Positions 1-64,000 of a stretch of DNA of 64,000 bases are shown here, in pieces (positions within the stretch are counted from its first letter, which is position 1; the number at the start of each line of letters is the position of its first letter). Origin of the DNA: an uncultured Ruficoccus sp. Lineage in GTDB: Bacteria; Verrucomicrobiota; Verrucomicrobiia; Opitutales; Cerasicoccaceae. Where the stretch lies: contig OZ223519.1 in NCBI GenBank assembly GCA_965140785.1, forward strand, positions 335,356 to 399,355. The letters run 5' to 3'. The position numbers were made by a program, and so were the translations under genes. Under the pieces are notes generated by a model. The model was not told where the DNA came from. It made no database searches and saw only the letters and a program-made list of their open reading frames with translations.

Positions 1-1163
1 ACCGCCCCGTCTGCATCATGATGACCGCCTACGGTAATGTGCAGACTGCGGTCGAGGCGATGAAGCACGGCGCTTTCGACTTTCTGACCAAGCCGCTCAA
101 CCTCGAAAAGCTAGAGATTATCATCAAGCGGGCCATCCAGTCCCGCCACCTCGAAACCGAGAACAAGCAGCTCCACCAGCGCCTGGACCGCAAATTCAGC
201 TTCGAGGGGATCGTGGGCAACTCCGCTGCGCTCAACCACGTGCTGGAACAGGTGCGCCAAGTGGCCCCCTCGCGGGCCACGGTCATGCTCTACGGCGACA
301 CCGGCACGGGCAAGGAACTGGTCGCCCAGATGCTCCACCAAAATAGCGACCGCGCGCGGGCGGCATTCGTCCCTGTGCACTGCGCGGCCATCCCGGCCAA
401 CCTGCTTGAGAGCGAGCTGTTCGGGCACGAAAAGGGAGCCTTCACCGGCGCGGCCGAGCGGCGCATCGGGCGCTTCGAGGCCGCCGACGGGGGGACGCTC
501 TTTCTGGACGAGATCGGCGAGATCGACGCCCCGACCCAGGTCAAGCTCTTGCGCTTTCTGGAGACGCGTTCCTTTGAGCGCTTGGGGAGCCACAAACCGA
601 TCCAGGTCGATGTGCGCCTGGTCTGCGCCACCAACCGCGACCTCAAGGACCTCGTGGACAAGGGCGAGTTCCGCGAAGACCTTTACTACCGGCTCAACGT
701 CGTGCCGATCCGCCTGCCGGCCCTGCGGGAGCGCCCGGATGACACCCCGCTTCTGCTCAACCATTTCCTCCAGCAGTTCGCGGAGGAGAACGGCACCCCG
801 CCGGTCAGCCTGACCCCGGAGGCGCTCACCGTCCTCCAGCGCTATGGCTGGCCGGGCAATATCCGCGAACTGCGCAACTTCTGTGAAAACACCGTGGTGA
901 TGAAGCGGGGTGGGGAAGTGACCGAGTACGATCTCGACGCGCGATTCTTCGAGCCGGGTAAACCGTCCTCCTCGTCGGCGAGCCGGAGCGAGCCCGCCCT
1001 GGCCAACCCGCTCTCCAAGGAGGAAAACGAAAAGCGCCTGCTGCGTAACGCCTTGATCGAGGCCAAAGGCAACCGGACCCGCGCCGCCGAACTGATGGGA
1101 ATCAGCCGTCGCACCCTCCATCGCAAACTTGCGCAATGGCCGGAACTGGATGTGCATAACTGA
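1..1163 (+). CDS. sigma-54-dependent response regulator (NtrC/AtoC family), 5'-partial
   Basis: Receiver tail, Walker A GDTGTGKE, GAFTGA motif, WPGNIREL, C-terminal Fis HTH. Confidence 0.95.
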   Translation, partial: RPVCIMMTAYGNVQTAVEAMKHGAFDFLTKPLNLEKLEIIIKRAIQSRHLETENKQLHQRLDRKFSFEGIVGNSAALNHVLEQVRQVAPSRATVMLYGDTGTGKELVAQMLHQNSDRARAAFVPVHCAAIPANLLESELFGHEKGAFTGAAERRIGRFEAADGGTLFLDEIGEIDAPTQVKLLRFLETRSFERLGSHKPIQVDVRLVCATNRDLKDLVDKGEFREDLYYRLNVVPIRLPALRERPDDTPLLLNHFLQQFAEENGTPPVSLTPEALTVLQRYGWPGNIRELRNFCENTVVMKRGGEVTEYDLDARFFEPGKPSSSSASRSEPALANPLSKEENEKRLLRNALIEAKGNRTRAAELMGISRRTLHRKLAQWPELDVHN

Positions 1164-1251
1164 TGTCGCTAGGCAGTACCTTCGAACCTCAAAACTCTGT
1201 AAAAAGATTGAAGATGGTAAAATTGAGACTCTATACTCCGCGCCAACTCTC

Positions 1252-2127
1252 ATGAAATCTACTTTACTCTCACTGTTCGCTACCTCGGTGCTGACACTCG
1301 GTCTGCACGCTGACAAAATTGAAGTCGTCGGCTCGGACCTGCTGCAGGACGCGGTAGTCGAGCCCTTGGAGGCTTTTGCCGACAGGAAGCACCTGGATAT
1401 CGGGATCGACCTGTACGGGAGCATTCCGGCTATGTCCCAGCTCCGTAATAACGAGGCGCAGTTGGCCTTTATCGCCAGGCCGGACGAGGGGAAGTTTCAG
1501 ATCGACGGCTTGAAGATCATTCCCTTCGCCTACCAGGTGGCGGTTATCGCCGTAAACAGCGACAACCCGCTTACGGAGCTCAATCTCAAGCAGTTGGCCG
1601 GTATTTTCGGCACATCCTCAGAGGAGTATTACGGTCGTTGGGGCGAGCTCGGCCTGAGCGGCAACATGGCCACGCGCTCCATCCAGCCCATCGTGGTGGA
1701 AACGCCCAATTCCGTTGTGCGGGAGTTATTCAAGTATAAGGCGCTCCAGCGCGCCCCCTTTAAGTCAAACACGCTGACAGTGGAAAACTTTGAAGAAAGC
1801 CCGGAGCTGCTGGTTAGCGACAGCGGAGCGATCGGGATCTTCCCTTATGTCCCACGGCAGAACAACCTGCGGGTGATCTCGATTTCCGGCAGCGAGCCGG
1901 GCTCGTTCGCCTATGGTCCCAGCCGTGAGAATGTCTATCTTGGCTCTTATCCGCTGCGTCTGCCCTTTTATCTGGTTTATAAACCATCGAATAAGGAAAA
2001 AGTTCGCGAAATTCTTCGCTTTATGCTGAGTGAGGACATGTCTAAGTCATTGGAAGAGAATGGTTTTATGCCTCTTCCAGAAAATGTTCGAAAACGTACC
2101 GTTCTGGAACTTGACATTGGCTCCTGA
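1252..2127 (+). CDS. PstS-like periplasmic substrate-binding protein
   Basis: Signal peptide MKSTLLSLF..LHA, VVGSD, VNSDNPLTEL, YPLRLPFYLV resemble the PstS/PBP_like_2 fold. Confidence 0.75.
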   Translation: MKSTLLSLFATSVLTLGLHADKIEVVGSDLLQDAVVEPLEAFADRKHLDIGIDLYGSIPAMSQLRNNEAQLAFIARPDEGKFQIDGLKIIPFAYQVAVIAVNSDNPLTELNLKQLAGIFGTSSEEYYGRWGELGLSGNMATRSIQPIVVETPNSVVRELFKYKALQRAPFKSNTLTVENFEESPELLVSDSGAIGIFPYVPRQNNLRVISISGSEPGSFAYGPSRENVYLGSYPLRLPFYLVYKPSNKEKVREILRFMLSEDMSKSLEENGFMPLPENVRKRTVLELDIGS

Positions 2128-2139
2128 AGTCACCACATT
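2111..2139 (+). promoter_or_regulatory. putative sigma-70 promoter of tRNA-Gly
   Basis: TTGACA-17 nt-CACATT, 18 nt upstream of the tRNA and overlapping the end of the upstream CDS. Confidence 0.55.
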
Positions 2140-2157
2140 ACCCAACTTTCAGATTAA

Positions 2158-2233
<76 letters not shown>

Positions 2234-2239
2234 CTTTTT

Positions 2240-2275
2240 AAGCCTCCGGAAACATAGTTTTCGGGGGCTTTTTTT
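2240..2275 (+). terminator. rho-independent terminator after tRNA
   Basis: AAGCCTCCGGAAAC..GTTTTCGGGGGCTT followed by a T-run. Confidence 0.8.
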
Positions 2276-2285
2276 GTGCCGAGGT

Positions 2286-2426
2286 GAAGAGGTGAGAACT
2301 CGAGCAGAGAGTTTGACGGAGCCCGCCGGTGGCGGGCGGAGATGGCCCCCGTCGGCCGATCAGGCCGATGGGCCGCGCAGCGGTGAGGCCGCGCCTCAGA
2401 CAACCTCTTCGCTCGCTCCACTTTTT
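2286..2426 (+). repeat. tRNA-linked palindromic element ending in a duplicate of the tRNA 3' end
   Basis: 2402-2426 is identical to 2215-2239 (25 bp); 2286-2301 is a near-inverted copy of the T-arm; internal hairpins. Confidence 0.85.
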
Positions 2427-2540
2427 TGTGCCTGTCGGACTGGGAGCTGCTGGCAATTGAAGGGCTGGGTGAGAGACGAGTTTGTGGTGGGTGCGACTTC
2501 TGAGTTGATGGGGGCGTGAGTGAGCGTCACACTGTGTTGA

Positions 2541-4913
2541 TTGGATCAGGGAAGTATCATTCAAGATCTGACGCTGGTTGTCCTGTGTGCGGCGGTCGTC
2601 ACGGTTATTTTTTATAAACTGAGGTTGCCGGTGATCCTCGGCTATCTGCTGGCGGGCGTATTCATCGGCCCGTACATGCCGCACTTGCCTTCCCTCAAGG
2701 ATGCTGGATCGATCCAGCAATTGAGCGAGCTGGGGGTCATCTTCCTGATGTTCTTCATCGGGCTGGAGTTCGACATCGGGCGGCTGAAGAAGGTCTTCTG
2801 GCCCGCCTTTATCGCGGCGGTATTGCAATCGGTGATCGTGTTTTTCATCGGGGTGATGTGCGCGCCGCTGGTCGGGTATTCACCGCTGGAGGGGATTTTT
2901 CTGGGCGGGGTATTGACCAACTCGGCCTCGCTGCTGTGTATCAAGATTCTCAAGGACAAGGGCCGGCTCAAGCATGCCGACGCGCACATGGCGATCGGTA
3001 TCCTGCTCTTCGAAGACATGGTGGCGATCATGCTGCTGGTTGTCCTGAGCGGGGTCAGCGTGTCGCACCATTTTCAGGTGGACGCGGTGTACGAGATCAC
3101 GTTCCTGCTCGGGGTATTTGTCGTCGGGGTGTATTTTCTCGGTCGGGTACTGGCTCCGTGGCTGAGCCGCCTGATGAAAAAGGTCAACTCCGGCGAGATC
3201 ATCACGCTGCTGACGGTGGCGCTGGTGCTGGGGGTGGGCCAACTGGCGCAGATGTCGAGTTTTTCGATTTCGCTGGGAGCGTTTCTGGCCGGTGCGATCA
3301 TGGCGCAGACCCAGATGGTGGGGGAGATTCAGCGCATCACCGAGCCTTTCCGTAATCTTTTCAGCGCGGTCTTTTTCGTCACCATCGGGATGCTGATCGA
3401 TCCGGGCTGGCTGCTGTCGAACTGGCTGGCGGTCGGCTTCGTCGCCGCGCTGGTCATCGTGGGAAAAATCGTCACCTGCTGGCTGGGGCTGTTCGTGGGC
3501 GGTCAGAGCGCCGAGACCGGTTTCCGCGCCTCGCTCTCGAAGGCCAGCGTGGGCGAATTCGGCTTCATCATCGCGGCCATGGGGCAGGCCTCCGGGGCGA
3601 CCGGGCAGAACCTGACCAGCATGACGGTCGGACTGGCGCTGGTCACGTACATGATCATGCCGGTCCTCAACGCCGACCCGGGCCGGGCCTTCGGCTGGCT
3701 GGCGGAGAAGACGCCCGACCAGGTCAAGGTGGCCGGACGCATTTACGAAAAGATGCTCGACGCGATCGGCCGGCGGGTGGGGCGGATCACGTTTTTCCGG
3801 CTGGCGCGCCGCCCGCTGATCCAGATTTTAATCAATTTCCTCCTGCTCAACGGCATCCTGATCATCGCCTACATCGGCGCCCGCTACTGCGCCCGTCTGC
3901 CAGAGGTGAGCGGCTACACCCGTTGGGTTCACGCCGGGGTCTGGCTGCTGGCCGCGGGGTTGTGCCTACCGTTCATTTCCTCGGTTATCCGCAATCTGGA
4001 CGTCCTCATCCACCTGGTGACCTCGACCGTCTTCCACAGCAGCCGCAACCCGCAACTGCTCAGTGGCCGGATGGCCAACCTCGTGCACACCATCATGCTC
4101 TCGCTGGTCATTGTAATCTTTGGCGGGATCTACCTCTCGGCGGCCTCGCCGTTTTTCCCCTCCGGGGTGACGCTGGCGCTGTTCATCGTGGCCGGCTGCG
4201 TGGCGCTGGTGATTTTCTGGAAGTCGATCATCAACATCAACAGCCGGATGGAGTACCTCTTCCTGCAAAGCTTCCAGGAGCAGACGGTGGAGAACGAGGA
4301 GCAGCTCCGCCAGGCCACACTGCGGGAGCTCTCGCACGTGCACCGCTGGCAGATCGAGGTGGAAACCGTCACCATCGCCGATGACTCCATCGCCTGCGGC
4401 ATGCTGCTGCGCGAGATGCACCTGCGCAAGAAAACCGGAGCCTCCATCGTCGCCATCAGCCGCGGCGGCACCACCCACTACGACCCTTCGCCGGAGGTAC
4501 CGGTCTTCGCTGGGGACAACCTCGTGCTGATCGGCTCCGAGGAACAGCTCGCCAACGCCCGCCGCACCCTCGCCAGCAAGTCCCCGGGGAAGCGCCCCGA
4601 GGAGAAACCCTTCCGTATCGAGCGGGTTTTTGTGCGGGCGGATTCCTTCATCGTCGGCCAGACCCTGGCCGGGGGCGAAGTCCGCAACCGCTACCGCGTC
4701 AGTGTCCTGGGCATTCAGCGCGGCAAAAAGCGCATCGCCCCACCGCCGCCGGACGAGATCATCCACGTGGGCGACATCCTGCTCGTGGTGGGCAACGAGG
4801 AAGCGATCCACGCCTTCAAGACGGCCATCGAAGCCGACACCGAGCCGCTGCCCGATGAGCCGCCCCCCGACGAGTCCGACGAAACTGCCATCCCGGACAA
4901 GGCCGAAGGCTGA
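2541..4913 (+). CDS. CPA2 cation:proton antiporter with two C-terminal TrkA-C (RCK-C) domains
   Basis: LPVILGYLLAG, ELGVIFLMFFIGLEF, FED, GEFGFII motifs; two RCK-C repeats. Confidence 0.9.
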   Translation: MDQGSIIQDLTLVVLCAAVVTVIFYKLRLPVILGYLLAGVFIGPYMPHLPSLKDAGSIQQLSELGVIFLMFFIGLEFDIGRLKKVFWPAFIAAVLQSVIVFFIGVMCAPLVGYSPLEGIFLGGVLTNSASLLCIKILKDKGRLKHADAHMAIGILLFEDMVAIMLLVVLSGVSVSHHFQVDAVYEITFLLGVFVVGVYFLGRVLAPWLSRLMKKVNSGEIITLLTVALVLGVGQLAQMSSFSISLGAFLAGAIMAQTQMVGEIQRITEPFRNLFSAVFFVTIGMLIDPGWLLSNWLAVGFVAALVIVGKIVTCWLGLFVGGQSAETGFRASLSKASVGEFGFIIAAMGQASGATGQNLTSMTVGLALVTYMIMPVLNADPGRAFGWLAEKTPDQVKVAGRIYEKMLDAIGRRVGRITFFRLARRPLIQILINFLLLNGILIIAYIGARYCARLPEVSGYTRWVHAGVWLLAAGLCLPFISSVIRNLDVLIHLVTSTVFHSSRNPQLLSGRMANLVHTIMLSLVIVIFGGIYLSAASPFFPSGVTLALFIVAGCVALVIFWKSIININSRMEYLFLQSFQEQTVENEEQLRQATLRELSHVHRWQIEVETVTIADDSIACGMLLREMHLRKKTGASIVAISRGGTTHYDPSPEVPVFAGDNLVLIGSEEQLANARRTLASKSPGKRPEEKPFRIERVFVRADSFIVGQTLAGGEVRNRYRVSVLGIQRGKKRIAPPPPDEIIHVGDILLVVGNEEAIHAFKTAIEADTEPLPDEPPPDESDETAIPDKAEG

Positions 4914-4927
4914 AGAGGGCTTCTCTT

Positions 4928-4983
4928 TTCAACCACGGATAACACAGATAAAGGCATTCCTATCCGTGCCATCCGTGGTTGAA
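4928..4983. repeat. REP-like palindrome
   Basis: Perfect 13-bp inverted repeat TTCAACCACGGAT/ATCCGTGGTTGAA with an inner CACAGATA/TATCCGTG pair. Confidence 0.8.
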
Positions 4984-5058
4984 GCATTTTGTTCAGCCCG
5001 ACTGGAGCAGCTCCATTAGCTTGTTGAATTCTGTGTTCCTCTTATATTTGCAAAAATA

Positions 5059-5091
5059 ATTGTCAAGCGAGCGGCTTTTAGGCTTAACAAT
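5059..5091. promoter_or_regulatory. putative BirA operator
   Basis: ATTGTCAAG-N15-CTTAACAAT directly upstream of bioA; resembles wwTGTtAAC-N14-16-GTTaACAww. Confidence 0.65.
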
Positions 5092-5122
5092 CGATTTTGA
5101 GCCTGTCACATTAGCCGCCTTT

Positions 5123-6493
5123 ATGACGCCCGTTTTCGAGAGCCAGACTGAAGCCGTGGACCGCCAGGACACCGCCCACGCCTGGCACCCGTTTACGCAG
5201 ATGAGCGAGCATCTGGCTCATCCGCGGCTCTACATTGAGCGGGGCGAGGGCTGCTGGCTCTACGACACGGACGGCAACCGCTACCTCGACAGCAACGCCT
5301 CCATCTGGACCAACGTCCACGGCCACAACGACCCGGACATCAACGCCGCGCTCATCGGCCAGATCAACAAGATCGCTCACAGCACCACGCTCGGGCTCGC
5401 CCATCCGACCGGGGCGGCGCTCAGCGCGAAGCTGGCCGAAATCTGCCCGGAGCCGCTCACGCGCGTCTTCTACAGCGATAACGGCTCCAACGCGGTCGAG
5501 ATCGCCCTCAAACTTTCCTTCCAGTACTGGCAGCTGACCGGCCAGCCGGAAAAGACCGGCATCATCGCGCTCTCCGGGGCCTACCACGGCGACACCTTCG
5601 GCACCATGTCGGTGGGGGACAGCGGGGGCTTCCACGACCGCTTCAAGCCCTGGTGCTTCCCGGTTGAGCGCGTGCCCGCGCCCACCTGCGACGAGGCCGG
5701 AGGAATCGTCCGTGCCGAGGACATGAGCACTAGCCTGAGCCGCCTGGACGAGATTTTACGCGAAAAAGCCACCACCACCGCCTGCCTGATCCTGGAACCC
5801 TGGGTCCAGGGGGCCGCCGGCATGCGCCTGCACCCGAAAAGCTTCCTGCGGGAGGTGGCCGAGCGTTGCCGCCGGGCCAATGTCCACCTGATCGTGGACG
5901 AGGTCTTCGTCGGCTTCGGGCGGGTGGGGCCGCTGCTGGTCAGCACCGACATGGGCATCGAGCCGGACTTCCTCTGCCTGGCCAAGGGCCTCACCGCCGG
6001 GTATCTGCCGCTCGCCGCCACCGTGACGAGCGACGCCGTCTTCGAGGCCTTCCTCGGACGCTACGAGGAGTACAAAGCCTTTTACCACGGCCACACCTTT
6101 ACCGGAAACCCGCTCGGGGCCGCCGTCGCCCTCAAGAGCATTGAGAAGCTCGAGGCCCGCCTGGCCGATGGCAGCCACGCCGAGACGCTGGCCGCCTTTG
6201 AGAGCGCCATCCTCCACTACGGGCTCGGCTCGGGGCTGTTCCCGGTCGTGCGCCAGCGTGGGCTGGTAGCGGCGCTTGAGCTGCCGAAGCGGCCCATCAC
6301 CGAGCGCACCGGCCTGAAGGTCGCGCTCGAGGCGCGCAAGCTCGGGCTCATCACCCGCGCCCTCGGGGACACGCTGCTGGTGGTGCCGCCGCTGGTGATT
6401 TCGGCGCAGGAGATCGACTTTTTATTTCAACAACTGACCCGCGCGACGCAGATCGTGCTCAACGCCTCGGCCACCGCCTCAGAGGCTCAATGA
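5123..6493 (+). CDS. bioA: adenosylmethionine-8-amino-7-oxononanoate aminotransferase
   Basis: WHPFTQM, YHGDT, DEVFVGFGR, AKGLT, HGHTFTGNP; bio operon context. Confidence 0.95.
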   Translation: MTPVFESQTEAVDRQDTAHAWHPFTQMSEHLAHPRLYIERGEGCWLYDTDGNRYLDSNASIWTNVHGHNDPDINAALIGQINKIAHSTTLGLAHPTGAALSAKLAEICPEPLTRVFYSDNGSNAVEIALKLSFQYWQLTGQPEKTGIIALSGAYHGDTFGTMSVGDSGGFHDRFKPWCFPVERVPAPTCDEAGGIVRAEDMSTSLSRLDEILREKATTTACLILEPWVQGAAGMRLHPKSFLREVAERCRRANVHLIVDEVFVGFGRVGPLLVSTDMGIEPDFLCLAKGLTAGYLPLAATVTSDAVFEAFLGRYEEYKAFYHGHTFTGNPLGAAVALKSIEKLEARLADGSHAETLAAFESAILHYGLGSGLFPVVRQRGLVAALELPKRPITERTGLKVALEARKLGLITRALGDTLLVVPPLVISAQEIDFLFQQLTRATQIVLNASATASEAQ

Positions 6494-7548
6494 CTGAGAA
6501 CATGACCACACTCGAAGAACTCAAGGACATCTACAACCTGCCGTTGACGACGCTGATCCTGCGGGCTCAGGAAGTCCACCACCGCCACCAGGACCCCGCC
6601 GGGGTCCAACTGTGCACCCTTAAGTCCATCAAGACCGGCAAGTGCTCCGAGGACTGCAAATACTGCCCGCAGTCCGCGCACAACGACACCGGCCTGGAGC
6701 CCGAGAAGCTGCTCGACACCGAGCGGGTGCTCATCGACGCCCGCCGTGCCAAGGCCGACGGGGCCACACGCTTCTGCATGGGCGCGGCCTGGCGCAAGGT
6801 TTACACCAACAGCCAGTTTCAGAACATTCTGGAGACCGTTTCCGGGGTCAAGGCGCTCGACCTGGAGGTCTGCTGCACGCTCGGCATGCTTGATGTCAAC
6901 CAGGCCCGCCAGCTCAAGGAAGCCGGCTGCGACGTCTATAATCACAACATCGACAGCTCCCGCGAATTTTACAGCAAGATCATCACGACCCGGACCTTTG
7001 ACGACCGCCTGGACACGATCAAGAACGTGCGCGAGGCCGGGATGGAAGTCTGCTGCGGTGGCATTCTCGGCATGGGCGAAACTGTCGAAGACCGCTTAAA
7101 GATGCTCCTCGAACTCGCCAACATGGACCCGCCGCCGGACTCCGTGCCGATCAACGCCCTGGTCGCCGTCAAGGGCACGCCGCTGGAGGACCAGCCCTTT
7201 GTGGACAGCATTGAGTTCGTCCGCACCATCGCCACCGCCCGCATTGCCATGCCGTACTCCATCGTGCGCCTGTCGGCGGGCCGCAGCCAGATGTCCGACG
7301 AGATGCACGCCCTGTGCTACCTCGCCGGGGCCAACAGCATCTTCCTCGGTGATCGCCTCCTGACCACCGACAACCCCCGCCAGGACAAGGACCGCCAACT
7401 GCTGACCAAGCTCGGCCTGCACGACATGCACCCGGACGCCGCCCGCGAGATCCACGCCCGCTCCAAGGCCGAGGCCGAGAGCGAAAGCTGCGGCTGCGGC
7501 ACCCCCGCCGCCGCGTCCGAAGAGGCGGCCCAACCCGTTCTTTCGTAA
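6490..7548 (+). CDS. bioB: biotin synthase
   Basis: CSEDCKYCPQ radical SAM motif, YNHNID, VPINAL, RLSAGR. Confidence 0.97.
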   Translation: MTENMTTLEELKDIYNLPLTTLILRAQEVHHRHQDPAGVQLCTLKSIKTGKCSEDCKYCPQSAHNDTGLEPEKLLDTERVLIDARRAKADGATRFCMGAAWRKVYTNSQFQNILETVSGVKALDLEVCCTLGMLDVNQARQLKEAGCDVYNHNIDSSREFYSKIITTRTFDDRLDTIKNVREAGMEVCCGGILGMGETVEDRLKMLLELANMDPPPDSVPINALVAVKGTPLEDQPFVDSIEFVRTIATARIAMPYSIVRLSAGRSQMSDEMHALCYLAGANSIFLGDRLLTTDNPRQDKDRQLLTKLGLHDMHPDAAREIHARSKAEAESESCGCGTPAAASEEAAQPVLS

Positions 7549-7562
7549 GCGAAAGCCAAGCA

Positions 7563-8216
7563 GTGCCCGTCTTCGTCATCACCGGCAATGATACCGGCGT
7601 GGGCAAGACCCGCGTCACCGCCGCCCTGGCCCGCGAACTGAGCGGGCAGGGCGGAGCCGTGCAGGTGGTAAAACCGGTCGAGACCGGCGTGCTGCCCGGC
7701 GCGCATGGCGATGCCGAGACCGCGCTCAGCCACGCCACCGGCCAAGCTGAGGCGCACACGCTGTTCCGGTTCCGGGAGCCGATGTCGCCCCCGGACGCCG
7801 CCGCCCGCGAAGGTGTCATCCTCACGCTGGAGGCGATGCTGGCGCGTTATGCGCAGCTTCCGCCCGCCGCCTGGCGATTGATCGAAGGCGCGGGGGGAAT
7901 CGCTTCGCCGCTTGATGCCGAGGGGCGCGATGTGTGCGACCTGGCCGTGGCGGTGCGGGCGGACTTTCTCGTGCTCGTGGTTGAGGACCGGCTTGGAGCG
8001 ATCTGCCAGGCGCGGATGGCTCACGCCTACGCGGCCCGCACCGGCATCCCGGTCTGGCTCTGGCTGAACCAGATCCGCCCGCAGTCCGAGACGATCCGCC
8101 AGTCCAACCGCGCGGCAATGAGTGCCTTTAACCTGCCCCTGTGTGCGGTGCTCGCGCCCGACGCCGGGGAGCCCGAGTGGCTGGAGCGGCCATGGTTGGC
8201 GACGCAGCCCGCATGA
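7563..8216 (+). CDS. bioD: dethiobiotin synthetase
   Basis: TGNDTGVGKT, KPVETG, IEGAGG. Confidence 0.93.
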   Translation: MPVFVITGNDTGVGKTRVTAALARELSGQGGAVQVVKPVETGVLPGAHGDAETALSHATGQAEAHTLFRFREPMSPPDAAAREGVILTLEAMLARYAQLPPAAWRLIEGAGGIASPLDAEGRDVCDLAVAVRADFLVLVVEDRLGAICQARMAHAYAARTGIPVWLWLNQIRPQSETIRQSNRAAMSAFNLPLCAVLAPDAGEPEWLERPWLATQPA

Positions 8217-9595
8217 ACGCGCCCGCGACCCTTTCCGCGCGGTTGGCCCAGGCCTTGGAGGAACGCCGGGCCCAAGGGCTGGAGCGTACTCTGCGTGCAC
8301 GCGCGTCGGACGAGCCCTTTCTCGATTTAGCTAACAACGACTACCTGCGCCTCTCGCAGCACCCCGCGGTCAAGGCCGCCGCCGTTGCCGCGACTGAACG
8401 GTGGGGGTGCTCATCCTCGGGCTCGCCGCTGATCACCGGCTACACCGCCGAGCACGATGCGCTGCTGGACACGCTCAAGCAGTGGTGCGGCTTCCCCTGC
8501 GGGCTGATCTGGAACACCGGCTTCGCCGCCAACGCCGCCATCCTCAGTGGCCTGCCCAGGCGTGGCGACCTCGTGTTGGCCGACCGGCTGATTCACAACA
8601 GCATGATCAGCGGACTACTGGCCTCGGGGGCGCGTTTGCAGCGTTACCGTCATCTGGACCTCGACCACCTGCGGGAGTTGTTGGAGAAAAACCGCGCAGG
8701 CGAGGGGGCGGTCTTTGTCGTATCGGAAACCGTTTACAGCATGGACGGGGATTACCCGGACCTCCACGCGATGGCTGCGCTGAAGGAGCGCTACGGCTTC
8801 GTCTGGATACTTGACGAGGCGCACGCGCTCGGCTGGTACGGGCGCACCGGCAGCGGCCTGATCGAGGCCGCCGGAGTGACCGGCGCGGTCGATGTCATGG
8901 TCGGCACCCTGGGCAAGGGCCTGGGCTCGATGGGGGCCTTTACGCTTTTTCAGGACGAGGTGCTGCGCCGGTATTTGATCAACCACGCGGGCGAATTCAT
9001 CTACTCGACCTACCTGCCGCCAGCCTGCGCCGCCGCCGCCCGGCAGGCAGTGGAACTCCTTCGCGAAAACCCCGGCCAATGTGACCGCCTGCACGCCCTG
9101 TCCCGCGTCTTTCGGCAAATGCTTCCCGGCGTGCCCGGCAGCGACGCGCCGGACCCCGAACGCAAGGATACCGACGACCTGGCCGCGGGAATCGCTGCCG
9201 CCAGCTGCCCGGTGATCTCCACCGCGGATTACCCGACCGTCGCGGGGACGGATCCACATGGGTGGCCCGCTGGGGACAAGAAATCGAAGGCGGATGAAAA
9301 CGAATACTCTGACGCTGGTGTCAACCCGGAAGGCCCTGCTAACGCTGACTCCCGAGGCGTCGCTGGCGCAGACTCCCGGGTCGTCGCTGGCGCAGACTCG
9401 CCCATCGTCCCCGTGCGCGTCCCTGATCCAGTCAAGGCCGCTGCCGCCCTGCTCGAACAAGGCATCCGCGTGGGAGCGATTCGTCCACCGACCGTGCCCG
9501 CCGGCGAAGGCCGTTTGCGCATCTCCCTCAACGCCGAGCTTGGTGAGGCCGACCTCAAGCGGGTGGCTGCCGCCGTCAACGCCGTCCGCGCATGA
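8213..9595 (+). CDS. bioF: 8-amino-7-oxononanoate synthase with an internal ~90-aa insertion
   Basis: NNDYL, DRLIHNS, YSMDGD, DEAHALG, GTLGKG, IRPPTVP..RLRISL. Confidence 0.92.
   Translation: MNAPATLSARLAQALEERRAQGLERTLRARASDEPFLDLANNDYLRLSQHPAVKAAAVAATERWGCSSSGSPLITGYTAEHDALLDTLKQWCGFPCGLIWNTGFAANAAILSGLPRRGDLVLADRLIHNSMISGLLASGARLQRYRHLDLDHLRELLEKNRAGEGAVFVVSETVYSMDGDYPDLHAMAALKERYGFVWILDEAHALGWYGRTGSGLIEAAGVTGAVDVMVGTLGKGLGSMGAFTLFQDEVLRRYLINHAGEFIYSTYLPPACAAAARQAVELLRENPGQCDRLHALSRVFRQMLPGVPGSDAPDPERKDTDDLAAGIAAASCPVISTADYPTVAGTDPHGWPAGDKKSKADENEYSDAGVNPEGPANADSRGVAGADSRVVAGADSPIVPVRVPDPVKAAAALLEQGIRVGAIRPPTVPAGEGRLRISLNAELGEADLKRVAAAVNAVRA
9347..9399 (+). repeat. 24-bp tandem repeat (2.2 copies) inside bioF
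   Basis: GACTCCCGAGGCGTCGCTGGCGCA / GACTCCCGGGTCGTCGCTGGCGCA / GACTC. Confidence 0.85.
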
Positions 9596-10215
9596 AGAGG
9601 GTGCTGTGGATAGGTGGCTGGGGTTGCCCGGCTGAGTCGATGCGGGCTTTTGCGCAGGCTGTCTGCCCCGAGGCCGACCATCGCGTTGGGCTTCCGACTG
9701 CCGGATGTATCGAAAATTTGGATACGTCCGACGTGGACGTCATTATCGCTTACTCGACGGGCGCGTTCCTGCTCTGCGGTGCGCCGAAGATAATGGCGTC
9801 GGTTGAGCGCGTGGTGCTGGTGGCGCCATTCTGCGACTTTCGGGCCGAGTCCGGGCGCGGTGGAAAAACGCCGAGCGGAAAAATCCGCTTCCTGCTGCGC
9901 TGGTTGCGGCGCGACCCACTGGCGGCGCTTCAGGATTTTTACCCGCGTGCCGGGCTGGGGGAGCCGCCCTCGGAGCTTCCCTATGCGCAGGAAGATTTGA
10001 TCTGGGGGATCGAACAGCTCGCCGAAATTGCCCAGCCGTCTCCAGCCGATGCCAACCATGCGCGGGCGCACAAGCTGACCGCGCTGGCCGGGGATGCGGA
10101 CCCGCTGCTGGACCCGGAGGGGCTGCGGGCGGACTTTCCCGCGCTGCGGGTGGTGCCCGGTGCCGGGCATGCGCTCGGGGATTTTAGGAAGGAGCTGGGC
10201 GATGCGCTTCGGTGA
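9592..10215 (+). CDS. alpha/beta hydrolase, probable pimeloyl-ACP methyl ester esterase (BioH/BioG-like)
   Basis: GGWG oxyanion motif, AYSTG nucleophile elbow, D..GH; lies between bioF and bioC. Confidence 0.75.
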   Translation: MKRVLWIGGWGCPAESMRAFAQAVCPEADHRVGLPTAGCIENLDTSDVDVIIAYSTGAFLLCGAPKIMASVERVVLVAPFCDFRAESGRGGKTPSGKIRFLLRWLRRDPLAALQDFYPRAGLGEPPSELPYAQEDLIWGIEQLAEIAQPSPADANHARAHKLTALAGDADPLLDPEGLRADFPALRVVPGAGHALGDFRKELGDALR

Positions 10216-10912
10216 ACGCGCCGGGGAGTATGCCGCGCACGCCTTTGTGCAGCGCGATCTGGTGGAGTGGGGGAGTCGGTGGCTGCCCGATTCGCTGGCT
10301 CAGTCCGAAGTGCTGGAGCTGGGCGCGGGGCCGGGTCTGCTGACGCGTGAACTGCTGAGCCGTGGCGCGGATGTGCTCGCAACGGATCTGGCGGCAGGCA
10401 TGGTCGAGGCGGGTCGCCAGCAGTACCCGCAGGCACGTTGGGAAGTGATGAACGCCTGGCAGCCGAAGGGCGAGTATGACTTTATCTGCTCCTCGGCGCT
10501 CATGCAGTGGGCACGCGATCCGGCGGCGGTGCTGACACGCATGGCCGGAGTGCTGCGACCCGGTGGGCGTATGCTGCACTTGTTTTTTATCGATCCGACA
10601 CTGAGCGAATTTCGGCGGTTGGCCCCTGACTGGAATCCCTTCGTGTGGCGAAATTCCGATGCCTGGCAATGGGCTTTCGAGGCTGCCGGGCTGGAGGTGG
10701 CGCGGGCGGAGGAGGAGACGCACCGGATGGTCTTTTCCAACGCGCGGGAGCTGCTGCGCTTTTTTCAGCGTACCGGCGCGGTCGGGCGTAACCACGCACG
10801 ACCGGGCGAGCTGCGCCATTTTCTGCGTGAGTACGAGCGCCACTTTCAGGAGGGTGACGGGGTGGTCAGCACATGGACCTTTTTCCGCATCGAGGCAGTG
10901 AAGCCGGAGTAA
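10202..10912 (+). CDS. bioC: malonyl-ACP O-methyltransferase
   Basis: RFGERAGEY..AFVQ, LELGAGPG SAM motif, SSALMQW. Confidence 0.85.
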   Translation: MRFGERAGEYAAHAFVQRDLVEWGSRWLPDSLAQSEVLELGAGPGLLTRELLSRGADVLATDLAAGMVEAGRQQYPQARWEVMNAWQPKGEYDFICSSALMQWARDPAAVLTRMAGVLRPGGRMLHLFFIDPTLSEFRRLAPDWNPFVWRNSDAWQWAFEAAGLEVARAEEETHRMVFSNARELLRFFQRTGAVGRNHARPGELRHFLREYERHFQEGDGVVSTWTFFRIEAVKPE

Positions 10913-10969
10913 GGTGTATCCAATCAATGGATACGGGTGGCGGACTGATGGCCGCGCTTCCGCTGGCAC

Positions 10970-11791
10970 TCAGGAGACGTTGTGTCCGTTGCGTTCGCTC
11001 TGGCGGTCGCGGAGAATTTCCTGGGTGATGAAGGAGAAGGCCTCGTCCACCTCGTCACAATAGCGGAAGAAATCGAGCGAATCGCGGTCGAGCGTGTTAA
11101 AGCGCACCAGCGTCTCGAAGTTGATCAGTTCTTTCCAGTATTCGCTACCATAGAGGACGATGGGGATGTAGCGCTTGGCCTTGCGCGTTTTCATCAGGGT
11201 GTAGATTTCGAAAAACTCGTCCAGTGTGCCGATGCCGCCGGGGAAAATGACGAGCGCGCGCGCGAAGTACATGAGCCAGAACTTGCGCATGGGGAAGGTA
11301 TCGAAGTGCAGGGAGAGGCCGGGGGTGATGTATGGGTTGGGCTTTTGTTCGGTCGGGATCTGGATATTGATGCCGATGGTGGGCTCGCCCGCCTGACTGG
11401 CTCCCTTGTTGGCGGCTTCCATGATGCCGGGGCCGCCGCCAGTGGTGACGATGTGCTGCTCGTCGGCGGGGAACGTCTTGCGCGACCACTGGGCGAGCCG
11501 GTCGGCGAGGGACTCGGCCGCGAGGTAGAAACGCGACATGTAGTGCTCGTGACTGGCGTGGTCGAGCTCGTCCCACTCCGCGCGGTCCTTCATCACGAGG
11601 CCCTGGAAATCGTGGTGCAGGCGGTCCATGACGGACTGTGTTTCTGCGGGTGGTTTGATGCGGGCCGAGCCGAAGAAAACGATGGTGTTGTAGATGTTCT
11701 TTTGGGCGAAGAAATCCGCCGGCTCGCGCAGTTCCTTTTGCAGCAGCGCGAGGCGCTGCTTGAGCTCTTGATCAACGAAATCGGATTGCAT
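10970..11791 (-). CDS. LOG family protein (TIGR00730-like)
   Basis: FFGSAR, TGGGPGIMEAAN, FPGGIGTLDE. Confidence 0.9.
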   Translation of the reverse strand: MQSDFVDQELKQRLALLQKELREPADFFAQKNIYNTIVFFGSARIKPPAETQSVMDRLHHDFQGLVMKDRAEWDELDHASHEHYMSRFYLAAESLADRLAQWSRKTFPADEQHIVTTGGGPGIMEAANKGASQAGEPTIGINIQIPTEQKPNPYITPGLSLHFDTFPMRKFWLMYFARALVIFPGGIGTLDEFFEIYTLMKTRKAKRYIPIVLYGSEYWKELINFETLVRFNTLDRDSLDFFRYCDEVDEAFSFITQEILRDRQSERNGHNVS

Positions 11792-11916
11792 GGGGATGAG
11801 TTAAAAGGGCCAAGTCATAGCAGGCGTCAGATCTCGGCGGGACACAGTGTGCAAGGCTCGCCGCCGCTTAGCCATTCATAAGTCACTATGGGCGAGGCGG
11901 TGGTTCCGTGACGAAT

Positions 11917-11947
11917 AAAAAAAGCCCCGGCACGCGCCGGGGCTTTT
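11917..11947 (-). terminator. rho-independent terminator (possibly bidirectional)
   Basis: AAAAAAAGCCCCGGC-ACGC-GCCGGGGCTTTT. Confidence 0.85.
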
Positions 11948-11970
11948 GAAAAGTAAGATGTGAACTTTGA

Positions 11971-12810
11971 TTAGTTGGACGGGGAGACTTCAATCACCGG
12001 GTCCGTCTCGGGAGTCGGGGGCTGGGGGGGTGAAGCGGTGGGGTCGCCCGGATCTGCAGGGTCAGGCTGTTTAAGTAAGTCATCCATCACGGGATTTATC
12101 GGCCCGGGCTGAGAGACACTAGTGATGGTGGGGGCGGCATCTCCAATAACCTCACCGATAATGGTAATCTGTTCGCCGTCACCGAGCTCGCCAGAGCTCG
12201 AGCCGTCGGGGGTGGTGAAGGTCACGGTTCCGTTCTCTTTGGCGAAGGTGGTCGTGTAGATCGTCTGGCCGCCTTCTGTGGTGCTGGAAACCTCGGCGCC
12301 AAATTTGGTGCCACGGATACCAGCCGAGCCGACGGGGGTGTTGACGACATACTCGGAAGACGAACTCAGGTGCTTGGTTTCACCGGCGATCATACCATTT
12401 TGGAGGGATACCTTGGTGACAGACTTGCTCGGGTCCTGGACCAGGGTCAGGTAGGAACCGGCGGAGGGGTCAAAGGATTCCTGTTCGAACTCGTCGATCT
12501 TGAGCTCGGAGTTCGGGCCGAGGCGGATGGAGGAGCCGTTGGAGAGAATCACCACGGCGGTGGCGTCCTTACCCGTGTTGATGGTCGTGCCATCGCGGAA
12601 GATCGCGCCTCGCTTGAGGGGCGTGGTTTTCCCGAAGGTGTCGGTGATGGTGACCTTGCCTTTGACGAGGAAGGCCTTGATGTTGCCCTTTTGGAGACTG
12701 TCCACAGTACTTACTGTGTTATCCAGCATGTCTTCCTGGAGTTGCGCTTGGATCGCCAAGGGGAAAAGTGTTGCCGCGAATGCGGTCAGGCAAATGAATT
12801 TTTTAATCAT
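11971..12810 (-). CDS. secreted FecR-domain protein with Pro-rich tail
   Basis: Signal peptide; LSNGSSIRLGPNSEL and TPVGSAGIRGTKF FecR motifs. Confidence 0.8.
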   Translation of the reverse strand: MIKKFICLTAFAATLFPLAIQAQLQEDMLDNTVSTVDSLQKGNIKAFLVKGKVTITDTFGKTTPLKRGAIFRDGTTINTGKDATAVVILSNGSSIRLGPNSELKIDEFEQESFDPSAGSYLTLVQDPSKSVTKVSLQNGMIAGETKHLSSSSEYVVNTPVGSAGIRGTKFGAEVSSTTEGGQTIYTTTFAKENGTVTFTTPDGSSSGELGDGEQITIIGEVIGDAAPTITSVSQPGPINPVMDDLLKQPDPADPGDPTASPPQPPTPETDPVIEVSPSN

Positions 12811-12943
12811 GGTGCAGGTAGATGATTGGTTTTAGAATTATACACAACCAAACTATCCTTGGGACGCCATGCTGGCAAGCAAAATAACGGCTGCAAAAGC
12901 CCTAGGGCATTGGCTTCAGGGAGGATGAGGGGGGATGGCAGAA

Positions 12944-13276
12944 TCAGGGCGCAGCCAGTGGCAAACCCTGTCCGTCACGAAAGCTACCCTTGTTCAGAAG
13001 CCAGAAATCCATCAGTGGCCAGATGGCGAGAGCGGCCATCATCGCCGCAACGATGGCCAGGGCGGCGAGATAATGGCGACCGGTATAGGCGCTCCAACCA
13101 TAGTAGCCGCCGAGCGTGCAGCAGGCCAGGGTGCTCAGCAGTTGGAGGCTACCGATGAGCGGGCGCCCGGCATAGTAGCGGTGCGCACCGAAGCTTCCCA
13201 GCGTCACACACAGGGCGAGGGCGTGGGCTGTGTCTTTGCGGCTGGAGAGCAGAGGGGGAAGAGCGGGATCGGTCAT
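12944..13276 (-). CDS. TM2 (NINE) domain membrane protein
   Basis: [21 protein letters not shown] motif. Confidence 0.85.
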
Positions 13277-13347
13277 GTTTTTATTGGGGGGTCACATTTT
13301 TAGACTCGTTTTCTGGAAGAAAGTTTTCAAATATATTTAAAGCAGCT

Positions 13348-14106
13348 ATGCAGGTTCTTGGTATCGATGTAGGCGGATCGGGCATTAAAGGCAGTCCGGT
13401 AGACACCAACACTGGCGAAATGCTGGGCGAGCGTTTTCGTATTCCGACCCCACAGCCCGCGACGAAGGACGCGGTGCTGGAAACCATCGGGCAAATCGGC
13501 GAACATTTCGATTGGAAGGGACCGGTGGGGTGCGGATTCCCGGGCGTCATCCGCAAAGGGGTGATTTACACCGCTGCCAATCTGGACAAGTCCCTGGTCG
13601 GTGTCGATCTGGCCAAGGAGATCGGGGATGCTCTCGGTCAGCCGACCGTGGTTCTCAATGATGCCGACGCGGCGGGATTGGCTGTGATGCGCTTTGGCGG
13701 GGGGCGTGACGAGAAGGGACTGGTCATGATTATCACGATCGGCACCGGTATCGGGACCGCCTTGTTTTATAACGGACACCTCATCCCCAACAGCGAGCTG
13801 GGCCACACGTATATAAAGCTCAAAAAGGAGTCGGAGATTCACGAGGCCGAAGAGGTCGTGGCGGACTCTGCCCGCAAGCGGGATGATTTGAGCTGGAAGC
13901 ATTGGGGGCACCGGTTCAGGGATTATCTCAAGCACATGGAGCACGTCCTCAACCCCGACCTTTTCATCCTCGGGGGCGGCGCGGCCAAAAAGGGGGATAA
14001 ATTCCTGAAATACCTGAAGGTGGATACGCCCGTGAAAACGGCCACCTTGGAAAACCGGGCCGGCATCATTGGGGCGGCCATGGGCTCACGCGAATTTGGC
14101 CAGTAG
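13348..14106 (+). CDS. ppgK: polyphosphate/ATP glucokinase (ROK family)
   Basis: [35 protein letters not shown]. Confidence 0.88.
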
Positions 14107-14393
14107 AGTTGCCGGACGGCTGTTTCGCGGGGCTTTTATCAAAGAGGCAGCATTTCTGCGTGCGCACGGCTTCAGCGAGCCAGCGGCTTAGGCTGTGTCT
14201 TCAAATTATCTCACGTCGCATCTTACGCCGCTTTTTGTCTCAAAATCCATGTCCTCACCTCGACACGTCGCGAAGATGGACATATGCATCGCAGAGACGA
14301 TGCTGTAAGCATCGGAAGTGCAGGCTATGCCTGCCGCGGGCGCGGGCTGCGTAAGCCCGCAATCAATAGGCCGCGAACTTCAAACTCGGGACA

Positions 14394-14900
14394 CTAGAGC
14401 ATGGACTCTTCGCCTTTTTGTTTGGCACGCTGATTGATCTTGCGGATGACGGTGGGGCCGTAGATTTCACGCAGCTTCTGCTTACGCAGGGATACCGCGA
14501 GATCGAAGGCCTTTTTTTCGCCGTACTTGCGGATGGAAAAAGAGGTGCATTTCTGCTCGCCGGGGCGGGGCCGCCAACTGACCGAATAGCATTCGCTGAC
14601 ACGCCCCTGGGCGTCCTTTTTACGGGTACGGCTGACGCCCAGCACGCCGGTGGTGTTGCGGCTGTCCCGATAGACCATGCGCCGTTCACGTGGCTTCGGA
14701 GGAATCTTTTCCAGGCTGGAGTACAACTCGTCGCGGTAGGCCACGGCGGCATTCCACGCTTCTTCACGCCCTCCGGCCTTACGGTCACTGAAGAGCCGGG
14801 AGTAGGTTTTGCCATTCCTGTAACCGCGCACGAACCAACCGTGCGTGGACCCGGAATCAATCCGGCTAATGCCTTTCGCGTTGTGTCCATCAGCCATCAT
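14394..14900 (-). CDS. protein with two tandem AP2 DNA-binding domains
   Basis: GISRID..GWFVR..FSDRK.GG..A..AA..YRD and NTTGVLGVSR..W..FSIRKYGE..AF.LA..R repeats. Confidence 0.75.
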   Translation of the reverse strand: MMADGHNAKGISRIDSGSTHGWFVRGYRNGKTYSRLFSDRKAGGREEAWNAAVAYRDELYSSLEKIPPKPRERRMVYRDSRNTTGVLGVSRTRKKDAQGRVSECYSVSWRPRPGEQKCTSFSIRKYGEKKAFDLAVSLRKQKLREIYGPTVIRKINQRAKQKGEESML

Positions 14901-15179
14901 GTGCCCGGAGCCAATAGTTTACCAGTGCGTAGATTACTCTTAATTGAGCCATTATTAGAAAAAGAATATCTAATTACACCAGAAAATCAACTGATAGTTG
15001 GGATAATTAGGAAAGCCAATGAACAAAGCGCCTTACGAAAGGGATTGGCTGTGACAATCTCTTTACACGGAGCCTGCTCCCGGTATCAAAACGCGCGCTT
15101 ATTCCAATGGGTGGGACTTTCTGTGTCTTCAGTCACCCGCAGCCCTGTTCCCGTCAAACCGAAGACCGGATTAATAATC

Positions 15180-15839
15180 TTAAACTTCGACCCAGATTTT
15201 TCCTGCTGCCGAGGGGCCGATCTCCAAGGGTTTACTGCCGGGAACCTCTACGGTGAGAACCCCGGAGGGGCTGCTGACCTTGGCCACCGTAAACCGGGTG
15301 CCCGGAAGGAGCCCCAGGCTGCGCACATAGTCGAGGAAATCGGGTTGCTGATCGGCGATATGGGCGACTTTTGCCTGCTGCCCCGGTTCGAGCTGGGTCA
15401 GCTGATGCATATGGCGGTAGTGCAGCCGTCCCTCGCGGGTCGGGATCGGGTCTCCATGCGGATCGAAGCGCGGCTCGCCCAGAAATGCGTCCAGATGCTC
15501 CAGCAGCTTGTCGGAGACGGCATGCTCGAGGGCTTCGGCCTCGGGGTGAATATCGGCCCAATCCATTTTCAGGACTTCGGCCAGAAAGTATTCGAGCAGG
15601 CGGTGGCGCCGGAGCATGCCGACAGCGAGCTCCTTGCCCTTGTCGGTCAGGTGGACCGCCTGATTCTGGTCCTGGGTGACGAGTTGGGCTGTGGCCAGCC
15701 CTTTTACGATCGAGGTGACGGTGGTGGGCACAAGGTCCAGGCTGTCAGCGATTTCATTAATCGTGACGACACCGTTGTCGGTCTGGTCGGCCAGTAGGTA
15801 AATGTTGCGGATGTAGTTCTCGACCGTTCGGCTCGGCAT
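15180..15839 (-). CDS. DtxR/MntR family metal-dependent repressor with FeoA-like domain
   Basis: ENYIRNIY, RRHRLLEYFL, EAEALEH, DPHGDPIP. Confidence 0.93.
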   Translation of the reverse strand: MPSRTVENYIRNIYLLADQTDNGVVTINEIADSLDLVPTTVTSIVKGLATAQLVTQDQNQAVHLTDKGKELAVGMLRRHRLLEYFLAEVLKMDWADIHPEAEALEHAVSDKLLEHLDAFLGEPRFDPHGDPIPTREGRLHYRHMHQLTQLEPGQQAKVAHIADQQPDFLDYVRSLGLLPGTRFTVAKVSSPSGVLTVEVPGSKPLEIGPSAAGKIWVEV

Positions 15840-16183
15840 AGGAAAACCTCTTAGGTCAGGACCGGGTAAATTGCAAAACGAATTCAGACAAATCCGTGAA
15901 TCGGGTAGCAGTCATCCGCGCGAGAACCGCGAGGGTTTGGAGGGCTCGGGCGAACTTTTTTTCAGGCGCTGAATCTTCGACCTATAAAGAGTTCTTCGTA
16001 ACGTGTTAAGAATACGTAATTTTTTGTAGCGTAGTTGTTAATGAATGTGACTTCGGGCTTTATCGCTTGCCATAATTTTCATGCTCCATAGTATTACTCT
16101 CATAAACTAGGGTAAAGATATGAGTTAACCCGTCCGCGGGAAAATCGATCATTTACCCGGTTTTTTGTCTCCAATCCCCATTT

Positions 16184-16675
16184 ATGAAGTCTATTCTCCA
16201 ACGGCTGACGGGTCGCCCCGCCAAGCTAGAAGCGGTTCTTGCTTCAACGGAGGTGATCCCTCCTTCCAGGGAAGGCGCATGGATCGGGGTGGACCTGGAC
16301 GGTACACTGGCCAAGTTTAAAACATGGAAAGGGCTCAAGCACGTCGGACGTCCCGTTCCGGTGATGCTGGCTCGTATTCGCCGCTGGCTGGCGGCCGGTT
16401 ATCAGGTTAAAATCGTGACCGCTCGTGCGACGCTGCCGGAGTCTCTCCCTCCGATCCAGAAATGGTTGCGCAAGCACGGCCTGGAAGGCCTGGAGATCAC
16501 CAATCGTGTGGACATGGATATGGTGGAACTCTGGGACGACCGCGCCATTCACATCCGTGCCAATACCGGGCAGCTCTCTCGCAGCCCTTCGGTCTTGGCG
16601 CGTCCGCGGGCTCCTCTTCTGGAGGAAGCCTTTCCCCATGAAAATCGTCCCCGCCTCTCGTTTCTGGCCTCTTAA
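16184..16675 (+). CDS. capless HAD-superfamily phosphatase-like protein
   Basis: VDLDGTLA (DxDxT), IVTAR, WDDRAI motifs. Confidence 0.7.
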   Translation: MKSILQRLTGRPAKLEAVLASTEVIPPSREGAWIGVDLDGTLAKFKTWKGLKHVGRPVPVMLARIRRWLAAGYQVKIVTARATLPESLPPIQKWLRKHGLEGLEITNRVDMDMVELWDDRAIHIRANTGQLSRSPSVLARPRAPLLEEAFPHENRPRLSFLAS

Positions 16676-16690
16676 AACCCACACCTTTCA

Positions 16691-16849
16691 ATGATAAAAC
16701 TTGTCAGAAACAAGATTGGCACGCCTGGCATCCTTCTTACGATTGCGATTGTGATCGCTTTCTTGATCGGAGCTGTCGTCAGCCATGAATTCCAAGTCAA
16801 TCCTGATATGCCGGTGGTCGAGTCCGCCTCGGTCGACATTATCAACTAA
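16691..16849 (+). CDS. small single-pass membrane protein (52 aa)
   Basis: MIKLVRNKIGTPGILLTIAIVIAFLIGAVVSHEFQVNPDMPVVESASVDIIN; starts 15 nt after the upstream stop; below the ORF-track cutoff. Confidence 0.6.
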   Translation: MIKLVRNKIGTPGILLTIAIVIAFLIGAVVSHEFQVNPDMPVVESASVDIIN

Positions 16850-16977
16850 CTTGGACGACTGAGCCTCTTTGCCAAAAGGACAAGACCATGCCAGCCGGTT
16901 ATCGGGGCAGGGGGGAGTTTATCAGGAACTGAATCCAGGCCTGCCCGTTCGCTGTAGGCTGAGATATACGGGTGAAA

Positions 16978-17970
16978 TCAGGCTGGGGCGGCTGCTTCCA
17001 CGGCTGCGATCACCTGGTCATGCCAACGCCCATTGGTGGCCACCACGCCGCGGTTGTGCTTGAGGGTGCGGCCGGCGCTGAAGTCGAGCCGCTGACCATG
17101 GATGTCGGTGACGGTACCGCCGGCTTCTTCCATGATCAGGCAGCCGGCCGCGTGGTCCCAGATTTTTTCCTCATAGCCCGGACGGGTCGGCAACCGCAGA
17201 TAAATATCGGCGTCCCCGCGGGCGAGGGCGGCGTACTTGCACTGGCTGTCCATGCGGACAGAGGGCCGGTCGATGCCGAGTTTTTCGGCTACGTCCGCCG
17301 CCCAGTCATGCCGGGAGTGGCCGCTTTCGACCGATTCGCAGAAGCAGGCCTGGCTCGGGGCCGGGGTCGTCGAAACCTGAATAGAACGCTTGTCATCCCC
17401 CTCCAACGAGTGAAGCCATGCGCCTCCTGTGCGACTGGCGGCGAGCACACAGCCGGTTTGACCGGGTTCTGGCGCATTGAGCGGTAATTGGGGACAGCCC
17501 AGCACACCCAGCACCGGCTGACCGTCTTCAATCAGCGCGAGGGCGATGGCGTACTGATCATTGCGCAAAAATCCCTTAGTTCCATCGATGGGGTCCAGCG
17601 TCCAAAATAGCCCTTCACTTCCCCCTGGATACTGCCCCAGGTCAATGGCCGTCAGGATGTCCTCTTCGCTCAATCCGGGCAAAATACGCCTCACCTCCAG
17701 AACGACTTGTGCGTGTATGGTCGCGTTCGCGGGGTCGCGGAGGGCGGCGGCATCTTCTTCGGCCACCACCGGAATCTCAGGCGTTAACTCCTTTAGTCGT
17801 TGGAGGATAACGGCTTGAGCTCCATAGTCGGCGATGGTCACGGGGGACTTGTCTGCTTTGGACAGGGAACCGTCCTGATTTAAGGTCGCCCGGACGTGTC
17901 CGCATAAAATAGCGGCCTGGCGGACGGCATCGATTGCCATATGAGGGGAGAACTGATCAAACTTACTCAT
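16978..17970 (-). CDS. 3'(2'),5'-bisphosphate nucleotidase (HAL2/SAL1 type)
   Basis: KADKSPVTIADY, WTLDPIDGTKGF, CESVESGHS, MDSQCKY, EKIWDHAAG. Confidence 0.9.
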   Translation of the reverse strand: MSKFDQFSPHMAIDAVRQAAILCGHVRATLNQDGSLSKADKSPVTIADYGAQAVILQRLKELTPEIPVVAEEDAAALRDPANATIHAQVVLEVRRILPGLSEEDILTAIDLGQYPGGSEGLFWTLDPIDGTKGFLRNDQYAIALALIEDGQPVLGVLGCPQLPLNAPEPGQTGCVLAASRTGGAWLHSLEGDDKRSIQVSTTPAPSQACFCESVESGHSRHDWAADVAEKLGIDRPSVRMDSQCKYAALARGDADIYLRLPTRPGYEEKIWDHAAGCLIMEEAGGTVTDIHGQRLDFSAGRTLKHNRGVVATNGRWHDQVIAAVEAAAPA

Positions 17971-18094
17971 CAGAGGGAATTTAGTGCGGGATAGTGCGTT
18001 CTAGCAGGCAAAGGCGCTGATTACGGGATAAATCAACATATAGGGTAAAGTCCCCTGTTTAGTTTTTACTCTTTTTTACCGATACAAGGCTCTC

Positions 18095-21000
18095 TTGCTA
18101 AAAGAACAAGAAAAGACTGAGGTTCGTTTTGGACCCGCCGCACTGGGGCTGCTCGTTGCCGGGATTATCTTTGCGGTGGGGTGCATTGTCGTCGCCTATG
18201 TGTACTACCAAGCCCGGAGCGCGCAACTGTCAAGTATCCGGGGGGACTTGGAGCGTCTGGCGCGTCTGGCCGCGGCGCAGATCGATGGCGATAAGCACAG
18301 TCAGATTCTATCTCCCCAGCAGCAGGGCAGTTTCATGCACGAGTTGTTGCTGGAGCCGATGATCGATTTTCATAATGCCGCCCCCGATGTGCAGCGCGTG
18401 TACACGATCATCCCCCGCCCGCAGGGTGGGTATAATATCGTCTTGGACACTTCGCAGGAGATGGAGCGGCTCGAGCGCAAGCCCCGGGATCTCAAACGGG
18501 TCGAGATCATGGAGCCGTACTCCGCTAATTTCGATCCCGCCGACCGCGATAGGATTATGTCGCTGGACGATCGGGAGGCCTATTCGACCCGGAAGCCCTA
18601 CACGGACCGTTTCGGTACCTTCATGTCTGGTCTGGCGCCCGTGCATGATTCCGAGGGCAATACCGTGGCGCTCGCCGGGGTAGACCTGCCGGTCGAGATT
18701 TACAACCAGCGCATGGGCGCCGTGAGCGGGGTCGCCGTGGGCGGCATTGTGCTGTCCCTGTTTTTAAGCGCGGCCATCGGTGGCGTCGCGGCCTGGATTC
18801 AGGTGGTTTTAATTAAGGCCGAAGCGGTCAAAAACCAGGCCCGTCGGCATTCCCTTCAGTCACTCGAAGAGCTGGAGTACAATCAGAAGCTGCTCAAGTC
18901 GATCGCCGAGATGAATCGGATCATCATGAGCGAGCCGGACCTTTCCCAGTCCATCAACGAGGCCTTGCGCCTGGTGGGCAAGACTGCCGGTGTTGACCGC
19001 GTCTACCTGATGGAGCATCCCTCCGGCTCTGCGCCCGGGGAGCCGCTGGCCAGCGAGTGCTATGAGTGGGCCCGCACCGGGATGGCCTCCCACATGGAGG
19101 ATCGGGATTTTCAGCGTTTTTCGTATCGGGAGCTCGGGCTGGCCCCTTGGTACGAACGCTTTGTGCAGGGGGGGGTTGTCTTCTGTTCGCAGGAGGATGG
19201 GGACCCTGCCGAAATCGATTTTCTTTCCCGCTTCGGGGTTAACTCCATTTTCTGCTGTCCGATCCTGGTCGACAATACCTGCTGGGGGTATATGGCCTTG
19301 GAGGACTGCCGCCGGGAACGCCTCTGGACCGATGAGCAGCGGGCGATTATTTCCGCCTCGGCCCGCAATCTTGGGGCGGCCATCAATCGCCGCCACGAGG
19401 AAGAGGCCCGCCGGGCCGCCGATGAACGCTTCCGCGCCATCTTCCAGTTATCCCCGATAGGCATGGTCGTTCATAATGCCGAGGGCGGCGTCCAGCAGGC
19501 CAACCGGACCTTTCTGCAAATCCTCGGTTACACCGAGGAGGAAATCAGTACGCGAACCTACCGCGATTTCGTGGCCGAGGATAAACTCGCTGAACTCGAG
19601 CAGGAGCGCGCCCGACTCGAAACCGATGGCCGCTTCGGGCCACTTCAGAGCGAATACCTGCACCGGGACGGGCACCGTATCGCCGTGCTGGAGCAGGGCA
19701 TTATGATCGAGGCGCGCGAAGGCGAGAAGCAGGTTGTATCCATTATCCAGGACATCACTCAGCGCCTCGAACACGAAAAGCAGATGCGCAAGGCCCTGGC
19801 CGATGCCGACGCGGCCAACCGCGCCAAGAGCGAATTCCTCGCCACCATGAGCCACGAAATCCGTACCCCCATGAACGGGGTGGTCGGGATGACCGGCCTG
19901 CTGCTCGAATCCGAGCTGACCGCGCAGCAGCGCGACTACGTCGAGACGATCCAGCTCAGCGGCGAGTCCCTGCTGGCCATCATCAGTGATATTCTCGACT
20001 TTTCCAAGATCGAGGCAGGACGCATGGATTTCGAGCAGGCCCCCTTCAGCGTCCGCGACTGCGTGGAGAGCACGCTGGAACTGCTCGGGCCGAAGGCGGC
20101 GGAAAAGGGCCTGCGCATGGCCTACCGTCTTACCGATGAGATTCCCGAGATCTTCCTCGGCGATGCCACTCGCATCCGCCAGGTGCTCTTCAACCTCGTG
20201 GGCAACGCGGTCAAGTTTACCGAGGAGGGCGAGGTCTCGATCAACATCAACGCCACGCTCAAGGACTCCGGCTATCACGAGGTCATGATCGATGTGCACG
20301 ACACGGGCATTGGTATCTCGCAGGACCAGATGGGCCGGCTCTTCAAATCGTTCAGTCAACTCGATACGTCTTCCACCCGCCGCCACGGCGGGACCGGCCT
20401 GGGCCTGGTCATCAGTCAGAAGCTGCTGGAGCGCATGGGGGGGCGTATCTGGGTGGACAGCATTGTGGAGAAGGGGACGGTGTTCCACGTCGTCATTCCG
20501 CTCAAGTGTACCGAGAGCCAGCCGGTCAAAAAAGTGAACACGGGCGACGAGATCTTCCAGGGGAAGACAGCCATGGTCGTGGAGAGCCACAGCCTGACCC
20601 GCGAGTATTACGCCCGGCAGTTGACGGCGCTCGGGATGAAGGTCGAGTCCTTCGGTTCGGCCCACGAGTGCCTGGCCTGGTCCAAGATGAACGGGGGCGC
20701 TGACGTGGCCTTCATTGCCCAGGACCTGAAAAACTACGACGTATGCCAACTGGCGATCGACCTTGACCGTATTTACGACGGGAACCTGAGCCTGGTCCTG
20801 TTGCGCTCGAGCAATGCCCGCCTGAGCTCGAATTACAACGAGGTGTTCGAGCTGGCGCTCCCGCCGACCTACCGGTTAACGACCCTTTCCAAGTACGTTG
20901 CCGATGCGATGAAGCTGGCCATCCGGCCAACTCTGCCCGCGCGGCAGGAAACGTACTCCGCCGAAAGCCCGGCTTCCGTGACCCAGGACGGCGAGCGTCG

Positions 21001-21403
21001 GCACTTGAGGATCCTCATGGCCGAGGACAATAAAGTGAACCAGAAGGTAACGGGACTGTTGTTGAAAAAAATGGGCTACTCGGCCGACATCGCCAACAAC
21101 GGCCTGGAAGTGCTCGATGCCATGCACGAGGGCGACTATGACGTGATCCTGATGGACATGCACATGCCCGAGATGGACGGTCTGGAGGCCACCCGGAACA
21201 TTCGCGACAATTTCCCGCGTGAACGCCAGCCTTACATCATCGCACTCACTGCCAGCGCTTTTCAGGACTTCAAGCAGGAGTGTCACGACGCCGGGGTCAA
21301 CGCCTTCCTGACCAAGCCCCTGCGGACGGAAGAACTGAGAAAATACCTCAACCGCCTCAATGACGGCCAAGTAGGCGAGCGCACGACCGGGCACTTCGAT
21401 TAA
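18095..21403 (+). CDS. hybrid sensor histidine kinase (2 TM, GAF, PAS, HisKA, HATPase, degenerate REC, REC)
   Basis: [42 protein letters not shown]. Confidence 0.93.
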
Positions 21404-21486
21404 TCGGCCCTCACTCCGGTTTTGTTTTTCGGGGCTTTTTTCGTGCTTCGGTGTTGTCGGGCGAGTCGAAGTGTACCAGCCAGGCG

Positions 21487-21900
21487 TTACAAGTTTTTTT
21501 CCGAGCGTAGCGGGCAGAGCTCCTTTACACAGCGGCCGAAGATGATCACCTCTTCGCCCTCGAAGGTGAACTCGGGCGGCTGGGCAACCTTGTCCATCAC
21601 CTCCGGGGTTTCTCCCGGCAGGACAAAGACCTGGTTGCACTCCCGGCAGATGAAGTGCGGGTGGTGCCCCCCGTCGGGGTTGGGCAACTCGTAGCGGACG
21701 GGCTGGCCGGGGAAGTTGACCCGGATCAGCAGGTGTTCCTTGATCATCTCGGCCAGGTTGCGGAAGACCGTGCGCTGTCCGATGCCGGGGCAATCCCGGC
21801 GGGCGGAGGTCAGGATGTCGTCCAGGCTCAGCGGTCGTTTCGCCTCATCCAGGGCGTGGATAATGGCGTCGCGCTGTTTGGTCTTTCGTTTCCCGTGCAT
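21487..21900 (-). CDS. Fur family transcriptional regulator
   Basis: TKQRDAI, TVFRNL, HHPHFICRECN, GRC. Confidence 0.9.
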   Translation of the reverse strand: MHGKRKTKQRDAIIHALDEAKRPLSLDDILTSARRDCPGIGQRTVFRNLAEMIKEHLLIRVNFPGQPVRYELPNPDGGHHPHFICRECNQVFVLPGETPEVMDKVAQPPEFTFEGEEVIIFGRCVKELCPLRSEKNL

Positions 21901-22009
21901 GTTTTGGCTGTGTGTGATGGCGTTATGAGCTACCTTAGGAAAATAAACCGGCATGCAAAGTTCATTTTCTTATTGACACTTGTATGCCAAGAAAGTGATT
22001 TCATGCGTC

Positions 22010-23053
22010 ATGCTACGCAAAAGTTTCATCACAACGCTGGCTGCGGCGTCTTTGCTGACGGCGGGAGCGCAGGCGGCGATAGTTCCCAGTGCAGGCTATT
22101 CCGTTTCAACCGTGCTGACGGGGCGTTCTTACGGAGCTTTCGACGCTTACACCGACACCGGGGACGGTCAAAATTACGTCTACGGATGGACGGGCGGAGA
22201 ACTCAAACAGTACTCGCTGGCATCGGGCTCGCAAACGGGCTCGCTGGGAGCGCCCTCGCCGGCATACTCAAGTTCAACGAGCTTGTCCTGCTCCTTTGTC
22301 AGCTACCGGCCGGATGGTTCGGCCTGGGTCGGCTTTACCGATTGGCAAAATTCCGCCTTGGACGGAATTTACAAGGTCAGCTCAAGCGGCGTATGGGAGT
22401 CGGTCAATAGCATGTCCAATAACTTCAGCATCGCTTTCTACGGCACGGAAGCTTTTGTCATGGCTGGCAACACCGTGTACCTGGTGAACGGCACGACGGG
22501 GGAGTCCACCGCCTTTGCCCAGGTTGGGTCGTCCTCCAATCAGATCGCTTTCAGTGGCGGGGGCTTGCTGGTGGGGACATATGGCCTTCCCGGCGATAAT
22601 TATCTTCTCGAATACAGCAATGGCCAGGTCGATGCCTTCCTGGCCGCGGTGGGTGCCGGTGATGACTGGGATGTACTGATGCTTGGCGATGCCTCAGATA
22701 CGCTGGCCACTTACAGTGTGAGCGAAAACCCGACTTACGGAACCTATCAAGGGGGCGTCAGTGGCGTGGCGGTTGACGAGGAAGGTAACATTTTCTACGC
22801 GGGTAACGATTACACCTCCGGCACCACACTGGTGGATGAGGTGGGCGGCGACAACGTTGGCACGGGGCTGTACTCGTCCATCATCTATCTGGACGAACTG
22901 GATGGAAAGCTTTACTACGCCCTGTACGGACAAGACGGGATTTCCTATCTAGAAGCTGTCCCCGAACCCAGTGTCTATGCCGTGTTCGGCGGTATGATGA
23001 CTCTTTTGTTCACCCTTTACTATCGCCGCCGGAAAACTAGGTTGAGGGAATAA
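22010..23053 (+). CDS. PEP-CTERM surface protein (beta-propeller-like)
   Basis: Signal peptide ..AQA; C-terminal VPEPS, TM helix, RRRK. Confidence 0.88.
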   Translation: MLRKSFITTLAAASLLTAGAQAAIVPSAGYSVSTVLTGRSYGAFDAYTDTGDGQNYVYGWTGGELKQYSLASGSQTGSLGAPSPAYSSSTSLSCSFVSYRPDGSAWVGFTDWQNSALDGIYKVSSSGVWESVNSMSNNFSIAFYGTEAFVMAGNTVYLVNGTTGESTAFAQVGSSSNQIAFSGGGLLVGTYGLPGDNYLLEYSNGQVDAFLAAVGAGDDWDVLMLGDASDTLATYSVSENPTYGTYQGGVSGVAVDEEGNIFYAGNDYTSGTTLVDEVGGDNVGTGLYSSIIYLDELDGKLYYALYGQDGISYLEAVPEPSVYAVFGGMMTLLFTLYYRRRKTRLRE

Positions 23054-23064
23054 GACCTAATAAA

Positions 23065-24477
23065 ATGGTGGTTTGGAATAAAATACAAACGCTGGTCCTG
23101 ATGGGATCGGCGCTGATGTCCCCGCTAGTCTATAGCGGGGACTATTCGCTTGGAAAGTACGACTCCGGGAACGCCTGGGACGCGCCGGTGCCGGGCTTTG
23201 TCGGCCCGGATGGCGATGGGTTTATGCCTGTGATCGATGAATGGGGCGAGGTCATTGGAGAGAACCCCAATGTCGTCAACCCCGTCTTCATCGGTTGGGG
23301 CTACCGGTATGACGAAAACGGTATCGAATATCCGGGGACGGCCTACGAACCTATCTGGGACAGCCTTTTCCTTCCGTTTCCTGTCACCGGTGACGATCAC
23401 TATCCCTGGGGGCACGATTACATGGCGGAGGGCCCGCTGCTGCCGTACATCAATGACGTCTGCTCGATGGGCGGCTATGCCCCGGAGGACGATGTCTCGG
23501 CCATCGAGCCGGGGTATATGACCCTTTACTTCCGCAAACCCGTGCGCGACGTGCCGGGAGCTGACTTTGTCGTCTATGAGAACGGTATTTTCGTCCAGAG
23601 TCCATTGGGGGAAGATGGTGGCGAACCGGGGGAGGGCGTCGGCGGTGTCTTCGCCGAACTGGCCTATATCGAGGTCTCCTCCGATGGCGTGCATTTCGCA
23701 CGCTTCCCCTCGGTCTCGCTGACCGAAACCGGCTATGGACCCAATGGCTCGCTCGATCCCACCAACGTGTACAACCTGGCTGGTAAGCACGTGAACAACG
23801 AACGCGAGTGCTGGGGGACGCCTTTTGACCTGTCGAGCTTGCGCGAGGAAGACTTGGTCAGCGTGGATGGCGACGGGATCATACATCGCGTGGATATCAA
23901 CAACATCCGCTACGTGAAAGTCGTGGACATCCCTGGCAACGGCTCGCGCCTCGATTCGTTGGGCAATCCGATTTACGACCCCTTTCCGACGGGGATATAT
24001 GAATCCGGCGGCTTTGACCTCGACGCCATTGCCGTCGTCGGTCAGGACCGCGGTTTCTCGGACTGGGACGCCGGACGCAATCTCGCCCTCATGGACGACG
24101 ATGACGGCGATGGTGTTCCGAATCTGCTCGAATACGCCTTCGACATGAATCCCACGGTCAAGGACGGAGCTAAGCTTCCCCGCATGGAAGTTGTGGACGG
24201 GCGGGCGCAGGTACGCTTTCGCCGCGATGTGCGTAACAGCGACATCACTTATATTTTGGAGGCTACCGACAGCCTGACCACCCCGGACTGGCACGAAGTT
24301 GCCCGGGCTGAGGCTTTCTCCGACCCCGTCGTTTCCGAGCCCGAACTGGAGGCCGAAACGTCTACTGTATCTCGTCACACACAGGCTAATCTCGATGTCT
24401 GGCAGGAGGTCTGCTTCACCGACTTGGCCCTGAACGCGACCCGCTTCTACCGCCTGCGGGTCGATACCGTGAATTGA
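23065..24477 (+). CDS. secreted acidic cell-surface protein
   Basis: Signal peptide; DFVVYEN..ELAYIEVSSDG..GFDLDA domain; DDDGDGVPNLLEYAF and FYRL C-terminus. Confidence 0.75.
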   Translation: MVVWNKIQTLVLMGSALMSPLVYSGDYSLGKYDSGNAWDAPVPGFVGPDGDGFMPVIDEWGEVIGENPNVVNPVFIGWGYRYDENGIEYPGTAYEPIWDSLFLPFPVTGDDHYPWGHDYMAEGPLLPYINDVCSMGGYAPEDDVSAIEPGYMTLYFRKPVRDVPGADFVVYENGIFVQSPLGEDGGEPGEGVGGVFAELAYIEVSSDGVHFARFPSVSLTETGYGPNGSLDPTNVYNLAGKHVNNERECWGTPFDLSSLREEDLVSVDGDGIIHRVDINNIRYVKVVDIPGNGSRLDSLGNPIYDPFPTGIYESGGFDLDAIAVVGQDRGFSDWDAGRNLALMDDDDGDGVPNLLEYAFDMNPTVKDGAKLPRMEVVDGRAQVRFRRDVRNSDITYILEATDSLTTPDWHEVARAEAFSDPVVSEPELEAETSTVSRHTQANLDVWQEVCFTDLALNATRFYRLRVDTVN

Positions 24478-24480
24478 CGA

Positions 24481-25362
24481 ATGAACCGGAAAAAATATCC
24501 CTGCTCACAGAAGGCCTTCACCTTGGTTGAGTTGCTGGGGGCTATGGCTGTTCTGGCCGTCCTCGGCACACTGATTGTCAACGTCGTGGGCAATGTCCGC
24601 CAGCAGGCCATGACCTCGAAGTCCATGTCGCAGATCCGCGAACTGGTCACGGCCAACTACGCCTGCGCGGCGGACACCGGGCGCTTTGCCAAAGCCGAGA
24701 ACAAGGCCGACACCATCCACTGGCACGGCAGGCGGCTCAGTGCCAATCATTGGGTTGGTTACGGCGGTTACCTCACCCCTTATCTGGGGCAAGACCGGCA
24801 GGTGCGTGTCTGCCCGGTCTTCGACCAGTTGCTGGACGAACAGGAGGGCGGGCAATTCGATAAGGGAACAGGCGGTTATGGCTACAACGCTATTTATCTG
24901 GGCAACGAACCCGTTACTCCGAGTGCGGGCAGTTCCTCCGGCGGAGCTTCGAGTGCTCCTCCCAGGCCGGGGGGCCCCCGTCCCACGGGTCCTGCAACGC
25001 GGGTCGAGACCGTGGCCAACCGGCCCAACGCATTAATAGATCCGGCCAACACCGTGATGTTCACCTCCGCTGCTCTGGTCAAGGAGGGCGGGGTGGTGGA
25101 GACCTACCTTTCTGCCCCCTACCATGCGCTTTCCGGGGGCGAGTTGGGACAGGGGCTGACCCCGACCGTGCACTTCCGTTTCAACGGCAAGGCGCTCGTC
25201 GCCTGGTGCGACGGTCACGTCACTCTGGAGGAGCCCAATGATGCCGACACCAGTCACAACGCCTACGGCGACGACAACGGCAAGTACACCGTCGGCTGGT
25301 TTGGCCCTACGGACAACAACGGCTACTGGAACCCCCACTACAAGCTCGGTCAGGCTTACTAG
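24481..25362 (+). CDS. prepilin-type N-terminal cleavage / H-X9-DG domain protein
   Basis: AFTLVELL N-methylation site; HFRFNGKALVAWCDGH. Confidence 0.88.
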   Translation: MNRKKYPCSQKAFTLVELLGAMAVLAVLGTLIVNVVGNVRQQAMTSKSMSQIRELVTANYACAADTGRFAKAENKADTIHWHGRRLSANHWVGYGGYLTPYLGQDRQVRVCPVFDQLLDEQEGGQFDKGTGGYGYNAIYLGNEPVTPSAGSSSGGASSAPPRPGGPRPTGPATRVETVANRPNALIDPANTVMFTSAALVKEGGVVETYLSAPYHALSGGELGQGLTPTVHFRFNGKALVAWCDGHVTLEEPNDADTSHNAYGDDNGKYTVGWFGPTDNNGYWNPHYKLGQAY

Positions 25363-25372
25363 GGCGGGTGCT

Positions 25373-26617
25373 CTAGTCGGAGCGTTTTCCCCGGCGGTGA
25401 CGTACCCACAGAAACAGCCCGCTCAGGAGGGCGAAGCCCAGAGCGTAATGTGAGGGCTCCGGGACGGCGGTGAAGCCGACGATGGACTTGCCGGTGCCGT
25501 CGTCCAGCAGGAACGTAATCTCGTAGTCCAGAAAGGGGTTGAGGCCCAGATTCGTTTCGAAGCTGCCGCTGTCCGAGACGATGGTATACAGCAGGGACAG
25601 CAGGTCCTGCTCATTATCGATCGAGGAGGCGTCATAGCTGTACACAAAGGTGGGGGTGCCTTCCGGGTTGGTGCCCGTATAGACGACCGCTTCGCCGTTG
25701 GGCACGGTGCCCGGCGGCACGCTCTCGCTCCCGACGCCCTGGATGTCCACAAAGGGCGCACCCGTATCGAACAAGACGGAGATGGTGCTATCGCCGCCGC
25801 TGTCGGTGATGGCGGTTCCGTCCACCGTGCCGGTCATGTCCACCTGATACTGCGCCCGGGGCATGATCCCGTCGGCATTCGGGAGGGCGGACAATTCCTC
25901 GCCGGACTCGGCGACCTGCGCCTCGAACGCCAGCTTGAAGTCTATGGCGTCGATTTTGGCCTGGGTGATCCCGAGCGTCAGGACACCCTCGTTCGTGTTT
26001 TTATCGATGCGGATGGATATCCCCGGTTGCGCCCCGGCCAGGTCCACCTGGGCCAGCAGGCTGAACAGGTTAAAGGCGTTGGCGTCGCCGGTGTTGAAAA
26101 ACTTCTGGTTAAATCCCGCTCCGAGGATGCCGGCGTATTGTTTTTCGTAGGCGGCACTGGCGCCGGGGGTAAAGTCCCAGCCGCCGATGCTGCCGGTATG
26201 CTCGTAGGCTCGTGTGAAGGCGGCGTCATTAACGGTCACGACGGAGCTGCCCGTCTTGGCGTTATAAAAGGAGATGCCGCCTTGCGCGGCGTACACCGAC
26301 ACGCTGTCATCATGGCTGCTGCCGTAGTCGATGACCGCGGATTTATTCGTGTCGTAGGTCGAGTCTCCCAGGGACATGTTGGCGCCCGCGACGAGCGCCA
26401 CGCTGCCGGTGTCCAGCATGTACCGCTGCGGGACCGCTCCGCTTCCCTCGAAGAGCAGATCGATGCCGATCCGGTATTCGTAATAGCCTCCGGAGTCGCG
26501 GGCGGCGCCCGGCTGGAGATAGATGGGTATCTCGTAGGGAGCCTGCCCCTGGAGCGTCAGGGGAATGGCAACCAGGCCGATAATGCACAAAGCGGAAGAC
26601 AATAAGACAGAGCGCAT
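25373..26617 (-). CDS. PEP-CTERM protein with pepsin-like aspartic protease domain
   Basis: MLDTGS and LFDTGA, flap YG, GILG and NLG motifs; C-terminal VPEPS-TM-RRGK. Confidence 0.75.
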   Translation of the reverse strand: MRSVLLSSALCIIGLVAIPLTLQGQAPYEIPIYLQPGAARDSGGYYEYRIGIDLLFEGSGAVPQRYMLDTGSVALVAGANMSLGDSTYDTNKSAVIDYGSSHDDSVSVYAAQGGISFYNAKTGSSVVTVNDAAFTRAYEHTGSIGGWDFTPGASAAYEKQYAGILGAGFNQKFFNTGDANAFNLFSLLAQVDLAGAQPGISIRIDKNTNEGVLTLGITQAKIDAIDFKLAFEAQVAESGEELSALPNADGIMPRAQYQVDMTGTVDGTAITDSGGDSTISVLFDTGAPFVDIQGVGSESVPPGTVPNGEAVVYTGTNPEGTPTFVYSYDASSIDNEQDLLSLLYTIVSDSGSFETNLGLNPFLDYEITFLLDDGTGKSIVGFTAVPEPSHYALGFALLSGLFLWVRHRRGKRSD

Positions 26618-26878
26618 GATGGTAGATCAGGTTGGCAGAGAATGATTAGGGGCAAGGGTGAGAGAGATTGCCCCCGGTGTGGATTGACGAAGATCATGCT
26701 AGTGTAAAATAATACGGATTGTCGATCCTATTTGGCGCGTCCGTTTGGCTTCGACGTGTCATCACAGACTGCTTTAACTGCACCAATCACGTCGTTTTCG
26801 CCGTAATTTCCGGGTCCGGGGGCGGGCGTTGCATGTTTTGGCTTGCCCCGGCAGGCCCCGGGGCGTTTTCCCTTAAAA

Positions 26879-27910
26879 ATGGCTGAACAAACCGCCGACC
26901 GACCCATTGTCCTCACCTGCGCCCAACCCACCGGGAAACTCCATCTCGGCAATTACCTTGGCGCGGTCAAAAACTGGGTGAGCTTCCTCGACGGCTACGA
27001 GTGCTATTTCGGGATCGTGGACATGCACGCTATCACCGTGCCCTATGTGCCGGCTGACCTGCGTAAGAACACGCTCAACTGCGCCGCCGAGTACATCGCC
27101 TGCGGGCTCGACCCGGCGCGTTGCCATCTCTTTTTACAGTCGCATGTGACTGGCCACACGGAGCTGACCTGGGTGCTCGGCTGCCTCACGCCGCTGGGCC
27201 GGCTGGAGCGCATGACGCAGTTTAAGGACAAGTCCCGCAAGCAGGAAGAGTCCGGCAGCGCGGGCTTCATCGGCAGCGGTCTGCTCTACTACCCGGTGTT
27301 GATGGCCGCCGACATTCTCCTCTACAACGCCGACCGTGTCCCGGTGGGCGAGGACCAGAAGCAGCACCTGGAGATTACCCGCGACATCGCCCAGAAGTTC
27401 AACGAAACCTACTCGCCGACGTTCAAGGTGCCCGAGATCGACACCCCCAAGACCGGGGCGCGCATCATGTCGCTCCAGTCGCCCGAGACGAAGATGTCCA
27501 AGTCCGACACCAACCAGAACGGCACGCTCTACCTCATGGACGAGCCGAAGGTGATCCGCAAAAAAATCGGCAGTGCCGTGACCGACTCCGGCAGTGAGAT
27601 TCGCGCCGCCGCCGACAAGCCCGGCATCACCAACCTGCTCAACATTTTCTCCGCCGCCACCGGCAAGCCCGTCGAAACGCTCGAAACGGAGTTCGCGGGC
27701 AAGACCTACGCCGAGTTCAAGGGCGCGGTGGCCGAGGCCGTCGTCGAGATGCTTACACCCGTGCGCGAGCGCTACGAGGCCATCCGCGACGACAAGGACT
27801 ACCTCTTGTCCGCCCTCAAGGACGGCAGCGCCGCCGCCCAGAAACGCGCCTACAAGACCCTCTCCAAGGTCTGGCGCAAGGCTGGCTTCGTCGAAGTCCC
27901 ACGGGGGTAG
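26879..27910 (+). CDS. trpS: tryptophanyl-tRNA synthetase
   Basis: HLGN, GEDQKQH, KMSKS. Confidence 0.97.
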   Translation: MAEQTADRPIVLTCAQPTGKLHLGNYLGAVKNWVSFLDGYECYFGIVDMHAITVPYVPADLRKNTLNCAAEYIACGLDPARCHLFLQSHVTGHTELTWVLGCLTPLGRLERMTQFKDKSRKQEESGSAGFIGSGLLYYPVLMAADILLYNADRVPVGEDQKQHLEITRDIAQKFNETYSPTFKVPEIDTPKTGARIMSLQSPETKMSKSDTNQNGTLYLMDEPKVIRKKIGSAVTDSGSEIRAAADKPGITNLLNIFSAATGKPVETLETEFAGKTYAEFKGAVAEAVVEMLTPVRERYEAIRDDKDYLLSALKDGSAAAQKRAYKTLSKVWRKAGFVEVPRG

Positions 27911-28067
27911 CCCCGGGGCCGTGGCCCTTCGGATTACCGCGTAGCTCCACAGGGAGAAAGTACAGGCGTGGTGCTTGTCCAGCCGGACCAGTACACCGAA
28001 CCCCGGCAGGGAAGATCGGGTCTTGTCAGCGGGCGGTTCTTATGCAACGTTAGGCCAGCTTTATCAG

Positions 28068-29455
28068 ATGGAGGACCCAAACAATTTCCGGCTTCAAAAG
28101 ATCAGCATGATCGCCGCCGACGTCCTTCTCGTCGTGTTGGGCGTGATTTACGCCTTCAGCGGCGAAGGCCCCATGGCCCCGATGCAGTTTTTCTGGGTGG
28201 TGGTCAGTGTCAGTCTCGGCGGCGTTCTCGCGTTCATTCCGTTTTTCCTGGAGTTTAAAATCCGGGCTAACCTGGCCGAGTACGACCGAAGTCAGGCCAA
28301 CCTCGAAAACGCCGAGCGCATCGAGCGCGTGCTGGCCGAGATCCACGAGATCGCCGCCGTGGTCGCCCGTCAGGCCGATCGCTCCGAGGAGGCGATGACG
28401 AAGACCGCCGAGACCGTCGAGCGGTTGGAAAAGCATCAGCCCGGCCCAGGCGGCGAGGAGACCAAAGCCCTGACCGAGTCGGTCGAGTCACTGCGCAAGG
28501 ACGTAGCCCAGGCCCTGGAGAGCGTGGCCTCCGCCGAGGACACCGCCGCGCTCATTGGCGGGGTGGAAGTTACCCTCGTCAGCTTGAGCGGCCAACTGGA
28601 GCAGGTGCAGTACCAACTGACCAAAGACGCCGCCTCACGGACCGGCGGGACTCCAACTGCCGATCAGCCCCCCGCTCCGGAGACAGAAGGAGACGAAGCC
28701 GTCGAGCCTTCCACTCTGGAGGAAGGAGCGGACGCAGCCGATGCCATGCTTAAGCCTGGCGACACACTTCCGGCGAACATCGCCGATGACGAGTCCGTCA
28801 CGCCAGACGCAGACGCGGTCCCCGCCGAAGACGGCTCGCACGGGCGAGCCGGAAACGGCCGAGGAAGAGCCTCGAAGGGGCCGAGGACGTGCCGGAGGAT
28901 TTAGAGGTCAAAGACGAGGCCTTACGAGGCCGAAATTTCCCAGTTCAACGCCGGCCTGGAAGCTGCCGCGGACGAGCTTGCCGCCGAGGAGGGGGACCGT
29001 CTTTACCGATGCCCGTCCCGCGAGTGCGTCGGCGGTGTGTGAGCCCGGCTTCGACCGATGAGGTCGAGGCCTCGCTGGAACTTCGCAAGGATTCAGAAGC
29101 CCCGGCAGAGGAGGGCGAGCCTGAGGAGGAAGCGCCCTTGCAACCGAATCTAATGGACGACCTGCCGCCGCCTCGCCAGAAGCCCCGCAAGAGTCCCAAG
29201 GGCGCCACCGTCCTGGTGGCTCAGGTCTTGATCGGCATCGGCAACAAGCCGTACGTGCGCGGGACTGGCCCCGGCCTCTCCTCCACCAAGGGCGTCCCCA
29301 TGGAATTTCTCGAAATCGGCAAGTGGCAATGGACCGCGCCCGAAAGCGACGAGCCCATCAGCTGCCAGATTTACAAGAACGACGAGGTCCCGGCTAGCGG
29401 CGACATGATTGAGCTGGAGCCCGGTCAGCGCCGGACGGTTTCCCCCAGTTTCTAG
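28068..29455 (+). CDS. membrane protein (2 TM, coiled coil, acidic linker, conserved-looking C-terminal domain); frame-broken around 28840-29040
   Basis: ORFs 28068-28904 and -29455 appear to join through an acidic linker; C-terminal IGIGNKPYVRG..W.W domain. Confidence 0.6.
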
Positions 29456-29789
29456 GGACTGGGGCAGCTAGGCCCGATTGGCAGGCTGCTTTCGAAGTCG
29501 CCTCGTTCTGATATTGTCAGCATATGAGTCACGGAGGGGCCATGGGTCTCATATGGGTTTTTGTGATTGAATAACCTTTGCTGCTGAGAACTGGAATCAT
29601 TAGGGACGCTTTTGCTATTGTCCTATTCGCGATCCTTGATTAGTGTAATCAATAGATGTAATAAGACGCGTGCGTAATTAGCAAATCGGGGCGCGTTTGT
29701 AGATCAGTGGGTAAATTAGTGTTGCTATCCATATTAGTTTTTATGGATTAGTTTTTTTAATTTCAGAACACACAGCAACGAACTTAATC

Positions 29790-31608
<1,819 letters not shown>

Positions 31609-31632
31609 GATTTCGCGATCTTAACCCCCACG

Positions 31633-31666
31633 AAACGCCCGGCCTTCGCGCCGGGCGTTTTTTTTT
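31633..31666 (+). terminator. rho-independent terminator after pckG
   Basis: AAACGCCCGGC..GCCGGGCGTTT followed by a T-run. Confidence 0.85.
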
Positions 31667-31854
31667 GCCGGGCATGGTCGGCACTCTGGATGCTGCGCAT
31701 CCGGATGCCATTTTCTGGAGAAATGCCATGAGCTCGAATTACATCCTTTGGGTCGGGATGGCGTTTGTCCGACTTGCGCGGATCCTCAGCCTATGGCCAT
31801 GCCTTTACTCCAATGGAGAGGCATCACGATCCGAAGGATGGAGGGCACTGCCCG

Positions 31855-33741
31855 TTAGTCGTCCATCTGCACGCGCAGAAAGACATTTTCGCCCGGGCTG
31901 CCTTGATAGGTGTAGATGTACGCGTCGTTGTCGCCAATGGGGCCGGCGGGTATCGCGCCGGAGACTTCAGTGTAGGGACCGCCGGGACTGCTGGCTTTCA
32001 GCAGGGTGAAGCTGGCCTCGGGGCTTTCGTGCTCGGGGTCGAAGGTGAGGGTAGTCTGGTTGCTGGTGTTGTGGGTGACCTCGGCAACGCGGAGTCGTAG
32101 CCGCCGCCAATCCTGCTTGACGTTTTTCAAATCGGTAATGGTGACCGTGCGCGTGATAATCGGGTAACCCGGTGCGGTGAAAGTCACGGTATAGCTGCCG
32201 TCGGCGGAAACGGGTACCGAGTAGCCGCCGCTGGAGGCGCTGAGGGCGTAGTAAACGCTGCCGTCCACATCGATCCGCACGCCGCCCACGCCCTCGCCGG
32301 GATCGTACACCTTGTCCCCGTCGGCATCGTCGAAGATCACGCCGGTGATGAACGCCGAGTTGCTCTGCGGGATGGCAACGTCCTGCGTCACCAGTTGCGG
32401 CCCGACGGTGTTACTGGCGTATCCGTTCGTCCAGTCCTGGCCGGTCTTGGTGCCGCTGACGATCCCGATGCCGATTTCCTTGTAGGCGGGGTTGTGGATA
32501 TTCTCCCGGTGGCCGGGCGGGTCCTGCATGCCGTCCAGGTTGTCCACGCCCTGCACGTAGTCTTCGTCTTCGGTGTCGTCATTGGCATCGTTGCCCCAGT
32601 CGATTTCAAATCCGGCGTGCCCGTGGAAGAGCGACTCGGCGTTGGCGTAAACATTTTCCCCGAGGTAAGTGTACAGATAGCCCTGGCGAACGGCCCGCAT
32701 GCCGGGGCTGTCTCCGCTCTGGTTGGGGGGCGGTGGAGTGGGGGAGCTGACGTGCTCCTGAAAGGTGTTCTCGTACATGTCCTGAGTGTGCAGGCGGGCG
32801 GAGGCGTTCAGCTTTGCGTTAAAGGACAGCGGCTGGGTGGTGGTTTCGAGGGTGGCGAACTCATCGACCATGCGGGTCAGGTTGACGCCGAAATAAGTGA
32901 TGGCGTCGAGCACATCGGGATCGGTGGTCGTGGCCAGGAGCTGGGCCTCGGCATCGGCGTCGGCGCGTGCGCGGTTGACCAGCTCCAGGCTGTACTGCTC
33001 CTCGCCGGTCGGGTCACCGATGGAGTAGGGGCGCTTGGTGAAGGACGGGCCGACCTGGATGTTGTCAAAGAACCAGCCGACCGTGTCGGTGGTGCTGGTA
33101 AAGGCATAGCCCCCCGTGTAGTCGAAGAGGAAGCGCAGCCGGATGGTTTGCCCGGCAAAGGATGACAAGTCCACCTCGCGCATTTGGAAGGTCGCGTCCG
33201 TATCGATTTGCTCTGCGGAGTTAGACTGTTCCATGGTGCCGGGCTGGTCATACACCGTGTAGGGCCAACTGATGCCGCCGTCGGTCGAGACCTGAACCTT
33301 GGCCCGCTGCTGGTCGAAGGCGCGACGTAGCCAGCTTTCGAAATACAGGTGGGTGTCGCTGCTGGCGTTGATCGGGGTGAGCAGTTGCACGCTGCCGTCT
33401 TGAAAATCGTCATTGTTCAGGTGAAACGCATAATCGCCCTCGGACGAAACGCTGTCCTGCAAGACTGTGTAGGTGGCCGAGCCGGTGTTGATGGCCACGT
33501 GCTCACTTCCGTTCTCACCATTTTCAATCAGCGTGCTGACGGCTTCCTCCGCACCGGCGGGACGGAAACCAAAGAAGGTAAAAAGGACGGGTTCTTCCTC
33601 CGAGTAACGGATAGAGGGCGCTGGCTCAGGGCGGGCTATATTCCAGGCCGGGGGCGGTGCTGCGACCGGCGCGCGGTCGGCGGTGGCGAGGGCAGCCGGT
33701 AGTGAGGCTATCAGGGGGAGAAGGATTGCTAATCTCAGCAT
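31855..33741 (-). CDS. secreted CAP (SCP) domain protein with N-terminal beta-sandwich and carboxypeptidase-regulatory-like domain
   Basis: LELVNRARAD, LGENV, PGHRENI..KEIGIG; signal peptide. Confidence 0.8.
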   Translation of the reverse strand: MLRLAILLPLIASLPAALATADRAPVAAPPPAWNIARPEPAPSIRYSEEEPVLFTFFGFRPAGAEEAVSTLIENGENGSEHVAINTGSATYTVLQDSVSSEGDYAFHLNNDDFQDGSVQLLTPINASSDTHLYFESWLRRAFDQQRAKVQVSTDGGISWPYTVYDQPGTMEQSNSAEQIDTDATFQMREVDLSSFAGQTIRLRFLFDYTGGYAFTSTTDTVGWFFDNIQVGPSFTKRPYSIGDPTGEEQYSLELVNRARADADAEAQLLATTTDPDVLDAITYFGVNLTRMVDEFATLETTTQPLSFNAKLNASARLHTQDMYENTFQEHVSSPTPPPPNQSGDSPGMRAVRQGYLYTYLGENVYANAESLFHGHAGFEIDWGNDANDDTEDEDYVQGVDNLDGMQDPPGHRENIHNPAYKEIGIGIVSGTKTGQDWTNGYASNTVGPQLVTQDVAIPQSNSAFITGVIFDDADGDKVYDPGEGVGGVRIDVDGSVYYALSASSGGYSVPVSADGSYTVTFTAPGYPIITRTVTITDLKNVKQDWRRLRLRVAEVTHNTSNQTTLTFDPEHESPEASFTLLKASSPGGPYTEVSGAIPAGPIGDNDAYIYTYQGSPGENVFLRVQMDD

Positions 33742-33867
33742 AAGTGTAACTTTCTTTGCCTAGCGGGGTTTGGGTTCAGGTGCAAGCCCGCGCTCCCGGC
33801 GCTTGACGAAACTTTTACCGCTTTTGAGGTTTTCCCTTTTGAACAGAAATCATTATTAACTGTCTCC

Positions 33868-35544
33868 ATGCCCATGATCCGATTGACCCCTCTCTTCTGC
33901 GCCGCGCTGGCGGCTCCGTTCGTTCTCTCCGCCGCCGAGGAGCGCATCCTCGATGCCCACCTGACCGAGGCGACCGTTTTCGCCGACCGGGCCGAATTGG
34001 TCCGCGAGGCCCAGCTCGACCTCGACGCCGGGACGCACACGCTGCTTTTTGCCGACCTGCCCAGCCGCACCGACGGCAGCAGCCTGCAGGTGAACGGCAC
34101 CGGCGGTTTCACTTTGCAGGATGTGCGCTTTGAGACGCGCCAGTTGACCGACCTGCCCGAAGGTCGCCTCAAGGAGCTCACCGCCGAACTCGAAAAATAT
34201 CAGGAGCAGGCCAAGGCCCTGCAGATGACGACCGAGCGCCTCTCGGACCGCCGTACCGCCCTAAACGCTATCCTCAACCGCGTCACCACCGTACCCAAGG
34301 ACGGGAGCGAGCCTCCGCCCATGGACGCCGTGCAGTGGACCGAACTGCTGACTTTTTATAACACCCAGTTGGAAAAAATCGATCAGTCCGAGTTGGAGAA
34401 CGACGCCAAGGTGAAGGACGTTAACGAGCAGATCACCCGTGTGCAGCGCGAGATCTCCCAGCTCAACGCCAGCGCCCGCAAGCAGAGCAACACGGCCAAG
34501 GTCGTCATCTCGCTTGATGCGCCCGCCAGCGTCACCATCGACTTGACGAGCATTGTATATGGCCCGCGCTGGAGCCCCAGCTACGACATCCGCGCCAACA
34601 CCGCCGGTAAGCAGGTCACCGTCGCCAGCTACGGCAGCATCACCCAGAACACCGGCGAGGACTGGACCGACGTTAAACTCAGCCTCTCCACCGCCCAGCC
34701 GCAGATCGGCGGACGCGAGCCCGAGCTGCACCCGTGGTTCGTGCAGGAGTTTAAGCCGCGGCCGATGGTGGGCGGAGAGATCAAGGCCAGCTATGCCTAT
34801 GAGTCCGCTCCGCAGAATAACCGCATGCGCCAGATGATGGAGTCCGACCAAGCCGTAACAAGCGAACTGGCGGCTGCCTCCCCGATGGTGGTGCAGGACG
34901 CGACCGTGGAGAGCGGCGCGACCGCCGTGGTGTATCAGATTCCCAATACAGCCTCCATCCCGAGCGACAACCAGCCGGTGCGTGTGGCCATCACCACGCA
35001 GACCTTCCCGGGGCAGTTCCGCTACTCGGCGGTGCCGAAGCTCTCCCCGCACGTTTACTTGAAGACCAAGGTGACCAACACCAGCGAGTACGCCTTCCTG
35101 CCCGGCCCGAGCAATATCTACCTCGACGGTAGCTTCGTCGGCAAGGCGCCGGTGGACCTGGTGCCCCCGGGCAAGGAATTCTGGACCTGGCTCGGCATCG
35201 ACCAGGGCGTCAAGGTCGAGCGCAAGCTCCTCGACCGCAAGGAGGGCGAGGCCGGGTTCTTCGGCGGTAACAAGAGCCTGACCTACCGCTACGAGTTCGA
35301 GATCAAGAACGACAAGCAGATGCCGATCGAGCTCGTCGTGTGGGACCAGATCCCGATCTCCCAGAACGACGACATCCAGGTCGAGCTGATCAAACCCGAC
35401 TACAGCAAGGACACGCCCACGCTCAAGATGAACTCCCAGAAGTACATCGAGTGGCTCTACACCCTCAACCCCGGCCAGGAGGTCAAGACGCCCTTCGAGT
35501 TCAAGGTCACCTGGCCCGAGGACATGCAGGTCAGCGGGTTGTAA
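33868..35544 (+). CDS. DUF4140/DUF4139 (MuiA-like) protein
   Basis: TVFADRAELVR, W.PSYDIR, QNTGEDW..V.LSLST, DQIPIS. Confidence 0.88.
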   Translation: MPMIRLTPLFCAALAAPFVLSAAEERILDAHLTEATVFADRAELVREAQLDLDAGTHTLLFADLPSRTDGSSLQVNGTGGFTLQDVRFETRQLTDLPEGRLKELTAELEKYQEQAKALQMTTERLSDRRTALNAILNRVTTVPKDGSEPPPMDAVQWTELLTFYNTQLEKIDQSELENDAKVKDVNEQITRVQREISQLNASARKQSNTAKVVISLDAPASVTIDLTSIVYGPRWSPSYDIRANTAGKQVTVASYGSITQNTGEDWTDVKLSLSTAQPQIGGREPELHPWFVQEFKPRPMVGGEIKASYAYESAPQNNRMRQMMESDQAVTSELAAASPMVVQDATVESGATAVVYQIPNTASIPSDNQPVRVAITTQTFPGQFRYSAVPKLSPHVYLKTKVTNTSEYAFLPGPSNIYLDGSFVGKAPVDLVPPGKEFWTWLGIDQGVKVERKLLDRKEGEAGFFGGNKSLTYRYEFEIKNDKQMPIELVVWDQIPISQNDDIQVELIKPDYSKDTPTLKMNSQKYIEWLYTLNPGQEVKTPFEFKVTWPEDMQVSGL

Positions 35545-35588
35545 GTCCGCCGTTCGCCGTAGCGGCTTTGACTCCCACCGTTTCTTTC

Positions 35589-35620
35589 AGCCGTCCGGAT
35601 CACTCCGGGCGGCTTTTTTT
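35589..35620 (+). terminator. rho-independent terminator
   Basis: AGCCGTCCGGA..TCCGGGCGGCT followed by a T-run. Confidence 0.8.
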
Positions 35621-35764
35621 ATCTTACACGGAACCTTTCTCGTCGGTTGCGGACGAAGTTTCCCGGTAGACTACTTATTGAAATTCAGTCTCATATTAAT
35701 AGATCGGGATGCGTTGATAATTTAACTTGCCAGCGGGAAACGGACGTGATGTTCTGGTCGGCTT

Positions 35765-36952
35765 ATGAACAAAAGTTTCATCTTCTCCTCTGAATCGGTG
35801 GGCGAAGGCCACCCGGACAAAGTCGCCGACTATATCTCTGACAGCATCCTGGACGCCTGCCTCAAGGACGACCCCAAGAGCCGCGTCGCCTGCGAGACCC
35901 TGGTCAAGAGCAACTGCGTCTTCGTCGCCGGGGAAATCACCACCCAGTCCAAGTTCAACTACGAGGACGTGGTCCGCGAAGCCATCCGTGACATCGGTTA
36001 CATCGATGCGCAGGACGACGCCGTCTTCCACGCCGACGAGGTTTTCATTTCCAACTGCCTGACCACCCAGTCCCCCGACATCAAGCAGGGTGTGGACGCT
36101 GCCGCCGCCGAAGGTAAGGACAGCGCCGAGCAGGGTGCCGGTGACCAGGGGATCATGTTTGGCTACGCCTGCAACCAGACGCCCGAGCTGATGCCCGCCC
36201 CGATCATGTACGCGCACCGCCTGCTGCGCGAGATGGCCCGCCAGCGCAAGGATGTCGGCATCGAGTGGTTGCGCCCGGACGTGAAGAGCCAGGTCGCCGT
36301 CGAGTACGTCGATGGCCAGATCAAGGACATCCGCAACGTTGTCATCTCCACCCAGCACACCGAGGACGTCAAGCACAGCACGATCCGCGATTTCTGCATC
36401 GAGGAGGTCATCCGCAAGGTGCTTCCCGCCGAGCTCCTGACCGACGAAACGGAATTTCTGATCAACCCGACCGGTAAGTTTGTCGTGGGTGGCCCGCAGG
36501 GCGACGCCGGCCTGACCGGGCGCAAGATCATCGTGGACACCTACGGCGGCTGGGCACGTCATGGCGGTGGCGCCTTCTCCGGTAAGGACCCGTCCAAGGT
36601 GGACCGCTCTGCCGCGTACTTCTGCCGCTGGGTGGCCAAGAACATCGTTGCCGCCGGTCTGGCCGAGGAGTGCGAGCTTCAGGTCGCCTACGCCATCGGC
36701 TACCCGCGTCCGACCAGCGTCCACGTGGACACCTTCGGCACGGCCAAGGACGGCCTCTCTGACGCGGAGATTTCCGCCGCCGCCCAGAAGGTCTTCTCCT
36801 TCAAGCCCGCCGACATCGTTGGTCAGCTCGACCTGCTGCGCCCGATTTACCGCGCCTCCACTCACTACGGTCACTTTGCCAAGGCGGACCTGCCCTGGGA
36901 AAGCACGGCCAAGGCCGAGGAACTCAAGGCCGCCGTCTGCGCGACCGCTTAA
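35765..36952 (+). CDS. metK: S-adenosylmethionine synthetase
   Basis: [33 protein letters not shown]. Confidence 0.98.
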
Positions 36953-36988
36953 TTCCATCCAATCCAGAACCAGAAAATTATTTACTTC

Positions 36989-38428
36989 ATGTCTACAGAC
37001 ACGATTACCAAAGAAGACTACAAAGTTAAGGACATCTCGCTGGCCGACTTCGGCCGCAAGGAAGTCGAGATCGCCCAGTTTGAAATGCCCGGCCTCATGG
37101 CCACCCGCGATAAGTATGCCGGTGAAAAGCCCCTCGCGGGCGTCCGCATCATGGGCTCGCTGCACATGACGATCCAGACCGCCGTGCTGATCGAGACCCT
37201 TCAAGCTCTCGGTGCCGACGTGCGCTGGTGCTCCTGCAACATCTTCTCCACCCAGGACCATGCCGCCGCCTATGTGGCCAAGAACCTGGACATCCCGGTC
37301 TTCGCCTGGAAGGGCGAAACGCTCGAGGAGTACTGGTGGTGCACCTACCAGGCCCTGACCTGGCCGGACGGCAAGGGCCCGCAGCTCATCGTGGACGACG
37401 GTGGCGACGCCACCCTGCTCATCCACAAGGGCTACGAACTCGAAAACGGCAGCGACTGGGTGAACTCCGAGTCCTCCAGCCACGAAGAGTCCGTCATCAA
37501 GGACCTGCTCAGGAAGGTCAAGAGCGAGTCGCCGACCCGCTGGCACGACGTCGTTGAGGACTGGAAGGGCGTTTCCGAGGAGACCACCACCGGTGTTCAC
37601 CGCCTGTACGAGATGCAGAAGAAGGGCTCGCTCCTGGTCGCCGCCATCAACGTCAACGACTCCGTCACCAAGTCCAAGTTTGACAACCTTTACGGCTGCC
37701 GCGAATCCCTCATCGACGGCATCAAGCGCGCCACCGACGTCATGATCTCCGGTAAGGTCGGGGTCGTCTGCGGCTACGGCGATGTCGGCAAGGGCTGCGC
37801 CCAGGCCCTCAAGGCCCAGGGTGCCAACGTGGTTGTGACCGAAGTGGACCCGATCTGCGCCTTGCAGGCCGCCATGGAAGGCTTCCGCGTGCTGACCGTC
37901 GAGGACACCCTCGGCTTCGGCGACATTTACGTCACCACCACCGGCAACAAGGACATCATCACGGCCGACCACATGGCCAAGATGAAGGACCAGGCCATCG
38001 TCTGTAACATCGGCCACTTCGACAACGAGATCCAGGTCGATAAGCTCGAAAAATACGACGGCGTCGAGATCGAGCAGATCAAGCCCGACAACCAGGGCGC
38101 GGTGGACAAGTACACCTTCGCCGACGGCCACAGCGTTTACCTGCTGGCCAAGGGCCGTCTGGTCAACCTCGGCTGCGCCACCGGCCATCCCTCGTTTGTG
38201 ATGTCCAACAGCTTCACCAACCAGGTCCTGGCCCAGATCGAACTGTGGAAGCAGAAGGACAGCTACAAGCCCGGCGTTTACATCCTGCCCAAGCACCTCG
38301 ACGAGGAAGTCGCCCGCCTGCACCTGCAAAAGATCGGCTGCAAGCTGACCAAGCTCTCGCAGGAACAGGCCGACTACATCGGCGTGCCGGTCGAAGGCCC
38401 CTTCAAGTCCGACCACTACCGCTACTAA
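36989..38428 (+). CDS. ahcY: adenosylhomocysteinase
   Basis: [38 protein letters not shown]. Confidence 0.98.
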
Positions 38429-38510
38429 GCGGGTTGCACCCGCTGGCAATGATGGGGCTTAGCCCCATCGCTCCCTGCGGTCGCTGCCCCTTTGTGGTTA
38501 CCATTTATCC

Positions 38511-38541
38511 AAGCGCGCTCCGGATGGGGCGCGCTTTTTTT
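38511..38541 (+). terminator. rho-independent terminator after ahcY
   Basis: AAGCGCGCTCC..GGGGCGCGCTT followed by a T-run. Confidence 0.8.
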
Positions 38542-38693
38542 GTGCCGCTTGAGAACGGGTTTGAACGGTCCGGTAGGGAGGGGAGTGTGTCACCGTTTTT
38601 CTGGGCGTGGGGGGGAATTCGGCATTGTCCTGACCGGTGAAGGTTTCATGCTGAGAGGCTTTGCCCGCTAAGGCATTATCAGAGCTGAATACC

Positions 38694-39647
38694 ATGAAGA
38701 TTCCCCACGATTTCGAGTTCGATCCGACCTACGGCTACACGCTGGAGCAGTTGCTGGCGGTTCGCGCCCCGGCGGCGCCGACTGATTTCCGGGCGTTCTG
38801 GAGCGAGACCTGCCGTTTGGCCTTAGCGCCTGCCCTCAATCTGGAAAAGCGTCAGGTGCCCTGCCCGAAGCGTGGCTGGAAACTCTATGAGCTGGAGTAC
38901 GATTCCTGGGAAGGGGTGCGGATCGGCGCGTGGATGCTGGAGCCGGAGTCCGGCCCGGTGCGCCGGGCCATGGTGCATGGGCACGGCTACGGCGGGCGAC
39001 AGGAACCCGACTATGCCTGGCTGCTGGAAGAGACAGTGACGATTTTTCCCTGTGCCCGCGGATTCGATCGCTCGGCCCACGCGACGATCCCCGGCGAGGC
39101 CGACTCGCATGTGCGGCACGGGATTACCAGTCGGGAGAGCTATGTGCACCGCGGGTGTGTCGTCGATTATGCGCGGGCGGCTTCGGTGTTGCTGGAGCTG
39201 TTTCCGCAAACCTGCGATCGGCTCTTTTATCATGGCGGCAGTTTCGGGGGCGGTATCGGAGCGCTCCTGCTGGCCATGGACCGGCGTTTCAAGCGCGGGT
39301 ATTTGAACATCCCGAGCTTTGGCAACCACCCGCTGCGCGTCACCCTGCCGTGCGTGGGCAGCGGCGAGTCCGTGCGCGGCTATTACCGGGAGGGCCACCC
39401 CGAGGTGCTGGACGTGCTGGCTTATTACGACGCCGCGGTTGCCGCCGGGTTTATCGAGATCCCTGTCTTTGTGGCGGCGGCGACCTTCGACCCGGCGGTG
39501 CCGCCGCCGGGGCAGTTCGCCGTCTATAACATGCTCCCCGATCCCAAAGCGCTCTTCCTTCGCCAGGCGGCGCATTTCGAACTGGAGGGCAACGCCCACG
39601 ACGACCTCTGCATCCGCACGCGGCTGCGGCGCTGGTTCGCGGATTAA
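38694..39647 (+). CDS. acetylxylan esterase / cephalosporin-C deacetylase (CE7-like)
   Basis: DFRAFW, HGYGG, GGSFGGG, DPAVPP, H. Confidence 0.82.
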   Translation: MKIPHDFEFDPTYGYTLEQLLAVRAPAAPTDFRAFWSETCRLALAPALNLEKRQVPCPKRGWKLYELEYDSWEGVRIGAWMLEPESGPVRRAMVHGHGYGGRQEPDYAWLLEETVTIFPCARGFDRSAHATIPGEADSHVRHGITSRESYVHRGCVVDYARAASVLLELFPQTCDRLFYHGGSFGGGIGALLLAMDRRFKRGYLNIPSFGNHPLRVTLPCVGSGESVRGYYREGHPEVLDVLAYYDAAVAAGFIEIPVFVAAATFDPAVPPPGQFAVYNMLPDPKALFLRQAAHFELEGNAHDDLCIRTRLRRWFAD

Positions 39648-39763
39648 GCGTTGAACGGGGCGGGCGATTGCTCCGTTGCGGGCTTTTAGGGTTTTTTTGA
39701 AAAAGCTGCTCTGGCTTGCCCGAGGGGATATTTTACGTTAAGGTCAAAAAACTTTCTCACGCT

Positions 39764-40417
39764 ATGGAAAACAGTGCAGACACCTGTATCCAACCGATGG
39801 ATACCTTTACCGCGATTCGCGAACGCCGCTCGGTCAAGCAGTACGACCCCGAGTTTGTCATCCCGCAGGAGCACCTGGACCAGCTGTTGGAGCTGGCCGT
39901 GCTTTCGCCGACGTCTTTCAACATCCAGAACTGGCGGTTCCTCGTGGTGCGCGACCAGGAAATAAAGAACCAGATGTGCGCGGCAGCCTGGAACCAGGCG
40001 CAGGTCAAGGACGCCTCCGCCGTCATCCTGGTCTGTGCGGACCTCAACGCCTGGGGGAACCAGGCCGAGCGTTACTGGGCCACCGCCCCCGAGGAAACGC
40101 GCAACATGCTCGTGGGGATGATCAGTAAATTTTACTCGGCCAGCACCCAGCTCCAGCGGGATGAGGCGTTGCGTTCGGTCGGAATGGCCGGGCAGACAAT
40201 CATGCTCGCGGCCAAGGCCATGGGCTACGACACCTGCCCGATGATCGGTTTCGATATGGATGCCGTGTCCGGTCTGGTCAAGTTGCCCGAGGATCACCTC
40301 ATCGGCATGATGATCACGGTCGGAAAGGCCCTCAACCCGGCCCGCCCCCGTGGCGGCCAGCTCCCGCTCAGCGAACTGGTCCACGAGGATACATTTACAG
40401 CTTCAATCATACACTAA
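39764..40417 (+). CDS. nitroreductase family protein
   Basis: RRSVKQY, SPTSFNIQNWRF, TCPMIGFD; start could be 39797. Confidence 0.9.
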   Translation: MENSADTCIQPMDTFTAIRERRSVKQYDPEFVIPQEHLDQLLELAVLSPTSFNIQNWRFLVVRDQEIKNQMCAAAWNQAQVKDASAVILVCADLNAWGNQAERYWATAPEETRNMLVGMISKFYSASTQLQRDEALRSVGMAGQTIMLAAKAMGYDTCPMIGFDMDAVSGLVKLPEDHLIGMMITVGKALNPARPRGGQLPLSELVHEDTFTASIIH

Positions 40418-40467
40418 ATTCTGATTTTTATCACGGCAATGATGATGCTGTAACAACCGATGAGGTG

Positions 40468-41040
40468 ATGAAAACTGTAAAGAATGGGGAAGCTCTTCCA
40501 TCTCCTGTTGATAATCAGGCTCAGGATAATTCGTCAAATGGAGAAACCGTAAATACGGTTAACAATGACAAGAAAAATGCGGAAAAACATGAGGTTCCAA
40601 TCAAAAATCCGATAAGAAAGAATAGATTACTATTTCTTTCTTTTTTACTGGTAATTGCTGCGCATGCTGTGTGTGCATCCAGTGGGGATGATATGTCTTA
40701 TAATGATATGAATGTAAAACTAAGCCTTTCTAAGATCGCTGGTCTTATTTTTGATTTCAGAAGCAAAAAAGATAGGCTACCTTATGATCTAGATGAATTA
40801 AGAGATATTCATAAAGACGTTGGAAGATTGTTTACTGATCCTTGGGGTAACGAATTTATTTATAATATTTATAAAATAAAGGGGTATGATTATTTTACGC
40901 TAGAATCAAAAGGCGCGGATGGATTACTGGATTCTGATGATGATTGCGTGTATTATCCTGGAGTCCGATGGAAATGTGGAATGTATACGATAGAAGACGC
41001 TGAAAATGATGGGATTATTCCATCTCGTAAATGTGAATGA
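40468..41040 (+). CDS. low-GC hypothetical protein with a GspG-like C-terminal motif; start uncertain
   Basis: DPWGNEFIY..LESKGADG..DD motif; hydrophobic segment mid-ORF; AT-rich. Confidence 0.5.
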   Translation: MKTVKNGEALPSPVDNQAQDNSSNGETVNTVNNDKKNAEKHEVPIKNPIRKNRLLFLSFLLVIAAHAVCASSGDDMSYNDMNVKLSLSKIAGLIFDFRSKKDRLPYDLDELRDIHKDVGRLFTDPWGNEFIYNIYKIKGYDYFTLESKGADGLLDSDDDCVYYPGVRWKCGMYTIEDAENDGIIPSRKCE

Positions 41041-41173
41041 ACACCGACGGCAGAACCTAGCACGCGCGGTGCCATGTTTTAAAAGCGAGCTCAGCTCCTC
41101 GGCCCAATACAACAAACTGAAAGGGGTCAGGCCAATAATTTGGTAGAGTATTGCAGTCCTGTTTGGACCCCTC

Positions 41174-41209
41174 AAAAGCAAGCCCCAAGACGGGGCTTGC
41201 TTTTTTTTT
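41174..41209. terminator. rho-independent terminator
   Basis: AAAAGCAAGCCCC-AAGAC-GGGGCTTGCTTTTTTTTT. Confidence 0.8.
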
Positions 41210-41306
41210 GCTTATTAAACTTATTAGGTCGGGGGTAGGAGGTTTGCCTTGCCTTAGGGGTGGGGTAAGCACCTTGTTATTTGCCAATGGGTTCCGTTAG
41301 TTTCCT

Positions 41307-43307
41307 ATGAAAACCTTGCTAATCGTTCTCGTCCTGTATTCTGGAATGTCTGCTACGTTGTTCTCGCAGGCAAACGCCGCGGAGTCTGACCCGACTGCCG
41401 TGGATCAACCCGGCCCCAATAAGCATTCCGACGCCTACAAGCGGGCGCACATGCATGCGCAGGACTATGTGGACCAGAAGCTCGATGCGCGAAAACTGCT
41501 CGACCACATGTCGAACTTTGCCTCGGATACCCGCAGCCCGCGAGATACGCTGGAAAGCTTCTTTTACCTCATCGATAGCTACTACACGCTGATCAACGCC
41601 GACGGAGTGACGTGGGGTAACCAGGATGACCTCGATAACATTGCGCTCGAGTTGGCCGACCTTTTTGACATGGATAACGTCCCGGTCAACTTCCAGGCCG
41701 ACGCGGCCATCGAGGCTTCGGTTTACATGGCGGAGTATCTCTCACGTCGTGAGATGCCTCCGCTCAATGAGATTCCCGATGAAGATGAAATGGCCGCAGC
41801 CATCAAAGCCGGAGAGCTTCCTGTCTACCGGATACCGGGGACGCCGATCGAGATCAGCCGGGTCAACCACGGCGACCTGGAGGGGCACTACCTGTTCGTC
41901 AACACCATGCTCACCGATGCCAAGAGCCTGTACGACCAAGCGGAGAATTATCCGTACCTCAGCGATCAGTTTCAGGGGTTTTACGAGCTATACTTCCTCA
42001 CGCCGGGGCCGATGATCCCGGCCGGGTATATCCGTGGCCTGCCAAAATGGATGACGATCGATATCTACGAGCAGACCATCTGGCAGTGGATGTTTACTTT
42101 GCTGGGCTTTGCCACCCTTATCGGTGTGGTTTATGGGCTGGGCCGCCTGATCAAGTGCTTGAGTCGCAACTGGCGGCCGCTGGCTGTTAACACCGCTCAT
42201 CTTTCGCTGCCGATTGTGACGATCTTTATGACCAAGGCGCTCATCTACATGCTGGATCAGCAGATTTACCTGACCGGCGAGGCCTGGAAGTTTATCATCA
42301 TGATTGCCGATATCATCGTCCTGCTGAGCATGATCTCCATCATCATCGTGTTGGGCAGTATCGCGGCTTCCGCTATTGAGTCGTCTCAGAACCTGAAGAA
42401 TCGCCGTATCGACCAGTACCTGATCCGCTTGGGCATTCGCATTTTAAGCATCATTATCGCCATCGGGGTAATGGTGCAAGGGTTGCAAAAACTGGGCTTC
42501 TCTGGGGCGACGCTACTGGCCGGTGCCAGTGTCTCCGGCCTGGCGGTGGCGTTGGCTGCTCAGAGCACGCTCAAGAACGTCCTGGGCAGCATTATGCTCG
42601 TGCTCGACAAGCCTTTCGTCATCGGCAACCGCGTCAAGATCAAGAACTTTGATGGGGTGGTGGAGGAGATCGGTCTGCGTTCGACGCGTCTGCGCACGCT
42701 TGATGGCCACATGGTTTCCATTCCTAATGACGAGCTCTCCTGTACCGATATTGAGAACGTCAGTAGCCGCCCGTACATCAAGCGCGTCTTCAACGTCTCT
42801 CTGACCTACGGCACGCCGCCGGAGAAAATCCACGAGGCGATGAGGATCGTGGAGGATATCCTGTCGCAGCCTGCGGAAAAAGTTGAGGATGTGCCTGAGT
42901 CTGCGCCCGTGGCGACCGAAACGAAGCCGGATACGAACGCTGTTGAGGAAGAGGAGCAGCCGCTGGATGCAACCACTACACCCGTCGAGGGTGAATTGCC
43001 CCCGGAGGATCCCCAAGGCACGCGACCCAGTAACGAGCCGATTCACAATCCGGATTTTCCTCCTCGTGTGTTCTTCAACGAGCTCATGGCCGACTCGCTC
43101 AACCTCATTGTCATGTACTGGTACTTTCCGGCTGAGTATTGGGATTACCTCGCGCATGCGACCTGGGTTAATTCCGAGCTCGTGCGTCGTTTTAATGAGG
43201 CGGGCATCGACTTTGCCTTCCCGACTCAGACCGTGATGCTGGAGAACGTCACGGGGCAACCTTCTGGCGAAACACCCGAACCTCCGGCCCAACCCGAGCT
43301 TGCCTAG
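41307..43307 (+). CDS. MscS family mechanosensitive channel with periplasmic N-domain
   Basis: GLAVALAAQSTLKN, DKPFVIG, GVVEEIGLRST, GIDFAFPTQT. Confidence 0.92.
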   Translation: MKTLLIVLVLYSGMSATLFSQANAAESDPTAVDQPGPNKHSDAYKRAHMHAQDYVDQKLDARKLLDHMSNFASDTRSPRDTLESFFYLIDSYYTLINADGVTWGNQDDLDNIALELADLFDMDNVPVNFQADAAIEASVYMAEYLSRREMPPLNEIPDEDEMAAAIKAGELPVYRIPGTPIEISRVNHGDLEGHYLFVNTMLTDAKSLYDQAENYPYLSDQFQGFYELYFLTPGPMIPAGYIRGLPKWMTIDIYEQTIWQWMFTLLGFATLIGVVYGLGRLIKCLSRNWRPLAVNTAHLSLPIVTIFMTKALIYMLDQQIYLTGEAWKFIIMIADIIVLLSMISIIIVLGSIAASAIESSQNLKNRRIDQYLIRLGIRILSIIIAIGVMVQGLQKLGFSGATLLAGASVSGLAVALAAQSTLKNVLGSIMLVLDKPFVIGNRVKIKNFDGVVEEIGLRSTRLRTLDGHMVSIPNDELSCTDIENVSSRPYIKRVFNVSLTYGTPPEKIHEAMRIVEDILSQPAEKVEDVPESAPVATETKPDTNAVEEEEQPLDATTTPVEGELPPEDPQGTRPSNEPIHNPDFPPRVFFNELMADSLNLIVMYWYFPAEYWDYLAHATWVNSELVRRFNEAGIDFAFPTQTVMLENVTGQPSGETPEPPAQPELA

Positions 43308-43681
43308 CTCTTCTTTGCGGCTTTTTTTGCCCGTTTCTTTTTCGGTTGGGGGATGACGCCGAAGCGCGGGTCTTCCTCCAGCACGTAATCCACGATGCGC
43401 CCGGCCACCGTCTCGAACTGGTCGTCCTCGGCGTGGAGCATGAGCCACTTGGGCAGGATGGGGTGGTTCGTCAGCATGGGAAACTCCGCCACGATGGCGG
43501 CGTGCTGGTCGCGTTCGGCGGGCACGAGAAAGGCGTTCCAGGGTTCCTCGCCCTCGGCCAGCACGGCCACGAGTTTCCCCCGGTAGTAACAGCCCAGGCA
43601 GCCGAACATATGCCGCCGCATATAGCCGGGCCGCTCGGCCAGCGGCTCCATCAGGTACTCATAGGGGTGGCGTTTGGCCAT
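43304..43681 (-). CDS. hypothetical protein (TfoX-N/MmcQ-like)
   Basis: RHMFGC..Y..GKL, HPILPKW, DPRFGVIP; stop overlaps the mscS stop. Confidence 0.7.
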   Translation of the reverse strand: MAKRHPYEYLMEPLAERPGYMRRHMFGCLGCYYRGKLVAVLAEGEEPWNAFLVPAERDQHAAIVAEFPMLTNHPILPKWLMLHAEDDQFETVAGRIVDYVLEEDPRFGVIPQPKKKRAKKAAKKS

Positions 43682-43780
43682 GAGGGAGAGGTTAACACCC
43701 GGCCGCTGGGGCGCAAGTCTCCAGCGGGCCGCCCGCTTTGGCCCTTGACCGCCGCGCCCGGAGCGCAGACAAACACGGTC

Positions 43781-44776
43781 ATGTTTGTCGATGAAGTTAA
43801 CATACGCCTGAAGGCCGGAGACGGCGGCAACGGTTGCATGAGTTTCCGGCGCGTGGCGCACAACCCCAAGGGCGGCCCCGACGGTGGCAACGGCGGTCGC
43901 GGCGGCGACATTATCCTCGTGTGCGACCCGAACACTGCGGACTTCACCGACTACAAGTTCAAGCCCCACGCCGCCGCCAAGAACGGCGTGCCCGGCAAGG
44001 GCTCGGACAAGGACGGCGCCCACGGCTCCTCGCTCAAATTAAAAATGCCCCCCGGCACGGTCGTGATCGACGAGGCGACCGGGCGTACCGTTCTCGAACT
44101 GGTCGAGTACGGCCAGGAGGTCGTCCTGCTCAAGGGCGGCAAGGGCGGCATGGGCAACACCACCTTCAAGTCCTCCACCAATCAGGCTCCCCGCAAATAC
44201 ACGCCCGGCCAGCCCGGCGAGGAGGGCAACTACAAGCTGGTGCTCAAGTCCATCGCCGACATCGGCCTGGTCGGCTTCCCCAACGCGGGCAAGTCCACCC
44301 TCATCAGCCTGCTGACCGGGGCCGAGCCCAAGACCGCGAGCTACCCCTTTACCACGCTCCAGCCGACCGTGGCAGTGGTCGAGTATCCCCAGACTTACGA
44401 GCGCCTGACCATGGCCGACATCCCCGGCCTGATCCAGGGCGCCCACGAGAACCGCGGCCTCGGCCATCGCTTCCTGCGCCACATCGAGCGCTGCCACCTC
44501 CTGCTCATCCTGATCGACATGGCCGGGACCGACGGACGCAAGCCCAAGGACGACTACAAGCAGCTCATTGAGGAATTGCGCCTCTACGACGAGGCCATGC
44601 TGGAGAAGCCCCGCCTCATCGTGGCCAACAAGATGGACGAGCCCGAGGCGAAGAAAAACCTCACCGCCTTCAAGCGCTCCGTCCGCCACGAGATCCTGAA
44701 ACTGTCCTGCCTCAGCGAAGAGGGCCTCCCCGAACTCAAGGAGACCCTCCGCCAGCGCGTCCTCGTGGACAAGTAA
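43781..44776 (+). CDS. obgE: GTPase Obg
   Basis: MFVDEV..GDGGNG, GFPNAGKST, YPFTT, DIPG, NKMD. Confidence 0.97.
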   Translation: MFVDEVNIRLKAGDGGNGCMSFRRVAHNPKGGPDGGNGGRGGDIILVCDPNTADFTDYKFKPHAAAKNGVPGKGSDKDGAHGSSLKLKMPPGTVVIDEATGRTVLELVEYGQEVVLLKGGKGGMGNTTFKSSTNQAPRKYTPGQPGEEGNYKLVLKSIADIGLVGFPNAGKSTLISLLTGAEPKTASYPFTTLQPTVAVVEYPQTYERLTMADIPGLIQGAHENRGLGHRFLRHIERCHLLLILIDMAGTDGRKPKDDYKQLIEELRLYDEAMLEKPRLIVANKMDEPEAKKNLTAFKRSVRHEILKLSCLSEEGLPELKETLRQRVLVDK

Positions 44777-44994
44777 GCCGGTTGCACGCCTTCCCGCCTG
44801 CTTCGATGAAAAGGGTGGGGGTAACAGCAAGACCGGGAAGATCGAAACGAAAGGACTGGCCGGTTCTCTCGGCCTTGCCGGTACGATCCGGGTTGAAGGC
44901 TTTGCGCTGCGAAGGATAAAAGTGCCGCAGTGCCAGCAGGCGGAACGCACCGCCAGGCCGTGTTTTTAAATTACTCGCTTATTGGTTTTTTAGA

Positions 44995-45120
44995 GTTGTC
45001 ATCCTGAGCGAGCGCAGCGAGTCGAGGGATCGCCCTGTTCAAGTCTTTGTGGGCTTCCAGTAGATTTGCACGGGGAGATCCTTCGATGCGGCCGCAAGCG
45101 GACTTCCTCAGGATGACAAC
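44995..45120. repeat. MITE/REP-like palindromic element
   Basis: Perfect 14-bp terminal inverted repeat GTTGTCATCCTGAG/CTCAGGATGACAAC with an inner GGATC/GATCC pair. Confidence 0.85.
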
Positions 45121-45320
45121 AGGGATGATCCACGGTGAAAAACAGACTCCAACCGGCTCAAATACATGGACTTAATCCGGTATGAGTTCCGTCCTTTGAC
45201 GAGAGCGCCTGAGGCATCGGACTTCCTTATTTTCTAACAAATTGGCGTAGGCGGTCATTTATGGCTGGCAACCATCGTATTAGGCACTCAAACTTGGCTT
45301 GAGCTCCAACGACAATTACC

Positions 45321-45541
45321 ATGGCACAATTCGCTACAACCGAATCCGACGTGCTCACGCTCGCGCAAGAGACGAAATCCGGCCTCGCGGCCAATACCGA
45401 CGTGTATCCGCGCCCGCCCGTCAGCCCCGCGATCCTCCTCAACCACATCGACGAGTTCAACAACCGGCGAACGACGCCGTCGCCGCCCACGCCGCCGCGG
45501 AGGAGGCCACCGCCGCCAAGCAAGCCGCCTTGACCGCTATT
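45321..45541 (+). pseudogene. truncated, frameshifted gene fragment
   Basis: MAQF..E..LAQ..GL.AN..VYP.PPV.P then, in another frame, AVAAHAAAEEATAAKQAAL; ends abruptly at AT-rich DNA; resembles the helical N-terminus seen on some FN3-domain proteins. Confidence 0.5.
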
Positions 45542-45607
45542 CTATTCAGATATTATTCCAAATAGGATGATAGCTGGAAATCCACTAATTACTTGTTTGG
45601 TAAAAGA

Positions 45608-46195
45608 ATGAACCTACTACCCAAGAGGCCACAAATGACTCCTGAGTGCTTTCAGGAGCACTGGACGGAACTGATCGAGAAGCCGCTCCTTAGCCGTGGG
45701 TTTAAAGCATCTGGCAAGACTCTCTACACCGAAAATAATGAATGCACACTGGCACTAATCAGACTCGGGGGAAGAAAGAGCAGTCCAGGAACCATCTGCC
45801 ACACATTCTGTTTCAGGCATTCGTTTCTAAGAAATCTGAATAAAGAATTTCCAAAGAAATTTGAGAAGGAAGTATTTGCATATCCAATCAAGTTTGAGCC
45901 ATCGAAAATCTCAAGCATCGGTAAAGAAGGCTGGCGCTACATACCCACAAACCTAAACTACCCAACTGAGCGAATAGATTTCTCGAAGAAAAAAGAAAAC
46001 CATCTTATTGCAGAACTAAAGCAATTGCAGAGTGATCTGCTAGAAGCGTGTGGGTTCTTACCGAAAATTCTAAAATCTGAAGTTATGGAATACCAGATTC
46101 GAGAGAATGGTGAGGATGCATGGATCGAGCGGATCTGGCTGGAAGATTACGAAAACCAAAGGACCGAACAAAGCGGTGCTGAACGACGTCGCTAA
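45608..46195 (+). CDS. cassette 1 hypothetical protein (possibly DUF4304-like)
   Basis: ATG 6 nt after GTTTGGT; low GC; stop codon lies inside attC1. Confidence 0.7.
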   Translation: MNLLPKRPQMTPECFQEHWTELIEKPLLSRGFKASGKTLYTENNECTLALIRLGGRKSSPGTICHTFCFRHSFLRNLNKEFPKKFEKEVFAYPIKFEPSKISSIGKEGWRYIPTNLNYPTERIDFSKKKENHLIAELKQLQSDLLEACGFLPKILKSEVMEYQIRENGEDAWIERIWLEDYENQRTEQSGAERRR

Positions 46196-46223
46196 CGCGC
46201 CGCGCCAGAGCTTTACGTTGGGC
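46163..46223 (+). mobile_element. attC site 1
   Basis: ACCGAAC-AAAGCGGTGCTG...CAGAGCTTTAC-GTTGGGC, 61-bp imperfect palindrome. Confidence 0.82.
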
Positions 46224-46231
46224 AAAAGAAA

Positions 46232-46561
46232 ATGTCAGATTTAGCACAGTCCTCTGCTCGTTTTATCGAGAAGTTCTCCCAGCTAGCCAAGCGATTGGCC
46301 GACATGGGGGTTACCACGCATACGGCAGACCTCAAATGGGGCAGCTTTGGATGCTTCACCCTCATGGCAATGAAAGAAAATGAAGCGATACGATTTCAGT
46401 ATGACGGACGAGATTCGTTTGTCACAGTTGAGGGCTCGCCTGTCCGTGAATACTCATACCCAAATGATTGGAAAGAATTAATAGTAAAGGGAATGAATAA
46501 TCAGAATGATGAGGTGCTCAGATTCATCGAAGAGTTTCTCAGAAAGAGATTCAACTTTTAG
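46232..46561 (+). CDS. cassette 2 hypothetical protein
   Basis: Lies between attC1 and attC2; low GC. Confidence 0.7.
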   Translation: MSDLAQSSARFIEKFSQLAKRLADMGVTTHTADLKWGSFGCFTLMAMKENEAIRFQYDGRDSFVTVEGSPVREYSYPNDWKELIVKGMNNQNDEVLRFIEEFLRKRFNF

Positions 46562-46583
46562 CCAAAATATGAAACCGAACAAG

Positions 46584-46645
46584 GCCCAACAAGGCATTAG
46601 AGGACAACTCCGTTACGCGCTCCGTGCCTCACTTTGACGTTCGCT
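46584..46645 (+). mobile_element. attC site 2
   Basis: GCCCAAC-AAGGCATTAGAGG...CCTCACTTTGAC-GTTCGCT, 62 bp; GCCCAAC is the exact complement of the cassette's 5' GTTGGGC. Confidence 0.85.
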
Positions 46646-46653
46646 AAAAGAAA

Positions 46654-46790
46654 ATGACGACTCCAGAACTTATCTCACTCATTGCATCTATCGCGTCATT
46701 AATCCTCGCGGTTGGGGCAATTTGGCTTTCCATCACGTTCTACAAAATGTCTGCTGAAGCTAGCAAAGCTACCGAAGAAGCGGCAATGGG
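46654..46790 (+). pseudogene. cassette 3 ORF, probably truncated (N-terminal TM segment only)
   Basis: MTTPELISLIASIASLILAVGAIWLSITFYK..; reading frame runs on into repeat DNA; no attC follows. Confidence 0.55.
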
Positions 46791-46822
46791 CCAGTTTCAG
46801 GGGGCCCTGCCAAAAGTTATTG

Positions 46823-46915
46823 GCCACAAAAGGCACAAAAAGCACAAAACCGGAACGTACCGCTCTAGAGGCGCATCTTATCCTGATTTTTGTGAGTTTT
46901 GTGTCTTTTTGTGGC
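46823..46915. repeat. inverted array of 9-bp tandem repeats
   Basis: GCCACAAAAGGCACAAAAAGCACAAAA ... TTTTGTGAGTTTTGTGTCTTTTTGTGGC. Confidence 0.85.
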
Positions 46916-46958
46916 TCAAAAACAGTCAGCTCTAGCGATTCAAAAATACGGTAGCCCG

Positions 46959-47037
46959 AATGGCTAAATGGCTGATGGTTAATTGCCGGACGCTTACGGA
47001 GAAAACAACAATTAGCCATTTCAGCCATTTAGCCATT
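46959..47037. repeat. inverted array of 8-bp tandem repeats
   Basis: Perfect 17-bp inverted repeat AATGGCTAAATGGCTGA/TCAGCCATTTAGCCATT. Confidence 0.85.
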
Positions 47038-47108
47038 ATGCCTTTCGATCGGGGCTACGATTTTATTGAACCGCTTGCTCGAACTATTTGAACCGCTCTA
47101 ACACCAGG

Positions 47109-48791
47109 CTAGGGGGCAGGGCATGCCGTGCCGCGGATCATTTCGCGGTTGGCGCCGCCGGGCGGGACCATGGGCAGGACCTGTTGTTCGACGCAGGTGG
47201 GGGCGTTGATCAGGACCGGGCCGGGACGGGAGAAGGCTTCGGCCAGCGCGGCGTCGATATCCGGCTCGTCGGCCAGATCGACGGCGTCCATCCCCATGGC
47301 CCGCGCCATCAGCGCGAAGTCCGGCCCGTGCTGGAACTTCGAGGCGATCAGGCGCTTGCCGAAGAACAGGGTCTGCTGCTGGTGGACCAGTCCGAGCGAC
47401 TGGTTGTTCATCAGCACAACCTTCAGGTCGGCCCCGGCCTCGGCGGCGGTGATCATCTCCTGATTGTTCATGAGAAAGCTGCCGTCGCCGCTGATGCAGA
47501 CGACGGGGCACTCGGGCTCGGAGAGGGCCGCCCCGAGGGCCGCCGGCAGACCGAAGCCCATCGTGCCCAGTCCGCCGCTGGTCAGCCATTGGCGCGGACG
47601 GCAGAAGGGAAAGGCCTGCGCCGTCCACATCTGGTGCTGGCCGACGTCGGTGGCGACGATGGCGTCGCGCCCGGCGTGGCGGGCGACGGCGTGGATGAGC
47701 CCGTAAGGCGTTGCCGGGTCGTCCCGCCCCGGCATGGCCATGGGGTGGGTCGCTTTGAGCGTGGCGATACGGGCGGTCCAGTCCGCGCGGCTGCGTTCGG
47801 GTAAGTGCTCCAGCAGGCGCGTGAGGAAGCGCCCGACATCGGCGCGGACGGCCAGGGTGGGCTGACGGATTTTTCCCAGTTCGGAGCTGTCGATATCGAC
47901 ATGGATGACGCTCGCGTGCGGGCAGAATTCGGCCACCTTGCCGGTGGCCCGGTCGTCGAAACGCGCCCCGAGCGCAATCAGCAGGTCGCACTCTTCCAGC
48001 GCCAGGTTGGTGTACGGGGCGGCGTGCATGCCCAGCATCCCCAGGTACTGCGGATGGTCGGTGGGCATTGCGCCGAGGGCCATCAGCGTGCTGACGGTGG
48101 GCAGGTGGGAACGCTCCGCCAACGTGCGGGCCGCCTCGGCGGACTCGCTGTGGATGATGCCCCCGCCCAGGTAAAGAATCGGCTGCCGGGCGGCCTCGAT
48201 CATGGCGGCGGCTTGGGCGACCTCCGCCTCGCCGGGCTCGTCGGGCGCATCGGGCATGCCGGGCTCCGGCCAGTCCTCGAACGTGATCTCGGCCTGTTGA
48301 ACGTCCTTGGGGATGTCGATCCAGACCGGGCCTGGCCGACCGCTGGCGGCCAGGCGAAAGGCCTCCGGGATGACGTGCAGCAGTTCCTCGACGGACTGGA
48401 CGAGGACGTTGTGTTTGGTCACGGGCAGGCTCATGCCGAAGACATCGACCTCCTGAAAAGCGTCCGTCCCGATGAGGGGACGGGCGACCTGCCCGCTGAT
48501 GCAGACCAGCGGGATGGAGTCCAGCTTGGCGTCGGCGACGGCGGTGAGGATGTTCGTCGCGCCGGGGCCGCTGGTGGCGAAGCACACGGCGGGCTGCCCG
48601 GTGGTACGGGCGAGCCCCTGCGCGATGAAGCCCGCGCCCTGCTCGTGGCGGGCGAGGATGTGGCGGATCACCGGCCGGCGGGCCAGGGCGTCGTACAGGG
48701 GCAGGTTGGCCCCTCCGGGGATGCCCGCGATCAGGCGAATCCCTTGGCGTTCCAGCAGGCGGATAACGAGGTCGGCTCCAGTCATTTTCAT
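47109..48791 (-). CDS. ilvB: acetolactate synthase large subunit
   Basis: GIPGGA, RHEQGAG, TSGPGATN, RFDDRATG, DVGQHQMW, GDGSFLMN. Confidence 0.95.
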   Translation of the reverse strand: MKMTGADLVIRLLERQGIRLIAGIPGGANLPLYDALARRPVIRHILARHEQGAGFIAQGLARTTGQPAVCFATSGPGATNILTAVADAKLDSIPLVCISGQVARPLIGTDAFQEVDVFGMSLPVTKHNVLVQSVEELLHVIPEAFRLAASGRPGPVWIDIPKDVQQAEITFEDWPEPGMPDAPDEPGEAEVAQAAAMIEAARQPILYLGGGIIHSESAEAARTLAERSHLPTVSTLMALGAMPTDHPQYLGMLGMHAAPYTNLALEECDLLIALGARFDDRATGKVAEFCPHASVIHVDIDSSELGKIRQPTLAVRADVGRFLTRLLEHLPERSRADWTARIATLKATHPMAMPGRDDPATPYGLIHAVARHAGRDAIVATDVGQHQMWTAQAFPFCRPRQWLTSGGLGTMGFGLPAALGAALSEPECPVVCISGDGSFLMNNQEMITAAEAGADLKVVLMNNQSLGLVHQQQTLFFGKRLIASKFQHGPDFALMARAMGMDAVDLADEPDIDAALAEAFSRPGPVLINAPTCVEQQVLPMVPPGGANREMIRGTACPAP

Positions 48792-48845
48792 AAGTTTTCT
48801 CAGGTTGGCTTGGTGGCCCCTGGAGCACGCCCGACGCGGATGGCT

Positions 48846-48882
48846 AAACAAAAACCCCCCGTCGAACGCATTCGGCAGAGGG
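48846..48882 (-). terminator. attenuator terminator upstream of ilvB
   Basis: Minus strand CCCTCTGCCGAA-TGCG-TTCGACGGGGGG-TTTTTGTTT. Confidence 0.82.
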
Positions 48883-48910
48883 TGGTTAGAAAGGTGGTTA
48901 AAGTTCTGTT

Positions 48911-48988
48911 CTATACCCGTGCAGATGCGGTCGAGGTCACGAGGACTACGACTACGCTTACGAGTACGGCTACGAGGTTGAACTTCAT
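48911..48988 (-). CDS. ilvB leader peptide (25 aa)
   Basis: MKFNLVAVLVSVVVVLVTSTASARV*, Val/Leu-rich, followed by a terminator. Confidence 0.85.
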   Translation of the reverse strand: MKFNLVAVLVSVVVVLVTSTASARV

Positions 48989-49193
48989 TCTTGGACGCTT
49001 ATGAATTCTTTTACGGGCTCTTTGTCAAAACATTTTATCGGGGGGAGGGCCATGCTCCTTGGCTAAATGACCGGCGTCACCGTTGCGCTGGCTAGCGCAG
49101 CAACTATTTAAAATAACGGGGCTTCTGTGGGCTGGACCAGCATTTTGCCCTGCCGGGGTAGCAGCCTTTCTGGTCGCGTAGGGGCAGCGCCCC

Positions 49194-50057
49194 TCATTGC
49201 CCGGGGGTGTAACCCGTGAGCTGAATCTTCAGTTGGCGGGCTTTTTCGAGGACGGCGGGCTTGTCGAGAATGATCGTGTTGGCGGCTTCCACGGCGGCGT
49301 GGCGGATGTTGGCGGCGGCCAGGCTCTCCAGGGTTTTCAGGCCGAAGACCGGCACGTCGAAGCGGTAGTCCTGGCCGGGTTTGACGGTTTTGACGAAGAG
49401 CGGGTCGCGTGCTTCGAACTGCCCGGCGCGGCGAATCATGGCATCGGTGCCCTCAAATCCCTCGACCGCCAGCACGGTTCCCCGGCTGACCACGACGCCC
49501 TGGCCGATGTCGAGCCGGGCGACTTCTTTTGCTATGCGGATGCCGTGGGCGAGCACCTGCGGGTCGATCTTATCGCGCCCGCCGGTCATGACGCCCTCCT
49601 CGGCGAGCTGGTCCTCCAGAAAGGCCCGCGCGTCGAGCTGGCGCACGCCGATTTTTTCAATCTCCGTCGCCAGTGCGCCGAAGATCGACTCGGCGTTGCG
49701 CTCCTTGAGCGAGGCGAGGATGGCCACAGCCTTGAGGTCGGGGTGGAGGCCCTTGAAGAGCCGGCGCGGGGTGATCTGCCCGGCCATGAGGGCGTATCGC
49801 GCGTCCAGCCGCTTGAGCGCTTTCAACATGTGGCCGACCTGGCCGACCTTGATCATAGCACGTTCGCGCTCGGGGAAATCTTCGAAAAAGTCCGTCGCCG
49901 TCTCGCCATGAAAGGCGATCAGTCGCAGGGGGACACCGGCGGCGCGGGCTTTCTGCGCCAGCAGAACCGGGTAGCGCCCCTTGCCCGCGATGATGGCGAG
50001 CGGTTGGGCGGCGTCGAAGTCCGCCGGAAGGAACGGGCTGGAGGGATGGGCGCTCAA
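49194..50057 (-). CDS. lpxI: UDP-2,3-diacylglucosamine diphosphatase LpxI family
   Basis: IIAGKGRYP, DIGQGVVV, AVEGFEGTD, KPGQDYRFDVP; TTG start overlaps the upstream stop. Confidence 0.88.
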   Translation of the reverse strand: MSAHPSSPFLPADFDAAQPLAIIAGKGRYPVLLAQKARAAGVPLRLIAFHGETATDFFEDFPERERAMIKVGQVGHMLKALKRLDARYALMAGQITPRRLFKGLHPDLKAVAILASLKERNAESIFGALATEIEKIGVRQLDARAFLEDQLAEEGVMTGGRDKIDPQVLAHGIRIAKEVARLDIGQGVVVSRGTVLAVEGFEGTDAMIRRAGQFEARDPLFVKTVKPGQDYRFDVPVFGLKTLESLAAANIRHAAVEAANTIILDKPAVLEKARQLKIQLTGYTPGQ

Positions 50058-50832
50058 TTGCGGATAAGGAAATCGTTTTTGGCCGGGGCTTGCGAAGAAA
50101 TTTTGGGGATGCGGACCTGTGGCTGCCAACCCTCCCCGGTCGGGACAAAGAACACGAGCCGGTAGTTGCCCTCGGCCACGTCGGTTCTTTCGCGGGCCGC
50201 GCTCTGGTGCGGGATATCAAGCGTCTTGACCATGTCATTGCGCGAGAGGTGGCTGATCATGCTCAGGTCCAGCCATTGGCCGGACTGCAGGAGCAGGCTT
50301 CGGCCCTGCTTGCGGGTCATGCGCAGGTTGCCATCCAGCACCACGACCTGCGGCGGCACACTGTCCAGAGAGACCGTCAGCTCGCTGACGCGTCCGCTGA
50401 GCGTGCAGTTGGGCAGATCGATGGTCAGGTCCGATGTCGCCCGGGGCTTGACCTGGGCCAGCGCGAAGCCGCCGCGGTCGAGCTTGAGGCGGATATCGCT
50501 GCGGCCCAGCTCGATATTGTCGGCGTTGCTTGCCGAGCCGTCGGGCAGGGCCTGCTGGAAGGTCTCGACGGTGAGGGTCGTGTCCGGGTCGAGCACCAGC
50601 GCCATGCGGTTGGAAAAGACGAGGCAGGAGCGGCCGCTGGAGCCGCTCTCGATGGTCTTGCCCACTGGGTCGAAGGACTCATGCTTGGACAGCTGCCGTC
50701 CGTCGGCGGTGAGGCTGCCGGAGAGGCCCTTGACTAAACAGAGACCGCCGCGCATCTCCTGCGCACGCATCAGGCTGCCGCTCAGGCCGAGCAGGCTGAG
50801 CGCGAGGCAGAGGCGGGCAACTCGGTTCAGGC

Positions 50833-50836
<4 letters not shown>
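50054..50836 (-). CDS. secreted FecR-like protein
   Basis: Signal peptide; VFSN..L.LDPDTTL.VE.F.Q similar to the 11971-12810 protein. Confidence 0.65.
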
Positions 50837-53439
<2,603 letters not shown>

Positions 53440-53572
53440 TTTCTTGGAAAACGGCAAGAAATAGCGGCTCGGGGGGCCGGGGGTCAAGCCCATGTCGGCA
53501 GCGCCCTGTCCGGACGGGGAAATCGCGAGCATGCGGCTTGAGTATTTATCAAACACACCGTAGGGGTAGGGC

Positions 53573-54958
53573 ATGAGATTTTCCGCCCCTCTCTTTGTCC
53601 TGCTGGCCCTGGCCGCGGCCTCGCCATTGTTTTCCGCGCCCGGTCCGCGTTTCGCCAGCCGTGATGAGGGGGTGGCCGAGGCGGTGGACGACATCGAGCC
53701 GGGTTTTCAGCGGCTGCTGGATGCGGTGGTGCGGCTCGATGTGTGGGAGACGACCTTCGATCAGGGCTCCAAGCGCACGCAGCACGGGGTCGGCTCCGGG
53801 GTGATCATGACGCCCGAAGGCTACATCCTGACCAATGCCCATGTCGTCAACCCTTACGCCGAGCGCGTCATGGTTACTCTGAACAACCTTGAGCGCGTCG
53901 ATGCCGAGCTGGTCGGCTGGGACCACTGGACCGACCTTGCCGTTGTCAAGATCGACCCCGACGAACTGGAAAAGCGCGGGCTGGGGTTCGCTTATGCCGA
54001 GTTCGGCGACTCGTCGGCGCTCGTGCCGGGGCAGACCGTTTATGCCGTGGGGACGCCCAACGGCCTCAGCCGCACGGTGACGCGGGGCATCATTTCCAAC
54101 ACCGACCGCTACTTCGAGGGCTCGACAGTGGGCCGTGGCTACGAGACGGGCTATTTCAACACCTGGCTCCAGACCGACGCCGCCATCAACCCCGGCAACA
54201 GCGGCGGTCCGCTGGTGCTGCCGGACGGGCGCGTGATCGGGATCAATACCCGCGCCTACATGGGGGCGGAGAACCTGGGCTTCGCCGTGCCCTCGTCCAT
54301 CGCCCGGACAGTCATGGACGGGCTCATTGAGGAGGGCTCGATCACCCGCAGCTACATCGGCCTGCGCCCCGGCCCCATGCAGGATCTGGAGAACTTCTAC
54401 GAACTGGAGAGCAACCGGGGCATGCTCGTGCAGAGTGTTGATCCGGGCTCGCCGGTGGATGAGGACGGCCTGCGTCCCGGCGACATCGTGCTGGAGATCG
54501 ACGGTCAGCCGGTGGACGGGCGCTTTCCGGAGCAATTGCCGCCGATCCAGAACTTTATCGCCAGCCGGGCGCCGGGCGAAACCGTCCACCTCAAGGTCAA
54601 ACGCGGCTTTCAGACGATGGACCTGCCTGTCGTGACCGAGCCGCTGGAGAGCCGCGTGGGCGACGAGACCGCGTTGGAAGACTGGGGCCTGGGCGTGCAG
54701 AAAATCAGCCGCGCCATCGCCCGCGAGGAAGACCTCGACACACCGGACGGCTTCGTCGTGGTCGGCGTCCAGCCAGCCTTCCCGGCCTACGAGGCGGGCA
54801 TCCGCACCGGCGACATCATCACCAAGGTCAATCGCCAGCCGATTAAAAACCTGAAAGAGCTGGAAGCCATTTATCACGCCTACGAGGCCGATCCGCAAAA
54901 GACCCTCATGGAAGTCAACCGCCATCACCAGGTGCGCTTCATGGTGCTCAAGCCCTGA
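53573..54958 (+). CDS. HtrA/DegP-like serine protease with 2 PDZ domains
   Basis: [21 protein letters not shown] catalytic triad. Confidence 0.92.
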
Positions 54959-55013
54959 GGAAACGGATGACGTTTTTTTGTCTAAACACAATTTTCAACG
55001 CCGCCTAACAGGA

Positions 55014-55626
55014 ATGACTCAGCGCGAACGTATGCTGTCGGAATTACCCTACCGGGCCTGCGATCCCGAGCTGGAAAAGGCCCGCAACCGTGCCCACTCC
55101 CTCGCGCATGCCTTTAAACCGTTTGTCCCCAGAGCGCCGGGAAGAGGGGGCGGAGATCCTGAGGCGACTGCTGGGCAAATGCGGCCCCGGCCTGTATGTC
55201 GAGCCTCCCTTTTATTGCGATTACGGCACCCAGATCGAAGCGGGTAAGAACCTCTACATCAACTTCAACTGCACGATCCTGGATGTTGCCCACGTCAAAA
55301 TCGGCGACAATGTAATGATCGCGCCCAATGTCGCCATTTATACCGCCGGTCATCCCCTCCACCCCGACAGCCGCAACTCCGGCTACGAGTACGGGATTGC
55401 CGTGAGCATCGGTAACAATGTCTGGATCGGAGGGAATGTTGTCATCAACCCTGGGGTCACGATCGGCGATAATGCCGTGATCGGGGCGGGCAGCGTTGTC
55501 ACCCGGGACATTCCGGCCAACCAATTGGCGGTCGGTAATCCCTGCCGGGTCCTTCGGGAGATTACCGAGGAGGACCGCCCGTTTTATTTCAGGGACCGCA
55601 AGTTCGATGTCGAAGACTACCGTTGA
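55014..55626 (+). CDS. maltose/galactoside O-acetyltransferase; one apparent frameshift near 55117
   Basis: MTQRERML..Y..D.EL joins PPFYCDYG..HP..hexapeptide repeats if one A is removed from TTTAAAC. Confidence 0.85.
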
Positions 55627-55750
55627 GCATTGTCGAGCTGAGGACACGAACCAAACAGACACGAGGATGTGACCTGGGCAGGTTTGCGTACACGGCCCAG
55701 GTCAGAGTTAAAACATTGACCGGGGTTGTCGGGCGCATTGACATGGGGCC

Positions 55751-57262
55751 ATGTCCCATCTTCGACACCTTTCGATTCTCTCGGTTTTTGTTTCCTTCCT
55801 GATGACAACCGGCGCGTGTCTCAACGCGCAGACGACCTCGTCGGCTCCCTCCCTCTCGCCGCCCGCCGTTCAACGGTCCGAGCCGGGAGACGCCGCTTCC
55901 GCCGCTCCAGAAGCGGCCCCGGCTACCACGCCGGACGCCCCGCAGGACGACTACGAGGCGCTCTTTAATGAGCGGGTCAAGAGCGTGGTCGCGGTGGAGA
56001 TGTTCGTCCAGAACGAGATCGACCGCGATCCGTTGGGCACGGTCGGCGTGGTCTTTGACGAGGAGGGGCGGATCATTCTGGTCGACAGCTCGATCCCGTC
56101 CTGGCTGCCGCCGGAGCGGTTCAAGGACATCCGCGTGCGCCCGCTGGGGCAGGATGTCGAGGGCTACCCGGCCCGCTACCTGGGGCAGGATTTTCTCACC
56201 GGCTACCATTTTATCCAGTTGGAGGAGGGCTTGAAGGACTTCATCCCCGTCACCCGCTGGGGCAAGGCGGACCTGAAGACCGGCCAATTCCTCTGGGGGG
56301 TCGGTGTTATGAACAAGCCCTGGCACTTCATGCCGTACTTTTTGAGCAGCCGCCTCTCGGCCATCGAGAAGCTGCCCTGGGAGCTGGGTTTCACCGTGCG
56401 GTCGGTGACGGCACCGGGCTCGGCGCTGTTTGACTCGCAGGGACGCTTCGCCGGGTGGGGCGGACGGCCCAGCACGGAGGAAAAGCTCCTCATTCTCGAC
56501 GCCGGGCAGCAGCGCCCGGTCGGCCTGCAGGACTTGCGCGAGACGAACGCCTTTCTGACGGTGGACCGTTTTTATGAATTTATCCAGCGCGTGCCCTCGA
56601 CTCCGCTGGGCGACCCGCGCCCGTGGCTCGGGGCGACCGGCATGCAGCCGCTTTCGCGCGAGGTGGCGCAGTTTCTCGGACTGGAGGGGCAGGGGGCTGT
56701 CGTCGTGAGCGACATCATCGAGGCCAGCCCTGCCGCCAAGGCCGACCTGCGCAGCAAGGACATCATTACAGAAATCGACGGCGAGCCCCTGCCCAAGCTC
56801 CGCCCCGATGTCATCATCCCGCGCTACGTGGAGACCGAGATCGGGCAACACGCAATCGGTGACACCCTGACCCTGACCGTCATCCGTGGCGACGAGGAGA
56901 AGCAGATCGAGATCGAGCTGAGCGAGCAGCCCAAGGTGCTGAAGGAGGCAGAGCGCGAGTACTATCCCGGCATCGGCCTGGGCATCCGCGAGTTTCTGCT
57001 CATGGACGGCATCGCCCGGCGCGAACTGCGCACGGATGTCGGTGGCGTCGTGGCGGACTTCATCAAGCCCAACAGCAAGGTCAGCGCCGGGGGCCTTCAG
57101 ACCGGCGACTGGATCAAGGAGATCGACGGCACCGAGATCAACACCTTCGCCCAGGCCGCGCAGATACTTTCCACCATCGAAAGTGATAAAGGCAAGAGTG
57201 AGATCGTTATGCTCGTCGAGCGTGACAACGAGACCAAGGTCCTGCGCATCAAACTGAAGTGA
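55751..57262 (+). CDS. HtrA-like protein with degenerate protease domain and 2 PDZ domains
   Basis: Signal peptide; RPWLG, SPAAKADLRSKDII PDZ motifs; catalytic motifs absent. Confidence 0.75.
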   Translation: MSHLRHLSILSVFVSFLMTTGACLNAQTTSSAPSLSPPAVQRSEPGDAASAAPEAAPATTPDAPQDDYEALFNERVKSVVAVEMFVQNEIDRDPLGTVGVVFDEEGRIILVDSSIPSWLPPERFKDIRVRPLGQDVEGYPARYLGQDFLTGYHFIQLEEGLKDFIPVTRWGKADLKTGQFLWGVGVMNKPWHFMPYFLSSRLSAIEKLPWELGFTVRSVTAPGSALFDSQGRFAGWGGRPSTEEKLLILDAGQQRPVGLQDLRETNAFLTVDRFYEFIQRVPSTPLGDPRPWLGATGMQPLSREVAQFLGLEGQGAVVVSDIIEASPAAKADLRSKDIITEIDGEPLPKLRPDVIIPRYVETEIGQHAIGDTLTLTVIRGDEEKQIEIELSEQPKVLKEAEREYYPGIGLGIREFLLMDGIARRELRTDVGGVVADFIKPNSKVSAGGLQTGDWIKEIDGTEINTFAQAAQILSTIESDKGKSEIVMLVERDNETKVLRIKLK

Positions 57263-57273
57263 GGGGGGTAGTG

Positions 57274-57315
57274 GTCATTTGTCATTAGTCATTTGTTACT
57301 GGTTATGGGTCATTG
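57274..57315. repeat. 7-bp tandem repeat (GTCATTN-like x6)
   Basis: GTCATTT GTCATTA GTCATTT GTTACTG GTTATGG GTCATTG. Confidence 0.7.
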
Positions 57316-57366
57316 GGATTTTACTTACACTAACTGAAAAACTGCTAATCGTTTAACGGACAACCG

Positions 57367-57960
57367 ATGTTTACGGGAATTGTGGAAGAAACGGGGGAGG
57401 TCGTCTCCTTCACCGAGGAAAAGGAAGCCTGGCGGCTGGTCATTCGCGCCCAGCTCGTGCTCGACGGCCTCAAGGTCGGAGACAGCCTGGCCTGCAACGG
57501 CTGCTGCCTGACCATTGTCGAGATCGACGGGGCCACGCTGCGCTTCGACCTGCTGGCGCAGACCGTGCGGCTAACCTCGTTCGCGGACCTCGCGCCCGGC
57601 TCCCTGATCAATCTGGAGCGCAGCCTGGCCGCCGATGGCCGCCTGGGCGGCCACTTCGTGCAGGGGCACATCGACGAGACCGGGACGATTTCCGTGATCG
57701 AGGAGCGCGGCAAGGACATCTACATCCGGATAAAAATCCCCGCCGGCACCGGCAAGTACCTCGCTCCCAAGGGCAGCATCTCCATCGACGGCATTTCCCT
57801 CACCGTGGCCGAGTTGCACGAGGACGGCTTCGCGGTGTGGATCATCCCGCACACCCGCGAGGTGACCAACCTCCAGCAGAAAAAGGCCGGCGACCGCGTC
57901 AACCTCGAGTTCGACATGCTCGCCAAGTACCTGGAGCGGCTGTTGAACAAGGACGCCTGA
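57367..57960 (+). CDS. ribE: riboflavin synthase alpha chain
   Basis: MFTGIVEE, NGCCLT, NLERSL, GGHFVQGHID, VNLEFD. Confidence 0.96.
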   Translation: MFTGIVEETGEVVSFTEEKEAWRLVIRAQLVLDGLKVGDSLACNGCCLTIVEIDGATLRFDLLAQTVRLTSFADLAPGSLINLERSLAADGRLGGHFVQGHIDETGTISVIEERGKDIYIRIKIPAGTGKYLAPKGSISIDGISLTVAELHEDGFAVWIIPHTREVTNLQQKKAGDRVNLEFDMLAKYLERLLNKDA

Positions 57961-57980
57961 GTCGGGCTGCTTTTTATTTT

Positions 57981-58178
57981 AACCGCCAAGAACGCTAAGA
58001 GCGCGAAGGGGGATACGCGGCGGGCGTCCGTTCTGATCTCTCTTTGCGGCCTTGGCGTTCTTTGTGGTTTTTTCTTAAACCTTTCTGCTTTGTGCCTTTG
58101 CGAGAGATTGCCTCTCCTCATCGCGCAAACCCGCCCACAGGCGGATTTTCCTTTGCGCCTTTGCGCCTTTGCGGTAAA
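57981..58178. repeat. composite of inverted 8-9-bp tandem-repeat arms
   Basis: AACCGCCAAGAACGCTAAG.. / ..CTTGGCGTTCTTTGTGGTT (57981-58069); CCTTTGCG x3 + GTAAA (58150-58178). Confidence 0.8.
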
Positions 58179-58193
58179 GCTTTTCCCCAACTT

Positions 58194-59246
58194 ATGCGCA
58201 CCGAACTGCTGGCCGTCGTCGATGAACTCAAGCGCCTCCGCGAGGAGGGCGTGAGCAGCGTCCCGGTCAGCGAGGCTTCCCTCGGGGCGCTGCGCGAGGC
58301 CGTTGCCCGTCGCCAGGCCGAGGCCGCTCCCGCTTCTACATCAGGCGCGGAGAGCCGGGGAGGAGGGGATGCCTTTTCTGGCGGTGCAACAGTCTCCACG
58401 CCTGAGCTGGCTCCGGCCGACCGGCGTCCGTACTCCGAGACGACCCGCGACTCGGGCGAGCGCGCCACGGGGATTGTCTTGCCCGGCGCGGAACCCACCG
58501 CCCCGGCGGCGAAAAAGAAAGCCGCCCCCGCTGTTCATGCCAGCAAGCTCGGCGCCTCGGGTGCCCCCGGCCTGCCGGACTTCGTCAAGCCCATCCCCGC
58601 GCCGACGCCTTTTACCCTGCCCGAGGGCGACAAGCAGACCCGTTGGGACTGGCTCAAGGACAAGGTTTTGAACGACCCGGTCTGCCTGGAACACGTCAAG
58701 CCGGGCAAGAAACTCGTCCTTGGCGTGGGCAGCCTGGATGCGGATATTTTCTTCTGCGGTGAGGCACCCGGCAAAGACGAGGAGGAGCAGGGCGAGCCCT
58801 TCGTCGGGGCCGCCGGTGAGCTTCTGACCAAGATTATCGGCGCGATGGGTCTGAAGCGCGAGCAGGTCTATATCGGCAACATCATGAACTGGCGGCCCGA
58901 GCACGACAAGCCCTTCGGCAACCGCAAGCCGGTCGAGATCGAGATGGCTTACTGCCTGCCGCACCTCAAGGCGCAGATCGAGATCGTCCGGCCCCAGGTC
59001 ATCGTGGCGCTCGGCGCGACCGCGGTGGACGGGCTCTTCGGCTTCGGCGAAGGGCAGGGCATCCGGCGCAAACGCGGTTCCTGGCGCGAGTTCGACGGCA
59101 TCCCGACCGTTATCACTTTCCACCCCTCCTATCTGCTCCACCAGGGCTCGATGCAGGTCAAACGCCAGGTCTGGGAGGACATGCTCGCCGTGATGGATAA
59201 AACCGGCCTGCCCATCTCCGACAAACAGCGTGGGTATTTTACCTGA
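58194..59246 (+). CDS. uracil-DNA glycosylase family 4 with low-complexity N-terminal extension
   Basis: GEAPG..E..GEPFVGAAG, TFHPSYLL. Confidence 0.9.
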   Translation: MRTELLAVVDELKRLREEGVSSVPVSEASLGALREAVARRQAEAAPASTSGAESRGGGDAFSGGATVSTPELAPADRRPYSETTRDSGERATGIVLPGAEPTAPAAKKKAAPAVHASKLGASGAPGLPDFVKPIPAPTPFTLPEGDKQTRWDWLKDKVLNDPVCLEHVKPGKKLVLGVGSLDADIFFCGEAPGKDEEEQGEPFVGAAGELLTKIIGAMGLKREQVYIGNIMNWRPEHDKPFGNRKPVEIEMAYCLPHLKAQIEIVRPQVIVALGATAVDGLFGFGEGQGIRRKRGSWREFDGIPTVITFHPSYLLHQGSMQVKRQVWEDMLAVMDKTGLPISDKQRGYFT

Positions 59247-59357
59247 GGCCGGACGAGGACCGTCTGGTTTACTTGGGCGGATGCGGCGGCGGAAATAAGG
59301 CCTTTTTCGCGTAAGCGGAGCTTGCCTATTCGGGGATTTAGCCAACCTTACGCCTCT

Positions 59358-60665
59358 ATGTCTCCTCTTCTCTCTCAGAAATGCCGGGCGGGCGTCCGCC
59401 TCGGTGGTGGATGCTTGCTATTGGCCGGGCTGTTTTCCGGCACTCTCGCCGCCTCCGAGCAGAGCGACATCGAGGCCATCGTGGAGCAGTACTATACCGA
59501 TCCGGGCCACGCCCAGATTCCCGGCATGCTGGTCGGCGTGTGGGACGGAGACACCGCCGTCTCCGTGACGAAACGCGGCTACAGCGACCTCGACCTGAAC
59601 GCCGGGGGCTCGCCGGGTCCCGGCGCGGTGCCGATGGAGTTTAGCGACCAGATGCGCATCGCCAGCGTCACCAAGACTTTTACCGTGACCCGCATCCTCC
59701 AGCTCGCCGCCGCGGGCAGCCTCAGCCTGGACGACCCGATCTCCAAGTACGACGGCATGGGGGGGATTTCACTCGCCGATTTGAACATCGACCCGAGCTT
59801 CAACGCCGGGAACCCGATTACGCTCCGCGACCTGGCGCGGATGACGAGCAGCCTGGCGGATTACTCCAGCTCGCCGGGCATGATCGCCGGGCTTCAGAAC
59901 GACCTCACCACTTCGTACACCGAGCCGCAACTGCTGGACTTCGCCCGCGGCCTGCCCGCCACTCCGGCGAGCTGGACCTACACCAACACCAACACCCTCC
60001 TGCTGGGCATGGTGGTCGAGGCGGTGACCGGGAACACGCTGGGCGAGGAGCTGCAAACCCATGTCTTTGATCCGGTCGGACTTTCCTCGGGCACTTATTA
60101 TCCCGATGACATCACCTTTACCGGGACCCACGCGCATGGCTACACCCCCGACGGGGAGGACGTTTACGAGGACGTGACTGCGACGAACCCGAGCATTGCC
60201 GCCGGGGCCGGGGCGATGATCTCGACCTTCGACGACCTGCGCATCTGGGCCGAGGTGCTGGCCACCGGCATGCTCGAGAACGGCAACTCCCTCTACGGTA
60301 TCGGGGGCGAGTACATCCAGGCCGAGCGGCTCCAGATGGTTGCCGCCGACGGGGACGGGCCGTACTACGACGAGTACGGCCTGGGGATCGGAGAGATCGA
60401 AGGCTGGATCGGCCATAGCGGGGAGTTTCTCGGCTACGAGCACATCATCATGGTCGATCCCGAAACCGGCCGCCTGGTGGTGATTATGGTCAACATCGGT
60501 GGTTACGGAGACGACCCGCACCTGCCCACGGAGCTTTTTATCAAGATCGCTGATTACTACGCCTCCGTGCCGGAGCCGTCCACGTTCGCGTTTCTCGGCT
60601 TGGCCGGGGTGGGGGCGCTGGTGGTTCACCGGCGCTGGCGTGCCCGGCGCCGGAGTGATGCTTAA
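59358..60665 (+). CDS. PEP-CTERM-anchored serine hydrolase (beta-lactamase/DD-peptidase fold)
   Basis: SVTK (SxxK), YTN, GHSG; C-terminal VPEPS-TM-RRWRARRR. Confidence 0.85.
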   Translation: MSPLLSQKCRAGVRLGGGCLLLAGLFSGTLAASEQSDIEAIVEQYYTDPGHAQIPGMLVGVWDGDTAVSVTKRGYSDLDLNAGGSPGPGAVPMEFSDQMRIASVTKTFTVTRILQLAAAGSLSLDDPISKYDGMGGISLADLNIDPSFNAGNPITLRDLARMTSSLADYSSSPGMIAGLQNDLTTSYTEPQLLDFARGLPATPASWTYTNTNTLLLGMVVEAVTGNTLGEELQTHVFDPVGLSSGTYYPDDITFTGTHAHGYTPDGEDVYEDVTATNPSIAAGAGAMISTFDDLRIWAEVLATGMLENGNSLYGIGGEYIQAERLQMVAADGDGPYYDEYGLGIGEIEGWIGHSGEFLGYEHIIMVDPETGRLVVIMVNIGGYGDDPHLPTELFIKIADYYASVPEPSTFAFLGLAGVGALVVHRRWRARRRSDA

Positions 60666-60757
60666 GCGCTTGCGGACGGGGCACTTCTCTCGCGGAAGGC
60701 CTGCTTTTTTATTGCGTTGGCGGCGGGCGGGGGCCATGTATGTTCCTTTTTTCCGCG

Positions 60758-61237
60758 ATGAATCCTGTCCTCAAACTCCTCCTCGAAGGCGAACCCCTCA
60801 GCACTGAGCAGATGGGCGAAGTGCTCGGCATGTCCGAGACCGAGATCGCCGTCGAGCTGGAGAAGCTCAAGGAGGAGGGCATCCTCATGGGCTGGCGCCC
60901 GATCATCAACCCGGAGTTCGACGAAGAGGTCGTGCGCGCTGTGATCGAGGTGAAAATCAGCCCCGAGCGCGGGGGCGGCTTCGACCGGTTGGCCGAGCGC
61001 ATCAGCAAGTTCGACCGCGTCGAATCCTGCTACCTGATGTCCGGGGCCTACGACCTGCTGCTGGTCATCCACGCCGAGAATTTGAAGCGCATCGCCTCCT
61101 TTGTCTTCGAAAAGCTGGCCACGCTGGAGGGCGTCGTCTCGACCGCCACGCATTTCATGCTCAAGGCCTACAAGGAGCAGGGCTACATTCTCGCCCGCCC
61201 CGCCGCCGCAGAAGACAAACCCCCGGTGTCGCCGTAG
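60758..61237 (+). CDS. Lrp/AsnC family regulator
   Basis: N-terminal HTH, YLMSGAYDL, TATHFMLK; adjacent aminotransferase. Confidence 0.9.
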   Translation: MNPVLKLLLEGEPLSTEQMGEVLGMSETEIAVELEKLKEEGILMGWRPIINPEFDEEVVRAVIEVKISPERGGGFDRLAERISKFDRVESCYLMSGAYDLLLVIHAENLKRIASFVFEKLATLEGVVSTATHFMLKAYKEQGYILARPAAAEDKPPVSP

Positions 61238-61242
61238 GCGAT

Positions 61243-61359
61243 GTTTGAGAGTTTGAAAGTTTGAGGGTTTGAGAGTTTGCGCCCGAGGATGACTGAACTC
61301 TCGGGCGAAAAGTTTTTGTATTTAACTTTCAAACCTTCAAACTTTTGAACCTTCAAACT
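61243..61359. repeat. inverted array of 8-bp tandem repeats
   Basis: (GTTTGARR)x4-5 ... (YYTTCAAAC-like)x4 between asnC and the aminotransferase. Confidence 0.85.
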
Positions 61360-61363
61360 TCCT

Positions 61364-62539
61364 ATGAGCACTGCGAATAGATTCGTGGCCAAGCACGTCT
61401 CCGGGCTTCCGCGCTCGGGCATCCGTGACTTTTTCGCCATCGTCTCCCAGATGAAGGACGCGATCTCGCTCGGTATCGGCGAGCCGGACTTCGTGACACC
61501 GTGGCACATCCGCGAGGCTGCTATCTACGCGCTCGAGCGCGGCAAGACCTCCTACACGGACAACCGCGGGCTGCTGCGCCTGCGGCAGGTACTGGCCGAC
61601 TACATCGGGGCAAACTTCGGCATGGCCTACCGGCCCGAGAACGAAATTCTGGTCACCGTCGGGGTCTCCGAAGCGCTCGACATCGCCCTGCGCGCCATTA
61701 TCGATCCCGGCGACAAGGTGCTCTACCACGAGCCTTGTTATGTCTCGTACCACCCGAGCGTGACACTCGTGCACGGGCAGGCCATCCCCATCGCCACCTC
61801 GGCGGCGGACGACTTCGCGCTCGACCCGGACAAGGTGATCGAGGCCTGGGAGCCGGGCGTGAAGGCGCTCATCCTGAACTTTCCGACCAACCCGACCGGC
61901 GGCGTGACCGACCGCGCCAAGCTGGAGAAGCTGGCCAAGTTCGTCATCGAAAAGGACATCCTCGTGATCAGCGACGAGGTGTACGCCGAGCTGACCTACG
62001 AGGGCACGCACACCTCCATCGCGAGCCTGCCGGGCATGCAGGAGCGCACGATCTTCCTGCACGGTTTTTCCAAGGCCTGGGCGATGACGGGCTTCCGGCT
62101 CGGTTTCGCCTGCGGCCCGGCCCCGCTGGTCGAGGCCATGATGAAGGTCCACCAATACGCCATGATGTGCGCCCCCATCCTCAGCCAGGAGGCCGGGATC
62201 GAGGCCATTACCAATGGCGCCGAGAGCGTGGCGAAGATGAAGGAGCAGTACCAGCGCCGCCGCGATTACGTGACCCGCCGCTTCAACGAAATCGGCCTCA
62301 AATGCCATGTGCCCAAGGGCACCTTCTACGCCTTCCCGGCGCTGCCGAAGGGCTTCCAGGGCACCTCGATGGAGTTCTGCCAGGGCTTGCTCCAGTCGGA
62401 AAAAGTCGCCGTCGTCCCGGGCACGGCCTTCGGCCCCAGCGGCGAAGGCTTCTTCCGCGCCAGCTTCTCCAACAGCTACGAACAACTCATCGCCGCCACC
62501 GAAGCCATCGAGCGGCATGTGGGTACATTGGAGTTGTAG
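61364..62539 (+). CDS. class I/II PLP aminotransferase
   Basis: GEPDF, NFPTNPTG, SDEVY, FSKAWAMTGFRLG. Confidence 0.93.
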   Translation: MSTANRFVAKHVSGLPRSGIRDFFAIVSQMKDAISLGIGEPDFVTPWHIREAAIYALERGKTSYTDNRGLLRLRQVLADYIGANFGMAYRPENEILVTVGVSEALDIALRAIIDPGDKVLYHEPCYVSYHPSVTLVHGQAIPIATSAADDFALDPDKVIEAWEPGVKALILNFPTNPTGGVTDRAKLEKLAKFVIEKDILVISDEVYAELTYEGTHTSIASLPGMQERTIFLHGFSKAWAMTGFRLGFACGPAPLVEAMMKVHQYAMMCAPILSQEAGIEAITNGAESVAKMKEQYQRRRDYVTRRFNEIGLKCHVPKGTFYAFPALPKGFQGTSMEFCQGLLQSEKVAVVPGTAFGPSGEGFFRASFSNSYEQLIAATEAIERHVGTLEL

Positions 62540-62579
62540 TTTTTTTATTAACCACAGAGGCACAGATAGGGAGTGCAAT

Positions 62580-63026
62580 ATGTTTACAAATCGAATGAAG
62601 TGGTTGTCTAGTCTACTCGGTTTGCATGCTCTGTTGCTCCTTGGTTGTGACCACAAAATAAGGCCGGAATCTTCTTCTTACCAATACCGGTTGTTGATCG
62701 GGACGACTTCTCTTCCTGCCTATGATAGTGTTAGAGTGGGCGAGATTTTCGGTGGTGAGAAACCGTTGATGGTCTTAGCTCCTGACGCCTACGGTACAAT
62801 CAGCCTCATCGAGAATGGTTTGCCTGGTACGACGTTTCATCATGGGGGTATTGTATGGGGCGAGAACGAGGGACGTTTCGCTATCGAAGGGGAGAATACG
62901 CGTGAGTTGGTGATTTACGTGTTGGAACGTAAAGCAGACGAAAAACATATCGTTAGATGTAAATTCAAAATACCTGAGGGTGAAATCGATAGATGGACAA
63001 TCACTTTGCCACTTCAGGAACCCTGA
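62580..63026 (+). CDS. low-GC putative lipoprotein
   Basis: LLLLGC lipobox; GGGAG RBS; AT-richer than flanks. Confidence 0.6.
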   Translation: MFTNRMKWLSSLLGLHALLLLGCDHKIRPESSSYQYRLLIGTTSLPAYDSVRVGEIFGGEKPLMVLAPDAYGTISLIENGLPGTTFHHGGIVWGENEGRFAIEGENTRELVIYVLERKADEKHIVRCKFKIPEGEIDRWTITLPLQEP

Positions 63027-63082
63027 CCGTTTTTCTTTGCGCTCTTTGCGCCCTTTGCGGTTAAATCTCCATTTACACATTT

Positions 63083-64000
63083 ATGAATCTCGAACGTAGC
63101 GTGGCCCTCGTTGGCCGTCCCAATGTCGGCAAGAGCCGGATCTTTAACCGACTCGTCGGGCGGCGCGTGGCCATCGTTCACGACCAGCCGGGTGTGACCC
63201 GCGACCTCGCCGCCGAGAAAGTGGAGGAGGGCGGCTACACGCTGATGGACACCGGCGGCATCGGCATCAAGCCCGAGATGACCCCGGAGATGATTCACGC
63301 CGCGACCGAGGAGCAGGCGGACTTTGCCATGATGGCCGCCTCGCTCGTGCTCTTTGTCGTGGATGCCTCCGAAGGGCTGACCACAGTGGACGAGGAGCTG
63401 GCCATTCAGCTTCGCCAGTACAACAAGCCCACCATCCTGGTCATGAACAAGATGGACCGCAAGGGCTCCAGCACGCACCAGCTTGAGTTCGTGAAGCTCG
63501 GGTTCAAGCCCGCCTGCGGCGTTTCCGCCGAGCACGGCAACGGCTTCGACCGCTTGCAGGACGCGATTTTAAAAATCCTCGGCCCCGCCCCGGAGTCCGA
63601 TGAGCCGGAGAAAAAAGGCCCGCGCCGCACGCGCATCTGCCTCGCCGGCAAGCCCAACGTCGGCAAGTCCTCGCTCGGCAACCGCCTGCTCAACTCCGGC
63701 CGGCTGATCGTCAGCGAAGTGGCCGGGACGACGCGCGACTCTATCGAAGCGGACCTGGACTACACGCTTAAGGACGGCGAGGTTATGCACTTGCGGCTCG
63801 TCGATACCGCCGGTCTCAAGCCCAAGCGCAAGCTCGGCTCGTCGCTGGATTACTTTTCGGGTTTGCGCTCGGAGGAGGCGATCCGCCGCTCCGACGTGAC
63901 CTTTCTCGTGCTCGACGCCATGACCGGCGTGACCAAGCACGACAAAAAGCTGGCCGGGGAAATCCTGGAGGCGGGCGTCGGGCTGGTTATTGTCGTGAAC
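63083..64000 (+). CDS. der: ribosome biogenesis GTPase Der, 3'-partial
   Basis: Two G domains: GRPNVGKS..DTGG..NKMD and GKPNVGKSS..DTAG. Confidence 0.96.
   Translation, partial: MNLERSVALVGRPNVGKSRIFNRLVGRRVAIVHDQPGVTRDLAAEKVEEGGYTLMDTGGIGIKPEMTPEMIHAATEEQADFAMMAASLVLFVVDASEGLTTVDEELAIQLRQYNKPTILVMNKMDRKGSSTHQLEFVKLGFKPACGVSAEHGNGFDRLQDAILKILGPAPESDEPEKKGPRRTRICLAGKPNVGKSSLGNRLLNSGRLIVSEVAGTTRDSIEADLDYTLKDGEVMHLRLVDTAGLKPKRKLGSSLDYFSGLRSEEAIRRSDVTFLVLDAMTGVTKHDKKLAGEILEAGVGLVIVVN

Follow-up and report, generated by a model that had tools for sequence, protein, structure and literature searches.

Between two housekeeping genes of the window (the whole stretch of 64,000 nucleotides analysed here) lies a low-GC islet of 1.5 kb, located at about 45534–46800. 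The left flanking host gene, obg, encodes a GTPase and occupies 43346..44776 on the plus strand (GTP1_OBG, 1.2e-53), and the right one is an acetolactate-synthase-like gene for a TPP enzyme with TPP_enzyme_N, _M and _C domains, read from the minus strand at 47109..48851; the LpxI and LeuS genes are located farther out from the islet. The GC content is 37–50% across 45500–47100 versus 60–74% in the flanks, in agreement with the initial annotation of this DNA, which had described its ORFs as low in GC. On its plus strand the islet carries two ORF+attC modules in full, followed by a third of which only the first 46 codons remain. Its AT-rich left edge (45534..45594), lying 5' of the first core site, is marked by the drop in GC and has a fold z-score of +0.04; neither likeness to attC, nor an AAC inverse core, nor a match in a local search with the covariance model R3 (see below) was found in this segment. 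The segment is without recognisable feature, and the arrangement of a complete integron, made of intI, attI and an array, is absent. Scanning the islet region for promoters and terminators gave counts at the level of shuffled sequences (three promoter-like sites versus 2.2 expected), and both matches returned by an Rfam scan of 44700–47300 were well under the gathering scores.

The three ORFs of the islet start in the same manner. Junctions of the form GTTNNNN-AAAAGA(AA)-ATG are found at 45595, 46217 and 46639, at the very coordinates where three core–leader–ATG starts had been annotated, and a repeat search unites them in one repeat family, GTTNNNNAAAAGAA. On the plus strand, the core GTTTGGT (45595..45601), the 5' boundary of cassette 1, is followed by AAAAGA (45602–45607) and the ATG of ORF1 at 45608; the core GTTGGGC (46217–46223), the 3' end of the attC-like site attC1, is followed by the leader AAAAGAAA (46224..46231) and the ATG of ORF2 at 46232; and the core GTTCGCT (46639–46645), the 3' end of attC2, is followed by AAAAGAAA once more (46646..46653) and the ATG of ORF3 at 46654. 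A 39-nt repeat with 74% identity (46196–46234 versus 46618–46656) takes in the second and third junctions. The 20-nt pattern ACGTTNNNNAAAAGAAAATG is present in two exact copies, with no other in the 64 kb at up to three mismatches; in shuffled sequences the mean was 0.27 copies, and two copies were reached in 3 of 100 shuffles. Conservation in these repeats is highest in the leader (11 of 11 nt), a segment outside attC and past the crossover point. Among 61 true attC sites from three related arrays, no leader was common to the 30-nt stretches that follow them, and the attC crossover model leaves the conservation of AAAAGA(AA)ATG without explanation. The lack of Shine–Dalgarno sequences ascribed to the islet ORFs is real but not distinctive, because most of 15 inspected host genes are also without one.

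Only two of the five cores (GCCCAAC and GTTGGGC) fit the RYYYAAC/GTTRRRY consensus exactly, with one deviating position each in ACCGAAC and GTTTGGT and two in GTTCGCT; deviation from GTTRRRY had been recorded from the outset, and true sites of a related verrucomicrobial array (L003, see below) also stray from the core consensus, e.g., GTTGACG. The inverse core ACCGAAC of attC1 (46163–46169) has a second copy at 46574–46580. In cassette 2, GCCCAAC (46584–46590) is the exact complement of GTTGGGC (7 of 7 positions), and in cassette 1 GTTTGGT pairs with the ACCGAAC of attC1 at six of seven positions, with one G–T wobble. The exact complementarity in cassette 2 had been taken as the sign of a circularisable cassette; the match stands, but since it fits either orientation of the site and does not fix the strand, it is weaker evidence than was first assumed. 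The additional inverse core with its spacer, ACCGAACAAGG, is indeed present ahead of attC2, at 46574..46584 on the plus strand, in tandem with the attC2 start. AACAAGGC occurs twice (46577–46584 and 46588–46595), and the element seems to have arisen by duplicating the beginning of attC2 in tandem; the attC model does not account for it.

ORF2 (46232..46561, plus strand, 109 aa) is a member of a small, unnamed family whose layout is one helix, five strands and a second helix, and has three close homologs. A profile search collected 94 representative proteins at E ≤ 1e-3; among the 29 scanned family members of 107–154 aa, 27 had no Pfam match and two had matches below the cut-off only. Its AF2 model is fairly good (pLDDT 81.9), the fold search against the PDB gave no match (best E 0.14), and all 30 Atlas hits were unnamed clusters. 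ORF3 (46654..46792, plus strand) is truncated and carries an N-terminal transmembrane segment; its four homologs, of 77–150 aa, align to residues 1–46 only and then diverge, and residues 5–45 match phrog_36054, a phage family of unknown function (E 9e-13). Because the homology stops after residue 46, ORF3 appears to be cut near 46792, although its open frame extends to 46935 through unrelated hairpin sequence. In place of the remainder of cassette 3 stand two strong hairpin elements, inverted repeats made of short repeated units (46815–46916 and 46944–47056; fold z = −4.64 and −7.31, respectively), as had been noted in describing cassette 3 as cut off by repeat arrays. These elements lie just beyond the stop codon of the minus-strand acetolactate-synthase gene and coincide with terminator-like matches on that strand; further copies were not found in the 64-kb window. 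We also considered them as a long attC of cassette 3 and rejected this candidate, R3 giving only 7.3 bits (E 3) at 46850–46943.

No fitting family was found in Pfam, NCBIfam or PADLOC for ORF1, ORF2 or ORF3. The best PADLOC E-values of ORF1 and ORF2 were only 0.035 and 0.017, and PHROGs returned nothing usable for either. The cargo, with no PDB fold for ORF1 or ORF2 in addition, is as uncharacterised as it had been called, and nothing in the family, fold and PADLOC searches points to a role in defence or as a toxin.

ORF1 (45608..46195, plus strand) encodes 195 aa, or 186 aa from an alternative start at 45635, and overlaps attC1 with its last 10 codons. It has 11 homologs in a large protein collection, one of them a Lentimonas 'hypothetical protein'. 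AF2 folds it confidently (pLDDT 88.5), with no match in the PDB by fold search (best E 0.32). In a language-model search of the Atlas, 28 of the 30 hits were clusters with DUF4304 as the common Pfam family (lead 0.93). The alignment of ORF1 to the DUF4304 profile (PF14137) covers most of it (positions 2–101 of 115), but at 12.8 bits (E 0.12) it stays under the gathering cut-off of 23.2 bits, and only one of 11 scanned members of the ORF1 family gave a DUF4304 match. ORF1 is perhaps distantly related to DUF4304; a literature search for this domain yielded only an unrelated paper.

A profile scan of a genome collection with the ORF1 alignment gave 13 related loci from Verrucomicrobiota and several Pseudomonadota orders, and in three of them the ORF1 homolog is a true cassette. 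In Photobacterium kasasachensis (L002) it lies between attC sites at 9877–9981 and 10514–10618, among 31 plus-strand attC matches with sites of about 105 nt. In a Xanthomonadaceae MAG (L012) it is flanked by attC sites at 9421–9481 and 10014–10074 in an array of 24 matches; this array follows an integron integrase of TIGR02249 (423.9 bits versus a cut-off of 265), the homolog being 8 kb downstream of the integrase. In a Verrucomicrobia MAG (L003) it lies within a chain of six attC sites (369–3582), where every core can pair with the inverse core that comes next; the attC after the homolog forms a weak hairpin (z −0.86) and scores 12.6 bits, yet it is part of a regular array. The stop codon of the homolog is inside the inverse core (..TAAC) in all three arrays. 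In the window, ACCGAAC stands at the matching place, a few codons past a conserved E/D-Y motif, and the TAA is gone; it is because this inverse core has no TAA that ORF1 reads 10 codons into attC1. A protein 72% identical to ORF1 (P0002) keeps the C-terminal extension in its tail, and the tail of the Lentimonas homolog (P0003, 59% identical), judged from its residues, would fit the same DNA motif in another frame.

The closest relative of ORF1 by locus (L001) is without attC, as are six of the 12 other loci. In a tree of 14 family members with known context, the cassette-borne ones are set apart from each other, and the ORF1 of the window joins a Verrucomicrobiales homolog without attC with a support of 100/99, most other branches being weak. 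The nearest relatives of ORF1 are Verrucomicrobial, an observation that is more telling of the donor pool than of the host. A tblastn search with ORF2, ORF3 and the upstream gene fragment found no relatives in the 13 loci; for neither ORF2 nor ORF3 is there a relative whose genomic context is known.

The islet was confirmed to be integrase-less within the 64 kb. The tyrosine-recombinase domain PF00589 was found in none of 82 ORFs of the window (71 of at least 180 aa and 11 around the islet), and tblastn with the IntI of L012 as a query returned only noise (E ≥ 2.7), with no integrase pseudogene or fragment.

Both attC-like sites begin with NNNNAAC and finish with GTTNNNN. attC1 (46163..46223, plus strand, ACCGAAC ... 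GTTGGGC) has 61 nt and attC2 (46584..46645, plus strand, GCCCAAC ... GTTCGCT) has 62 nt; the length range given for attC in PMC5027507 is 57–141 nt. The sites were evaluated with three substitute covariance models, which were built here from arrays holding ORF1 homologs and are not those of IntegronFinder: R1 from 13 canonical sites, R2 from the six L003 sites and R3 from 60 sites of three arrays. R1, which does recover sites outside its training set (many in L012 and four in L003), gave no match at E ≤ 10 at either attC1 or attC2. With R2, attC2 was the first of 30 matches in the 64-kb window (16.7 bits, E 0.026) and attC1 ranked 11 (10.0 bits, E 2.3). With R3 only four matches at E ≤ 10 were obtained over both strands of the 64 kb, attC2 at rank 1 (15.4 bits, E 0.34) and attC1 at rank 3 (11.0 bits, E 3.9). 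In a local search of 6 kb, similar in spirit to the local mode of IntegronFinder as outlined in PMC4889954, the R3 E-values were 0.032 for attC2 and 0.37 for attC1, and that of the next match was 2.5. The R2 and R3 matches carry exactly the ends and the strand that the initial annotation had assigned to these sites, which lie 421 nt apart.

These scores have to be seen against the background. In 90.5 kb of loci without arrays three matches at E ≤ 10 were obtained, the best with 13.5 bits, and a further control of 95 kb contained eight, three of them clustered in an Alteromonas locus. By these background rates we estimate that chance would produce both matches, with these ends, strand and spacing, roughly a few times in a thousand. 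attC1 alone is not distinguishable from background (rank 11 of 30 with R2), and the window sites, at 11–17 bits, fall far short of true attC sites, which reach 20–103 bits under R1. The attC1 score owes something to plain sequence similarity, since a training site of R2 and R3 shares a 16-nt stretch with it: the first 16 nt of attC1 after the initial A are identical at 15 of 16 positions to the attC at L003:2658–2783. A blastn-short comparison of the islet with the 13 loci revealed only coding similarity and this match in the 5' arm of attC (E 19, not significant alone). A strict attC grammar (spacer, 3 bp, one bulge, at least 5 bp), which elsewhere returns 28 plus-strand matches in L012 and 48 in L002, misses both window sites; it is blind to sites with three extrahelical bases because it requires at least five uninterrupted pairs after one bulge. 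The reverse orientation, with minus-strand attC sites and antisense ORFs, was ruled out, as R2 and R3 put both sites on the plus strand; the sole minus-strand match there is at 46178–46223 (10.1 bits with R2, 6.3 bits in the local search with R3).

The secondary structure of the sites is poor. Compared to shuffled sequences, the fold z-scores on the two strands were +0.13 to +0.39 for attC1 and +0.78 and +1.33 for attC2, the bottom strands having +0.13 and +1.33, respectively, versus −5.07 (the L012 site) and −3.11 for bottom strands of control attC sites and −0.86 for the poor L003 attC after the ORF1 homolog. The canonical fold of the bottom strand has +2.4 kcal/mol versus an MFE of −10.9 in attC1, and +1.7 kcal/mol versus an MFE of −5.1 in attC2. 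With the R box forced, the bottom strand of attC1 forms an end-to-end hairpin of −10.4 kcal/mol versus the MFE of −10.9, and that of attC2 reaches only −4.4. The R3 alignment, in which the geometry is fitted by the model, gives attC2 a 5-nt spacer in each arm, a 3-bp L box with two of three positions paired and unpaired 5'-arm bases on both sides of a 6-bp stem; nine of ten L-box and stem pairs are formed and three A on the 5' arm are unpaired. In attC1 the model-fitted alignment is poorer, with two non-standard pairs and two deletions. The first unpaired base of the bottom strand would be T in attC2 or C in attC1, versus the usual G.

On these sequence features we conclude that both sites probably descend from attC sites but are degenerate. 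The two imperfect palindromes of 61–62 bp that had been reported retain their lengths and AAC...GTT ends, but the word palindrome is generous for structures with fold z-scores of +0.13 to +1.33. The initial annotation had named the lack of both a fold and a model hit as the result that would speak against attC; folding fails, and a match to attC models is present but weak. Its statement that attC architecture is established was too strong: the matches of R2 and R3 are exact in position, but the scores are marginal, R1 has none and there is no stable hairpin.

We regard the islet as an integrase-less piece of an integron cassette array, gained by horizontal transfer, of the CALIN type and probably frozen, and we assign to this reading a probability of roughly 0.75. 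In a working integron, as described in PMC5027507 and PMC4889954, the bottom strand of attC folds into an imperfect hairpin, IntI cleaves within AAC (G|TT when read on the top strand), and the ORF+attC unit is excised as a circle able to re-enter at attI. On this reading, the attC sites of the window retain their ends, length, box spacing and part of the L-box pairing and have lost the stability of the hairpin; the third cassette is left without its attC, and no integrase is within reach. The array is therefore probably frozen or nearly so and inherited as ordinary chromosome. Expression of the cassettes may depend on read-through from upstream, the A-rich leader possibly serving Shine–Dalgarno-independent initiation. 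The integron-cassette origin is supported by the cassette nature of the ORF1 homologs and by the exact ends of the R2 and R3 matches; the integron ancestry of ORF2 and ORF3 and the loss of array mobility we infer.

It is also conceivable, if unlikely, that the array is still functional, i.e., that it is a mobilisable CALIN whose sites belong to a short attC class with three extrahelical bases and are served by a Verrucomicrobial integrase whose gene lies in another part of the genome. The layout of attC2 in the R3 alignment is the geometry described for attC in PMC5027507, with unpaired bases near positions 16, 20 and 24; the inverse core of cassette 2 complements its own 5' end at 7 of 7 positions, and the R-box-forced hairpin of attC1 is close to the MFE. 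According to PMC4889954, half of CALIN are located in IntI-encoding replicons and divergent attC sites are tolerated by integrases, and in L003 a site as poor as the one after the ORF1 homolog is found in a regular array. However, attC2 has no stable hairpin even when the R box is forced, both sites score at background level or close to it, cassette 3 is cut short and lacks an attC, and the 64 kb contain no integrase. That the islet is foreign but has nothing to do with integrons, consisting of short genes each placed behind a repeated transcription or translation signal (the 39-nt repeat ending in AAAAGAAAATG) with incidental AAC...GTT ends, appears quite improbable. The best-conserved stretch is the leader, outside any attC, and such a leader is not shared by the 61 true sites; the missing hairpin stability at both sites and the silence of the canonical model R1 would fit as well. 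Against it are the cassette-borne members of the ORF1 family, whose inverse core is found at the equivalent place, the attC models hitting both sites with exact ends and strand, promoter-like sites at chance level and the absence of an Rfam family at threshold. A transposon-like unit carrying ORF1 and ORF2 between terminal inverted repeats is hardly credible. The 20 nt at 45581–45600, just 5' of the first core, can pair at 80% with those at 46585–46604 in the 5' arm of attC2, a relation that the attC model leaves unexplained, and the two stretches do flank ORF1 and ORF2, but this pair is likely due to chance, because 91 inverted pairs are present in 2.3 kb, several of them of comparable quality. 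Furthermore, the AAC/GTT core motifs in both stretches inflate the match, no transposase was found in the window ORFs by the domain scan and no target duplication is seen in the sequence.

The decayed array fragment which we favour belongs to a known and common kind of element, the small integrase-less cassette cluster, and one such cluster adds little alone. Two readings go beyond an ordinary CALIN and, taken jointly, are rather doubtful. According to one of them, AAAAGA(AA) fused to the core would supply the cassette with its own translation start, suited to hosts in which Shine–Dalgarno sequences are rarely used; if true, this would be a lineage-specific cassette design beyond what the attC crossover model predicts. 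The other starts from the presence of the ORF1 family in four distant arrays, each with its own attC type and with the inverse core always on or near the stop codon. The family would then record the repeated, independent formation of cassettes from one gene family, and this, if true, would bear on the unsolved question of cassette origin. Possible new leads from this locus are confined to the conservation of the leader and the occurrence of ORF1 in arrays of different attC types. Otherwise, the islet may serve as a worked example of cluster decay, with hairpin stability lost, the stop codon lost from the inverse core and the last cassette cut; it also illustrates how an attC call of marginal score can be saved once its cargo gene proves to be a true cassette at other loci. 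Since ORF1 and ORF2 are confidently folded without known fold or function and ORF1 travels in integrons, they are reasonable candidates for functional screens. Among the papers listed by a literature search on integrons, attC sites and Verrucomicrobia, none appears to deal with this element.

CALIN were defined for IntegronFinder as clusters of attC sites lacking an integron integrase, with fewer than six attC sites in 83% of them (PMC4889954). The islet resembles them in being a small element whose two attC-like sites share a strand and are spaced by 421 nt, in its short promoterless ORFs of the same direction and of unknown function and in the absence of intI or an intI pseudogene nearby. 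Unlike CALIN, its sites pass only the substitute models, weakly, and have no stable fold, its last cassette is truncated and the same A-rich leader stands behind each core site. The sedentary chromosomal integron arrays of L012 and L002 carry the same cargo family as the window, and there too the ORF opens a few bases past the core and ends at the inverse core. They differ from the window in their 24 and 31 attC matches, scoring 20.9–103 bits under R1, and in L012 also by the adjoining integrase and by a control site with a z-score of −5.07. In L003 the sites are longer than in the window (75–126 nt) and no A-rich leader comes after them, and four of the five sites outside the R1 training set score 20–28 bits. 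At the same time, L003 has in common with the window the inverse core and spacer motif RCCGAAC-AARGC-GGTGC, the complementarity of core and inverse core chained between cassettes, and the succession of an ORF1 homolog and a poorly folding attC site.

On the obg side of the low-GC islet, the spacer 3' of obg carries a 136-nt hairpin (44990-45125; z -6.4), the terminal arms of which are 14 nt long and perfect (GTTGTCATCCTGAG / CTCAGGATGACAAC); in appearance it resembles REP or MITE-like elements. On this side there is also a high-GC gene fragment at 45299-45565 that is covered by two overlapping frames (45321-45533 and 45299-45565) and appears to be frameshifted. The end point of this fragment is also the start of the islet. 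It had no match in Pfam or PHROGs, and none of the loci retrieved with homologs of ORF1, the cargo gene of cassette 1, contained a relative of it.

At the right edge of the islet, two very stable hairpin elements are found at 46815-46916 and 46944-47056 (fold z -4.6 and -7.3, respectively), together with an outer inverted repeat at 46920-46957 / 47052-47089. Both are made up of short repeated units, with arms of GGCACAAAA type and ATGGCTAAA type, and both lie directly beyond the stop codon of the acetolactate synthase gene; the minus strand gives terminator-like matches here. No further copies of either hairpin were found within the window. These structures may be a host terminator or REP-like elements that have displaced the end of cassette 3.

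Inside the islet, the 20 nt at 45581-45600, running from immediately upstream of the first core site into it, show 80% complementarity with 46585-46604 in the 5' arm of attC2, which could be due to chance or be the trace of a rearranged attC. Elsewhere in the window, the gene for GTP-dependent PEP carboxykinase is divided between two ORFs, 30026-30853 (PEPCK_N and the start of the C-terminal domain) and 30910-31608 (profile positions 135-353), apparently by a frameshift or an assembly error.

Among the ORF1 homologs, those of Photobacterium (L002:10001-10507) and an Arenicellales MAG (L009:10001-10456) appear to contain an internal stop, the translated length up to it being 147 and 141 aa, respectively; similarity extends past the stop, and both may be pseudogenes. 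In Alteromonas, three weak attC-model matches (13.6-16.9 bits) are clustered on one strand at L010:5830-6729, about 3.3-4.2 kb upstream of the ORF1 homolog, and may mark another decayed cassette cluster.

A complete integron is present in a Xanthomonadaceae MAG (L012:235-14496), where the integrase gene (235-1269, - strand) is followed by an array of 24 attC matches on the + strand, within which lies an IS-type transposase gene (HTH_38 + rve; L012:4371-5333, - strand). The ORF1 family is associated with four different, lineage-typical attC types, namely those of Photobacterium, a Verrucomicrobia MAG (L003), the Xanthomonadaceae MAG and the window (46163-46195), and in all four the inverse core lies at the stop codon of the gene or a few codons from it.
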